A DNA stretch of 64,000 bases from the NCBI RefSeq assembly GCF_004010195.1, contig NC_057711.1, forward strand, positions 75,519,163-75,583,162, given 5' to 3'. The position numbers and the translations under genes are program-made. This document shows, one piece after another, positions 1 to 64,000 of this stretch (the first letter of the stretch is position 1; every line of letters starts with the position of its first letter). The stretch is from Chiloscyllium plagiosum. Its lineage: Eukaryota. The notes under the pieces are model-generated. The model was not told where the DNA came from. It saw only the letters and a list, made by a program, of their open reading frames with translations, and did not search any database.

Positions 1-235
1 TCTTCCTGACCTCTCCGCCCCCACCCCACTCCAGCCTATCACCCTCACCTTGACCTCCCTCCACCTATCGCATTTCCAAAGCCCCTCCCCCAAGTCCCTC
101 CTCCCTACCTTTTATCTTAGCCTGCTGGAGACACTTTCCTCATTCCTGAAGAAGGGCTTATGCCCGAAACGTCGATTCTCCTGTTCCTTGGATGCTGCCT
201 GACCTGCTGCGCTTTTCCAGCAACACATTTTCAGA
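1..235 (+). mobile_element. Penelope-like element (family 1) 3' region
   Basis: Near-identical to 52720-52957, which directly follows a GIY-YIG ORF; contains a hammerhead motif. Confidence 0.85.
144..175 (+). ncRNA. Minimal type I hammerhead ribozyme (PLE family 1)
   Basis: tc-CTGAAGA-a-gggc[ttat]gccc-GAAA-cg-TC-ga: intact core, 4-bp helix II, palindromic ACGT in place of helix III, very short helix I. Confidence 0.7.
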
Positions 236-239
236 TAAA

Positions 240-2388
240 ATATTTCTTAACATCTCTGTCATTACTCATTTTCCTGTTAAGTTCTCCTGTCCGAGTCTGA
301 ATTAGACCCACATCTGTCCTTGGTAACAATTTCCTTTTATTACATAGCTATAAAAGCTGTAACATTCTGTTTTTATATTCCTTATTAGTTTACATACAAA
401 CTCTATTCTGACTACCTTTGTCATTTTCTTTGCCCTCCTTTGCTGAAATTCAAAATTGTCTCATTCCTCAGACTTGCAACATTATTTTTGGCAACTTTAT
501 CAGCCTCTTCTTTGATTTAATTCTATCTTTAACTTTTCTTCATAGCTATGGCTCTCATTTTTTCTGTTGGGTACTTTAGTCATAAAGGAATGTTTGATTT
601 TTGAAAACTAAACATCAATTATTTAAATACCAGCTATTGCTTATGTAGCACCAAAGCTTTCAATATATTTTTCCAGTACACTAAGTCGTCATCTTCCCCA
701 AACTTGTAAGCTCTTATTTAGATTTAAGACCCCACTGTCAATGGAAAAATTATGCAATGATCACTAGATCAAAAATAGTCCATGCCCTAGTTGATTCCTC
801 AATGTATTACTTTTTAAAAAAAAGAAAATATATTCCAAGAATAATTTTTCCATTATGTTGGTTCTCATTGGATTTAATCAGTCTGTTTGTGGACTAAGTC
901 ACCCATGAATACTACATTTCCTTGTTGTAAGCATATATAATTTTCTGATCTATGCCAAGTGCCACATACAGGTGGCCTGTAAACCACTCCGACCAATATT
1001 TGCTGTCCCTTGCAGTTCTTTTCTCCACCCGATCAGACTCTACATATTGTTTGTTTAATCGTGGATCCTCTTTTACTGATCAATTGATCCCTTTACTCAT
1101 TTTCAGCATCTGCACAGTTTATTTTCCTTTTTACTTATCTCCCCTCAGTATCTATTATCCTTTACTATTCACTTCCCAATCTTGGTCATCCTGCAGCCAG
1201 TCCCTGTCATAGCAATTACATATCCATTAATCTATTAATCTGTGGCAAGTGTATTCTCCCTAAGGTAAGGAGACAAAAACCAGGAGCAATATTCCAGGTG
1301 TTGTCCTTCTAGGCCCTGTATGACTTCAATCAGACATCCCTATTTCAAATCCCCTTGCAACGAAAATGAAAAAGCTATTTTAGCTTCCTAATTACTTGCT
1401 GCATTTAACTCTTTACTTACAGTGACTGCTGTATAGTGCAGCCAGATCCCTTTGTACGTCATTTGTATGTCCTCGTTTTCCAATATATCACTACTTAAAT
1501 TATACTCAACCTTTCTGTTTTTCACACCAAAATGCATAACTCACCATTTAGCCATGTTATAAGCCACTTGCCATGATTTACCATTACTCAATCTGCCTAG
1601 ATCACCATGTAGCCTCCTTGCATCTTCCTCAGAACTCAAAATCACACCTAGATTCATGCCATCAACAAACTTGGAAATGTTAGCATTTTAGTTCCCTTCT
1701 CTAAATCATTAATCTATTTTGTGAATATCTGGGCCCCAAGCATTGGTCCCTACAATACACCATTTGTCATTGCCTTCAACCTGAGAAAAGACCCATTATT
1801 CCCAATCTTTGTTTCTAGACTGTTAACCAATTCTCAATCCATGTGACATTTTACCTTTAATCCTGGGTGCTTCAATTTTGCACACTCACCTCTTCCGTTG
1901 GACCTTAACAAAAATGTTTATGAAATCCAAATACATCATAACCACTGGTTTTCCCTTATTTATTGAGTTACATGCTCAAATAATTCCAGAAGTTTGGGTA
2001 AACATGATTTCCCTTTCATAAATCTACACTGACTTTATTTAGTTCTGTTAATGTTTTCCAAGTGTTCTATCATCATGTCTTTCCTAGTAGACGCTACAAT
2101 TTTCCCATGACTTTAAGATAACTCGGCTGTATTCTTTCCCTCCATTTTTAAATAAAGGCAACCCCCCAATCTGTAGAAACTGTCCAGAGTCGATAGAATT
2201 TTGAATGATGACCACCAATGGATTCAATATTTCCAGGGCCACTTCCTTTCGCAGATTATCAGGCCTTAGGGATTTGTCAGCCTTTTAACCCTGTTAATTT
2301 CTGTACCACTGTTTTCTTACTAATACTAATTTTTCTTCAATTTGTCCCTCACATTAGACCTTTAGTTCCTGAACATTTTTGGGAAATC
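240..2388 (-). mobile_element. Old CR1-type LINE fragments (endonuclease and RT remnants)
   Basis: Degenerate minus-strand CR1 ORF2 similarity with many stops and frameshifts; boundaries approximate. Confidence 0.6.
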
Positions 2389-2803
2389 ATTTGTGTCCTA
2401 CAGCACAGAAATAGACCCTTTGTTCCAACTCGTCCATGCTGACCAGATATCCCAACCTGATGTAATCCCATTTGCCAGCACTTGGCCCATATTCCTCTGA
2501 AACCTTTCTATTCATATATTCATCCAAATGCCCTTTAAATGTTGCAATTGTACCCCTCCTCCACTTCCTCTGGCAGCTCATTCCATACACGTACCACCCT
2601 CTGCGTGAAAAGGTTGCCCATTAGGTCCCTGTTATATCTTTCCCCTCTCACCCTAAACCTATGCCCTCTAGTTCTGGACTCCCCCACCCCAAGGAAGAGA
2701 CTGCATCTATTTATCCATCCATGCCTTCATGATTTTATAAACCTCTAAAAGATCACCCCTCAACCTTTGATGCTCCAGGGAAAACAGCCCCAGTCTGTTC
2801 AGC
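2389..2803 (-). mobile_element. HER1/CR1 LINE 3' end
   Basis: Reverse complement of the 3' part of 18700-19790 (VWNELPEEVVEAGTI-type region). Confidence 0.8.
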
Positions 2804-2999
2804 NNNNNNNNNNNNNNNNNNNNNNNNNNNNNNNNNNNNNNNNNNNNNNNNNNNNNNNNNNNNNNNNNNNNNNNNNNNNNNNNNNNNNNNNNNNNNNNNN
2901 NNNNNNNNNNNNNNNNNNNNNNNNNNNNNNNNNNNNNNNNNNNNNNNNNNNNNNNNNNNNNNNNNNNNNNNNNNNNNNNNNNNNNNNNNNNNNNNNNNN
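2804..2999. other. Assembly gap (N run)
   Basis: 196 N, flanked by repeats on both sides. Confidence 0.99.
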
Positions 3000-3001
3000 A
3001 T

Positions 3002-3033
3002 TCCTGAAGAAGGGCTTATGCCCGAAACGTCGA
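3002..3033 (+). ncRNA. Minimal hammerhead ribozyme (PLE family 1), in PLE fragment 3000-3090
   Basis: Same sequence as 144-175. Confidence 0.7.
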
Positions 3034-3325
3034 TTCTCCTGTTCCCTGGATGCTGCCTGACCTGCTGCGCTTTTCCAGCAATACATTTCCATCTGATCCA
3101 GAACCTGTTATATTCTGAGGTAGCCTTCTTCACTGTCCACTACACCTCCAATTTAGGTGTAATCTGAAAGCTTACTAACTATACCTCCTATGTTCACATC
3201 CAAATCATTAATGTAAATGACAAGAAGTAGTGGACCTAGCAGTAAACCATGATCTTGTTGAAGTTGAGCTTCTCTTGTCTTGATTGCTCTTAAGGTACTT
3301 TTGGTATGTGACCCAGTTAAAGTAT

Positions 3326-3527
3326 TCATGATTTGGAGATGCCGGTGTTGGACTGGGGTGTACAAAGTTAAAAATCACACAACACCAGGTTATAGTCCAA
3401 CAGGTTTAATTGGAAGCACACGAGCTTTCGGAGCAACGCTCCTTCATCAGGTGGTAGTGGACCGAAAGCTCGTGTGCTTCCAATTAAACCTGTTGGACTA
3501 CAACCTGGTGTTGTGTGATTTTTAACT
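3326..3527. mobile_element. Fold-back PLE family 2 mini-insertion
   Basis: ~65-bp inverted arms (about 3368-3431 vs 3462-3526); 12-bp TSD CAGTTAAAGTAT at 3314-3325 and 3528-3539. Confidence 0.8.
3419..3453 (-). ncRNA. Minimal hammerhead ribozyme (PLE family 2)
   Basis: Reverse strand cac-CTGATGA-a-ggagc[gtt]gctcc-GAAA-gc-TC-gtg; 3-bp helix I, 5-bp helix II, palindromic AGCT. Confidence 0.78.
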
Positions 3528-6500
3528 CAGTTAAAGTATAGTCATCATGTGCTATGACTGTACAACACCATCACAGTGAGATGATAAGATCAGACCAGAG
3601 AAAGAAGAGAAGGCAGAAACCTCAGCTGGTGAAGAGGACAGGGAAGTAGAGAGTGACTTGGAAAGCGATTGATATCAGCAACTGCTGCTTATGTGCATGA
3701 CATAGAAGTTACATCACTGATCCAGTTCCAACCACCTAATCGCTATTAAATATGATTAAATCAACAGCCTTAGCTATTTTCTATGAATGGCATATGTTAT
3801 TGTATCCAAGAGCTCACGACACACTTCCTCGGTCACCATACAGAGACAAGCATCTCAATCTACAAGTGAGCTCCTTAAGCCACATGATATTAAACATCAC
3901 ACTTTTCTAAAGGGGATAGGCTAATATGAAAGAAATGCATGCTGAATAAAACATAACCACATCTTAATGTGACATCAACACTTCTTACTTCACGAAATTA
4001 TATGAATAACAACGCTACCTTACCCGTAGAAGTGTACTTTTTGAAACATTTCCTACTGCTACAATGAGGTGCATCCCTAGCATCTGTAGATGACGTGGGA
4101 GCAGGCAGTAACCCTCTTTCTCCCGAGGTCTTCAATCAGCCATCAACCTGGGTGGGCCAGGGGGTATACGGCTCTCTTGTACTGATGGAAGGTTTGGGGA
4201 GCTGCTGATGACAAATCTTGAATGTGTCAGCCTGCAATTTCCCCTGCCTCTTAGCGCAACATGGCATTGTCCGCTTTCTATTAACTGAGCTACACTTGTA
4301 ATTCTGTCTTGGGCCACAAACAATGTTGCACTATTCCCAGCTGCAGTGAGCTTCTCGTGGCAGAGATGGTTTGCAGGTTAGTGCTGCTAACAGGCATCAC
4401 TGTGCTATCTTGCCACTCTGTCCCTCTCTTCATGGAAAATGCAATGTTACAATGTATGAGAGGGAGATATCTGAGACATCACCTTTATACATCAGCTTAA
4501 ACCAAAGCGGTATTTCTATCAGATTCTTTCCTGTTTGGGTCTGCTCGTGCAACAGGTTGAGTGTGACTCCCACTGACACCTTGCATCAGCCAGGACTGCA
4601 ACTGCCCTCCGACCATCACTGACTCCCTTATCTACATCTGCACACATGTCTGTCATCCTCATGCTGTGATCCTGCCTCATACTCAATCAACAGTGAGTTT
4701 GTGCAATTGCACTGGTGCCAGGTGCAGAAGACAGGTAGGATGCTACCACCAGAGACATCCAAACTGTCATCATCGAAGGAGGTGTCAAGTGAAAGATACC
4801 AAGGCCAGTCAGAAGTCTCTGCAGCAGTTGACCCTGAAAATTAAGCACAAAAACAATTGCTGGCTGATCAATTACATTAATAATGTCAGAAGGTGCAAAC
4901 CAACCAGACATTATCTTTTTACAATTCATTGACTTCCCTGTGTGACTACTAAAATACTGTAAGCAGTGATACAAGTCTTTAATTTATAAATATTTTTGTG
5001 GAATACTATTACCAAGTAATTTGACCGATTGATGGACACTCGCATAAAGAAATAGTAAAGAGGAATAAGCTGCATAAAGGAGTGAAATGAATAATACTAG
5101 AAAAGTAAGGACCATCATACTGGAAAGGAGTAATCGAAAAAAGCCAATGAGGAATACATTAACACATTTAAAATGCGTATTTATAAACTAACAAAGTATG
5201 TTAAATCAAGTTGCTGATTTACAAGCATACATGGCTATATGGGAATACAATACCAAAGTAATAACAAAAACATCGCTTTAAATGGTGAGGGTGAGACATT
5301 CAATGATACAAAATGTTTAGGGAAAGGTAGTAATGGAAAATGGGAAGTGCAGTGGCAATATTAATAATGGAAGATGTAGCAGGCTTGGAAAGAGAGAATG
5401 TTCTTGAGGGGACAAGGAAATATACTATTTGGTTGTAAAAAAAAAGTACTCATACTGTAAACACTCACAAAAAAGAGTGTTCTGTAGACCTCCAGATGTC
5501 ATGGTCACCACTACAGATCCCAAAATGTTCTGGGAGAGCATTCTCTCTGGAATTTTTCTCGTGCACAGGGGATAGATGCTGACTGTAGATAAACTCATCA
5601 GATTTCTTTGCTGTAATTGAATGGTTCTGCCTTGTCTCCAAGTATATGCACCATACCTTTTGCAAGTTTATGATGTCTCTGAATGAGCCAAAGTTGTGCT
5701 CCAATCCCATTCAAGGTTTTCCATAACACTGCACATGGACCGAAGCAAAGACTTCTACAAAGAGGAACCACAGTTCCTTGTCATCTTGCTCCATGTAGCT
5801 CTCCGTTATATTGTGCAGCACTAAAATGAGTCCTTTTGCATGTGGTGAAACAAATCTGTTCCTTTTACTTCTGAAGTAATGAAGCACGAGAATCTTTGAT
5901 CATTTCTAGAAGCAATTTTGAGACCTGATATTTCAGAAAAATTATTTTATCCTTTGAGCAGTGTCAGGGATCACAAATCTTTGTCAAAGCTTTCTGAAAC
6001 TAGTCATTAATTTGATCAAGTTTCACTTTTCTACATGAGGTTTTGACTTATTTCAAAGTTTTGAATGCTATTATTCCTCCAGGCATCAAAGCTTCAGCTG
6101 ATATTTCATTTGACTCGTCACTTTTCCATTCTACAGCTTCTTTATTGCCTAGTTTACTTTAGCAATCAACATTGACTGTTCTATTTTATTTCCCAAACTA
6201 TAAGCTGTCCACTCGGGACATTTGAATGGGGACAATAAAGTGAGCACAATCTCCTTTAACTAATCACACTGCCACTATGTGGTTCTGATAACCTCTTTGT
6301 GTATTCCTGGAAGGGTAAAATGTAAGTATATCTTTCACCCAGAAAGAGATGTCCATCTTTCAACTCATATCATGTTCACAGTTTGCTACACAATCCATAG
6401 GAGATCGGGGTTCAGTTTTGCTTTTGATTGACGTTTCTCTCCCTTTGAAATGTTGCTCTCTGAAACTTTCTTGATACTCTTCAAGTGCAACATTCCATTC

Positions 6501-7294
6501 TGTGGACTCAACTCAATCCACACAGCAATTTTAGATAACCACTGAACTAGCATCCTCATCTTTTGCCTTATTTCTTTCTGTTATACAATGCATGTTGCAC
6601 TTAAAAGTTCAGTATACCCATAAGTGGTTTGGCTCGATGAACTATTATCATGACAATCGTTACTTTAAAACTAAAAGGGGCAAGAAGCAAGCTTGTATGA
6701 ATTCTGAGTTCATGGCTGCATAATCTATGGTCATGACAAATCTCAAACAGCATATTCTCATCTGCCCCTTACACATCAATACTAACTGCCACACTTCTTT
6801 CTTTTGAAGAAGCTGTGACAGCCTTTGTTTCTTTGTGCTATCCTTTCTGACCCATATCATCTGTTGCCTAATCAAATTCTTTCAACAAATTCCTTTTGGC
6901 TGCCCTGCAAGCATTTGTCGCTCTTTATAACCCACTCCCTGATGGTCCATCTGCTTTGCTGTTCAGTGTTCTTCTGCTAGTCTCAAATACTTGTTATGTT
7001 GGGCCCTGTGCCCACATCAGCTTTTAGGCAGACTTCATTCAATGCAGTATTTTTTTTGCCATATGAAAATCTTTATCAGGTTGGTTCTGTTTCTCTACTT
7101 GAAGCCATTTCCCACTGTAAGACTTGTTCAGATGTACTGGAGTTCTTGAGTAAACAATCTAGTGACTATCTGCAAAGGTTTCTCTTTTAATGCTTCATTC
7201 CACCGTAAGGCCTGAACCTTGGTCTGGAAAAGCTGATGATCAGATCCATAATCTGTGTTAACCAAGACTCTGGAATCAATACATTAGGCTTTGT

Positions 7295-8112
7295 CACACA
7301 GAGAGTGTTGGTGGAGGGTTGCTCTTCAGACTGGAGGCCTGTCATCAATGGTGTTCCGCAGGGATCGGTTCTGGGTCCTCTTTTGTTTGTCATCTATATA
7401 AATGATTTGGATGAGAATATAAAAGGCATTATTAGTAAGTTTGTGGATGACACCAAAGTTGATGGCAGAGTAGACAGTGAAGAAGGTTTTCTAAGATTAC
7501 AAAGGGATCTTAATCAAATGAATCAATGGGCTGAAAAATAGCAGATGGAGTTCAATCTGGTTAAAAATGAGATATTATGTTTTCATACAACAAACAAGGG
7601 TAAGGCTTATACAATTAATGGTAGCACCTGAGGTAGTGTTGTAGAACAGAGGGACCTAGGAGTTCAGTACATAATTCTTTGAAGTTGTGTCACATAGAGA
7701 CAGGGTAGTTACAAAGATGCTTAGCACGCATGCTTTCATGGCACAGTTCTTTGAGTATGGGAGTTGGAAATGTTCAGGACATTAGTGAGGCCTCTTCTGG
7801 AATACTGTGTCCAGTTCTAGTCGCCCAGTTATAAGAAGGATATTATTAAGCGGGAGAGGGTTCAGAAGAAATTTACCAGGATGTTGCTGGGTATGGAAGG
7901 TTTGAGTTATAACAAAAGACTGGATAGCCTGAGACATCTTTCACTGGAGCATTGGAGATTGAGAGACAACCTAATAGAAGTTTATAAAATAATGAGGGGT
8001 AAAGGTAGAGTTAATGGTAGTTGTCTTTTCCCTAGGACAGATGATTTCATGACTGGGGCCACATTTTTAAAGTGAGAGGAGGGAGATTCAAAGAAAACGA
8101 GGGGCAACTTCT
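7295..8112 (+). mobile_element. CR1/HER1 LINE RT fragment
   Basis: [21 protein letters not shown]...KFVDDTK motifs; disrupted by stops. Confidence 0.88.
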
Positions 8113-9569
8113 TTCAGCCCTTCAAGCAGCATTTAGACCTGTTTCTGTATCAAAGGCTACCTCTGAATAAGTGTTAATACTGCAACCTACTCAGAACAAT
8201 GCCCACCTTAACTCACTCAAAACTATGGAAAGATTATAATATTAATTAGCCCTTAGCAACCATCTCTCAGGTCCTGAATAGGATGCAGAACATCAAACAG
8301 TTTCATCCACCAGCATGTCCTTTCAGTTTGCTGTTCTTTATCTCTTTGAAATTTCCTTATACACTACCTATTTCTTTAGCACTGTACTACCTATTTCTGA
8401 CTTTTATTTCGGACTACCATCTTGTACTACATGTATAATTTCTCCCTTATTTAGATCGTACAGGTCGAGGATTTTTACTAACATTATTAACTTTAAACAC
8501 AAAAGGACTAACACCTCTTCATTATGCAAGCTCAGACTGGATATTCTAATCCCATCAGGAGTAACAGCTAGCATTTGACAAGTACTTAAACCATCACCTG
8601 CTTCCACAGGACAAGATGTCACGCAAACTTATGTACAATAGATAACAAAGATGTGACCATAGCGCTATAATTTTAATGTATGTAAAAACTGTGTATAAAT
8701 GAGGCAACTGTAATTCTGTACTTTGAATTCCGTCACTGCCTCGAACTGTGCCACTGCTGATGCTCAATAAAGAGGCGATTTTCACCACTCACTGATTTCA
8801 GTCATTATTGAACTTGATGCCACATTTGTGTCACAATCTCAGGATAGCACAAAGCTCTTCACAGCCAACAAGTGCAGTCACTGTTACAAATTAGGAATGA
8901 TGGGCACTGATTTTGTACAACAAGGTCCCAGAACTAACTATTTGATGAGTGACCAGATCCACAGAATTCTCAGGCTCTGACTCTGTTTCTTTAGCAATAG
9001 CATATAAAAGGCTGAACCATTCTTGTCAATAATTATTCCCAGGTTGCTGATAGTGGGGGCTTCAGCAATGATAATGTTATTGAATGATGATTAGAATCTC
9101 TCATGTTGCAGATTATCAATGCTTGATACTTGCCACTTGTCAGTCTGAATGTTATCCAGGTCTTCCTCAATATGGGCATGGATTGCCTCAGAATTTCAGG
9201 AATCCAGCTGATGCTGAACATTCTGCAATAATTTAATCAACCCAAACCTCCCCACTTCTGACCTCATGAAGGAAGAAAGATAATTGATGAAGTAGCTGAA
9301 GATGGTTAGTCTGGAAAACTCTGCTGAGGTAGTGGTGTTCTTACCCCTAGACTGAGAGAGCCAGGTTCAAGTCCCACCTGCTTCAAATGAAAAAAAAATC
9401 CTGAGATGTCCTCCAGAGTTGTACTGCAATTGATAAAGCATGATTTCCAAAAACTATAGCTTTTTGCAAGGAATGACTGCAACAGTGGGAGGATTTTACC
9501 TGTAATTCTAGCTTTGCTCAAGTTCCTTGATGCAACAGTTAGTCACAGTTACCTTGATATCAAGGGCAG

Positions 9570-9766
9570 GAGAAAGTGAGGATTGCAGATGCTGGAGATC
9601 ACAGCAAAAAAGTGCGGCACTGGAAAAGCACAGCAGGTCATGCAGCATCCGAGGAGCCAGACAGTCAGCATTTTGGGCAAAAGCCCTTCATCAGGAAGGG
9701 TCGACTCCCCTGCTGCTCGGATGCTGCCTGACCTGCAGTGCTTTTCCAACGTCATACTTTTCGACT
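9570..9766. mobile_element. Fold-back PLE family 1 mini-insertion
   Basis: Antisense PLE end followed by an inverted arm; TSD TTGATATCAA(G/T)GGCAG at 9554-9569 and 9767-9782. Confidence 0.8.
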
Positions 9767-10317
9767 TTGATATCAATGGCAGTCATGCTGACAGTTCAGA
9801 CTGTTTTAGCCATGTTTGGAGAAGTCTGTATTTATGTCAGGAGCTGAATGGCTCTGGCATTAGTCAAACTGAGCGTCGGTGAGCAAATTATTCTCGTCCT
9901 TACAACTTGCTCACACTCTATCTCAAGCATAACTTTCATCACTTTGCTGATGGTTGGGATGAGGCACATTGGGCAGTAGTTGGTTAAATTGAAAAATCCA
10001 TTCAGCACTTCAGGCCGCACTTGCTTCAGCTTCATCTTGTCTTCCGCAACATTGAGGATAGGGATTTTTGTGGAGTCATCTATTTATTTATTTAACTTTC
10101 CATCATCATTCACAGCTAGCTGTGAGAGGACTGCAGAATTTTGATTTGATCCCTTAGCTGTGGGATCACTTAGTTCTCGAAATTCATTGGGGTTTCCCTG
10201 CACAGGTTTGATCCTGCTGGCTATGGTTGAGGCCTGAGGGCAAAAATGAAGGGAGGTTTTCTCCTCCTAAAGCAGGCTGTCAGTGAGTTAAAGCTTTAGA
10301 TTACCACTCCTGGAATG

Positions 10318-10680
10318 AGGAGCAGCGCAGTAGCTCAGTGGTTAACATTGTTACCTCACAGCACCAGGGACCCGGGTTCATTTCCACACTCAAGTGACTG
10401 TCTGTGTGGAGTTTGCATATTCTCCCCATGTCTGCGTGAGTTTCCTTTGGGTGCTCTGGTTTCCTCCCACAATCCAAAGATGTGCAGGTTAGCTGGATTG
10501 ATCATGCTAAGTTGCCCACAGTGTCCAGAGATGTTCTGGGGGATTAGCCATGGGAAATTCGGGATTACAGGGGTAGGGTAGGAGGCCAGTGCGTCTGAGA
10601 GGGATATCCTTTAGAGGTTTGGTGTGGACTTGATGGGCCAAATGACCTGCTTCCACACTGTAGGGATTTTGTGATTCTTA
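10318..10680 (+). mobile_element. HE1-type V-SINE
   Basis: tRNA-like A/B boxes (tagctcagtgg, gggttcattt); V domain tgtggagtttgcatattctcccc; HER1-like tail. Confidence 0.85.
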
Positions 10681-11639
10681 CCATCTCATTCTGCTTCTGC
10701 TGTTTGGCTTATAAATAGTTTTATGTTATAGCTTCACCAGGCTGGCATTTCCTTTTTTAGGTGCTGCTCCTGGCATCCTCTCAGCCACTCTTCATTGAGC
10801 TAGCATTTATCATTTGATTTGGTGAAAATGGACGATTGAGCATTATGCCAGCGAGGGAATGATGTTACAGATTGTTCTTGAATGCAGTTCTGGTGCTGCT
10901 TCATGGATGCCCAAGATTTAGTTGCTGGGCCTGTTCTGCATCTATCTTATTCAGCATCAACATCAATTATAAAGTGCAGATCAGAGCTGAATTTAATGCT
11001 TTATTTGAAAGACCACCTAAGTATGCATGTACTGGAGTGCAAGAATAGATTGTTCAATTTCTGGACTGGGATTTGAGCCCATAACCCTTTGGTTCACTGC
11101 CAGGAATGCTACCAAAAACTAAACCAAGCAAATTTTTCAAAGAGGGGGCACAAGTTAATGATTAGGAATTTGGAGGGAAGTGTAATGCAGAATCACTTTA
11201 CTGTAACTAGGGAAGACTTATGGACTAAATTATGTCATTGAACCATTAAAATTAATAGTGGAAATAATTGAATTGATGTGCTCCCGGAGAATAAAATCAT
11301 TGAGGCCTTTTGTGAAAGCATTTGGATGTGATTAAATCAGTTGACAAGTCCCAAGTTCATTGACCAAGTAGCCTTTTCCTGCTTGTAATTTGTTTATGTT
11401 CTTATGGAGGGGATGTCCAAGACCAAACTCTAATAGAATTGTAGAAGCTGTTACTGTGATATTTCAGCTTGAGAAATGCATCGATCCTCTGAGTTTTTAA
11501 AGTGTTAAAAACCAAAATTATAAACTGCCAGCTGAAGTTTTTACCATGCATAGAACAATCATCTTTAGACAATCAGGGTAGTAGAATTTAACTACATAAA
11601 TATATCAAATAATTTATTACTTAAATTTATATATTGTAA

Positions 11640-11837
<198 letters not shown>

Positions 11838-12812
11838 TAAATCATGATGATGTAACTGAACACGTGAATGACATGAAAATTTCAGCAAGAAAGGAAATAT
11901 CAGTCTAGAATAAACATGTGAAATGAGAAGTCTTAGACACTACACTAGAGACCTGTATTTAAGAAATTATTAGACACAGATGTAAATAGAGGAATGTTAC
12001 AGTTCGAAAGAAGTTGAACAACCTTACTTTGAGATAAAGAGCAAGCAGCCTTAGAGACACTGCATTTGCAAATACCCAAAATCATGAGATCCTCTAGATT
12101 GGTATCTCAATGTACAGGCAGCAGAATGGGTTTAAAGCTCAGGATAAAGCAATATGGAAAGGTGGACGTGAGGGTCAGATTAGCTTGAGAATAGCAAATG
12201 ATAACAGAGGTGGTAAAGTTTGTGCTGAAAGGGAAATATAGTAACAATTGTCATCCTTATGGTACGAATTGGGTCAGAAGAAGAAAAGTGATGTCCCTTC
12301 AAAGAAAGTTTGGAATAAATATAAAATCATTTGGTTTTCAAGTTCCCTCCTTGCTCAAACTATGTACTGCCTGATTCATTAGTTTTTTTTTCAAAAGCTT
12401 CAAGGCCAAAATATAATTTGCAGACTTTGTTAACTGTAATTGCTGGGCTGTCTCTTTTTTCATGAGTAGAGAACGGTGCTCAGAGGGAGACAATGATTTT
12501 CTATCCATTGATGGAAAATGATGATCACTGGCACTTGTAATCTCCTCAGATATGCTTCCAGCAAATGGCACTCATGTCAGGAGTCCCAGACCATGGAATC
12601 ACTCCTGGTGTATTTGACTGTGAAAAATAATCACACAGATACCGTTCTAAGATTTGGGGTTATATTGGTGATTGGTGCCACTGGCGTGTCAGATTTATTT
12701 TGAATATTTGTTTTGCAAAATGGAGCTAAATGGTTATGGTCTATAATGTGGGCCTGTGCTGTTCAAAGAAACCACAGAGCAGTAAAGCTAAAATTCAACT
12801 GTTAAATGACAA

Positions 12813-12884
12813 CATTTCCAGTATAAGCTCTTCATCAGCTCTTTTTGACTCTGATCTCCAGCATCTGCAGTCCTCACTTTCTCC
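12813..12884 (+). mobile_element. Short PLE family 1 terminal fragment
   Basis: ctgatctccagcatctgcagtcctcactttctcc; 12-bp TSD GTTAAATGACAA at 12801-12812 and 12885-12896. Confidence 0.7.
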
Positions 12885-13611
12885 GTTAAATGACAAGTCA
12901 AGTTTTAACTTTAATTAAAACAATGGTACAGAATTTATCACATTTTATACATTATATACTGCGAAAGCAGATAAAGTGTCCAAATGTTAAATTCAGAATA
13001 TATTAAAACACAGGATGTTAAAACAACACAAAAGGTTGATTCATAAAGTCTAAACACAAATAACACTTCAGATATAGATCATTTATTAGAATTAAAAGTG
13101 AATAAAATTAGGAGAAAAGAGGATTTATATGTTACTTATGGTATTAAAAAAGGCAATTGTTAAGTTTAAAAGTATATTTTAAAAAGCAGTGGCAATAAGG
13201 TATTTTTAGTTAGGCGAAAGCATTTTTTAAAAATAGATTCCTAAAAAGAATTCCAAGTTGATGTGGATAAAAATGAAAAGTCGACAAGGAAAATAGAGAG
13301 AAAGTAAAGGAGGCAGGTGTGGCCCAGAGTTCCTAGGTATTCAAATCAGAATTGAACAGAATACCAGGAGAAAAATGATGGTACTTCCAGTCCTTTACTC
13401 ATTCCCATTCGAACACATATAAAATTGGCCCCTGAACTAGCTCCGGAAAGTTGAATGTTAATTTCAGGAACAATACCATAACTTTCTCCTTGGTATCCCC
13501 CTCAAAATGCTATTGCTCTTCTTTCTGACATTTGTTTCTAACACACCTCAAATATTCTGTGTAGTTTGCTTCATCTTTCCCTCCCATTACTGTGTTTTTC
13601 TCTTTTAAAAG

Positions 13612-13744
13612 GTGAGGGAAGTCATATGGCAACAATGTGCAATTCAGGTCACGCACGCAATACAGTACGTAGTCGAGTTTGCCAAACGCATTACAGGGTT
13701 CATGGACTTGTGTCAGAATGATCAAATACTCCTCCTCAAATCAG
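13612..13744 (+). CDS. RORB: RORB coding exon (LBD helix 3-4), [45 protein letters not shown]
   Basis: Pyrimidine tract then aaAG|GTG; TCAG|GTatgg; 133 nt; nuclear-receptor signature FAKRIxGFxxLxxxDQIxLLK. Confidence 0.97.
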
Positions 13745-14549
13745 GTATGGGTTGCAAATATATTTCAGTAATGAGTAAGGTGTCAGTTAAGTTTTGGGTT
13801 ATGGCAAAAATACTTAAGAGGCAATGCAATCATTTTCTGTGATTACTTTCACAAGCAAGCACAATTATGGAGTCAGTGATACAATGCTCTTATTTCAACT
13901 TTGATCATATCTTCTGTTGTCAAATGATTCGCTTTTATCTTAACCCAATGAAAGTTAAGATGAAATGTAAGACTGAATTGTATAGGCTTATGCTGGTAAA
14001 CATCTGGGCTTTGCTTCCCTGTGAATTTTCCTCTGACATCTACACTGTCACAAGGAATTGAAGGCATTAATGCACGCTAATTCAGGCATTAAGCAACACC
14101 TACCAAACATTCCAGTCAAAGTAACAACTCTTTACCCAATTGGATTAACATACATAACCCTGAAGCTTGTTCATAATTCAAGGCAATCGTTCTGATCCAT
14201 GATGTAGCTCAACACAATCGCCTTTGCCACACCCCCATTAATACCCTTGGATAATAATTTAACTTTTGAAGTTCAGATATCATTCTGGTCAGTCAAACTG
14301 CACTTATCCTTCCTAATGTGTGTGCTCAGAACTGTCAGAGCATGACTGATGTGGTCTATCCAATGCTTTGTATAGCAGGCAGCAGATACATAAGAACACC
14401 ACTACCTGCAAGTTCCCTTCCAAGCACTCACCATCCTGACTTGGAAATATATCACTGTTCCTTCAGTGTAACTGGGTCAAATCCTGGAACTCCATTCCTA
14501 TCAGCATTGTGAGTCTACCTACAGCACAAGGACTGCAGTAGTTCAAGAA

Positions 14550-15206
14550 GTGGAGGCGACAGAGTTGGACTGGGGTGGACAAAGTTAAAAATCACACGAC
14601 ACCAGGTTAGAGTCCAATAGGTTTATTTGGAAGCACTAGCTTTTTGAGCACTGCTCCTTCATCAGGTAACTAGTGGAGTAGAATCATAGCACACAGAACT
14701 TATAGCAAATAATCATAGTATCATACACTGATGTGATATATTGAACAAACCTAGATTGCTGTTAAGTTTTTTATCTTTTAGAATGAGTTGCAGGTTTCAA
14801 TTCATTAATGTGTAGATCCCACATTCAAGACTATCTTTCAAGTCACATTCTTGAGTTAACTTAAGGCTTTATTTTAAAAAAGGTGACATCTCAGCTCAGA
14901 CAATGGATTAAAGGTGTGAGGTTAGAGTCTCTATGTATTCCAATCTTGAGTCAGAGAGGTTCTATTTCCAAAGTAGGAACTTTAAAAATATCACATAGCT
15001 TATAAAAAATATTGACTGCCTATAGGTTGTGTGCTTTTTAAACAAAGTAGAATGTATCTGCCAATACAATTCTGCAAAAGCAAATTCACCCCAGAGATAT
15101 ATGTGTGTGTGTGTGTGTGTGTAAAACGGAGAGAGTGTGAGTGTGTGTGTGCGTGTGTGAGAGTATCTTTTCATAGTATATGAGAGTATATGTGCGCCTG
15201 TGAGAC

Positions 15207-15241
<35 letters not shown>

Positions 15242-15325
15242 TGCAGTGGGGTCACCTGTAGTGTGACATGAACCCAAATTCCCATGGGTACCCAACTTGG
15301 CTATCAGCCTCTGCTCGGCCATTGT
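14550..15325 (-). mobile_element. PLE family 2, 3' portion, nested in a LINE tail
   Basis: Shares its terminus with 3334-3455 and 59200-59435; remnant AEQRLIAKLGTH of a GIY-YIG C-terminus; hammerhead core mutated. Confidence 0.75.
15102..15242. repeat. Interrupted (TG)n microsatellite inside a PLE
   Basis: Visible TG runs. Confidence 0.95.
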
Positions 15326-15454
15326 GTTCAAGAAAGCAGCTTTACACCACCTTGTCGAGGGCAAGTAGGTCAGGCAATAAATGCCGACCCTGCTGACCCA
15401 GCCAGTGATGTCTATGCCTCATAAGTAAATATAAAAAAAGCAAAATTTCTGAAG

Positions 15455-15770
15455 AGCACAGTGGCTCAGTTTTTAGCACTGCTGCCTCACAGCGCCAGGG
15501 ACCCAGGTTTGATTCCTGCCTCAAGTGACTGTCTACGTGGAGTTTGCACACTCTTCCCGTGTCTGTGTGGGTTTCCTCTGGGTGCTCCAGTTTCCTCCCA
15601 CAATCTAAACATGTGCAGGTTAGGTAAATCTGCCATGCTAAATTGCCCATAGTGTTAGGTGTATTAGTCAGTGGAAAATGGGTGTGGGTGGGTTACTCTT
15701 TGAAGGGTCAGTGTGGACTAGTTGGGCCAAATGGTCTGTTCCACACTGCAGAGAACCTAATTTAATCTAA
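15455..15770 (+). mobile_element. HE1-type V-SINE
   Basis: Same head, V domain and tail as the other copies. Confidence 0.85.
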
Positions 15771-15799
15771 AGTTCAGTCCTTTAGAAAAGGAATTAAAA

Positions 15800-16085
15800 A
15801 TAAAGATATGCAGTTATATAACACAAGTTCAAAATATCCCAAAGCACTTTACTAACCTATCAAGTATTTTTGGAAGTGGAATTAATGTTGTAATGTAGGA
15901 TAAGTGGCAAGCAAAATGTGCACAGCAAAACTCTACAACAGGAAAATCTGTTTCTGTACAGTTTATTAAGGGATAAATATTGGTCAGGATACTGGAGGTC
16001 AATTCCTGTGATCTTCTTTGAAATAGTGCCATGGGATCTTTCACATTGACATGACAAAAGAGACAGAGCCTTAATCTCATCCATT
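15800..16085 (-). mobile_element. Deu-domain SINE (SacSINE1/AmnSINE1-like)
   Basis: rc aaagatcccatggcactatttcaaagaaga...aatatttatccctt matches the recalled Deu core. Confidence 0.7.
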
Positions 16086-16899
16086 GTCCCTATTCACTGT
16101 ATTCTGCTGAACAGGCAATGTCTTAAGCAGGTCAGTTATTTCTCTCTTCATTCAACAGCTAAAGTCTCTAATGGGAATTGTTATCTTCTGCTTCTGGAGA
16201 TTGATATAAATAACATTAATAGACATTTACATGTCTACTATATTAGTCACTTCTTTAAAAAATTCATTCAGGTTCCTCAGGTCGAAACTATTCTTCACAA
16301 AGCATGCTGGCTTTCTCATCAGCTAAAACAGAAGATGTTCAGTCACTTCATCCTTAAAATGATAGACTTTCCAAAATGAATGGTAGGCTACTAGTTAATG
16401 ACACACTGGCTTCCCTCTCTTGGCTTATTTAAATAATGGTAGAGTCCAATGTGCACTTTGCTAATCCAAAGGAATGGTCCATGCAAGAGAACTTGGAAAG
16501 ATTATGATTATGATTAGGGCATCAGCAATGTTCTTACCCACTTCCTTTAAACACTTAGAGGGAGCTTTCTTCTACTGGGGATTTGTTATTCTTATTGCCA
16601 TTATTTTCTTCAATTAATTTAATTTGCATACACTCATTTTAGTAATGTCACTCCATCCCTGAAGTGCCATTAGTTTCGTTGGGACATCCAGCATGCAATC
16701 CTAATTCTGCAGAGTAAACAGTGAGGCAAAGTCATTATTTAATGGGTCTATTTTTGTATTTTCACTTGTACTATCATTATTGCCAGTTTTTAAAGGGCCT
16801 ATGAATCTTTTAACAATACAAAGCATCATACAACTGATAAAATTTTTGAGGTGTGTTTTTATATATGTTAACCAACATTATAAATATTAACACACCCTA

Positions 16900-17165
16900 A
16901 GGGGAGGTCATGGCATAAGTGGTATCACTGGGCTAGTATTCCAGAATCATAGATTAATGTCCTGGGGATAATGTTCAAATCCCATGAACCCTTATGTTAA
17001 TATCAATTGTCATAAATCAACCATTTCACTAATGCCCTTTAAGGAAGAAAATTTGCCATCCTTCTCTGGTCTGGAATATACTGTATGACTCATAACTGCC
17101 CTCTAGGCAATAAGGTCTGGGAAACAAATGCTCATCTACCAACACCCACATCCTTTAAGCATATT
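16900..17165 (+). mobile_element. tRNA-derived SINE with LINE-like tail
   Basis: gtggtatcactgggctagtattccag...gttcaaatccc...tcactaatgccctttaaggaag; a second copy lies at 31510-31850 on -. Confidence 0.65.
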
Positions 17166-18480
17166 TTTAAAAGAAACTTATATGCAGATAATTGGGTTCT
17201 TGAGAGATAGAAAACTTGAGGTTTATTTATAACTATTTACAAGGCTGCAAATCACAGGCATACACAGCTAACTGATATTATGTTACAATATTATACACAC
17301 AATAAAGGGATGTCACATGCTGGGATGTCATATGACTGTCTAAAAGGTTTAGGCTTCTCTGATCTGAAATCTGTGCCATACTACAACAGGTTTAGTCAGG
17401 GGTTTTGGTTGCTTAGTGAATAGATGCACCAACTGACATTTTCCTGAGCTGTACAGTTCTGGAAGGTTCCAGTTTACTTGCACAGTCTGTGCTAAATCAG
17501 CTGCCGGCTGAAACATCAGCAGTAAAAGTACTACAATTGGCATCAGTTATGGCATGAAATGCCCTCCCTAAAAAAATGGTGTTAGGACATTCAATCGTAA
17601 CTTCTAAGAGAGTTGAACATTGCTGGACTGTGCAGAAAGAGCAGAGAAGTTTAATTAATTACATAACTCCTTACAAATGACAAGGATTATTTGAAGATAA
17701 TGTAATTTGTGATATAGTAGACTATGAACTCATGATTCTACAAACAATGATTCTGTGGTCTTGACTGCAGAAAGAGCAAACCTTCCTTCTCCTAATCTCT
17801 GTTTATGGTTTTACCTGTTATAAAATAAGCATGCCTGATAAGAAAGTGATCTTTCTCAACGGTAATGTCTTCATCATTTGAATAACAGAATTTGACTAGA
17901 TAACATAATATTGGGAAATATACCACAGCAACAGTCACTGCCTTCAAGAGACGAGGAAAGAGGAGTAAACTGGAAGGAAATAGAATGTCCAATGCACCAT
18001 AATTCTGGAATAACTAGAATATTTAAACAAGTTTCTTAAAATTATATAGGTGTACTGGTGAAGAAAAATACTTAAAATGTTGTCCTTGAGATGAACATAA
18101 AATAACAATGCAATGTCATGTAAAATGACAACATTTTCATATCATTTCCCCATAATGTTTAACAATAATAACTTGGGACACATGGCCTTTGAAATTACCA
18201 AAGTACTATTCATCTCATGAAACAAACTTTGTTAAATTCATGTTAGGCAAGTAGACATTTGACAAGTCTTTAAAGATTTGTATATTTCTTTCTAGGAACC
18301 TATCTGTGCACCTTCGTATCTTTTCTCAGCTTTGATCAGCATTCTGTTCAAGTTTTCAATTCATTCTGTTCAAGTTTTCCATGCATTCAGATTTCACATT
18401 AGGAAATCAGCTTAAACTTAGCAAATTGTTAGGAATTCTTTAGCTTTAAAGTTGGTAATTTAAATTAAGCATCTTCTTAA

Positions 18481-18684
<204 letters not shown>

Positions 18685-18699
18685 TAATTATAATTTGAG

Positions 18700-19790
18700 A
18701 TGATTCCAGTATGACCAGTGAGCCTGATGTCGGTGGTGGGCAAGTTGTTGGAGGGAATCCTGAGGGACAAGATGTACATGTATTTGGAAAGGTGAGGACT
18801 GATTAGGGACAGTCAACATGGCTTTGTGCATAGGAAATCATGTCTCACAAACTTGATTAAGTTTTTTGAGGAAGCAACAAAGAGGATTGATGAGGGCAGA
18901 GTGGTAGATGTGATCTATATGGACTTCAGTAAGGCGTTCGACAAGGTTCCCCATGGGAGACTGTAGCAAGGTTAGATTGCATGGAATACAGGGAGAACTA
19001 GCCATTTGGATACAGAACTGGCTCAAAGGTAGAAGACAAAGGGTGGTGGTGGAGGGTTGTTTTTCAGACTGTAGGCCTTTGACGAGTGGAGTGCCACAAG
19101 CATCGGTGCTGGGTCCTCTACTTTTTGTCATTTACATAAATGATTTGGACAAAGAGACCTTGGAGTGCAGATTCATAGCTCCTTGAAAGTGGAGTCGCAG
19201 GTAGATAAGATAGTGAAGAAGGTGTTTGGTATGCTTTCCTTCATTGGCCAGAATATTGAATACAGGAGTTGGGAGGTCATGTTGCAGCTGTACAGGACAT
19301 TGGTTAGGCCACTGTTGGAATATTGCGTTCAATTCTGGTCTCCTTCTTATTGGAAAGACGTTACGAAACTTGAAAGTGTTCAGAAAAGATTTACAAGGAT
19401 GTTGCCAGGTTTGGAGGATTTGAGCTGTACGGAGAGGCTGAACAGGCTGGGGCTGTTTTCCTTGGAGCGTCAGAGGCTGAGGGGTGACCTTATAGAGATT
19501 TACAAAATTATGATGGGCATGGATAGGGTGAATAGGCAAAGTCTTTTCCCTGGGATCGGGGAGTCCAGAACTAGAGGGCATAGGTTTAGGGTGAGAGGTG
19601 AAAGATATAAAAGAGACCTATGGGGCAATGCTTTCACAAAGAAGGTGGTACATGTATGGAATGAGTTGCCAGAGGAAGTGGTGGAGGCTGGTACAATTGC
19701 AACACTAGATTGGGTTGGGATATCTGGTCGGCATGGACGGGTTGGACCGAAGGGTCTGTTTCTATGCTGAACATCCCTATGACTATATAG
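18700..19790 (+). mobile_element. HER1/CR1 LINE RT and 3' end with an internal deletion near 19150
   Basis: [42 protein letters not shown] and YRTLVRPLLEYCVQFWSP motifs. Confidence 0.92.
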
Positions 19791-20809
19791 ATTTCAATAA
19801 TACCACACCTTCAAGCAATGGAAGCTAAATAAAATTAATCTAAAACATCTTTGTGTATTAAAAGATAATCTGAATAAAAGTAAAACAAGATCACGAGGCC
19901 TGTAAGAGTGCAATTCAGAAGATCAGAGAGTTGATAACAAGGGAACTAGTTATACTTGCCTTAATAATCTTTTCTTGTAGCAACTGTGCCATTGGACTGA
20001 ACTGTATAATTGTTACATTACTCTTACACAGTAAGAGTTAAGGTTAGTGAATTGCCCCTGTCTTAGGTCTGGTTATCTGCAGGGTGTAACTTCAAAAGAT
20101 TAATGAATCCATGGTGCTAGAGAAAGGGCAGACTTGCTTCCAAAGCATAGAGGTACATCACCTTTTAATCTTTGACCAATCAGAAAAATGTGGCCAAGCA
20201 TGTGCCAGAATTTAAAATTGATATTGTTAACAAACAAGGCTCCCCCCAATGGCTCAGACTCTTAAAGGTAACTTTCACACACTGTTAAGAGTCCATAATA
20301 TGAAATGAAATTAGTGTCACTGAGAATGGGACAGTGGAGCACAGTCAGCATAGATTTGTATAAAAGTTTGATTTTAACTAATTCGGTTGAATGTTTTGAG
20401 AAAGTCATGAAGTGCATAAATCAAGGCAATTAGTTGAATAATGTATGTATAAATTTGCAGAAGATGCTTTACATGATGCCACATAAGAGATGTTTCACCA
20501 GTCTGAAAAACAAATTATTAAAAGAATTGTACTTGTCAACCATTAGAAATAAACTTTACCCATCTAATCTTCTGTCTTCAATGAGGACAATGATAAAAGA
20601 ATGTCAATGGGTCAGATAAAAGAAATGGAGGGAATGAGATGTTTCTTAGCCTGACTAGGAATGGTGTGTTCCCAGGATCTGCACAAAGATCCCCTTTCTA
20701 TAAAATACACATTGGTAACCAGAATAATGGAAAGTAAATGTTAGCATTCTGAACAAAATAAAGAATACTCTTTGAAGGTGGGTAAAAGGGAAAGTGGGGA
20801 CTGAATTTG

Positions 20810-21170
20810 GTCAGTTTGTTCAGTTGGCTGGACAGCTTGCTTGCAGTGATGACTGCAGCGACTTGTGGGTTCAATTTCTATACAGGCAGAGGTCACCATG
20901 AAGGTCCTGCCTTCTCAATTGCACCCTCGCCTGAAACATGATGACCAAACTTCCCTCTATGTTATGTGGCCATGCAGATACATTGAGTGTCCATGCACAC
21001 CAATTGGTGTGTCAACGCCATTTCAAGTGTTGATTTCTAGGTTTGGTATACATGGACCTCGGAGGTCCACATATTAGAGTGAATGTAGGTGGTGATGCTC
21101 AGTTAAAACACACCACCATTTATATCTTTCTATTGGAACAGTAGTCTGTGGTCCTCTGGGGTTATAACGA
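20810..21170 (+). mobile_element. tRNA-derived SINE interrupted by a ~140-bp insertion
   Basis: tcagttggctggacag...gtgggttcaatt head; body resumes near 21095. Confidence 0.5.
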
Positions 21171-21549
21171 CAGTCAGGAAATGAATTTCCACAGAGATTC
21201 TTGGGGTCTCCAGGGCTCTTCCTTCAAGACTTTACAGAAAAATCCCTATACACTCCTGAAGATTTTAATTGGTGAAATTACAAGGGAAAAAGATCAAAGG
21301 AAAGGCCTGTGCAAGATTGGATATTGTATGTAGGACCATTAAGTATAATTTTAAAATAAAGAATTTGTCAAGGTTTTGAGTAGACCACCTGATTAAACTA
21401 AACATGGGACCTTTTTGGTGACAGCTTTATAAAATAAGTTAAGATATTTCTCAGCATTAACCGGTCTGCATGAATGTTAGTTAGCATTGTAGTAAATTGC
21501 GTGTCAGTGACCCTTTTCACTGAAACTTGAATGTTTTGGTGAGCTTTAG

Positions 21550-21990
21550 AGTCAAGTCATTTACAGTACCGAAGTAAACCATCTTGCTCATTAAGTCTAT
21601 GCCAGCTCTCTGCAGGACAATACAGTCAGTTTATCTCCAGCTTAATCCTCATAACCCTTCAATTTCCTTTTGAACTCATTATTTCTGCTTTCACCATCCT
21701 TAAGGGTAATGATTTCCAAGTCATTACTAACAATTGCATAAAAGTTGTTCTTCCTCATATTTCTCGTGAAATGAAAACATTTAATGCATGTCACATGGTT
21801 CTTGTACCAACAACTAATTGAAAGAGATTCTCCTTATCTACCTTATCTGAGCCTGTCATAATTTTGAACACATTTATCAAATCACCCATCAATCTCTGTT
21901 TCTCAAAGTTAGACAACCTCAGCTTTTCTAACCTAACCTTGTAATTAAAATTTCCCCAACCCTGGAACTATTCTGAATCCTTTCCACAAA
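21550..21990 (-). mobile_element. Old CR1 3' end
   Basis: Degenerate similarity to the other minus-strand CR1 tails in the window. Confidence 0.55.
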
Positions 21991-22299
21991 ATATCTAGTC
22001 CTGCTGACTTTTGTTGAGTGTAGTACAAAATGTAAACCACTCTAATGCACCACCTATGCCACACCAGGTGCCACTTTCTATGCTGGTAAGAGGCTGAATG
22101 AATGCATCTCTTTGTGGTGTTCTCTCCCTTATTCTTTGAGGCAGAAAGATCAAAGTTATCTAAAGGACCTATCAAAAGAGAAGAACAAAAAGGATAGCAT
22201 TTAGTGGTAAAGGTAAACAGTAGCAGATGAATGCCAGCACAAACCATTATCCTGCTTTGATAGCATGAATGTATCAGAGATAGAGTTGATTAGACTATG

Positions 22300-22572
22300 G
22301 GAGGCATGATGGCATAATGGTTAACAGAACTGCCTCTCAGCACCAGGAACCCCGATTCGATTCCAGCCTTGTGTCTGTATGGAGTTTGCATGTTCTTCCT
22401 GTGTGCTTTGGGGGGGGGGGGGGGGGGGTGTTCCAGTTTCCTCCCACAATCCAAAGATGTGAGGTAACAAGGATAGGATGAGGGGGCTGGGACTTTTGTG
22501 TTGGATGTTCTTTGGAGAGTCAGTGTGGACCCAATGGGTCAAATGGCCTCAATCTGCACTATAGGGGTTCTA
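22300..22572 (+). mobile_element. HE1-type V-SINE, degenerate, with internal poly-G
   Basis: ggagtttgcatgttc...tttcctcccacaatccaaagatgtg. Confidence 0.75.
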
Positions 22573-23918
22573 GAGGAAAAGAAGGAAAAGAGAAATCCTA
22601 AATAGCTGTAATGTCGGACCTCCAGTTTGGGCATCTCCAGTACTGTGTTCTCCTCTGCTCCTGATACTGACAGTGGCCCCCTTCCATCAGTCTGAGATAG
22701 AACTTCTTCCTCTTCCCATCCTTGATTTCCCAACTGTTTTCTCCCATCTTCTTATGCAGAAGAATAGAAGCAGATTAATGCATGTTGTGCTGTAGGTGTT
22801 TTCAAACTATGTGAGGCATCTTAGCATAACGTATACAATGACAAGGAGAAGCAGCAAGTTTGATCAAGAATGGATAATTGATGTGAGAGTGGTCCCAGGT
22901 TTTGAATGTGAGTACAAATAGAAAGAAGCTAATGTTCCATGCTATCTTGAGGAAACAGCTAAGAAACAGAAAAAGGAAGCATTGATACTGCTAGACAAAA
23001 TCTAAAGTTATGAATAATTGTCTAGAGAATAAATGCGCTGTGAAGGGAATCTTGACACTGTTTGTGAGATCATTAATTATTTCTTCGAGACTTTCACTCA
23101 GGTCCTAGGGCCAGTTCTTCTTGTATCTACATGACTTGTCATCACTGCCCATACCTACTGAATTATTTGAATTTTAATCAGATGGAAGGCATGATTTTAT
23201 TTTTATTAACTGGTGGGACATAGACGGTACTGACTGTCTGACTGACATTGCTGCTGCCCTTCTTGAACTGCTGGAGTCAATGTGCTGTATGTAGACCCAC
23301 AATGCTGTTAGAGAGGGAATTCCAGGAGGTTGACCCAGCAACAGTAAAGGAACAGTGATCTGTTTCCAAGTCAGCATGGTGAGTGATTTGGAGAGGAACT
23401 TGCAGGTGTTGGGGTTCCCAAATGGCTAATGAAATTGTATTTTGTTATGAAAGTACTTGAATGAATGTGGAAAAGAGAATGCTGCTTCTTGCTGCTGATG
23501 TTCTTTAAACATCTCCATTGCTGTATCTAAGGTCAAAGTCATTTTCCCTACTGCTTCAGTATATTAGCTATCCCCCAATCAAAAATGTTTCATCCCTTTA
23601 AGGCTGCTACGGTAGCTTTTAAGTAGCAATTGAATTCTTGACCTCAAATAACTAATCCTGGCTATTCACCGATTCTGAATCGTTTCACAACAATGACTCT
23701 TGCAGACAGCTGGAGCTCACTACAACCATTATGTTATACAAAAACTGGCCCTATTACTTTCTGAAGTATTAGCTTGCCATGCTGTTATATTGCTACTCCA
23801 TGAAATAAGATTGATTTCTCTAAATTAGTATTGATAGAATTTAAAGAAGTGTCACTCATATATATGTTTAGTTGATTTGGTAATATTGATTGTAACGTTC
23901 ATATCTATTTCCTTTCAG

Positions 23919-24029
23919 GATGTGATGACCTAGTCAATGCTATATTTGACTTTGCTAAGAGTTTGTGCTCCCTTCAGCTGACCGAGGAAGAAATTGCTTT
24001 GTTTTCAGCTGCTGTTCTGATATCACCAG
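23919..24029 (+). CDS. RORB: RORB coding exon (LBD helix 7-8), (G)[36 protein letters not shown](D)
   Basis: tttcAG|GATGT...CCAG|GTtagt; 111 nt; frame continuous with neighbouring exons. Confidence 0.96.
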
Positions 24030-24044
24030 GTTAGTGCCTTTATG

Positions 24045-24133
24045 GATTAGAGTGGTGCTGGAAAAGCACAGCAGTTCAGGCAGCATCCGAGGAGCAGGAA
24101 AATCGACGTTTTGGGCAAAAGCCCTTCATCAGG
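24045..24133 (-). mobile_element. PLE family 1 fragment ~15 nt downstream of a RORB splice donor
   Basis: gtggtgctggaaaagcacagcag...gcccttcatcagg; hammerhead GAAA mutated to AAAA. Confidence 0.75.
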
Positions 24134-24159
24134 TTTTTATGTACAAGTGTTTTTAAATT

Positions 24160-26400
24160 ATTGTATTTGGAATTAAAAGGTACTCCAGTTTATCACCTCC
24201 TGATAAAGGAGCCTTTAGCTGACAGTGAACACAACATGATAGAACTTAATATTTATTCTGAAAGTGAGAAAAGTGTGTCCATGAGAAATGTTTTAAAGCT
24301 AAATAAAGATAACTACGAGGGTATAAAGGTAGAGTTAGCTCAGGTAAATTAGGGAACGAGATTAAAACATAGGACAATAGAGTTTGTATGGCAGTACTTT
24401 AAGGAGATATATAACTCTGAGCAAAGATTTATCCCAGTGAGAAAGAAAAGGTCTTTGAGAAGGATGCATCATTTGTGACGAAAGACGGAAGATAAGGAGA
24501 GTATGAAACTGGAAGAAACACTGTACAAACTGCAAAGATTAGTGTAGGTCAGAAGATCGGATGGACGTTAAGAACTAACAAAAAGTGACTATAAAGAAGC
24601 AGCAAGTAGAAAATGAGAAGAAGTTAGCTTGTAACATAATAATAGGTTGTAAGAGTTTCTACAAGAATGAGAATAGGATAAAAGTAACTAAAGCCAGTGA
24701 TGATTCTCGAAGGAGTGAGTCTGGGGAATTGATAATTGAAAAATAAAATGGCAGATGCTTTAAAAGGTATTTTCTACCTATAGAAGACTTAAAAAAATTT
24801 CCCAAAGGTAACTGAAAATCAAAAATGGATAGAGGATGAACTTTACAGCTTCAATATTACCAGGGAAAGCATGGTAGGCAAACCATTAGACTTAAAGACT
24901 AACAAGTCCTCAGATCAGGATGACCTGAATCCCAGGGTCTTCAAAGTGTTGGAGTCAAGAATTGTAGTTGCACTGGTTATAATTTTTAAAATTTCTTGGT
25001 TCTGGAATGTTCCCAACAATTTGAAAATAGTAAACATAGCACTCATATTCAAGAAAGAAAGGGGGGAAAAAAGTAAGAAATCGTTGGCTAATTAGTTTAA
25101 CATACTCATACAAAAAAAAGAGCATTGATAAACAAGTCAACAGGATACTTAGAAATCATGAATTGATTAGGTAGAGCCAACATCGATTTGTGAGTCAGAA
25201 GTTGAGTTTAACTGATCAGTTAGACTTTTGGACAATAGATGGAATACTTTGGGTTTGCAGAAGGCATTTGATAAGATTCCACATCACATGACATGGTATA
25301 GGGGGTAACGTATTTGTGTTGATGAAGATTTTATTAGCTAACACAAACCAGATATCTGGGATAAATTTATCTTTTCTGAGTTGGCAAGCTGTAACCAGTG
25401 GAGTGCCAGAGGGGGATTAGTGCTGTGGCCTCAACTATTTACAATCTATGTTAATGATGGATGAAGGGACTGAATGTGCATGCTAAGTTTTCTAGTAACA
25501 TTAAGATAGGTTAAAAAAACATTGTCAGTTGAAGGTAGTGTCTAAAAATGGGTATGGATGCTTTAAGCAAGTTGTCAAAAATTTGACACGTGAACTACAG
25601 TATGAGTCAACATGAACTTGTTTGTTTTAGCTGGAAGAATAGAAAAGCAATATACCATTTAAATAGAGAGAGATTGCAGAACTCGATGGTAAAGAGTGTA
25701 TTGGGTGTCCTGCTACATGAATCACAGAAAGCTAGTGTGCAGGTACAGCAAATGATTATAAAGGTAAATGAAATGTTGCTGTTTACTGTTTATTGAGTGA
25801 ATGGAAAATAAAGTAGGAAAGTTTGACTACAGCTGTACAGGGTGTTGGTTAAACAACATCTAGAGTACCATGTATAGTTTTGGTCTCCTCATTTGAAAAA
25901 TATTAAAATTTCTTGAGCAGCAGTTCAGAGAAAATATACTAAACTGATACTTTGTATGAGGAACTTGACTTATGAGGAAAGATTGAACAGGCTAGGCCTA
26001 CATCTATTGAAGTTTAGAAGATTGATGGGTGATCTTAATGAAATATTTAAGATCTTGAGGGAACTGGATTGAGTGGATAAAGAGAGGTTGTTTTCCACAT
26101 GTGGGTGAGAATAGAACTAGGGGGTGTAGAATATGAATAAGAGGTTTACCCTTAAAGTCAGAGATGAGGGTAAAGTATTTACTGTCAAAGAGTTATTAGA
26201 CTGTGGAATTTACTTCCATAGAAGGTAGTGGAATTTGGCTCTTTAAATTTATTCCATGCTGAGCTAAATTCTCCACAAGGAAGTGGAGGGGTATGGAGTG
26301 GAGGCAGGAAGGGAGAACTGCCACCACAACCAAATCAATCATAATATTATTGAATGGTGTAGCAGGCTTGATGGGCTAAAGGACCAACTCATGTTCCTAA
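24160..26400 (+). mobile_element. Old CR1 LINE ORF2 (endonuclease end to RT to 3' UTR)
   Basis: EPLADSEHNMIE, KSSDQDDLNPRVFK and SGVP-GLVL remnants; many frameshifts. Confidence 0.8.
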
Positions 26401-26490
26401 GTTCATTCACTATTTAAAAGGAAATACCTTATAAAAGAGAAGAGAATGAGTTTTGTGGCTTTACATCTGTATTCTTTCCACTTCCTTCAG

Positions 26491-26603
26491 ATCGACCATG
26501 GTTGATGGAACCAAGGAAGGTTCAAAAGCTACAGGAAAAAGTTTATTTTGCACTACAGCATGTGATTCATAAAAATCACCTGGATGACGACACATTAGCA
26601 AAG
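26491..26603 (+). CDS. RORB: RORB coding exon (LBD helix 9), (D)RPWLMEPRKVQKLQEKVYFALQHVIHKNHLDDDTLAK
   Basis: ccttcAG|ATCGA...GCAAAG|GTattc; 113 nt. Confidence 0.96.
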
Positions 26604-26759
26604 GTATTCTTTGAGTCGCCCCAATTTGTCAAATGGGAGTGTGAAAGTTATGGCAGAAGCATTATATACAGGAAGAAATTTGGCCTGAAAGAAACTGCAT
26701 GAAGTCACTCAGTAATGCCAAAGAAGTGCAAATGAATTTATCTTCATTGTTGTAAACAA

Positions 26760-27800
26760 GATGATTCAATAGTTAGAGGAACAGATAGGTTTATCTGTAG
26801 GTCTAGACATGGCTCCAGTATTTTGCATCCCTGGTTCCAGGTCAAGGAAGTAACAACACAGCCATAGGACTTTTGGGGAAAGGTGAGGAACTAGAGGTTG
26901 TGGCACACATTGGCAACAATGACATAAATCTAAAGAGAGTTGAAGTCCTAAAAGTAAAATTTATTAATCTAGGCAATACACTGAAAAGCAAGACCTCTAA
27001 GCAGCAGGCTCATCATTGTTTGCTGTACCATATATGAGTAAGGATAGAAATAGGAAGTTTGAGCAAAGGAACATGTGGCTAGAAAAATGTAGTGAAAGGG
27101 AAGGCTTCAAATTTCTGAGGTATTCAGTGCAGTTATGGTGTAGGTGCTACCTGCACATGAAGGATCAGAAACAAAAAAATTAAAGTGGAAAGGAGCAAAA
27201 GTAAATCCAAGAGTCAACCTGGGTCAAATTACATGTTATTGTTCAAAAAGCTGTTGATGTCCAAAGGGATTCAGTTGTCCTTGTTCATAAGTCACTGAGA
27301 TCTTGCCAGCAGTAGCACGCAATTTGGAAGGTAAACACTGTGTCATAAGAGCAATTGAACATGGGAGCAAAGGGGTCAATTGCGTATAACATTCATGAGG
27401 CCACAGCTAGAGTATTGTGTGCATTCCTGATCTCCTCACCTATATCCTTGCTATAGAGGGAGTGCAACAAAGCTTCACCAAGCTCTTGCTTGGGACAATG
27501 GGATTGTCTAATGAGACAAATTGCCTTGTCTTCTGTGGATGAATAAGAGGGAATATCATCCAAACTTACAAAACTCTTAAAGGGGTAGATGGGAATAGAT
27601 GCAGAAAAGATGTTTCCCCTGGCTGTGGGATCTAGCACCAGACACGGCCTCAAAATAAAAGGCAAGCCATTTAGGACTGATATGAGGAGGAACATTTTCA
27701 CTCAGAGGAAAGTGAATGTTTGGCATTCTCTACCCAAGTGGGTTGCAAAAGCTCAACATTAAGGAAGAGCTTGATGGATTTCTAGTTACTAATGAGATCA
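26760..27800 (+). mobile_element. CR1 remnants (ORF1 esterase-like VVAHIGNND and RT 3' end)
   Basis: gttgtggcacacattggcaacaatgacata = VVAHIGNNDI; downstream CR1 3' RT similarity. Confidence 0.6.
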
Positions 27801-27810
27801 AGGGATGTTA

Positions 27811-28108
27811 GGGTGGCACGGTGGCTCAGGGGTTGGCACTGCTGCCTCACAGTGCCAGGGACCTGGGTTCAATTCCTGCATTGGGTGACTGTCTGTGCAG
27901 AGTTTGCACATTCTCCCAGGGTCTGTGTGGGTCTCCTCCCAGTGCTCCGGTTTCCTCCCATAGTCCAAAGATGTCTGGGTCAGGTGAATTGGCCATGCTA
28001 AATTCCCAGTAGTGTTAGGTGCATTAGTCAGGGTTACTCTCTGGAGGGTTGGTGTGGATTTGTTAGGCCAAATGGTCTGTTTCCACACTTTAGGGAATCT
28101 AATCTAAA
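27811..28108 (+). mobile_element. HE1-type V-SINE
   Basis: gggtggcacggtggctcag head; V domain; aatctaatcta tail. Confidence 0.88.
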
Positions 28109-28350
28109 TATGGGGATAGTTTGAAAATTTGAAGTTGAGATAGATGATCAGCCATAATTTAGAACAGTGGGATAGGCCGAACAGGATGAAAGACATAATC
28201 CTACTCCTCCGTACTCCTACATTTAAAGGTGGCCTAGCCAGACATGGTGGACAAGGTTTACGGTAAAGACTTGTGCTGGCCCAACAAATGGGGTCAATGG
28301 AACATTGTTTGCAGTTGCATTTAAGACTGTGTACTTTTTTCTTCTTTCAG

Positions 28351-28506
28351 TTGATCTCCAGGTTACCAACTTTAACTGCACTTTGCAACCTGCACACTGA
28401 CAAGCTCCAGGCATTCAAGCTGTTGCACCCAGAGACAGCCAACAGCCTGTTTCCTCCTCTCTACAAGGAGCTCTTTAACCCGGACTCTTCAGTCCTCCCC
28501 AAGTGA
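28351..28506 (+). CDS. RORB: RORB last coding exon (helix 10-12, AF-2 PLYKELF), [51 protein letters not shown]
   Basis: ctttcAG|TTG; ROR-family AF-2 motif [10 protein letters not shown]; TGA at 28504-28506. Confidence 0.97.
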
Positions 28507-31500
28507 CGGTGGTGGCTGGCACACACCATCATGCTTGCAATAAAGCTCTCTTCAGAAAAAGACAAAACACATGTAAATTTGAGACTTCTAAATGAAAAAA
28601 AATTACTACTGCAACACTAGGAATGTCCTGCACTTAAATAGATTCTTTTTCACCGCTACCGATTAAAGAATGTAAATACTGCACCTGATATGGAACTTTT
28701 GTGGAACCATTCAGAAAATGTACAAAAGCTAAGTCATTCTACTTTTATCTGTTTTGGGGGTAAGTTTTAACAATCAGATGCTGGTTAATACTGTTTTATA
28801 ATTAGAACCGTGATTTCACAGTATTATTCCTTCTATTCATGGCTCAAGATATGATTTAAGAGAATTCAGCCTATTGAGCTGAACTGTTTCTCTGTGTATT
28901 TTTTTTCATGTCTTTCATTGGGTCTTGCAATTTTACTTTTGAGGATTTCACAATTCCAATGTATATGGATGCAAGTATATATTTGGAAAAGATGTGAAAG
29001 TTAAAAAGACAAACAAAAGTCTTGTCTGGATTGTTGAGAAATTGAGTGTGGATTCTAGTATGTTAAATGGAAAGATGATTTTAGGGATTTGTTTCTTGGA
29101 AATGTAAACTTTAGATTGAAAAAGCACTAGTTTTCCACATTAAGCTATATTTTTATGTATAAAGTTGCACAGAATGACAAAAACACAAATCAAAAAAGAT
29201 ATTATTTGATCTTTTTAGCTGTAATGGCCATGACAAAGTAATTTCTGTTCTAAAACATTATGTGAAAGCTGTAATGGTCTTTGTTTTTAGTAACAGTTTG
29301 TGTCTCAGTGTGTTTCAGACAGAAGCTGGTAGTAAAATGGTTGGATCTACCAGGAAAGGCTTTTAGCACATATCTTTATTACTCCACGTCGGAGCTGTCA
29401 GTCAGTGAGAGACACTATAACCACATTCCTGTTTTGATATTGCAACTCCCTCTCACTTACTGTTTTCCATACAAGATCCATTTTTGTTCTCAAAATTTTA
29501 TATTTAGAATATCAAGAAGCACTATTTGATTTGTTGGTCTAATTAGACTGAACATAAAATTCTGGATGTTGATATTCTGTTGTAAATGTGCAGTTTATTT
29601 CAGCTTGTTTTGTAGCTCTGCTAATATTCTTAACATCATTCCAATTTCAATTATTTTTGGGAAAAAAGCCCTGCAATGCAACAAATTTCAGCTGGAAATA
29701 GACTTTGATTATTTGACACTAGCATGGAGGAGTTTCTTGGTGCTCAATGAACAGTGGCACTTTATCTTTCTAAGTGCAGTACAGCCACCAGCAAACCAGC
29801 CTATACATTTGTCCTGTAAAATGGTCATCGGCATTACTGGAAGTAGTATTTTACTTTGACTGTTCCTTGTCCTTTATCAAATTCATAATGGGAAAAAGAG
29901 TGCAAATATGATTTTAATTATGATGTCTGCTCTGCCAACAATGGAAATTAATTGAAAATCTAGTAACCTTTAATACTAATGTCTACATATTAAACAGATC
30001 CAAAAATAGGAAAGTTGAACCTATACACTTCATGGCCATAAATTTAATTGTTAGCCTTTGCAATCTATATATAAGGCTTGCATACAATGTAATGAGTTAC
30101 TTACAATTCTTTACGTTTGTGAGACTTATATGGAAAAATACTTTGAAGGCTAATTGTTATCTGAGCAGAAAAATGGCTCTATCACTTATTGCTGTATTCT
30201 AGCAAATCATCAACTAGTGGAGTGCTGATTTAATTTTCCACAGTTGAAGGGAAAACAGCAAAGACTGTGTCTAGATCATACCTTCCAAAGCACATGTAGG
30301 CACACTTAACATTCTTTGAAATATTGCTGTTATTTACAAACCCAAGAAAGCAGACAATTGGCAAAACTTAAAATGAAAGAGGGAGAAAGTGATTACAGCT
30401 TTGTCAGTAAAACTTCTAACTCAAGTGACCCTGTTAGCTCAGAGTGCCATTGAATCTTACAGATGTGACTGTCTTAAATTCAGTCCCTGGTGTCGGTGCT
30501 GTATAAGATTATCTCAGCCAGAGCAGCAGTGGGGTTGCTGCATTTGGTGCATCATTCTTGGGCTAAACTAGTTTTTTTAAAAAAAACTTTATACTCCTCA
30601 TATTCCTGATTCCTGTTTAGTGATGTTAGCTGAAAAGCATGTGTACAGTTGTTCAATGAAGGAAACATTCCGACTTAATTATGACACCTTCCATGCACTA
30701 ATAATTTATTCATATCCATTGTGTAGGCAGCGATATAAAGGATGGCCACTTAGCCAAAGCAATGGAAAACCAGCTAGTATAAATCACCACCATCAGGAGA
30801 GATGGGAAGAAAACTGAAGGTCTAATTTTTCCCATTTTTATAAGGCAAAATTGCTTTACAACAAAATCTATTGAATTAATTTATGAATAGAACTGCAGCT
30901 TTTCCATTTGCCTTCCACAATCATCACTTTTTGTCTCAAAATTAAGTGGCTAAAGGGGAAGAGCAAGTTAAATAAAACATTTGCCAGTTGCTCTGCTGAA
31001 ATAATGCCTTCCACACAGTGCAGAAATGTAAAACCAATGTTACACTGTGGCATTCTCGTCTTGATATCTTTCCCTTTCAATTTGACAAAAGAAAACCCCA
31101 CTCTGATCTTTACAGAAGTTCATTGTACTTCTGATTTAGCTCTCAATGTTTGTTCTTTCCTCTCTCCTGAAATTAAAAAAAATCTCTAGACGTAACTGTT
31201 TTTGACATGCCCTCTGTCTAAAATGAGCTAGGAGTTAATTAGATGTTTATTAGTATACAGTTTGTATGGGATTGCCAATTTTATATACAACAAGCTTGCC
31301 CATTTTACTAGAGTTTCAAGGCACTTTTCCAAGACATTTTATTGCATTTAAATTACTGCACAAGATTTTTGTTTTGCTCACAATATAACTCTCTCTTTAC
31401 AGCTAGATAGCAACCAATATTTGCTCTCAGCTGCCATCATTGTTCTATTGTGTATTGACCATTGAACACTATCTTCCATTCCTTAGCAATAATTTGTTAT

Positions 31501-31509
31501 CTGTGTGCA

Positions 31510-31850
31510 CTCATGGGATGGGTTTATATTTAATGTCCATTCTTAATTGCCCTCTGAGCAATTAAGAGTCATCTACATTGCTGTGGATTTGGAGTCACAT
31601 GGAGACTGCACAAAGTAAGGATGCAGATTCTCTTCCCTTCAGGACATAAGTGAACAATCATGTGGTTTTAATGACAAGTAACAGTGGTTGCAAAGGTCGC
31701 CATTAGACTGGCTTTTTATCCCAGATTTTTTCATTGAATTCAAATTACACTGTCTCCCTTTGTATTATTCGAACAAATGTTCTTGAGTAATAACCTGAAA
31801 TTCTGGATTACTAGTCCAGTGACTTGACAACTAGAGCACCAACTCCCATT
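31510..31850 (-). mobile_element. tRNA-derived SINE (same family as 16900-17165)
   Basis: tctggattactagtccagtgac (rc of the head) and aattgccctctg tail. Confidence 0.65.
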
Positions 31851-33289
31851 CATAGTATCCATTGGGAAAGCTAGTTTGTACAATTTAAATAACACACTTA
31901 CACAGGCATGATTTAAACAGACTGCTCTGGCAAATTTGAGATTTTCTGTAATTCTGACATCGGTTGGCTTTGAAATTTGTCATTGTTGACTCTGGACACT
32001 AAATGTAAGACCAACTGAAAAAATGTTCTGATCTGTTAGAATTTGAAAGCAATTTTTTTTTAAAATGTGAAACATAATGAGACAGGTTTTCCTGTTTCAG
32101 CATCTGGACACATTAGGAATGAAATGCCTGAAAGGGAATCATCTAATTTTCTCCCTATTCATGTAAATGGATAGAGAATACAACGGGTTCCCTTTCAGAC
32201 ATCTGAACATTTCTCAAAACATTGCAACTGACTAATTCAATTCAGTACAACTAAAAACAGAAAAGTCAACTGTCCATTGTGCTCGTCCATTTGTTTTAGA
32301 AAGACCTGTTACTCAGTTTCTTGCTGTGCTTTATTGCATTTGGCAATGCACACAACATTCCACAGAACTTTTGCGATCCCAAGTTCGTGCTGCAGACTAT
32401 TTATAAAGAATTTTATGGAAATTTGACTCCTATAACAGGAGCGGGGATAACAACATTGTTCAAAGGGTGTGTTTCTAAATTCAAACCAGCACTCATGGAA
32501 AGACAAAACATTTCAACCAAGGATCTCAAATATTTAAGATCTCTTTTCACAATAATTTATTCAAGTTGCCATCAAATTAAAGAGTCCATGCTGATTGCAA
32601 AAAAAGGGTAATGGGAACACTAAACACTAATCTTTCCGTGCTTTGATGACAACTTCTTAAATAAGGACAAGAAAAAGCAACAAAAACCATTTTAAATTTA
32701 AATCCTACTGAGTGCAGCATACTGAACATTGGTGCTGTCATTATTTTTGTTTAACTTTTCAAAGCAGTTTGGTTACTGTAATTTTTTATTAGTGAGGATT
32801 AAATTCCATATTTTGCAAAACATTAAGGAATGAGATGAAATATTGTTCTATGACAATATGGAAAAAGTATTCCTTCTGATAATATTTGCAATGTTACTCC
32901 ACACAGCAGCTGGAGTCGTTCTTCTTTCTAAACACCCGATGTGTTATCAAGGAGTTAAGTTTGATCATCAGAGTAGACAAGTGAAAAAATCTTCATTTAC
33001 TAAATTGACAAACCTGGCAAATTTATGCATCAGAAACTGCAAGATCTACTTTCACACAAAATCTTTATTATTTTTGGATAATTTTGCCTCAAAAAATATT
33101 CAAAATATGTAATGTCTTTGTTAACAAATGCACTTTTAAAAATTCAGACCCTTTTATTTTAAATATGTGCAAAGAAACCTGCAAACACAATATTTTCTTA
33201 TGACGAGGAGCAGGTGAAAGAAACAAACTTGATGTCCTGGTCTGAAAATAAAAACCTAATTCTCACCAGGAGAATCAATCATGAGCACT

Positions 33290-33700
33290 AGGTACCCCTA
33301 ATTCACAATGTTCTGCATTCAAGTCCCACATAAGGGCTTGAGTACAAAATTCAGTGCTTGACTTTCTAGTGCAAGACTGGGGGAAGTGTTTGGATTGACA
33401 AATCTGGTTGGAGACTTTCCTGGAGATTTCTTCATGTTGGCAACACTAACTATTGGAGGTGCCATCTTGCAATGAGATATGAAACTGTGACAATATCTAC
33501 TTGTTTGGTAGACGCAAGAGTTCTCATGCCTCTAGTTTGAAGAAGAGCAGGGCAGTTTTCCCTGTTAAAAAATGTATCTCCTAATCAACGTCATAAGAAC
33601 AAATTGCCTGGTGTTAATCATAGTGCTGTTTGTGGGAGTTGCTGAGTGCACATTTATTGCTGTGTTCATAACAACACTTCAAAAGCACATCATTGTCCTA
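33290..33700 (+). mobile_element. Deu-domain SINE within the probable RORB 3'UTR
   Basis: ggaggtgccatctt...tgagat...tttgaagaagagcaggg...gctgtttgtgggagttgctg. Confidence 0.65.
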
Positions 33701-35576
33701 TGTTCCATGGGTACAAATGTAGGTTACTGTTCAGGAGCGTCAAAGAGTGGAGGGAGCAGACTAAACAAAATTGTGGGCATAAACTGAATTGAAGGAATAC
33801 TTGGCTGCAGTGGGAAATGGCATAGTGGCACAGTTTACCCCTCCCGATTTTCCCAGAGTTGCGTTTGTAACCATATCAACAACTCTCCTGACAGAGGCAA
33901 GATTTAAATCAAGGTATTTAATGAGGTTTCAATGAGCCAAACACTGCTGACTTTAACATGGCAGTGCACTGTCATGAGGATGATATCAGCAGCCTTCCCT
34001 TACCCTGGGTCAGAATCATGGCAACTCAACAGAATCAGTTGAAAATATTTGAAAAATGACAAGGATGCTGCCTTGCTTGATCAGAGGCCTGCTACTGCAT
34101 TAGGATCGCAAGGAAGCTGATGTGTCCGACAGTGCTGCATCTATTATAGTGACAGCTGCTCCTTTGGTGAAGTGGCAGCCTTTCTTGAGTTCATACTCCT
34201 TGGATTTCAGCAATGTTGTCACTGGTGAGACAGTGGAGTCTGCTGGTCAATGGCAATGGTCCATAATGTATCAAACTCCTCCCTTCCAGATCCAACTGCC
34301 ATTTTTAATTGGACAAGCTTAGAGGCCGTCAAGCAAGGATTTGGCCAGTGGGCATGCAGCTACAGTGAGCAGGGGCAGGATCTGAATGTAATTCCAAAAC
34401 TTGAGAATGATCTAAATATAAAAGATTCCAGCCTAGGGTCTCATATGAAGCAAAAGCAGAAAGTGCTGAGGAAACTCAATGTCTGACACCATCTTTGGAG
34501 AGAGAAACAAATTTAACAAATTAAATCCAATATGATTCTTCTTCAGACACCTAAACCAGAGACCATGCAGAAAGCATGAGATCAGAAAATTGCCCTCTGA
34601 AATATTTGTTTTAAGCATAGAGTGATACACCACTGACTAGATATTTCAGTCAATTTCTGATTGACAGAAATTGTTTGTAGTAGAAACAGTAATATTTTGA
34701 ATATAGATTAGCAAGTCTGTCAGCACTAATGGAATTAAAATTCAGAGAATAAAACAAGATGTTGATTCCTTACTGCCTATTTTCCATTAATGCACAGTTA
34801 GAGTCTACCACAAGAATTCAGCCCAGTAACAATTTTCTGATGAACAGTAAGCTTGTGAGAGCACTGCCCTGTTTTGACTCTGCAATTTAAACTTTCCCTT
34901 GAAATTGAAATTTGGTTTACAAGCTTTTTATTTTGGCCAGTAGAGGGTGGCAGATCTCTTATCAGCAAAATTAACCAGCAGTAAACTGATTGTTTTAACT
35001 TGCTTACCAACAGGACCAAACTGCACCAACGATGGCAACAATGCAAAGTCATAATGAAAATAAGCGTACAAACCTGTTTTGTATATAAATCTGTCACAAC
35101 CTGTGCTGAAATTTTTACAATATTTTGAAACACTTCTGATACATTTTGATATATTTGTCACAGTTACACTTTTAGCATCTTTTGGGAGGAAAATATTTTT
35201 GTAATAATAGTTTAACCTTCTTCCTACTGAGGCAGTAGGAAATTTGTAAATTGCTGAACTATGTTAAAGGGAAAATATATTTTATTTCCAGATCATTTAA
35301 CATAAAAGTGAGGTAGTTTTCTTTGTTCCCGTTGCAAAGCTTTTAGCACTTAATTGTATAGTTGTGATATTGTGGGGTAAAATTGTAAATATATTTATCG
35401 AGGATTGATGCATGCAATGTGATTTTCTCTTGCCTCTGATGGTTTATATATAACTATGTGGAAGGATAGTGACATTTTATAGGTTATTGTTTTGTACATT
35501 TGAAGTTCTCTCTTTTCAAACCATCTCCCTATCCAGGATATTGAATTTTATAAGACATTTACAGCCATTTTGTATG

Positions 35577-35582
35577 AATAAA
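35577..35582 (+). terminator. Candidate distal polyadenylation signal of RORB
   Basis: AATAAA preceded by TGTA (CFIm-type motif) and followed by ttttgtttttat. Confidence 0.5.
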
Positions 35583-37839
35583 GGTCCAATAATTTTGTTT
35601 TTATAAGTTATAAACTTCAAGAGACTTAGTGGCAAAGTGCATTCTGCATACTGTCCCTTTGTTTCAAACTAATGGGATGAATGTGTCTTCACACTGGTGG
35701 CTGTAATGATCATACATGGAGTAGTCAAGACCTAAAATCAGTTTATATTAACTATGAATACTTCTTCAAAAGCTCACCATCATTCCTGTTTACACTGATT
35801 AAGGAGATAGAAATGGAACACAGATGGATTGGGGTGTTTGATTTGCAAAACGTGAGAAATAAAGAATCTCTATTGGCACTTTTTTTTAATTTTAAAGCTA
35901 GTTCATACTGATACTTTTATTGTGCTACTTCGAAATCTGGTGTGTGAGAGTATACATGACTTAAAATAAATTAGTTTCACACTCAACATTTGATATGTCA
36001 TAAAGTAAAGGTTTTCAAATTGATGCATCTTGGCAATATTCTGGTGACTGTAAACATTGGCAGTTGAGATGCATAAACCTCACCTTGATGTCAGTGGAAG
36101 AGTTTTATTTTGATGTGCGATGTCAAATAAAACCATGAAGCCATTTATAAAGAATTGGTTTACAATTTCATTAAACATAGCGTAGAAAGGAAATCTTCCC
36201 CATGACGATTTTTTGCAGATGCACAAAAGCATAGTTGTGATTTTGGACATTAGTGCAAAATGGACAATGTTGATTATTTTGCATCTCTTCCTCTTATTTT
36301 CATTGAATTATAGTAAAAGGAGGGAAAAATGGTGTGAGGTGTATAAGAAGCAGTTGAATCAATATTACATAGTTTACATTAATGTCCAAAGTTGTAACTT
36401 CCTGCAGTAAAATGGTGATATCACTTGCTGGCTTAGATGGATTCACCTGGTACATACTGTATCTCACCGTGTGGATGATATAGTTATACAAAGTTCTGGA
36501 TTCTGTCATTGAGTGGAGAGACAAGAATCATTTAATTCCTTATTATCATCATTAATTTTCCTAGTCTCAAGCATGAACAAAACATCAATAAATTCCATGT
36601 ACAGTACCTTCATTTCTTAATCAACATAACATTACATACATTTAATGCAAGTTATAATTTATGTCTGCTAAAACAAAATGAATGATTGTTTGATTCTGAC
36701 CATTCAGTGAGCATGCAGCTCAAAAATATAAATAATATTTATTTATTACATTATTGTGATTTTATAAGTGAACCATATGAAAATTACTAACTTTGTTACT
36801 GTTATAAGTTGAAACAGAAACAAATATTGAACTTTTCCCCCACCTCTGAATGGCCAAGTTTTAAACCAGGCAATTTTGAATCAACATTCAGGACCTTCCT
36901 TATGCGTAGCACGTGATTGTTAGTACTTGAAAAATAGATGCACTTTTTATGACCCAGGCCCTCGTTTTTTGTTTTATTTTGTGATGTGTTTTGCTAATGA
37001 AACAGGTTATAAGAAAACACTAGAGAGAACGGAACAATCTGAAATATTGCCTATCCCTAGAATTATCTGCCTAAAAACAGAATTCCATGTGGGTGATGGG
37101 TGTATTTAATGGAGATGACAGGGGGTCCCGCCTGTTGTCTGGAGAGTCACTGAGAGTCCTGTGTCATCTCTTTTAGCAAAAATCGACCGCATTATGTCCA
37201 CTAGAGAGGGGCATGCCTTCTGCAGGAATGAGGAGCACAACAGCAGAAGTCCCACAAGCAAAAATACACTGAGCTCTAGCAATGACACTAAGAAGGTGGT
37301 TTGCAATTGCCAGTACAACAGACACTTAAGGTGTATCATTGCTAGCTCCTAGGTCAGAGGTGAGTGATGGCAGGAGGGGTTAGCATTGCACTGGGAGATT
37401 GGCAGTGGGGGTGAGAGTTGGATTTCATCAGGCTCCCCCAGTTTGAATGCTGGGTCCCTTGATGAGGCAATGAGTGCCATTGAATGAGGGATCGTCATAA
37501 AATTCAACAAGGTTAGCTTGCTGTATTTCCCACATTTCCCTACCCATCTCTAGGTTAATACCAGCAGTGATCAGAAGAAGCCTTTATGTGGATACTAATT
37601 GTTTTCAAATCCTGAACTTAGCCAGAGTGGAGACAGAAAGCCATTATGGTTTTCCCTGCCTGATTAAGTGACCCACCATCAAACTCGTCACTGAAAAGGG
37701 AAATTACTTCAGCCCTTTACATATATGGTAATCTGGTAAAAACTGTATGCATCTTATACGATTTATCACAGAAACGGGCTGGTTTAAGCTAGAACTTGAA
37801 TTAGAATTTTCGTTCGGTTGCAAACTTTGTCAATATTGA

Positions 37840-39228
37840 GGGTTGAATCTTATGTTTAATTTGGCTAAGTTTGAAGTAATTGAGGATTTTCTGGAGGGAT
37901 TTCTGCCACGAAGCCTATTGAGTTTTCTCACCACATTTTACTAAACCTGCCTCCTTAACTACCTACTCTGTCCCTGTGGTGTGCCTTGCATCCATTTCTG
38001 ACTAAACTTACCATGTTTTATCCCAAAACTCTGCGATATACCAGAATTCATCATCATCCCATGCACACATGACATCTTCAAAAACCCTATTGTGCACGTA
38101 GACAAGCAGTATCAGTCCAGAGCTACCTAGCACGATTCCTGACATTTTCCTCAGAAATGGTAGACAGGGGAAATTTTTTGCCCTGTTTTGTAGGTAGTGA
38201 CCTGGAGGTCCTGCTAGGAGGAGCGATATATACACAGGACTTCCTCCTCCCCAAGACCTAGAGTGAAGGCTATGACACCAGTCCATGCCAGCTGGGTTGG
38301 AAGTTGCTATCCAGGTTAATGCAGTCTCAGCACCTGGCAGAAGGAGAGTACTGTACGCTGCAGGTCAATCTCCTTCTTAACTTCACAAATATAAGCTCCA
38401 CCAGCTTTTCTCCGTTACTTCACCTTCTGTCTATCTCACTTCCCAACAAAGCTCACTCTCTACCACTCTTACTATTGTCGACAGCATCTTCTCTCACTCG
38501 GCACCCATTCCAACTCCCCGACGTCACTAATCCTGCATGTCCTCTGTGCTATCTACTTACTCAGTCGGGACATCCTGTTTCCTGTCCCAAGAGTAACATC
38601 TGTGTTGCCCACTTTCTCCTCCCATAATACCTTCCTCTCTTTCAATCCAGGTGGAAACAGCCACAATAGATTAGAAAGACCGGTAATAAGCTGCCTAACA
38701 TTCAGTTCCTTACCCCTCATCTGGACAGCATCCTGACTGACTGCCCAGAGTGGCTGACTATTTCCAAGCCCCTGAACTAACCTGAGAGGTTTCTTTTGAC
38801 TTACTGTGCCAGGATCAACTGAATAAAGGCTATTTCCCTTTGACTTGACTGCAGCTTGCTGACAACTGTGACAAGATTCCTGGATTTATATCTGCACTAA
38901 CCAGCAACGCAAATCAGAAGTCATGTGAGTCGGATATCTCTGACTGAGGGAGAAAAGCCCAAAAAAAGAGAAAGCAAGGTAATGCAAGATAGAGAGCACC
39001 CAAGTAGATTTAGATTGAGTGTGCACTATGAGTGAGTGAAAATGCAGCTTGGTCCACGCTTTGAGCTGGGTGCATATCTCTGAATGTAAAGTGAACTTGC
39101 TGCAGCTTTCCAGTGCAGCCCAAGGTGCAACATTAAGGTGCAAAAGCATCCTGCAGTAGAATCAGAGATTTGGCATGAGGGTTCTTAGAGGCTGAATACA
39201 TGTCAGGTGCCAGTGTAAGATTAATCCT
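37840..39228 (+). mobile_element. Ancient PIF/Harbinger-like element with a Myb/SANT ORF remnant
   Basis: Candidate TIRs gggttgaatcttat / gtaagattaatcct; from 38181 reads PCFVGSDLEVLL...LEVAIQVNAVS. Confidence 0.5.
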
Positions 39229-40019
39229 CCTTTGCACCAAAGGTTAAACAGTAGTAAATATACTTATTTTTGAAAGTTGCTGCCCTAATTCATTTAAGAT
39301 CATATGAGTTCTATTGTCTGAATGAGCTAGCACAGTATGCTGCTTCATTCTTGCAATATTCTTCAATGTCACCATGATCATTACAGCTTTAAACAAAATG
39401 ATTAAAAATTGCTGTTTACTTGAAGCAAAACAAACTTTCTTGTCCCCTAAAAATCAATCCTTCTTGGCTCAACTGTAAAGCTACACCTTGCAAAGTGCTT
39501 GAAAAATGAGAGATTGTTGACCAGTTAATGGTCAAATCCATGGAAAATTACCCATGGCGAAATCTCAGATGTATAAAAATGTAAAATTGGCACTATAATC
39601 TGAAAGTCAGATCTGCCTAGGAACAGCACTAAGATAGGAGGTTTGAGTGTATTTCCGGGGTGGAGACCGTACTTGTCAGACAACTGTACTGCACTGCAAA
39701 GCCAAATTTTGAATGATCTATAAAGTGAAAGTTTTATACTTGATTTTGAATCCCATTAATTTAGTGCTGAGACTCCCTGCTGCTGATTCTATTTTAAAGT
39801 CGGTAGTTTGATTTGCACTGAGAGGGTCATGAGCAATGCTTGACTCATGCCTGCATGACTCTACGGAACTCATGTGTCACTGGACATAGAATAACGAAAG
39901 AGGTTGCAACTTTACATCAGAGTCACGACACTAACTCCTGAAGATTATGAACAAAATATTGTACTCACAGAAGTATCTCACCTCAGAAAATGTCAGTAAA
40001 TGGAATAAACAATAACCAG

Positions 40020-40435
40020 GAGAAAGTGAGGTCTGCAGATGCTGGAGATCAAAGTTGAAACTTTATTGCTGGAACAGCACAGCAGGTCAGGCAGCATCCA
40101 GGGAACAGGAGATTCGACGTTTCGGGCACAGGCCGAAGAAATGTCCCAACAAATGCTCACTCAATTGTTCAATTGCTGGTAAGCCCAGCAAGAACCCGGG
40201 ACATTAGTTATTCTATTACTCCTCAGCCATGAGCAATAGCAGTTGTATGGTGACTGTTTAATATGATCTATCGATCAGGGTTATGCCTGATGAGGTCAGT
40301 GTTCATAATTCATACTCTACCATTTTAGTTCAGAAACTTACCAGTCTCTTGATTGAGGAAAATTCCATCAAATTGGCTTTTAGGAATTTGCTAGTTGATA
40401 TAATTTCCTGAAGAAGGGCCTGTGCCCGAAACGTC
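40020..40435. mobile_element. Fold-back PLE family 1 insertion enclosing a 265-bp copy of 40981-41245
   Basis: 17-bp TSD GAATAAACAATAACCAG at 40003-40019 and 40436-40452; inverted PLE arms; 40142-40406 identical by eye to 40981-41245. Confidence 0.8.
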
Positions 40436-40437
40436 GA
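40406..40437 (+). ncRNA. Minimal hammerhead ribozyme (PLE family 1 variant)
   Basis: tc-CTGAAGA-a-gggc[ctgt]gccc-GAAA-cg-TC-ga. Confidence 0.68.
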
Positions 40438-43400
40438 ATAAACAATAACCAGACCATCTATCACTACAGGTGTACAAAATCTCTTAAGGCTGTAATGGTT
40501 AAAATTGTTTTTGTGGCTAGATTTTATGCATAAGTGACATAGTTGTCTTGTTAATGACAATCACTGTTGGATGCAGTTATTGCACTGTTTCCCACTCAGG
40601 GACTTTGGTCGTCAGAGGAAAGGTTTGGAATGCACAACTCTTGAGGTGAAAAATATCCCTGGACAAGGCCTTCAGTTCTGAGAGACATCAGGAAGATGGG
40701 CCAGATTTTAGGATACATTATATTATTTTGCACAACGGAAATCCTTCAAAATAATTGAATGTATCTTAAAAGATTTAAACAAAAAAAAGACAGTTAGAAA
40801 GTCAAAATAAAAAGGGGATAAAACAGACAATCTGAATGATAGGTTAATGCTTCAGTTGGAATTAATCATGAATAATATCAATCTAACTTCCCTTTTTGAT
40901 CCTTCTTGACACGTTAATATTATTTCAAAATGAAAAGTTACAGAAGCATTAACATGGAAGGGTTGATTTTCATTACGTGTTGTCCCAACAAATGCTCACT
41001 CAATTGTTCAATTGCTGGTAAGCCCAGCAAGAACCCGGGACATTAGTTATTCTATTACTCCTCAGCCATGAGCAATAGCAGTTGTATGGTGACTGTTTAA
41101 TATGATCTATCGATCAGGGTTATGCCTGATGAGGTCAGTGTTCATAATTCATACTCTACCATTTTAGTTCAGAAACTTACCAGTCTCTTGATTGAGGAAA
41201 ATTCCATCAAATTGGCTTTTAGGAATTTGCTAGTTGATATAATTTGACCTGAGTTGTTCAGGCTGCATCAGGGAGAAAAGTAGATTCAACATTTGAAATG
41301 GATGATCTTGTCAGAAGTGTTGAAGTGTTATTAGAATATAGGAATGGATCTGATGAGGAGACCTTCAAAATATGCAAATTAATCCAAATTGGAAATAGTC
41401 AGAAATAATTTCAAACCCCCACCATCCCCCAATCCTATAGTTCACATTCCTTTGTGTAGCACAGAGAATAGGCAACATTTGAATTCTGTTCATGCCCGTG
41501 TATGCATACACTGTGAATGGAAATATTTATATCCCACAACTGTTTAAGCTGGCAGTTAGGTGTCATGAACTTCCAATCATGTGTGAATTTTATAGGTTTT
41601 ATCTGATCAAATGGCAGGACCAATATTTGATTAGTTGGCTCATGAAGTGTAAACTACACTGCCACACTGCATTCTGAACCTTTTTCATACAGTGCAATGT
41701 GTCTATGTTTAAAAAAAAGGCAATTGAAAGGGTGCAGTAACTTAATTCATTGACCATAATTTGTTCATGCCCTTATCAGAATCTGAATCAAACCAATTCT
41801 AATTTTATATGCAATCTTATTGATTTTGGCATGATACAGTTGAAATAACCTGTTTCCAAATCTTGCAGTGACTGCAAAGAAGGATTTCCTATGTGCAAAC
41901 TAAAATTTAGCAAATAACATTTGTCGTATGTTCTATTGTCTTGTGTGTGACAAACAAAAAAGGCTTCTATTGAAGTTTAGAATTCCAATCATACACTAGA
42001 TACAGTAAGCAATAATCTAAGGCATTTGTTTGGTGAAAATATCTGCCATGTAATTGTAGAAAACACAAGGTTTGCTTTGCATGCTTTGCATATCTTTATA
42101 ATGTACTAAAATTCTGGTCCTTGTTTTCTATATATTTGTCCAATCTGTATTTGATAAAGCTGTAGCATCAAGTTGCTGTTGTGATTCTCTATCCACTCTG
42201 TTAATAGATTCTATAAGAATACAGGCCATGAGTTCAAATTGGCACCTGGCTTTATAATTTTCTGATAAACAAAGACTCATTTTCTGAATAAATAAGAGGC
42301 AGGATGAGATAAATTAATGCAATTGCCTCTCCTGTGATCAACATTTTTTATAAGAGAGATCTAATTGTAATTAGAATATTGTGGGCTTTATCAGGATTTT
42401 TTTTTCAACAAATGACAAACAAATCCACTGACAGGACAGTCCATCTTAACTTATAGCTCCCAAAGAGTTGAAAATGAATGTTATTAATAAATATGCAAAG
42501 GATTTGGGAAATCAGTAAAAATTATGAGTAAGCTGGCAGTTGTTTCTCAGTCCTTTGAGGTTCAGGCTGCATAAACTTACAACTTCTCACAACGTTCACC
42601 CCAGTGCTGAGAATCCTTTTACTTTTTATGAATGAACAATATAATTCTGGAGTTGGCTGCATGTCCTCTATCTTGAGTGCCATAAATCACGCTAATAAAG
42701 ATGTCTGAGAGGTATGGAATGTTTTTCGCACAAATGTAATAGACAAAAGGAATGGGCAGTCTCAGGTGCCGTTATGTTCTTAAAGTGAGTTTTTCAAGTT
42801 TCTACTGTTCATGCCCCAAAAACAGTGGATCATAGAATTTCACTGATCTGTCCATTACCTGTTCATTGTTGCACTTGAAAAATCACATTTCATTGATGTG
42901 CTGTGCTAAATGAACATGCTGAATATGCCTATGAGGTGGCTGTATTTGGATGAAATAAAATAAAATCATATCATTTCAGAAATTTTCATTTTCAGTTACA
43001 ATGTTTTACGATCTCTTCTGATTTCCATGACTATTGCATCATACTTACTCATTTCTGAATGACTATGGCAGCACATCAGTACCATTCCTTGATTAAAACT
43101 GGATTGTAGATTTTACATTTTACTGAAATTTATATTCAACTATTAGCATTTTATTTTCTATTTTACTGAATTGTAACCCTGTTAACAGCCTTCAAAACAT
43201 GAATATTTGTAATGATTAATAAGAAGTAGTGTTTAAATAAACTGGATATTGATTGTAATGGTATGATTCTACATTAACTATTACAGAATAGATAGGAATA
43301 TAAACTATTAAAATTAAACAGAATTCATGTTCCATTTTGAAAATAGCTAAATTGTTAATCTTCTAAAATCATTTACAATATTACAATCCATGGATACTTT

Positions 43401-45553
43401 GGGTTTCTTATGGCAGCTGAACTGTGTTAATATTAAAAACTGAATCACATCATAGAACCTGCTAAAGAAAATTGAGACAATCGGAAAAGGCTCACTAGTT
43501 TAACTAAAGTAATATTTTCCTACACTTCAGCTATGCTAGTGACATTGCACTATGGGCCTTTGAACTTTGAACTTTATCTAGGCTTCTCAATAAGAATAAA
43601 GAGAAAGGATAGCAACATTTTAATATACAGAGAAAAATGACTGCCGACAAATCAGGAAAGTTCATTTAACTTATCCTTGCCATAACTCTTAAAGGTTAAT
43701 GAGAATGAGTTGGAAGGAGTCTGAAGAGTTTGTATTCAAAGCCTTTGCTACAGAGGTTTCCTAATGCACTGGGGGGGGGGGGGGGAGGGGGGAGGCACCA
43801 TAAGAGTTCAGTCTTCTGTTTTCTTGTATATATTACAAAAAAAACTTATGTTTGTTCTGTTAAGTAAACTGCAAATACTTAAAAGTTTTAAGTTACCTTG
43901 TATTTGAAAATATTGGCATTTTGAATTCTGTAAGCAGAATAGTTTAACAATAGTAGAAGTCTTCTTAATGCACATTAAATATTTCTGAATGTTTACTGTA
44001 AATGACAATCTATGTTTATGTTCCTTTAATGAAGAATGAAGAATAAAGACAATAAAATGTATAATAAATCATTCTAAAACTATTTGTGTGTCTTTTTATA
44101 TGGAAAGTGCAAAATGTCTCGACAGTACCCAAAGCTCCAGGTTATCATTTAGCATAGAAAAACATGGGAACAAGGGTAAACTATTCAGCCCCTAGAGCTT
44201 GTTGCCCAATTGAGTGAGATCATGGCTGGATTCCAATCCCATCCATTTGCCTTGTTTCCATGGGTGAGTAATTGGGCTGGTTAACAACCCTATATCCAAA
44301 ATGGCATTTCCAATATGTATTTCTGGGGCCGATCATGCAGGCATGCTATATGCTTCATCATATGCCATAATTTTCACAGATGCAACAATGCATAACAGTA
44401 TTAGTAGGAGTAACATTGGTCTAGAAAGACTGAGTCACATATTCTCATTGAGGACACACTCCAATATGTTGTGTGGCATTATATACTAAATGGAGCAGAC
44501 TTTTGACAATCTAGCAACAGTATACAGAGCACAGTTACAACACTAGCATTTACCTTGCAAGTTTATGACAGCATTGTAGGAGAACAATCATTTGGTCAGA
44601 AATAGAAGATAAATAGCATCCCAGATGCTGACAATCAAATGCAGGATGAGCAGCTCAAATAATGGAGTGTCCCAGAAAATCTGGGGTAGTTGGTCACCCT
44701 GAGTTCTACTCCAATGATCATCTGTGCTCCACAAGAGTAAATACCTAACATTCAATCACTGCTATTGCACACACTTCCTTCCATACCTCTTAGTCTACCA
44801 TACACACTATTGTATGCAACATCTTGATTCATTCATTCTCACCTACCCAGACGACTAATCCTGCATGTTGGGGTATGCGCTCAGACCAACAACGCATCAC
44901 TGCAGCCAATGGTTCTCAGCAGCAACTGTAAAGCAAGAAGGAGAGGAAGGACCTGTGCCTCACTCCAATGTCCCTTCTTCAAAAGGAGGCATGGCAGTGC
45001 CAGTAGGTAATCAGCTGGATGAGGAAACGCATAAAGGGCCAACCAAAAACCCTACCTTCCACTTTCACCTGCCCTCAGCTCAGTGGGAGTTCAAACTGCT
45101 TTGGGCAGGACATTCTCAGCATTCCTGGGCCCTGTAAACAGAAACACCCCAGGGTCACCCAATCAAATCTTCAAGGCCAATGAGCTCTATTGCAGGGACG
45201 TTCACTCCATCTTGCCAGCGAAGCCTGAAACTGCAGAGATGTAGTGGGAGGGAAAGGAAGAAGACCTTCTGAGGGCACAGTTTGTCATAAATACACTCTC
45301 ACATTTCCACTTCTGTCACACACTTGTTGATTGGATAATGAAGGAAGGAAACAGCAGTCACACTTCCCAGATTAAATCACAGGTCCAGCCTCTTAAGTCT
45401 AAATGACTCCCCCACCAAACCATTGAAACCCGCTGTGAATTTCATTGTTTGTTTATTTATTTTTCTTACATGGAACTCAATGTCTGGAGATAGTTGAAAC
45501 TACAGAGCAGAGGAGTCAGCTGTGAAAGTTCACTGCCTGGTCAGACAGCTGTA

Positions 45554-45768
45554 TAGGTTGTTCTGCTATAAAACACATGTTGTTAATGCGAATTCACTGT
45601 AACGTGATTGATGAATTGGGGACACTTTCTAAAGCGCAAACTTTTACAATGTGTTGATTATAATGCGATTACTTCATCAACACTATAAGCATTGTTTCTA
45701 AAGTGTGATTTTTCTGTAATGCTGGGTTGCACAAGAATGCAACCATTGCATTATAGAAGAACTACCTG
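45554..45768. mobile_element. Tc1/mariner-pogo type MITE
   Basis: Imperfect TIRs (t/c)aggt(t/a)gttct(g/t)ctataa; TA dinucleotide on both sides. Confidence 0.75.
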
Positions 45769-46829
45769 TACAAGTTCACTGCTTGTTTTCACCTCCCATG
45801 TGGTCCCTGCATCTTCTCTTGTTTTATCGTATCATTGTTTGATCTTTTTTTCCAAAGTTTCAAAACAATGTAACAGCTTATAAAACAGTAATTACTACTT
45901 GCTCCAAGCAATCAAGGAAATCAGCTCTAACCCTTAAAACACTTTAAAACAAGAGAGAGCTCTTCCAGCACAATTTTCTCCTGTCCTTCATCTTGGATTA
46001 CCCAGAACCCATTTCTTGTACTAGTTGCTTCATATTTCAGTAGAAGCATCCATCTGAACTCTGTATAAGCAGTGACACATTCTACTCAATTGTGCACCTG
46101 TTAGCATATGAGGAATTGACTGTCACTCAACACGTGCTTGCATTAACTTTACTTATGTATTAAATATATAAACTGCATGAGGCTGGGTGTGTTGCTGAAG
46201 GTGCAGAGGGTGATGTTAATCTATGCATTTTAATTCCTTTTAAGCATTCCCTGGTAGTCATCCACAACCGATTGGCATATTTTGCCATTTCAGAGGCCAG
46301 TTAAGCATGAATCAATTTGCTGTACATCTGAAGACAGATATTATTTGTTAACTGGACCATGTGGGGATGGTAGATTTTCCTCTCTAAAAAGACTATGGGA
46401 AACCAGCTTGATTTTGACAACAATTGACCATGTTTGCCTTGATCTTTAAATGCAACTGCTTCCTCAGTATTTCCTGTGGAAAAATGTACAGATATGCTGT
46501 CCGTTAAAGACAGTGAATTCTTGTCTCATCTCTGGTTACAGCACCAAGGAAACCCTTCTGTTCCCTTCTCCATCTTGTTTAACTTGCAGCTCGCTAGTGA
46601 GATTCTCATCTTTCCATTCAACACTTGACTGAGAATAGGAGATTTTCTGTGATATTGAAAACCTAATTACTGCCAATCTTAGCCCATTCTTCCAACTTTC
46701 TTGTCAATGCCCACATCAATCAGGAGCTTCCCTCTGGAATCTGAAGGAGCAGATCACCTCATACCATTTTTCTTGACTTTCTCAGAGCATGATCTGGTTT
46801 CCTTTAGAAAGCCTCAACTGAACTTGTCT

Positions 46830-48130
46830 CCAAAACACTTCCAGACAGTGAATTCCAGATCTTAACCTCCTTATGTTGTTATTTCTTCTTTTGGCATTTA
46901 TCCTTAAATTTGTATCTCCTAGCTCTTGATCATTCTACAGGAAGTGTCTCATCATCTGCTCTGTCCAGACCCCTCATGATGTTGAATACATTTATCAAAC
47001 CTCATCTTAAGTTTTTTTTTCTCTCCAAACCGACACAAATTCCTAAATTCTGGAACCATCCCTGTGAATCTTTTCTGCACCATTTCTCAAGTCTTCAAAT
47101 CCTTCCTGAAGTGTGGTGCCCAGAACTGAACACAGTACTGAACACAATGGGGAAGATCCAGCATTTTCTACAAATTTAACACATTTTCATTGCTTTTATA
47201 CCCAATATTCCTTTTAATAAAAACTGAGATGTCATATACTTTCTTAACCATTCTCTTAACTAATCTACCTTCAAGGATTTATATATATCCAGGTTCCTCT
47301 GCTCCTGCATCCCCTTTAGAATTGTAGCCTTTATTTCTATTAACTTTCCACATTCTTCCTACCAAAATGAATCATTTCTCTGCGTTAAGTATGATCTTTC
47401 TATTTGACACCCATTCAAACAAATTGTCTATGCTGTTCTGAAGATTGACATCATAGTTTCCAATACTTCCAAGTTTCATATAATCTTTATTAAAAATGGT
47501 GCTCTCTGTAGCTATTCTGGATAATTAATACATATCAACACTGAACTTGGGGAGATCCACTACATGTATTCCTTCATTTCAAAAAAACTATTCATCACTA
47601 CTATTTGTTTATGTCACTCAATTTTATAGGTGTGTTGATACTGTCTCTTTTATGACATGAGCTCTAGTTTCTCTCACAAGGCATATCTTTAGCATTTTAT
47701 CAAATACATTTTGGAAGTCTATATCAATCACTTCAACAGCATTACCCTCATCAACCCTTTCTGTTACTTTCAACAACATTTGCAATTCTTTTGACCTCTA
47801 GCACCATCCCCCCGTCTCAGGAAGATTGGAAAATTAGGGACAGGGCATCCATTGTTACCATTCATTTCCTTCAGTATTCTTAGATGCACAACCTTTGGTC
47901 TTTGTGCATCAATCAGCTTTAAGGAGAGGTAGCTTATCCAAAGCTTCCTCCTTACCAATGTTAAACTTTTCAAGTATTTGAAAGACCTCCTTATTCACCA
48001 TGATCTGTGCAGCATCTGCTACTTGGTAAAAACAGATGTAAAAATATTAATTTAACTCCTCAATTATGTCCCCACCTCCATGTGTAAATAGTTGTCAACT
48101 GAACACACATCTTCTCTTACCACAGTTTTG
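46830..48130 (-). mobile_element. Old CR1 LINE RT fragment
   Basis: gtggtgcccagaactgaacacagtact (rc YCVQFWAP) and HLRILKE remnants. Confidence 0.7.
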
Positions 48131-48154
48131 CTGTTTATATACCTAAGAAGAGGT

Positions 48155-48265
48155 GGGCTGTTGTGGTGCAGTGGTAGTGTCCCTACCTCTGAGCTAGGAG
48201 ACTTGGGTTCAAGTCCCACCTTTTCCAGAGGTGTGTAATAGCATCATTGAACAGATAGATTGTAA
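48155..48265 (+). mobile_element. Short tRNA-derived SINE
   Basis: tggtgcagtggtag (A box), gggttcaagtccc (B box); related copy near 9325-9385. Confidence 0.6.
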
Positions 48266-49119
48266 TATAACTCTGAAATGATTTATGTATAACAACCACA
48301 ACAATCTTCTATTGTGTAAAGTATGATTCAAACCTGTGGAGAGATTTTGCACAAACTCAATGACTTCAATTTTTCTATGGTTCCTTGGTAACATACTCAG
48401 TCAAATTATGTCCTGATCTCATGGCACATCACGTAATTAAACACTTAACCCACTTAGACTAAGGCTTACTGAAGTCTGGAGCAAATGGTCCTAGCCAAAT
48501 CCAAACTGAGCATCAGTGAACAGACTATTGCTGAGTAATACCTTTTTGATCATACTGTTGTCACTTTTATCACTTTGATGTCCAGAGTTCACTCATGGGA
48601 CAATTATTGGTAATTGACTGTGAGCATAGCCAGACCTGGAGACAGTATTGAGCACACACAGGAAACTGCAATCAGTTGCTGATAGGAAAGGCAAATCGAT
48701 AATAAGGAACCAAGAGAATTCTTGGCTGAAATTCAGGCTGCTGTTATACTTTCCTTCTTAAATATGAAACTGTATTAAATAAGGTCATTTATAAAGGAAA
48801 CAAAACAGCTGTAGCAGAATCTCTTTCTCCCAGGAGGTAATTTTCTGGGCATTATATTGTGGAAAAAGAAAATAATTTGTTTCACAATATAAATCACAAC
48901 TGAGTGCACATGAACATCAGCCAGATGTTGACTGTAATGGTCAAAGTTTCACAATATTCAGAATTAGAATAAGGATTAAAATTAAAATAAAAACATACAT
49001 TCAAGTGATGATCAAAATATTCAAAATTTGCAGTGTAGACACATGAGGTTGAGTGGCCAACTCTTATTTCTACTTCTTACGTCCTTCTTATGTTAACGTG
49101 TAGTGTCTTGTTAACTGAT

Positions 49120-50030
49120 TATAGAGTCATAGAGTCATACAGCATGGAACCAGACCCTTTGGTCCAACCAGTCCATGTCAACCATAATCCCAAACTAAAC
49201 TAGTCCCATCTGCCTGCACTTGGCCCACTTCCCTCCAAACATTTCTTATCCGTGTACTTATCCAAACGTCTTTTAAACATTGTAACTGCACCCACATCCA
49301 CTACTTCCTTTGGAAGTTCATTCCATACATGAATTACTGTCCATATAAAAAAGTTGCCCATCACATCTTTTTAAAATCTTTCTCTTTTCACTTTAAAAAT
49401 ATGCCCTTCTAATCTTGAAATATCCCACCCTAGGGAAAAGACATCTGCCATTCATTTTATCTATACCCCTCATGATTTTTAAAACCTCTATAAGGTCACC
49501 CCTCAACCTCCTATGTTCCAATGAAAAAGCTCCAACCTATCTAGCCTTTCTTTAGAACTCAAAATCTCTATTCCCATCAACATATTTCTGGTAAACCTTT
49601 TCTGAACACTCTCCAATTTAATATCTTCCCTATAACAGGGCAACCAGAACTGGACACAATATTTCAGAAGAGGCCTCACCAACTTCATATATAATCTCAA
49701 CATAATGTCCCAACTCCTATACATAAAGGTCTGAGCAATTAAGGCAAGTCTGCTAAATGCCTTAACCACCCTGTCTACCTGTGATGCAAACTTCAAAGAA
49801 TTATTGACCTGAACCTCTAGATTACTGTGTTCTACAACACTATCATAGGAGAAAGTGAGGACTGCATATGCTGGAGATCAGAGCTGAAAATGTGTTGCTG
49901 GAAAAGCGCAGCAGGTCAGGCAGCATCCAAGGAATGCCCGAAGCGTCGATTCTCCTGTTCCATGGATGCTGCCTCACCTACTGCGTTTTCCAGCAACACA
50001 TTTTCAACACTACCATAGGCCCTACTTTTA
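49120..50030 (-). mobile_element. HER1/CR1 LINE 3' portion
   Basis: ORF 49503-49796 (LVRPLLKYCVQFWLP); (atagagtc)n tail at 49120-49140. Confidence 0.88.
49850..50004. mobile_element. Fold-back PLE family 1 mini-insertion inside a HER1/CR1 copy
   Basis: Inverted arms; TSD CAACACTA(T/C)CATAGG at 49835-49849 and 50005-50019. Confidence 0.8.
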
Positions 50031-50503
50031 ATATCAAATTCTCATTTTTTTTCTAGTTATCAATGTCTAAGGGATTTCCAGCCATTTTTCAATATTTCAA
50101 GGCAAGTTATGAGGAAACATTAAACCATGTTAACTCATTCTGTAACAGAGAAGCCTACCAGTTTCCCTGTTGAGATTGTCACCAAGGTTTACAAGGTTTA
50201 CATTTCATTCAAAATTAATCTGAACAGTTGTTCATTAAGCATTTGATAAAATAGGTGCTGTGGTGGACTTCTTTGAATTGCAATGCTTGCAGATGTTTTT
50301 GAATATGAAACAAATCCAAAATTTAAGTATAAACATTACTGGCATGATACTAACAATGGCAGTTTCACAATTGCTGAATAGGTATTGAGTAATAGTTTGT
50401 ACTTTTGCAATATTATGTTAAACATTCCATGTGATTAGGCATTCTTCATTTCCATAAAGTAGGTTCTAGGTTTCTTCCTTGTGAAAAAATAGAAAGCCAA
50501 AAG

Positions 50504-50586
50504 TCACAGACTTGTCTTAGCAGTTGAATGATCATCTTCACCAGGAGGGTTTACTTTGCTTGGGTTATAAAAGTTTCTTCTCAGAT
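50504..50586 (-). CDS. TRPM6: TRPM6 last coding exon, (D)LRRNFYNPSKVNPPGEDDHSTAKTSL*
   Basis: On - strand tttctgtttacctgcAG|ATCTG; DLRRNxY matches DLKRNDY of TRPM6/7; TGA at 50506-50504. Confidence 0.88.
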
Positions 50587-50994
50587 CTGCAGGTAAACAG
50601 AAAGGATCTTATGAAGGGCTAAAAAAGCAAAATAGATGAATTACTCCACTTGTTTTGAGCAGTGACAGAATAAGTACATTGCTGAATATATTCTATCTTT
50701 TTCATAGATATATCAACAGCATTGTCCAGCCTAATACACTTTTGAAAAATTGCCCTAGAAAAACACTCCTTGAAAATGTAAATGGATTCACAATACCATT
50801 GCTCACCCATCAGAAGGTGACATTGTGAACTGTATGTTCTGTATGTTCTTCCTTTGTTCAAAACCAGGAAGATTTAAGAAGAGCTTCTTCTCCTCTGTTA
50901 TCAGACTTATGAACAGATCTCTCATATATGAAAGTTGATCTTTCTCTGCACCCTTCCTGCAGCTGAAACATTATATTCTGCATTCTGTTCCATT

Positions 50995-51346
50995 AGAATC
51001 ACAGAATCCTTACACTGTTGAAGTAAACCATTTAGCCTATCAGGTCCACATTGACCCTCTGAAAAGTATCCCACCTAGATCCACCCAATGCCTGTAACCC
51101 TGCATTTCCCATGGCTAATTCACCCAACCTGCACATTTTGGTCACTATGGGCAACTTAGAATGACTAGCCCACCTAACGTACACATCTTTTAACTGTGGA
51201 AGGCAACTGGACCACCCAGATAAAGTCCATGCAGACACGGGGAGAATGTGCAAACTCCACACAGAAGGTCACCTGATGGTGGAATCAAACCCAGGTCCCT
51301 GGATTTGTGAGGCAGCAGTGCAAACCACTGAGCCATCATGCCACCC
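50995..51346 (-). mobile_element. HE1-type V-SINE
   Basis: Reverse complement of the family pattern. Confidence 0.85.
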
Positions 51347-51581
51347 AAATTACCCCAATGTGCTTATGTAGGGTATGATCTATCTGGTTAGTAAAAGAAT
51401 ACTTCTCACTGTATCTCGCTACATGTGACAATAATGAATCAAATCAAATTAACCCAATCAAACAACAGGGAAAGCATTCATAGCCCTCCTTTCTTCTGCA
51501 ACCCAATCTCAGTCTTCTGTACCCAATTCCACCCATGCTAGATGCAAGTCTTCATTGTGAAATGCCCTATTATGAACTGAC

Positions 51582-51688
51582 CTGGTAGTTTTAGTTTTCT
51601 GCAGCAAGTGTTACAATGATGTTTTACTGTAAAGTTTCTGATTGCTTCTTCTCCTAGGTTAGCCGGTCCAAACACCATTTCTCGTGAT
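51582..51688 (-). CDS. TRPM6: TRPM6 alpha-kinase exon, [35 protein letters not shown](D)
   Basis: On - strand acttAG|ATCA...CCAG|GTcagt; 107 nt; GPANLG glycine-rich motif and HHCNxCC zinc-binding motif. Confidence 0.93.
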
Positions 51689-52335
51689 CTAAGTATCAAA
51701 CAAATGTGTGAAGATTTTGTTAAAGAAAATTACGTGTGTGGAAAATAATCAAAGAGATGTTATTCATATTTACTAAGCATGTTTTCAACTAGATTTATTG
51801 ATTCTTCAATAGTCTGCTGTATAAGCTATGCATTTCAAACCTTCTTCCAACATTCTGGAATTTAAGAACAAAGAACTTGAACCGCTGGGATATTTCTTGC
51901 AATTTCTCGTTATAACTTAAGTAGGAGATCAGCAGAACCCCCACAGAAATTGTATGAATTATTCAATTATCTGAAGGTCTGGGGGATAGGTAGAGGACAC
52001 TAGGTTTCATGGTGGGATTAGGTGGTGCTTTTGGTTTATGTGGGATGCTGTATTATTAATTTCCCAAACTATCATTTTCACAATGGACTGTCTCTCAAGT
52101 GAGCATTTTAATGACAACTTGCAATTGCTTATTGAATGGAAACATATGTTGACATAAGGGATTAAACACTTCAGGGCTAAGTACCAAAGTGAATGTTTGC
52201 TTTCATAAGGGGCTTGTTGGAGGGCATTGAATGCATTGGCGTTTTTGCATTATCCAAGAGAGTATGTTTTTTCAATAATGATATTATCAATAGACACTTG
52301 CAGCTTGTCTTCTGAAGTTTGCTCATGGTGAAGAC

Positions 52336-52960
52336 CACAGATTCACCTGCACCTCCACACATATCATCTATTGCATCCTCTGCACCCGATGTGGCCTCCT
52401 CTATATTGGGGAGACAGGCCGGCTACTTGCGGAGCGTTTCAGAGAACACCTCTGGGACACCCGGACCAACCAACCCAACCACCCTGTAGCTCAACATTTC
52501 AATTCCCCCTCCCACTCCACCAAGGATATGCAGGTCTTTGGACTCCTCCATCGTCAGACCACAACAAAACGACGGTTGGAGGAAGAACGCCTCATCTTCC
52601 GGCTAGGAACCCTCCAACCACAAGGGATGAACTCGGATTTCACCAGTTTCCTCATTTCCCCTCCCCCCACCCTGTCTCAGTCAAATCCATCAAATTCAGC
52701 ACCGCCTTCCTAACCTGAGATCTTCTTCCCGACCTCTCCGCCCCCACCCCAGTCTGACCTATCACCCTCACCTTGACCTCTTTCCACCTATCACATTTCC
52801 GACGCCCCTCTCCCAAGTCCCTCCTCCCTACCTTTTATCTTAGCCTGCTGGACAAACTTTCCCCATTCCTGAAGAAGGGCTTATGCCCGAAACGTCGATT
52901 CTCCTGTTCCCTGGATGCTGCCTGACCTGCTGCGCTTTTCCAGCAACACATTTCCAGCGC
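52336..52960 (+). mobile_element. 5'-truncated Penelope-like retroelement with open GIY-YIG endonuclease C-terminus (52336-52713)
   Basis: Open frame FTCTSTHIIYCILCTRCGLLYIGETGRLLAERFREH...VAQHFN...RRLEEERLIFRLGTLQPQGMN (IIY...CxxC...YIG, R and E motifs, GMN); hammerhead in the 3' part; candidate TSD TGAAGAC at 52329-52335 and 52961-52967. Confidence 0.9.
52867..52898 (+). ncRNA. Minimal hammerhead ribozyme (PLE family 1)
   Basis: Same motif as 144-175, ~155 nt downstream of the GIY-YIG ORF stop. Confidence 0.72.
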
Positions 52961-54059
52961 TGAAGACTAGATAAGTTGATGTGAACAGGGGAGGACAAAG
53001 TGTGGTGGGCAGGAAGTATGAGTTGTCAGAGGGGCGAGTTGTCATAGGGCTTATAATGGCACATAAGGTTGGTTGGAGGTATAGGGTGACATCAGGCAGT
53101 AAAGGACTATGGATAGATGGGTATAAACTGGCACAGGTTACAAAGGATAATGGGTGATGGGTAAATGAGCCAAGGGTAGCATAGACAGTATGAAAGCTGT
53201 GGATATGGATAGAGAGGTATTTGATAGTATGGATGGAGTAAGGGGCATATGCAAGTTGAGAGGGAATAAGCAGAAGAGAATCTTTTAATTTTATTTTCAA
53301 ACTTTGATCACAGTGCTGGAGCTTCAGACAGACTTTCCAACCAGCCTGACTTGGAAAGTGCAGCTTTCTAGGCTCTTGCTAGATCACCCAGGCCATCTGC
53401 CAAACCAGCCCAATTATGGACTGAAAATCTTAAGTGCGGGTGGCCATTTTGAAAGATAAGGTTCCTGAAGACAGATTTCTCCCACGCAAAATGGTCATCC
53501 ATGTCTTTGTCAAAACTTTCGGTGTCTGCTTTATGTGCTTCAGTATCAATCTTGCTCTATAATTCTCTAGTCAAGTGTCTTCAGATGTTTTATTATGCAA
53601 ATGGAGAATGTAATATGATTACTTTTAATGCTCTTCAGCCTTTTAAAATTCCACATGGAATTTTCAGTGTTACGTGTGCTTACACCGAGTAAAATTTTAA
53701 TTAACTACAATAGCTCTAATTGATGCACTAACTGACAACAGTCAGCCCTCGGTCCCATTTTTCAGTAAAAAAATGTTGGTGACCAATTCCAAATGGAAAT
53801 GATTTGTTAGAGTTTACACAGTCTTTACACACCTGCACACTGAAGTACACCTTTATCAACTGTGGAATATGAAAAACTCAAGAACCATAAATGACCATTT
53901 CTTTGATCTAATTGGACCTTATTTTACACACATTTAGATAGGATGAAAAAGAAGGCATATGGCATTCTCACCTTTATTGGTTGGGGAACTGAGGACAAGA
54001 GTCAGGACTCTAAGTGTGATCTTACCAAAGTCTGATAAAGAATTAGGGAAACTAATTCC

Positions 54060-54260
54060 ATTCCCCTACACCTAACACTACAGGTAATTTAGCATGGCCA
54101 ATTCACCTAACCTGCATATTTTTGGATTGGGGGAGGAAGCCAGAGCAAACCCACACAGACACAAGGAGAAAGAGCAAACTCCACACAGAGAGTCGCCTGA
54201 GGCGGGAATTGAACCAGGGTCTCTGGCACTGTGAGGCAGCAGTGCTAATCACTATGCCAC
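54060..54260 (-). mobile_element. HE1-type V-SINE (5' part)
   Basis: Reverse-complement head and V domain. Confidence 0.8.
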
Positions 54261-54485
54261 AACAAACATGTACTCTTCAACATGTCAGTAGGTCCCTTGA
54301 CCGGCAAAGCAGCACTTTTCTGTTCTAGCTGTATCATGGGATTTGAAATAATTTAGCCCATATTAATTATTTGAGAAAGCTCAACTTTTTCATATGCAGG
54401 TCATTCACAGAGATTGTAAAATTTTCTAAGACAACATTAAAAATTGTTGAGCCAAAAATTTGCAAACACATACAATTTAACTTAC

Positions 54486-54537
54486 GCTTTTTCTTCAGCT
54501 TTAATAACGGATGGGTCAGTCAGATTTTCTCCAACGC
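54486..54537 (-). CDS. TRPM6: TRPM6 alpha-kinase exon, (G)VGENLTDPSVIKAEEK(A)
   Basis: On - strand cctctaaAG|GCGTT...AAAGC|GTaagt; 52 nt; LTDP motif; in frame with both neighbours. Confidence 0.92.
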
Positions 54538-54824
54538 CTTTAGAGGAAATAAAAGACATTTATTGAACTTGTCTACCAAATGATTGTTTAAAACAAGTAA
54601 AAGATAGGATGTAATTTGTAAAAGCATCCCTGCAGAGATAGAATGGGAAAGAAAGATCACAGTTATTTCGTAATTGTTTACTTTCATTCAAAGAATTTGT
54701 GAGGTAGATTTTCATGTCTGTGTTTGCATCATGCTGGAGGCTGTTTGCAGTGCTTTTTATTGGAAAAAGGTTGATCCAACCAGGACCACACAAGTGCCAA
54801 GCAATGATCTCCTCTAATACGAGA

Positions 54825-55516
54825 GAATCCAACTATCTCCCTTCAAAATGAATCCCCCACTACCAACACCTAGGGGTTACCATTGACCAGAAACTGAACT
54901 GGACTACCCATGTAAATATTGTTGCCAAAAAGTGGGCCAGAGGCTGAGAGTAACTCACCCTTGACTCTCCAGAAGTCTGTCCACGATCTCCAAGGTAAAA
55001 GTCAGGAGTGTGATAGAATACTCCCTACTTGCTTAGATGAGTGCAGCTCCAACAACAAGCTTGACGCCATCCTGTACAAAGTAGCCTGATTTACTGATAT
55101 TGCATCTCCAAACAATTACTCCCTCCACCACTGACATTCAGTATTGGGAGTGTGCACCATCTACAAAAACACATTGCAGAAACTCATAAAGGTAGCAATT
55201 TCCAAATCCACAATCACTACCATCTGGAAGGACAAGGTCAGCAGATACATGGGAACACCACCACTTGCAAGTTCCACTTCAAGCCACTCACCATCCTGAG
55301 TTGGAAATCTATCACCACTTCACCATTCTTTCAATGTCACAGGGTCAAAATGTTGGAACTCCTTGCCTAAAAGCAAATCAAGTCTGCCTAGAGTACATGG
55401 ATTGCAGCAGTTCAAGAAAGCAGCTCACCACCAGCTTCCCTGGAACAATTTCGGATGGGCAATTAAGATGCTGGCCCAACCAGTGATACCCCACATCCCA
55501 TGAATGAATAAAAAAA
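54825..55516 (+). mobile_element. LINE 3' end (CR1/L2 clade) with ccacatcccatgaatgaataaaaaaa tail
   Basis: LGVTIDQKLNWTTH and KVKVRSVIEYSLLA remnants; same tail family as 14370-14550 plus 15326-15440. Confidence 0.7.
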
Positions 55517-56471
55517 GTTCCAGTGTGTTGCATTGCAAAATGTAAGTACAGCAAGTGGTTAGGAAGGCAAATGGAATGTTGTCATTTATTGTAAGGGGAA
55601 TGAAATATTACAGTATGGCTGCTTTGTGATTGTTGTGTAAAACTTTGGTTTGACCAAATCTAGAGTAGTGTGTACAGTTTTTGTCCTCTTATTTAGGAAT
55701 GGATGTAAATGCATTACAGGCAGTTCAAGGAAGGTTGACTTGTCTGATATCTAGGATGGGGGATTACCTTGTGAAGAAAGTTTGGACAGGTTGGACTTCT
55801 TTTCATTGAAGTCTAAAAGTGACATTATTGTGACAGGCTAAATACTAAAAGGGTAATACCGTTGTGAGAGAGATTGGAAAAATCAGTGGACTTGGTTTAA
55901 GACTGTAATGAGAAGGATATTTTTCTTTCTGAGGGATATGAGTCATTAGAACAGTCTTTCCCCAGAAAGTGACATTGACTAGTCTTTAAATATTTTTAAG
56001 GCAGAAGTGAATACAGCCTTGACTTTAAGAGAGTCTGCAGAGGGATTTGGGCAGGTTAAGTGAGTAGACAAAAAAATTGACAAATGGAATATAATGCAAA
56101 AAAATGTGAAGGTTATGCCTTTTGGCAGAAAGAACAGATGAGCTGAATATTATTTAAAGAGAAAGATTGCAGCAAGCTAAGAATAAAAGGATTTGAGAAT
56201 CACAAAAAGCTAGCATCCAAGTTCTGCATGTAATAGGGAAGGCAAATGGAATGTTAGCCTTCATTTCAAAGGAAATGAAATATAAAAGTAAGAATGTTCT
56301 GCTAAAACTAGGTTAAATATCACAATGCCAGGTTATAGTCCAACGGGTTAATGTGGAAGCACTAGCTTTCAGAGAATCACTGCTTCATCAGTGCTACAAA
56401 ATAAACCCGGTGGACTATAACCTGGCATTGTGATATTTAACCTAGTTTTAGCAGAACATTCTTACTTTTAT

Positions 56472-56637
56472 ATTTCCTCCCACAGTCCAAAGATGTGCAG
56501 GTTAGGTGAATTGGTCATGCTAAATTGCCCATATAGTTAGGGGGAATGGATCTGGGTGGGTTACTCTTCGGAGGGTCGGTGTGGACTAGTTGGGCCGAAG
56601 GGCCTGTTTCCACACTATATGGAATCTAATCTAATCT
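56472..56637 (+). mobile_element. HE1-type V-SINE 3' half
   Basis: tttcctcccacagtccaaagatgtgcaggttagg...aatctaatctaatct. Confidence 0.8.
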
Positions 56638-57189
56638 CAAAAAAAAAAATTAGGACATTTAATAAAGAAAGAACCCATGGTGTTGGAGTTAGTATATCAG
56701 CTTGGATAGAGGATTATCTATCTATTAGGTGACAGAAGTTGGGACAAGGAATCACAGGGATCATGTTACTTACAATAGATATTAATGATTTTGATGAGGA
56801 TGAAGAAAGTGAATGTACTATAGCCAAGTTTGCAGATGACTTGATAGTGCTTCCACATTAACCCGTTGGACTATAACCTGGCATTGTGATATTTAACCTA
56901 GTTTTAGCAGAACATTCTTACTTTTATATTTCATTTCCTTTGAAATGAAGGCTAACATTCCATTTGCCTTCCCTATTACATGCAGAACTTGGATGCTAGC
57001 TTTTTGTGATTCTCAAATCCTTTTATTCTTAGCTTGCTGCAATCTTTCTCTTTAAATAATATTCAGCTCATCTGTTCTTTCTGGTTAATGGGTTAATGTG
57101 GAAGCACTAGCTTTCAGAGAATCACTGCTTCATCAGTGCTACAAAATAAACCCGGTGGACTATAACCTGGTGTTGTGTGATTTTTAACT

Positions 57190-57410
57190 TTGAGGACTGT
57201 AGATGTTGGAGATCAGAGTCAAGAGTGGGTGCTGGAAAAGCACGGGGGGTAGAGAGATAAATGGGAGGGGATGGGACTGGGGGGAAAGTAGCTGAGAGTG
57301 CGATAGGTAGATGAAGGTAGGGGTTATGGTGAAAGGTCGGAGAGGAGGGTGAAGCGGATCGGTGGGAAGGAAGATGGACAGGGAGGACAAGTCATGAGGG
57401 CAGTGCCGAG
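57190..57410 (-). mobile_element. PLE family 1 fragment
   Basis: gaggactgtagatgttggagatcagagtc... plus a G-rich segment complementary to the C-rich PLE 3' region. Confidence 0.65.
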
Positions 57411-59059
57411 AAGGTATAGAGGAACTGACATATGAGAAATGGTTCAGTAGATTGGGCCTTAGAATATAAAAGAATAAGAGACAATCTTTACTGAAACACT
57501 CAGAATTCTTCGAGGACTTGACAAAATAGATACAGCAAAGCTGTTTACCCATGTGGGAGAGTCTAAGACCAGAGGATATCATTTCAGAATAAGGGGTCAC
57601 ACATTTAAGACACAGATGAGGAATTTCTTCCATCAGAAAGTTGTGAATCTGTGGAGTTATTTACCACAGAGGGCTGTTGAGGCTGTGTCATTAAATATTT
57701 TGAAGGCTGTGATAGACTGATTTTCTGATCAGTAAGGGAACAAGGGTTGGGGAAAAGGCAGAAAAATGGTGTTGAGGACTATCTGGTCATCGAAGATCTC
57801 AAATCATGGCCTCCTTGTATTCCTTTGCTATATGTTCTGATGGTTATCAGGGCTAAGTGGAAATGTGCAGTTGACGCCATAACCAGGTGCCATGGTCCTG
57901 TTGAATGGGGCCAAAATTCCAGTTTCATGCTTCTAATTCTCACATCATAACTAATTATAATAACATCATGATCACAGAGAAATTGAGATTAATAGTGGGA
58001 AGCAGCTGTCAAATTTAAAAGGCAGAGGCAACTTAAATGGACATTATCAGATAAATGTAAACATTCTAGGTATCTATTTCAGATTTTCCAAAGATTTAAG
58101 GCATAACATGTAGCATGAAGTAGGTGCATTTGCTAGTCTGGGACAATCACAGCAAAACATGCCAACTCAATCCATACTTAGCAAGAAGAGGCAAACAAAT
58201 TGAAGAATACATGAACTATTTGCAAGATCCTTCAACCCAGTAGAAAGGAAGACTAGGCAAATGTTAAAGGGAAAGTCAACTGGCTGCTATCTTTTCCCAC
58301 TAGAAGGGGATGGTTAAAGTTGATCCAAAATGTTAATTTTTTCATTTTGTAACATTCTGAATTCAGGCTATATTTTAAAAAATAATAAATACATAAATTT
58401 CCAGTTGCATTATATATTTATTTATAATCTAGATGTACAAGAAGAATTTAGACTGAACTGAGGGACTTGACACTTGCTGGTCAGTGATTGCAATCAAAGC
58501 ACTGAACTGCACTTAGATTCAATTTAGTGAGACACATTCTGAACCCAGTAACATGGATAAGAGTAAGGACCAACAGGATTCTGGAGTGCAATTCATTCAA
58601 CGTGAAAGGCAGAACGTTTCCATCAGCAGCAGATATGTCCTAGTTTCACACACAATTTGCCAAACAGTGATCCATATGCATCATAGACATTTGGGGCCAG
58701 AGATTAATGTATCCAGTGCAGAAATATGCAATCCCTTCTTATTATTTCTGAAATTTCAATAATCTTTGTCATGGCTCAGCACCCCATCCTCCTTCACTGT
58801 GTCTCCTTAAATGTTCAGCTTATTCATACAAGAGTGAAACTACTCTTGTATGATTCCTCTCTTATCTATCCACTCAGAGGTAATGAATCTCCAGAAATGT
58901 TTTCTGTTTTTACTCCCTCACCATTACCTCTGGACTCTCTGAAAGATCTATCCATGGCCTGCTCCTATACTTCACCAGTTGAGTCAACTAGCACAGCCAG
59001 GATTAACGTTTTAATGCTCGCAAACTGCATGAATCCATGTAAGATACTGTTAACTCATT

Positions 59060-59435
59060 TTTTAGATTAGAATCAGTCTAAATATTATGGCACAGACAGC
59101 AGCACACAGGGGGCTAACACCTTTAACACAGTATCTGGGCTGACACCAATTGTTAAAGTTAACCTTAGAATGTAACTTTTAAGAAAAGTTTTGCAATTTA
59201 CATATGAAAGAAGTGAAACTAACATGAACATTCTAACAGATGACAGACTTAACAAACAATCAAGGTATTTTTCAATGTATAATTTCAGTTACCTCACACT
59301 GTAAACCTTTGCTATAAATTCTGTGTCTTACAATTGTGTAGTCCACAACCACCTGATGAAGGAGCAGTGCTCCGAAAGCTAGTGCTTCCAATTAAATCTG
59401 TTGGACTATAACCTGGTGTTGTGTGGCTTTTAACC
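59060..59435 (+). mobile_element. PLE family 2, 3' portion
   Basis: Reverse-complement similarity to 14580-14920; intact hammerhead. Confidence 0.75.
59350..59384 (+). ncRNA. Minimal hammerhead ribozyme (PLE family 2)
   Basis: cac-CTGATGA-a-ggagc[agt]gctcc-GAAA-gc-TA-gtg. Confidence 0.78.
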
Positions 59436-59496
59436 CTGTCAATTTAGGTCAGTTTCCACATTGCCTGCTCAGTTGAGCAAGTTAAAATTGTTATTT

Positions 59497-59815
59497 GTTG
59501 AATCCGTACAGTGTGCAAAGAGGACATTTGTCCCACCAAGTCCATACTGACCCTCTGAAGAGCATCTCACCCAAATCTAGACCCAGCCCCCACCCAGCCT
59601 GCACATTCCTAGTCACTACAGATAATTTAGCATGGCCAATCTACCTAACCTGCACATGTCTGGATTATGGGAGAAAACTGAAGCATCCGGTGGAAACCCA
59701 TGCAGACGCAGGGATGATGTACAAATGCACAGACAGTGACCCAAGACTGGAATTGAACCTGGGTCGCTGGTGCTGTGAGGCAGCAGTGCTAACCACTGAG
59801 CCACTGCACTGCCCT
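59497..59815 (-). mobile_element. HE1-type V-SINE
   Basis: Reverse complement of the family pattern; accounts for the first half of ORF 59495-60085. Confidence 0.85.
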
Positions 59816-59956
59816 GTAGTTGGTCAGCTCTGGGGTGGTAAGTGGCCTAGTAGTTTTTGCTCAACCCTGGAGGATACAAATATACAAGAGAAAACCTTCC
59901 ATAAAATACAGAAAGACACAAGCCGTTGTAATTTTGTTCAAACACCCCACACTAAC

Positions 59957-60162
59957 CTTGCAAGTCCAGCACTAGTAGTTCCCCTCGTGTGTATTCATAC
60001 GACCAGTGAGAAAAAGCTAACATGGTCTCCTCCAGCAGATTTGTCGGAATTAACTCATCTCCATTGTTGTTGTTGTACTTTCTGAACTGACCATTCATGT
60101 ACTTTTCCATTGTCAACCACTGATTAGCAGAATGGCAATAAACCAGGAAAACTTCCAAAAAC
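59957..60162 (-). CDS. TRPM6: TRPM6 alpha-kinase exon, (R)[68 protein letters not shown](G)
   Basis: 206 nt; donor G|GTtagt; acceptor ttatgAG|G; alpha-kinase motifs [14 protein letters not shown] and [15 protein letters not shown] is TRPM6-like (TRPM7 has HSAGQWFAVEEC), and the gene is syntenic with RORB. Confidence 0.93.
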
Positions 60163-63100
60163 CTCATAAAAGAAAGGAGTGACATTTTTAGTTTATTAAA
60201 GTAAATCCTTTGCCTTTTCTCAAGGCGTCATTTCACAGATCTCCTGATAGTTGGGCCCTGCCTCATGTCCTATTGAGCCATAAAGGCCTCGATGAGCCTG
60301 GGAATAATGCCCATTTTTGATAAATTAGCTGATCTCAGATTAGATGTCAATAAGAGCCTAACAGTTGGCCTCAGCTTTACTCAGCTACTGAGGTGAAAAA
60401 AAGCAGGGTAGGATTTCCATTCTGTGGCACAAAGGACAGATGCTATGCTAAAGTGTCAAAAGTCTGAATCCTGCCTACAACTGGGTTAATGAAAGCAAGG
60501 CAGAATGCTGGTTACCAATCTACCACCAAGAGGCAGGTAGACAACTTAAATACAAGACAGCTGGATATCCCTTGATTCATGAAGTTGAACCTAGGTGAAG
60601 GACTGTTGGATCAAGAGATATTTGTCTTTCTAGTTACCTGTTCAATTCAGTGTGCTTGTTTTAACAAACCCATAATTAGGTACCATTTCCCCTCAAACCC
60701 GTTCTAATCAACCACCATCCCACACTCCTGTTCCCACCCCCATTCTACAATGCCTTGATCTGTTCCCACAGCTTTCTGATCTGCCATGACAACCAATGGC
60801 TCTGAATTCTTCTACGCCCCACCTACGGCCACCGACCTTCCCTATTCCCCAAGAACCTGATCTCCCCACCAGGCATCCTACTGTCTCCCATCCCCAACCC
60901 TAAGGCTTCCAATCTCCCACACTTCACACCAGGCATTTGATCTTTTCCCGTCATAGGCCTCTGACCTCCCCTAAGGGCTTTGACCTACACCCTAGCACCC
61001 TCCGATCCTTCAGGCCACCATAATCTCCACCACCCCCAACTCATTTTATGACAATCTTCCTGAAACTATTCCACACATCCAGAAGTGGACTCTCCCCATC
61101 CCTTGGGAGCTCAGGATTGGCAGTGGAATCACATACAGATGAAGTGAATACTCCACAGTATGCGATGTGTTCGAACTGAAGTCTTTGCCACACTTTAAGG
61201 TACCCACTGCTTCTTGTGGGTCAAGAAAGTTATAATTTCTTCTCTTAGCTTTACCAAATGATCAATACTCTATGGAAGTTATTCAAGAACAAATATGACA
61301 GTCCTGAATTGACCGATGAAGGCTCAATATGTTTCAACACGAGTTATTTCAGGAAGATCAGTCAGTACTTATTTACTAATAAAGCTTAGGGCTTACAAGT
61401 AAGTCTGTAACCTTTATAGCCCAAACCCTCCAGCATATCTGTGCCTCTTGAGGTGCTCACTAAACTGCTGCTCCGGTCATACAGTCTGGATTCTTCTTGT
61501 GAAACATCTCCACCTCTCTTCTCTCCTTGAAGATGTTCCTTCAAATTAATCTTTAAAGACTGGTTGAATACCATCTCAAGTGGTTTGGTATCAGTCATTA
61601 TCCTCTCTGCATCCCAATGCAATGGATCCAATTCTCACATTTGATTTTCCCACTTTCCTCTCCCAACCTCCCCTAATAACCCCCCTTAAGGTTTATTGCC
61701 CAAGACTCCAAAGCTGTGTAGTGCTAATTCTGGCCGAACCCCTTGACTCAGTTTGGACAATGCTCTTGACTAAATGTGGTGGCATTCCTCAAATGACCAC
61801 AGACTCCTTTCACTCAATTAAGAAGGACTTTCAGATGTGGCCATTTGCTTAGTCTTGGAAACTGCTGGCACTTGCTGTAAGTGTGACATTGATGTAGTTT
61901 GGTGCCATAGGGGGAATATCCACCCGTTGACTGTTCAGTGCGGAAATGCATGACAAGCTACCTGACGTTTTATCTGTGCTAAAAGGCAGGCTGAAATGCT
62001 GTCTGTCCAAGTAAACACAAAGTACATGAATGTAAGAAAGCAAATTGTAGCCTATACAGACAGACAACATGGATGAGTGCCTTTGGTGCAAAATGAACTG
62101 GTAGGAACGTTGCAGTGTAAGGTGTTGGTGAATTCCAAAGCTGATTGCTGAAGTGGTTTTAAAAGTAGTCCAAGATTGGCTATGATGATGCTGTGGATAG
62201 AGAAACAAAGACAGTCACTGCCCATGACACATGCCCTCAAATGTCTGTGGATGATGGCTGACATGGACACCCAGAAAAGATACCAGAGAGCTGCAGCCAA
62301 TAGGTAACCACTCAGGCTTTCAGATTGGGAACTGACACCAGCTAGTTTCTCACCGGTATCTGGGAGAATTGCAAAATACAAATAAACTGGGTGAGATTAA
62401 CTAACAATGAGATGGAGAAAGTGAGGACTACATAATACTGAGATGCAAATTCATAGAAATCAGGTCCTCACTGCTTACCAGCAAGTTTCTCACCAAAATG
62501 ACAATACCTTAAGGGAAAACTTTTTTTCTCAATGTCAAGAATCTCATTTTAATATTGTTGCCACATTCTCTCATATTTCTTGTTTTTTTCCAACCGCCCA
62601 AATGCTGGGAAAAGTCCGCCATATGAATATGACACTGTGCATTCCCCAAATAAGATTCAATCCGAAAATCTATCAATAAATTCCTGAGTGTTTTGTGCTG
62701 TGAGCACAAAGATGTGTTTTTAACTGAAAAGTGTAACTATTTTAATGTCTAGCATAAAATTTATGAAGAATATTTGAACTACCTTTGCTACTGTGTCACA
62801 AACTGAGATATAATGGAAAAACTGTGATATGAGAAGCAGTTGGTCAAAACATAAGATACTTTGCAATTCCCATTGAAATATAAAATCAGACAATGAAAAT
62901 CTTCATTTGAAATTAGCTACCGGCTCACATTTTACACAAATGTTATTTAACAGCATATTCTTTTCTGCACTGTGCCATTTCACAATATTGCCATTTTGTT
63001 GTTTTATTGGTGGGTTGGTAAGTTAGCCAATGTATTCTCCTTACTACAAGAGGAATTTTGTTATCCTGGTTATAGCAGCAATCATTTTATGTTGGAATTC

Positions 63101-63359
63101 CTACCACTGTGAATTGTTATTTCTATTTGCATCTTGCAATGTGGGGACAATTCAAGAGCACCAAATGCAACAGCAAAACAATGTTAGTTTCTTTAAACAG
63201 GTGGAGTTTTATTTTCTGACTTACTGATCAGTCAAAACTAGGGCAGAAGTGCACCAAAATGACTGAATGACTTAGGCACGCTGTCACTCCTAGCAGCCAT
63301 ATATTTCAGAATCCACTTTGGTGAGAATAGCCACTGTCGAGATATTAGGTAGCATTTAA

Positions 63360-63620
63360 AGTAACAACCTGCATTTATAAAGTGCCTTTCATGACCTCAG
63401 GGCGTTCCAAAGAACGCCATTGGTATCGATGCATAGTTGGACACACAGCAGCCATTTTGTGCAGCCCCATTAATAGCACTAAAATAAATGAGCTCTTAAT
63501 CTGCTTTTAAGGATGCTGCTGAAAGCTCCCGTGCTCTCTTTCAAATGATAGCGGTATCTTTTACATGTAAAAGACAGCATACCTTCAGTACAGCACCAGG
63601 GTATTGTGCCTTGATTTATG
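63360..63620 (-). mobile_element. Deu-domain SINE remnant
   Basis: tgcatttataaagtgcctttcatgacctcagg tail and gcagccattttgtgc. Confidence 0.55.
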
Positions 63621-63924
63621 CTCACTAGTTTCTTGCATGAGATTTTTAACTACCAGACTTGACATTGTTGAATGATGGTTGAGAAATGAGGCTGAATTTT
63701 CTCAATCTCTGAATGATGTGAGAATGATTCCACAATTAGGAAAATATGATGAGAATAAAAACAATGAGATTCTCAATGCTGAGAAAAATAAGTCAGATTT
63801 TCCACATAGATTTTAACAGCAAGATAAAAAAAAACTTGTGAGTGAATAGTGAGGGCGGTTTTGGATGTACTAAATCTCATTATTACCTAGTTTTGCCCTA
63901 TTTATTTGCAAGCTGCTACTTTTT

Positions 63925-64000
63925 TAGTCAAGAGTGTGGTGCTGGGAAAGTACAGGAGGTCAGGCAGCATGTGAGGAGCAGGAGAGTCAATGTTTCAGGC
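63925..64000 (-). mobile_element. PLE family 1 fragment, truncated by the window edge
   Basis: gtggtgctgggaaagtacaggaggtcaggcagcat... similar to other family 1 ends. Confidence 0.65.

Follow-up and report, generated by a model that had tools for sequence, protein, structure and literature searches.

Retroelements are known to copy DNA lying close to their target, and published cases come from LINE-1. The available part of 10.1101/2024.08.27.596794 reports 22 templated insertions among ~3,600 LINE-1 insertions, with templates that are typically <250 bp long and within 15 bp of the insertion site, and the available part of PMC11702581 describes three LINE-1 insertions with nearby genomic templates. 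According to the same portions of both sources, twin priming of LINE-1 gives inverted arms sealed by microhomology. For Penelope elements, the portion of PMC3846280 at hand presents host DNA between the pLTRs in Adineta vaga, bounded by a TSD and proven by an empty site on the other allele. The accessible text of PMC8557442 and PMC11167929 treats the completion of Penelope-like integration, and the origin of the inverted ends, as an unresolved question. In titles and the beginnings of abstracts, a scope that leaves most subscription papers outside, we found no local templated capture described for Penelope elements.

Here we analyse a window of 64,000 nucleotides from Chiloscyllium plagiosum and confirm that a TSD-bounded Penelope-like insertion within it holds a real, derived copy of local DNA. 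The event is the Penelope version of a known event type, with more distant templates, and it recurs at a low rate. As in the LINE-1 templated insertions, so far as the available texts describe them, non-element DNA near the target has been copied, in the Penelope case probably during integration, and such copying is rare. Within the same limits there are three differences: the LINE-1 cases come from somatic cells or cell lines and the Penelope case from the germ line; the Penelope source is at a distance of 528 bp, with a range of 162 bp to 3 kb across the family, and the LINE-1 templates are typically within 15 bp; and both arms of the Penelope case copy the same element end, unlike those of LINE-1 templated insertions.

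The likeness to Adineta vaga consists of unrelated sequence between terminal repeats, a TSD and an empty site. The portion of PMC3846280 at hand gives no local source for its non-coding captures, whereas the source in the window is next door and stays put; the gene case is explained there by transposition in trans to a new place. The accessible parts of PMC8557442, PMC11167929 and PMC4209133 describe endonuclease-bearing Penelope units which, like ours, have an inverted 5'-truncated copy, a TSD, a minimal hammerhead and a 30-40-bp tail at one end; a long end is paired with a short end in 56 of the 82 two-arm insertions surveyed here. Unlike the usual units in those texts, the arms in the window are parted by host DNA, and the sense arm begins at the cleavage position of the hammerhead instead of at the usual short end.

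Structure of the insertion

The whole insertion between the TSDs measures 416 bp and has two outward-facing Penelope-like arms. The 17-bp left TSD (40003-40019) is identical at 17/17 nt to the right one (40436-40452). Next to it lies the antisense arm (40020-40134, minus strand), the long 3' end, with its tail, of a young Penelope-like subfamily, which stops in hammerhead stem II and shows 0/115 mismatches against the young copy L007. The linker that follows (40135-40141, plus strand) consists of GAAGAA, 6 nt that open a recurrent arm-to-arm seal, and a final A that fits neither element nor source. Then come the captured copy (40142-40406, plus strand), 265 bp in the same orientation as its source, and the sense arm (40405-40435, plus strand). 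This arm is unusually short, retains TTCC, which is the commonest arm start, contains the minimal hammerhead core and ends at the expected cleavage position, and the stretch 40405-40439 again has 0 mismatches to L007. Both outer junctions overlap with the target: AG at 40018-40019, the last 2 nt of the TSD, also matches the element end, and GAAT at 40436-40439 fits both element and TSD. The coordinates given for the TSD, both arms and the copy in a preliminary description of the locus all hold.

A short sense-arm end of the window type occurs in 1 of the 82 two-arm insertions, a count in which the ends of 21 could not be placed by script, and among the loci from L103 on no other arm joins its flank at the same point. 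Priming of this short arm on a cleaved RNA end is disfavoured; it would leave the 4-nt GAAT match to chance.

The copy is identical at 265/265 nt to its source at 40981-41245 (plus strand), which lies 528 bp past the right TSD at the ancestral position, and the 3.56-Gb genome has the 265-bp sequence nowhere else. An exact, same-orientation copy of nearby DNA, as first proposed, is thus confirmed. The 2-nt microhomology claimed for the right copy junction is also present, the last 2 nt of the copy (TT, 40405-40406) being common to the sense arm; at the left copy junction we looked for microhomology and found none. Sequence foreign to the element thus lies inside the TSD and repeats DNA close to the target. 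No element end abuts the source, which adjoins the target and stays in place, and a sister species has a single copy, so that 3' transduction is rejected and the initial view of the event as unlike 3' transduction is borne out. The locus, a single one, is without sign of function.

The hammerhead on the sense arm had been called intact. Its letters at 40408-40435 give the core CUGANGA, an extra base, stem II, GAAA and a palindromic minimal helix III, and the minimal core with an extra base after position 9 is like that of the minimal Penelope hammerhead described in the available part of PMC4209133. The core letters therefore stand. Stem I does not, being cut to 3 pairs (TTC/GAA) with its 3' side in the TSD; with these 3 pairs only, the motif folds no better than shuffles (z -0.46), and the Rfam hammerhead models have no match in the window. 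Across five copies the stem is kept and the loop varied, and one copy has a G-to-A change in the core.

The loop variant CTGT had been taken as private to this insertion and as a sign of a single template. This does not survive the genome count: CTGT has 12,252 exact matches (6139 + 6113) and marks a large young subfamily. A GIY-YIG endonuclease domain (PF01541) lies upstream of the terminal repeat in locus L052 (E 3.9e-6) and occurs also at 52294-52710 of the window (E 1.1e-4); the window insertion itself is non-coding. An RT-like frame with a YIDD motif in L083 is a candidate only, for which we claim no clade. Two older insertions of this family in the window, at 9567-9774 and 49847-50008, also have two arms, joined directly.

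The linker can be read from other copies. The arm followed by GAAGAA has 156 matches in the genome and continues as the sense arm in 11/11 other loci examined; since GAAGAA recurs as an arm-to-arm seal, the linker in the window is best read as an aborted seal. GAAGAA is present twice in the window insertion, as in other multi-step seals. In L255 repeated partial seals precede a final one at TTCC, and in L207 a piece of sense arm stands directly before the captured DNA. The further suggestion that the hammerhead stem had a part of its own in the jump is not supported, for GAAGAA after GGCC starts an ordinary seal and other captures leave the arm elsewhere.

Arm-arm junctions in L044, L053, L055, L207 and L255 contain short fold-back or repeated element pieces, some of which start at hammerhead stem II. 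One complex arm-arm junction, ~255 bp long where a TSD was found, is the same in 13 loci (L105, L107, L110, L118, L126, L130, L132, L135, L149, L163, L166, L169 and L177). This sharing indicates that a two-arm unit moves whole, and that not every two-arm insertion is made anew.

Evidence from read-built contigs

Contigs built from reads were examined for four of the 21 runs listed, three of the same species (X15, X3 and X1) and one of a sister species, organism B (X9). In X15, a 66-nt piece (40106-40171) spans the left junction with 0 differences at a depth of 151.7, a second piece is exactly 40142-40406 at a depth of 368.8, and a third leads out of the sense arm into the source, with a depth of 199. 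These depths are additive (151.7 + 199 ~ 368.8), as expected of a collapsed two-copy repeat. The right-junction piece is absent among the matches listed; the 265-nt piece ends there and the depth rises in that bin. X15 is possibly related to the sample of the assembly, but gap filling still cannot create words in reads. As to the checks first proposed for the internal junctions and the depth over the two copies, these contigs hold the left junction and show a summed depth over the copy.

In X9, one 11.5-kb contig has the TSD sequence once and the 265 bp once, the latter at the source position; this is the empty site sought in a relative. As this empty site comes with one copy at the source, the copy inside the element is the derived one. 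Within the species, one X1 contig stops at 40019 and a second begins 13 letters ahead of 40436, which equals the 30-letter overlap expected of an empty allele. X1 thus likely carries the empty allele, and the insertion is likely polymorphic in the species. X3 has both element ends and an unbroken source but no piece for the capture junction, a pattern that contig cleaning may explain but that an allele lacking the copy would likewise give. The capture junction is accordingly found in one of the three same-species runs examined (X15).

Other captures in the genome

We surveyed an unselected set, the first 100 matches listed of the 12,252, taking 30 as loci of 3 kb, which are unable to reveal far sources, and the remainder within 58 stretches, each of 10 kb. 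Two further sets were chosen for non-element letters before the arm. The first took 100 of 380 matches (18 new loci and 60 of 63 single sites, with three paired sites skipped), and the second 100 of 148 matches (29 new loci and 40 of 48 sites without a preceding TTC). Altogether 314 arms in 232 loci yielded 82 TSD-bounded two-arm insertions, with TSDs of 11-17 bp. Eight of them belong to one identical-junction lineage, 60 are without a non-element run, defined as at least 15 nt outside the element library built for the survey, and 14 have one.

A local source was found for 7 of these 14 runs (the window included and L161 doubtful), 251-642 bp or 2.8 kb away, and none of the seven matched any of the 231 other loci. 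Beside the window (direct, 528 bp away, 265 nt), direct captures are seen in L058 (485 bp; 89/135 nt; 97.8% to source), L113 (642 bp; 373 nt; 98.4%), L114 (463 bp; 16 nt) and L207 (251 bp; 98.1%), and an inverted one in L246 (597 bp). L161 is doubtful, its spacer being repeat-like with two local matches. Two single-arm insertions with no hairpin also have local copies at their 5' junction, direct in L128 (~3 kb) and inverted in L216 (162 bp). The scan for TSD-flanked inverted arms with a local spacer, which the preliminary description had proposed, thus found further cases, with sources on either side, in both orientations and within 0.16-3 kb. A fixed source distance of ~500 bp, suggested by the first cases (463-642 bp), is broken by L216, L207 and L128, and the rule that the source is always 3' of the TTCC-starting arm by L207.

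In the unselected set, 1 of 40 two-arm insertions is a capture (95% range 0.06-13%), or 1 of 88 insertions. All scoreable copy-to-arm junctions (7/7) have 1-4 nt of microhomology, with a mean of 2.4 against 0.39 by chance; the excess may owe a little to the choice of sites with A/T ahead of the arm. Local matches are strongly enriched at arm junctions when all hits are counted (13/167 versus 106/7702 random places, p = 1e-6) but weakly after removal of the window and four tandem-like loci (6/147, p = 0.018); the strictest count, also without L161, gives 5/147 (p = 0.057). Run on other loci as a cruder control, the same test yielded 5.4 hits per pass versus 14 observed.

Several candidates were rejected as captures: L050, L206, L225 and L174 are tandem-like or long direct duplications across the site, and L185 is an old related element. 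In L174 one arm stands between 290-bp direct repeats with 97% identity, either a very long TSD or an adjacent templated copy. No local source was found for L053 and L055, which hold fold-back pieces of the element; for L069 and L212, whose runs are common to other loci and likely element interior, a 180-nt run of L069 being unplaced; for L073 and L074, both containing N gaps; or for L117, whose run is common to L156.

Proposed mechanism and alternatives

Our preferred reading, to which we give a probability of roughly 0.7, is a young two-arm Penelope-like insertion whose copy was made during integration, by re-priming on the nearby chromosome before the second arm was sealed. The Penelope protein has been reported to cut and extend both target strands in vitro, from two internal RNA sites, with initiation that needs no homology to the target and with hammerhead cleavage dispensable (PMC11167929). 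The tail and the two initiation sites described there agree with the pairing of one long and one short end in most two-arm insertions of the survey. Both 3' overhangs of a 17-nt staggered cut could then prime cDNA and give the two arms. The top-strand cDNA would start the usual seal on the other cDNA (GAAGAA), release, copy 265 nt of the right flank, made accessible through resection or unwinding or supplied by the sister chromatid, and finally seal on the end of the other cDNA through TT. Alternatively, the bottom-strand cDNA may prime at TT on the source and run leftwards, with the same product. The copying polymerase could be the RT of the element or a host end-joining polymerase such as Pol theta. 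The choice between them, like the timing of the copying relative to integration, is an inference.

A more specific version, possible but doubtful in our judgement, is that the polymerase of the element itself seals the two cDNAs via repeated jumps along the exposed target flank. If so, most host DNA at seals would come from within a few kb, ~1-2% of young insertions would be small local duplications, on the order of 100 in the subfamily, and some composite copies would spread host DNA as new elements.

Returning to re-priming during integration, junction captures would record which templates a nascent strand can reach, in terms of distance from the cut, side and strand. The ~12,000 near-identical young copies offer enough events for mapping such templates, and the in vitro system of PMC11167929 is suited to asking whether the element RT suffices alone. 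Penelope-like elements are also marked by these captures as a source of small germ-line duplications.

Among the rivals, later repair survives best, then an RNA template, and last an artefact. In the first, the two-arm insertion came first and a later central break was patched by host repair copying nearby DNA. In its favour, the inverted arms, perfect over 23 nt, might fold into a hairpin, the copy is placed exactly in the centre between the arms, and X3 has the two element ends but no capture junction. We nevertheless consider it improbable: zero differences in both arms and copy place insertion and copying close in time, the single-arm, hairpin-less L128 and L216 carry a similar copy at the 5' end, and the sense arm retains TTCC, with GAAGAA twice as in other multi-step seals.

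A jump of the RT onto a nascent host transcript of the locus, in place of DNA, would suit the RNA-templated Penelope RT, and the region may be transcribed, having exon-like hits at 13609-13839 (plus strand) and 59955-60227 (minus strand). We regard this as very unlikely, given sources on either side, in both orientations and within 0.16-3 kb, no spliced capture among the 9 local cases and no evidence here of transcription at 40-41 kb. The exon-like hits, found among the 80 of 123 long frames that were scanned, are a nuclear receptor ligand-binding domain and an alpha-kinase, respectively, and face each other; we take the pairing to recall RORB and TRPM6.

Mis-filling of an assembly gap between repeat-ending contigs with local reads, raised at the outset as the competing explanation, could draw on the many N gaps inside elements of this assembly, on several sources lying 463-642 bp off, like a library insert size, and on the 100% identity of the copy, but it is scarcely tenable and, as far as X15 shows, largely refuted, since contigs made solely of reads span the left junction at a depth like that of the flank and show additive depth over the copy, L113, L207 and L058 differ from their sources, two captures are inverted and source distances range between 162 bp and 3 kb.

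Composite copies and other duplications

In the unselected set, 4 of 88 insertions (L086:4093-5024, L010:690-1621, L087:4411-5006 and L023:1407-1724) have up to 932 bp in common at 99.7-100%, part of it non-element DNA that abuts the short arm, and are cut at different lengths. This group is likely either a composite element that spreads host DNA or an assembly collapse. Distant pairs of loci share ~0.9-1 kb of other-repeat DNA inside or beside young element parts, namely L057:4072-5138 with L083:4880-5946 (910 nt at 100%) and L117:973-1922 with L156:3473-4422. Within the window itself, flank and repeat DNA is duplicated in inverted orientation, perfectly over 239 bp (56126-56364 and 56845-57083, in 56126-57188), beside pieces of another repeat family; this duplication looks recent.
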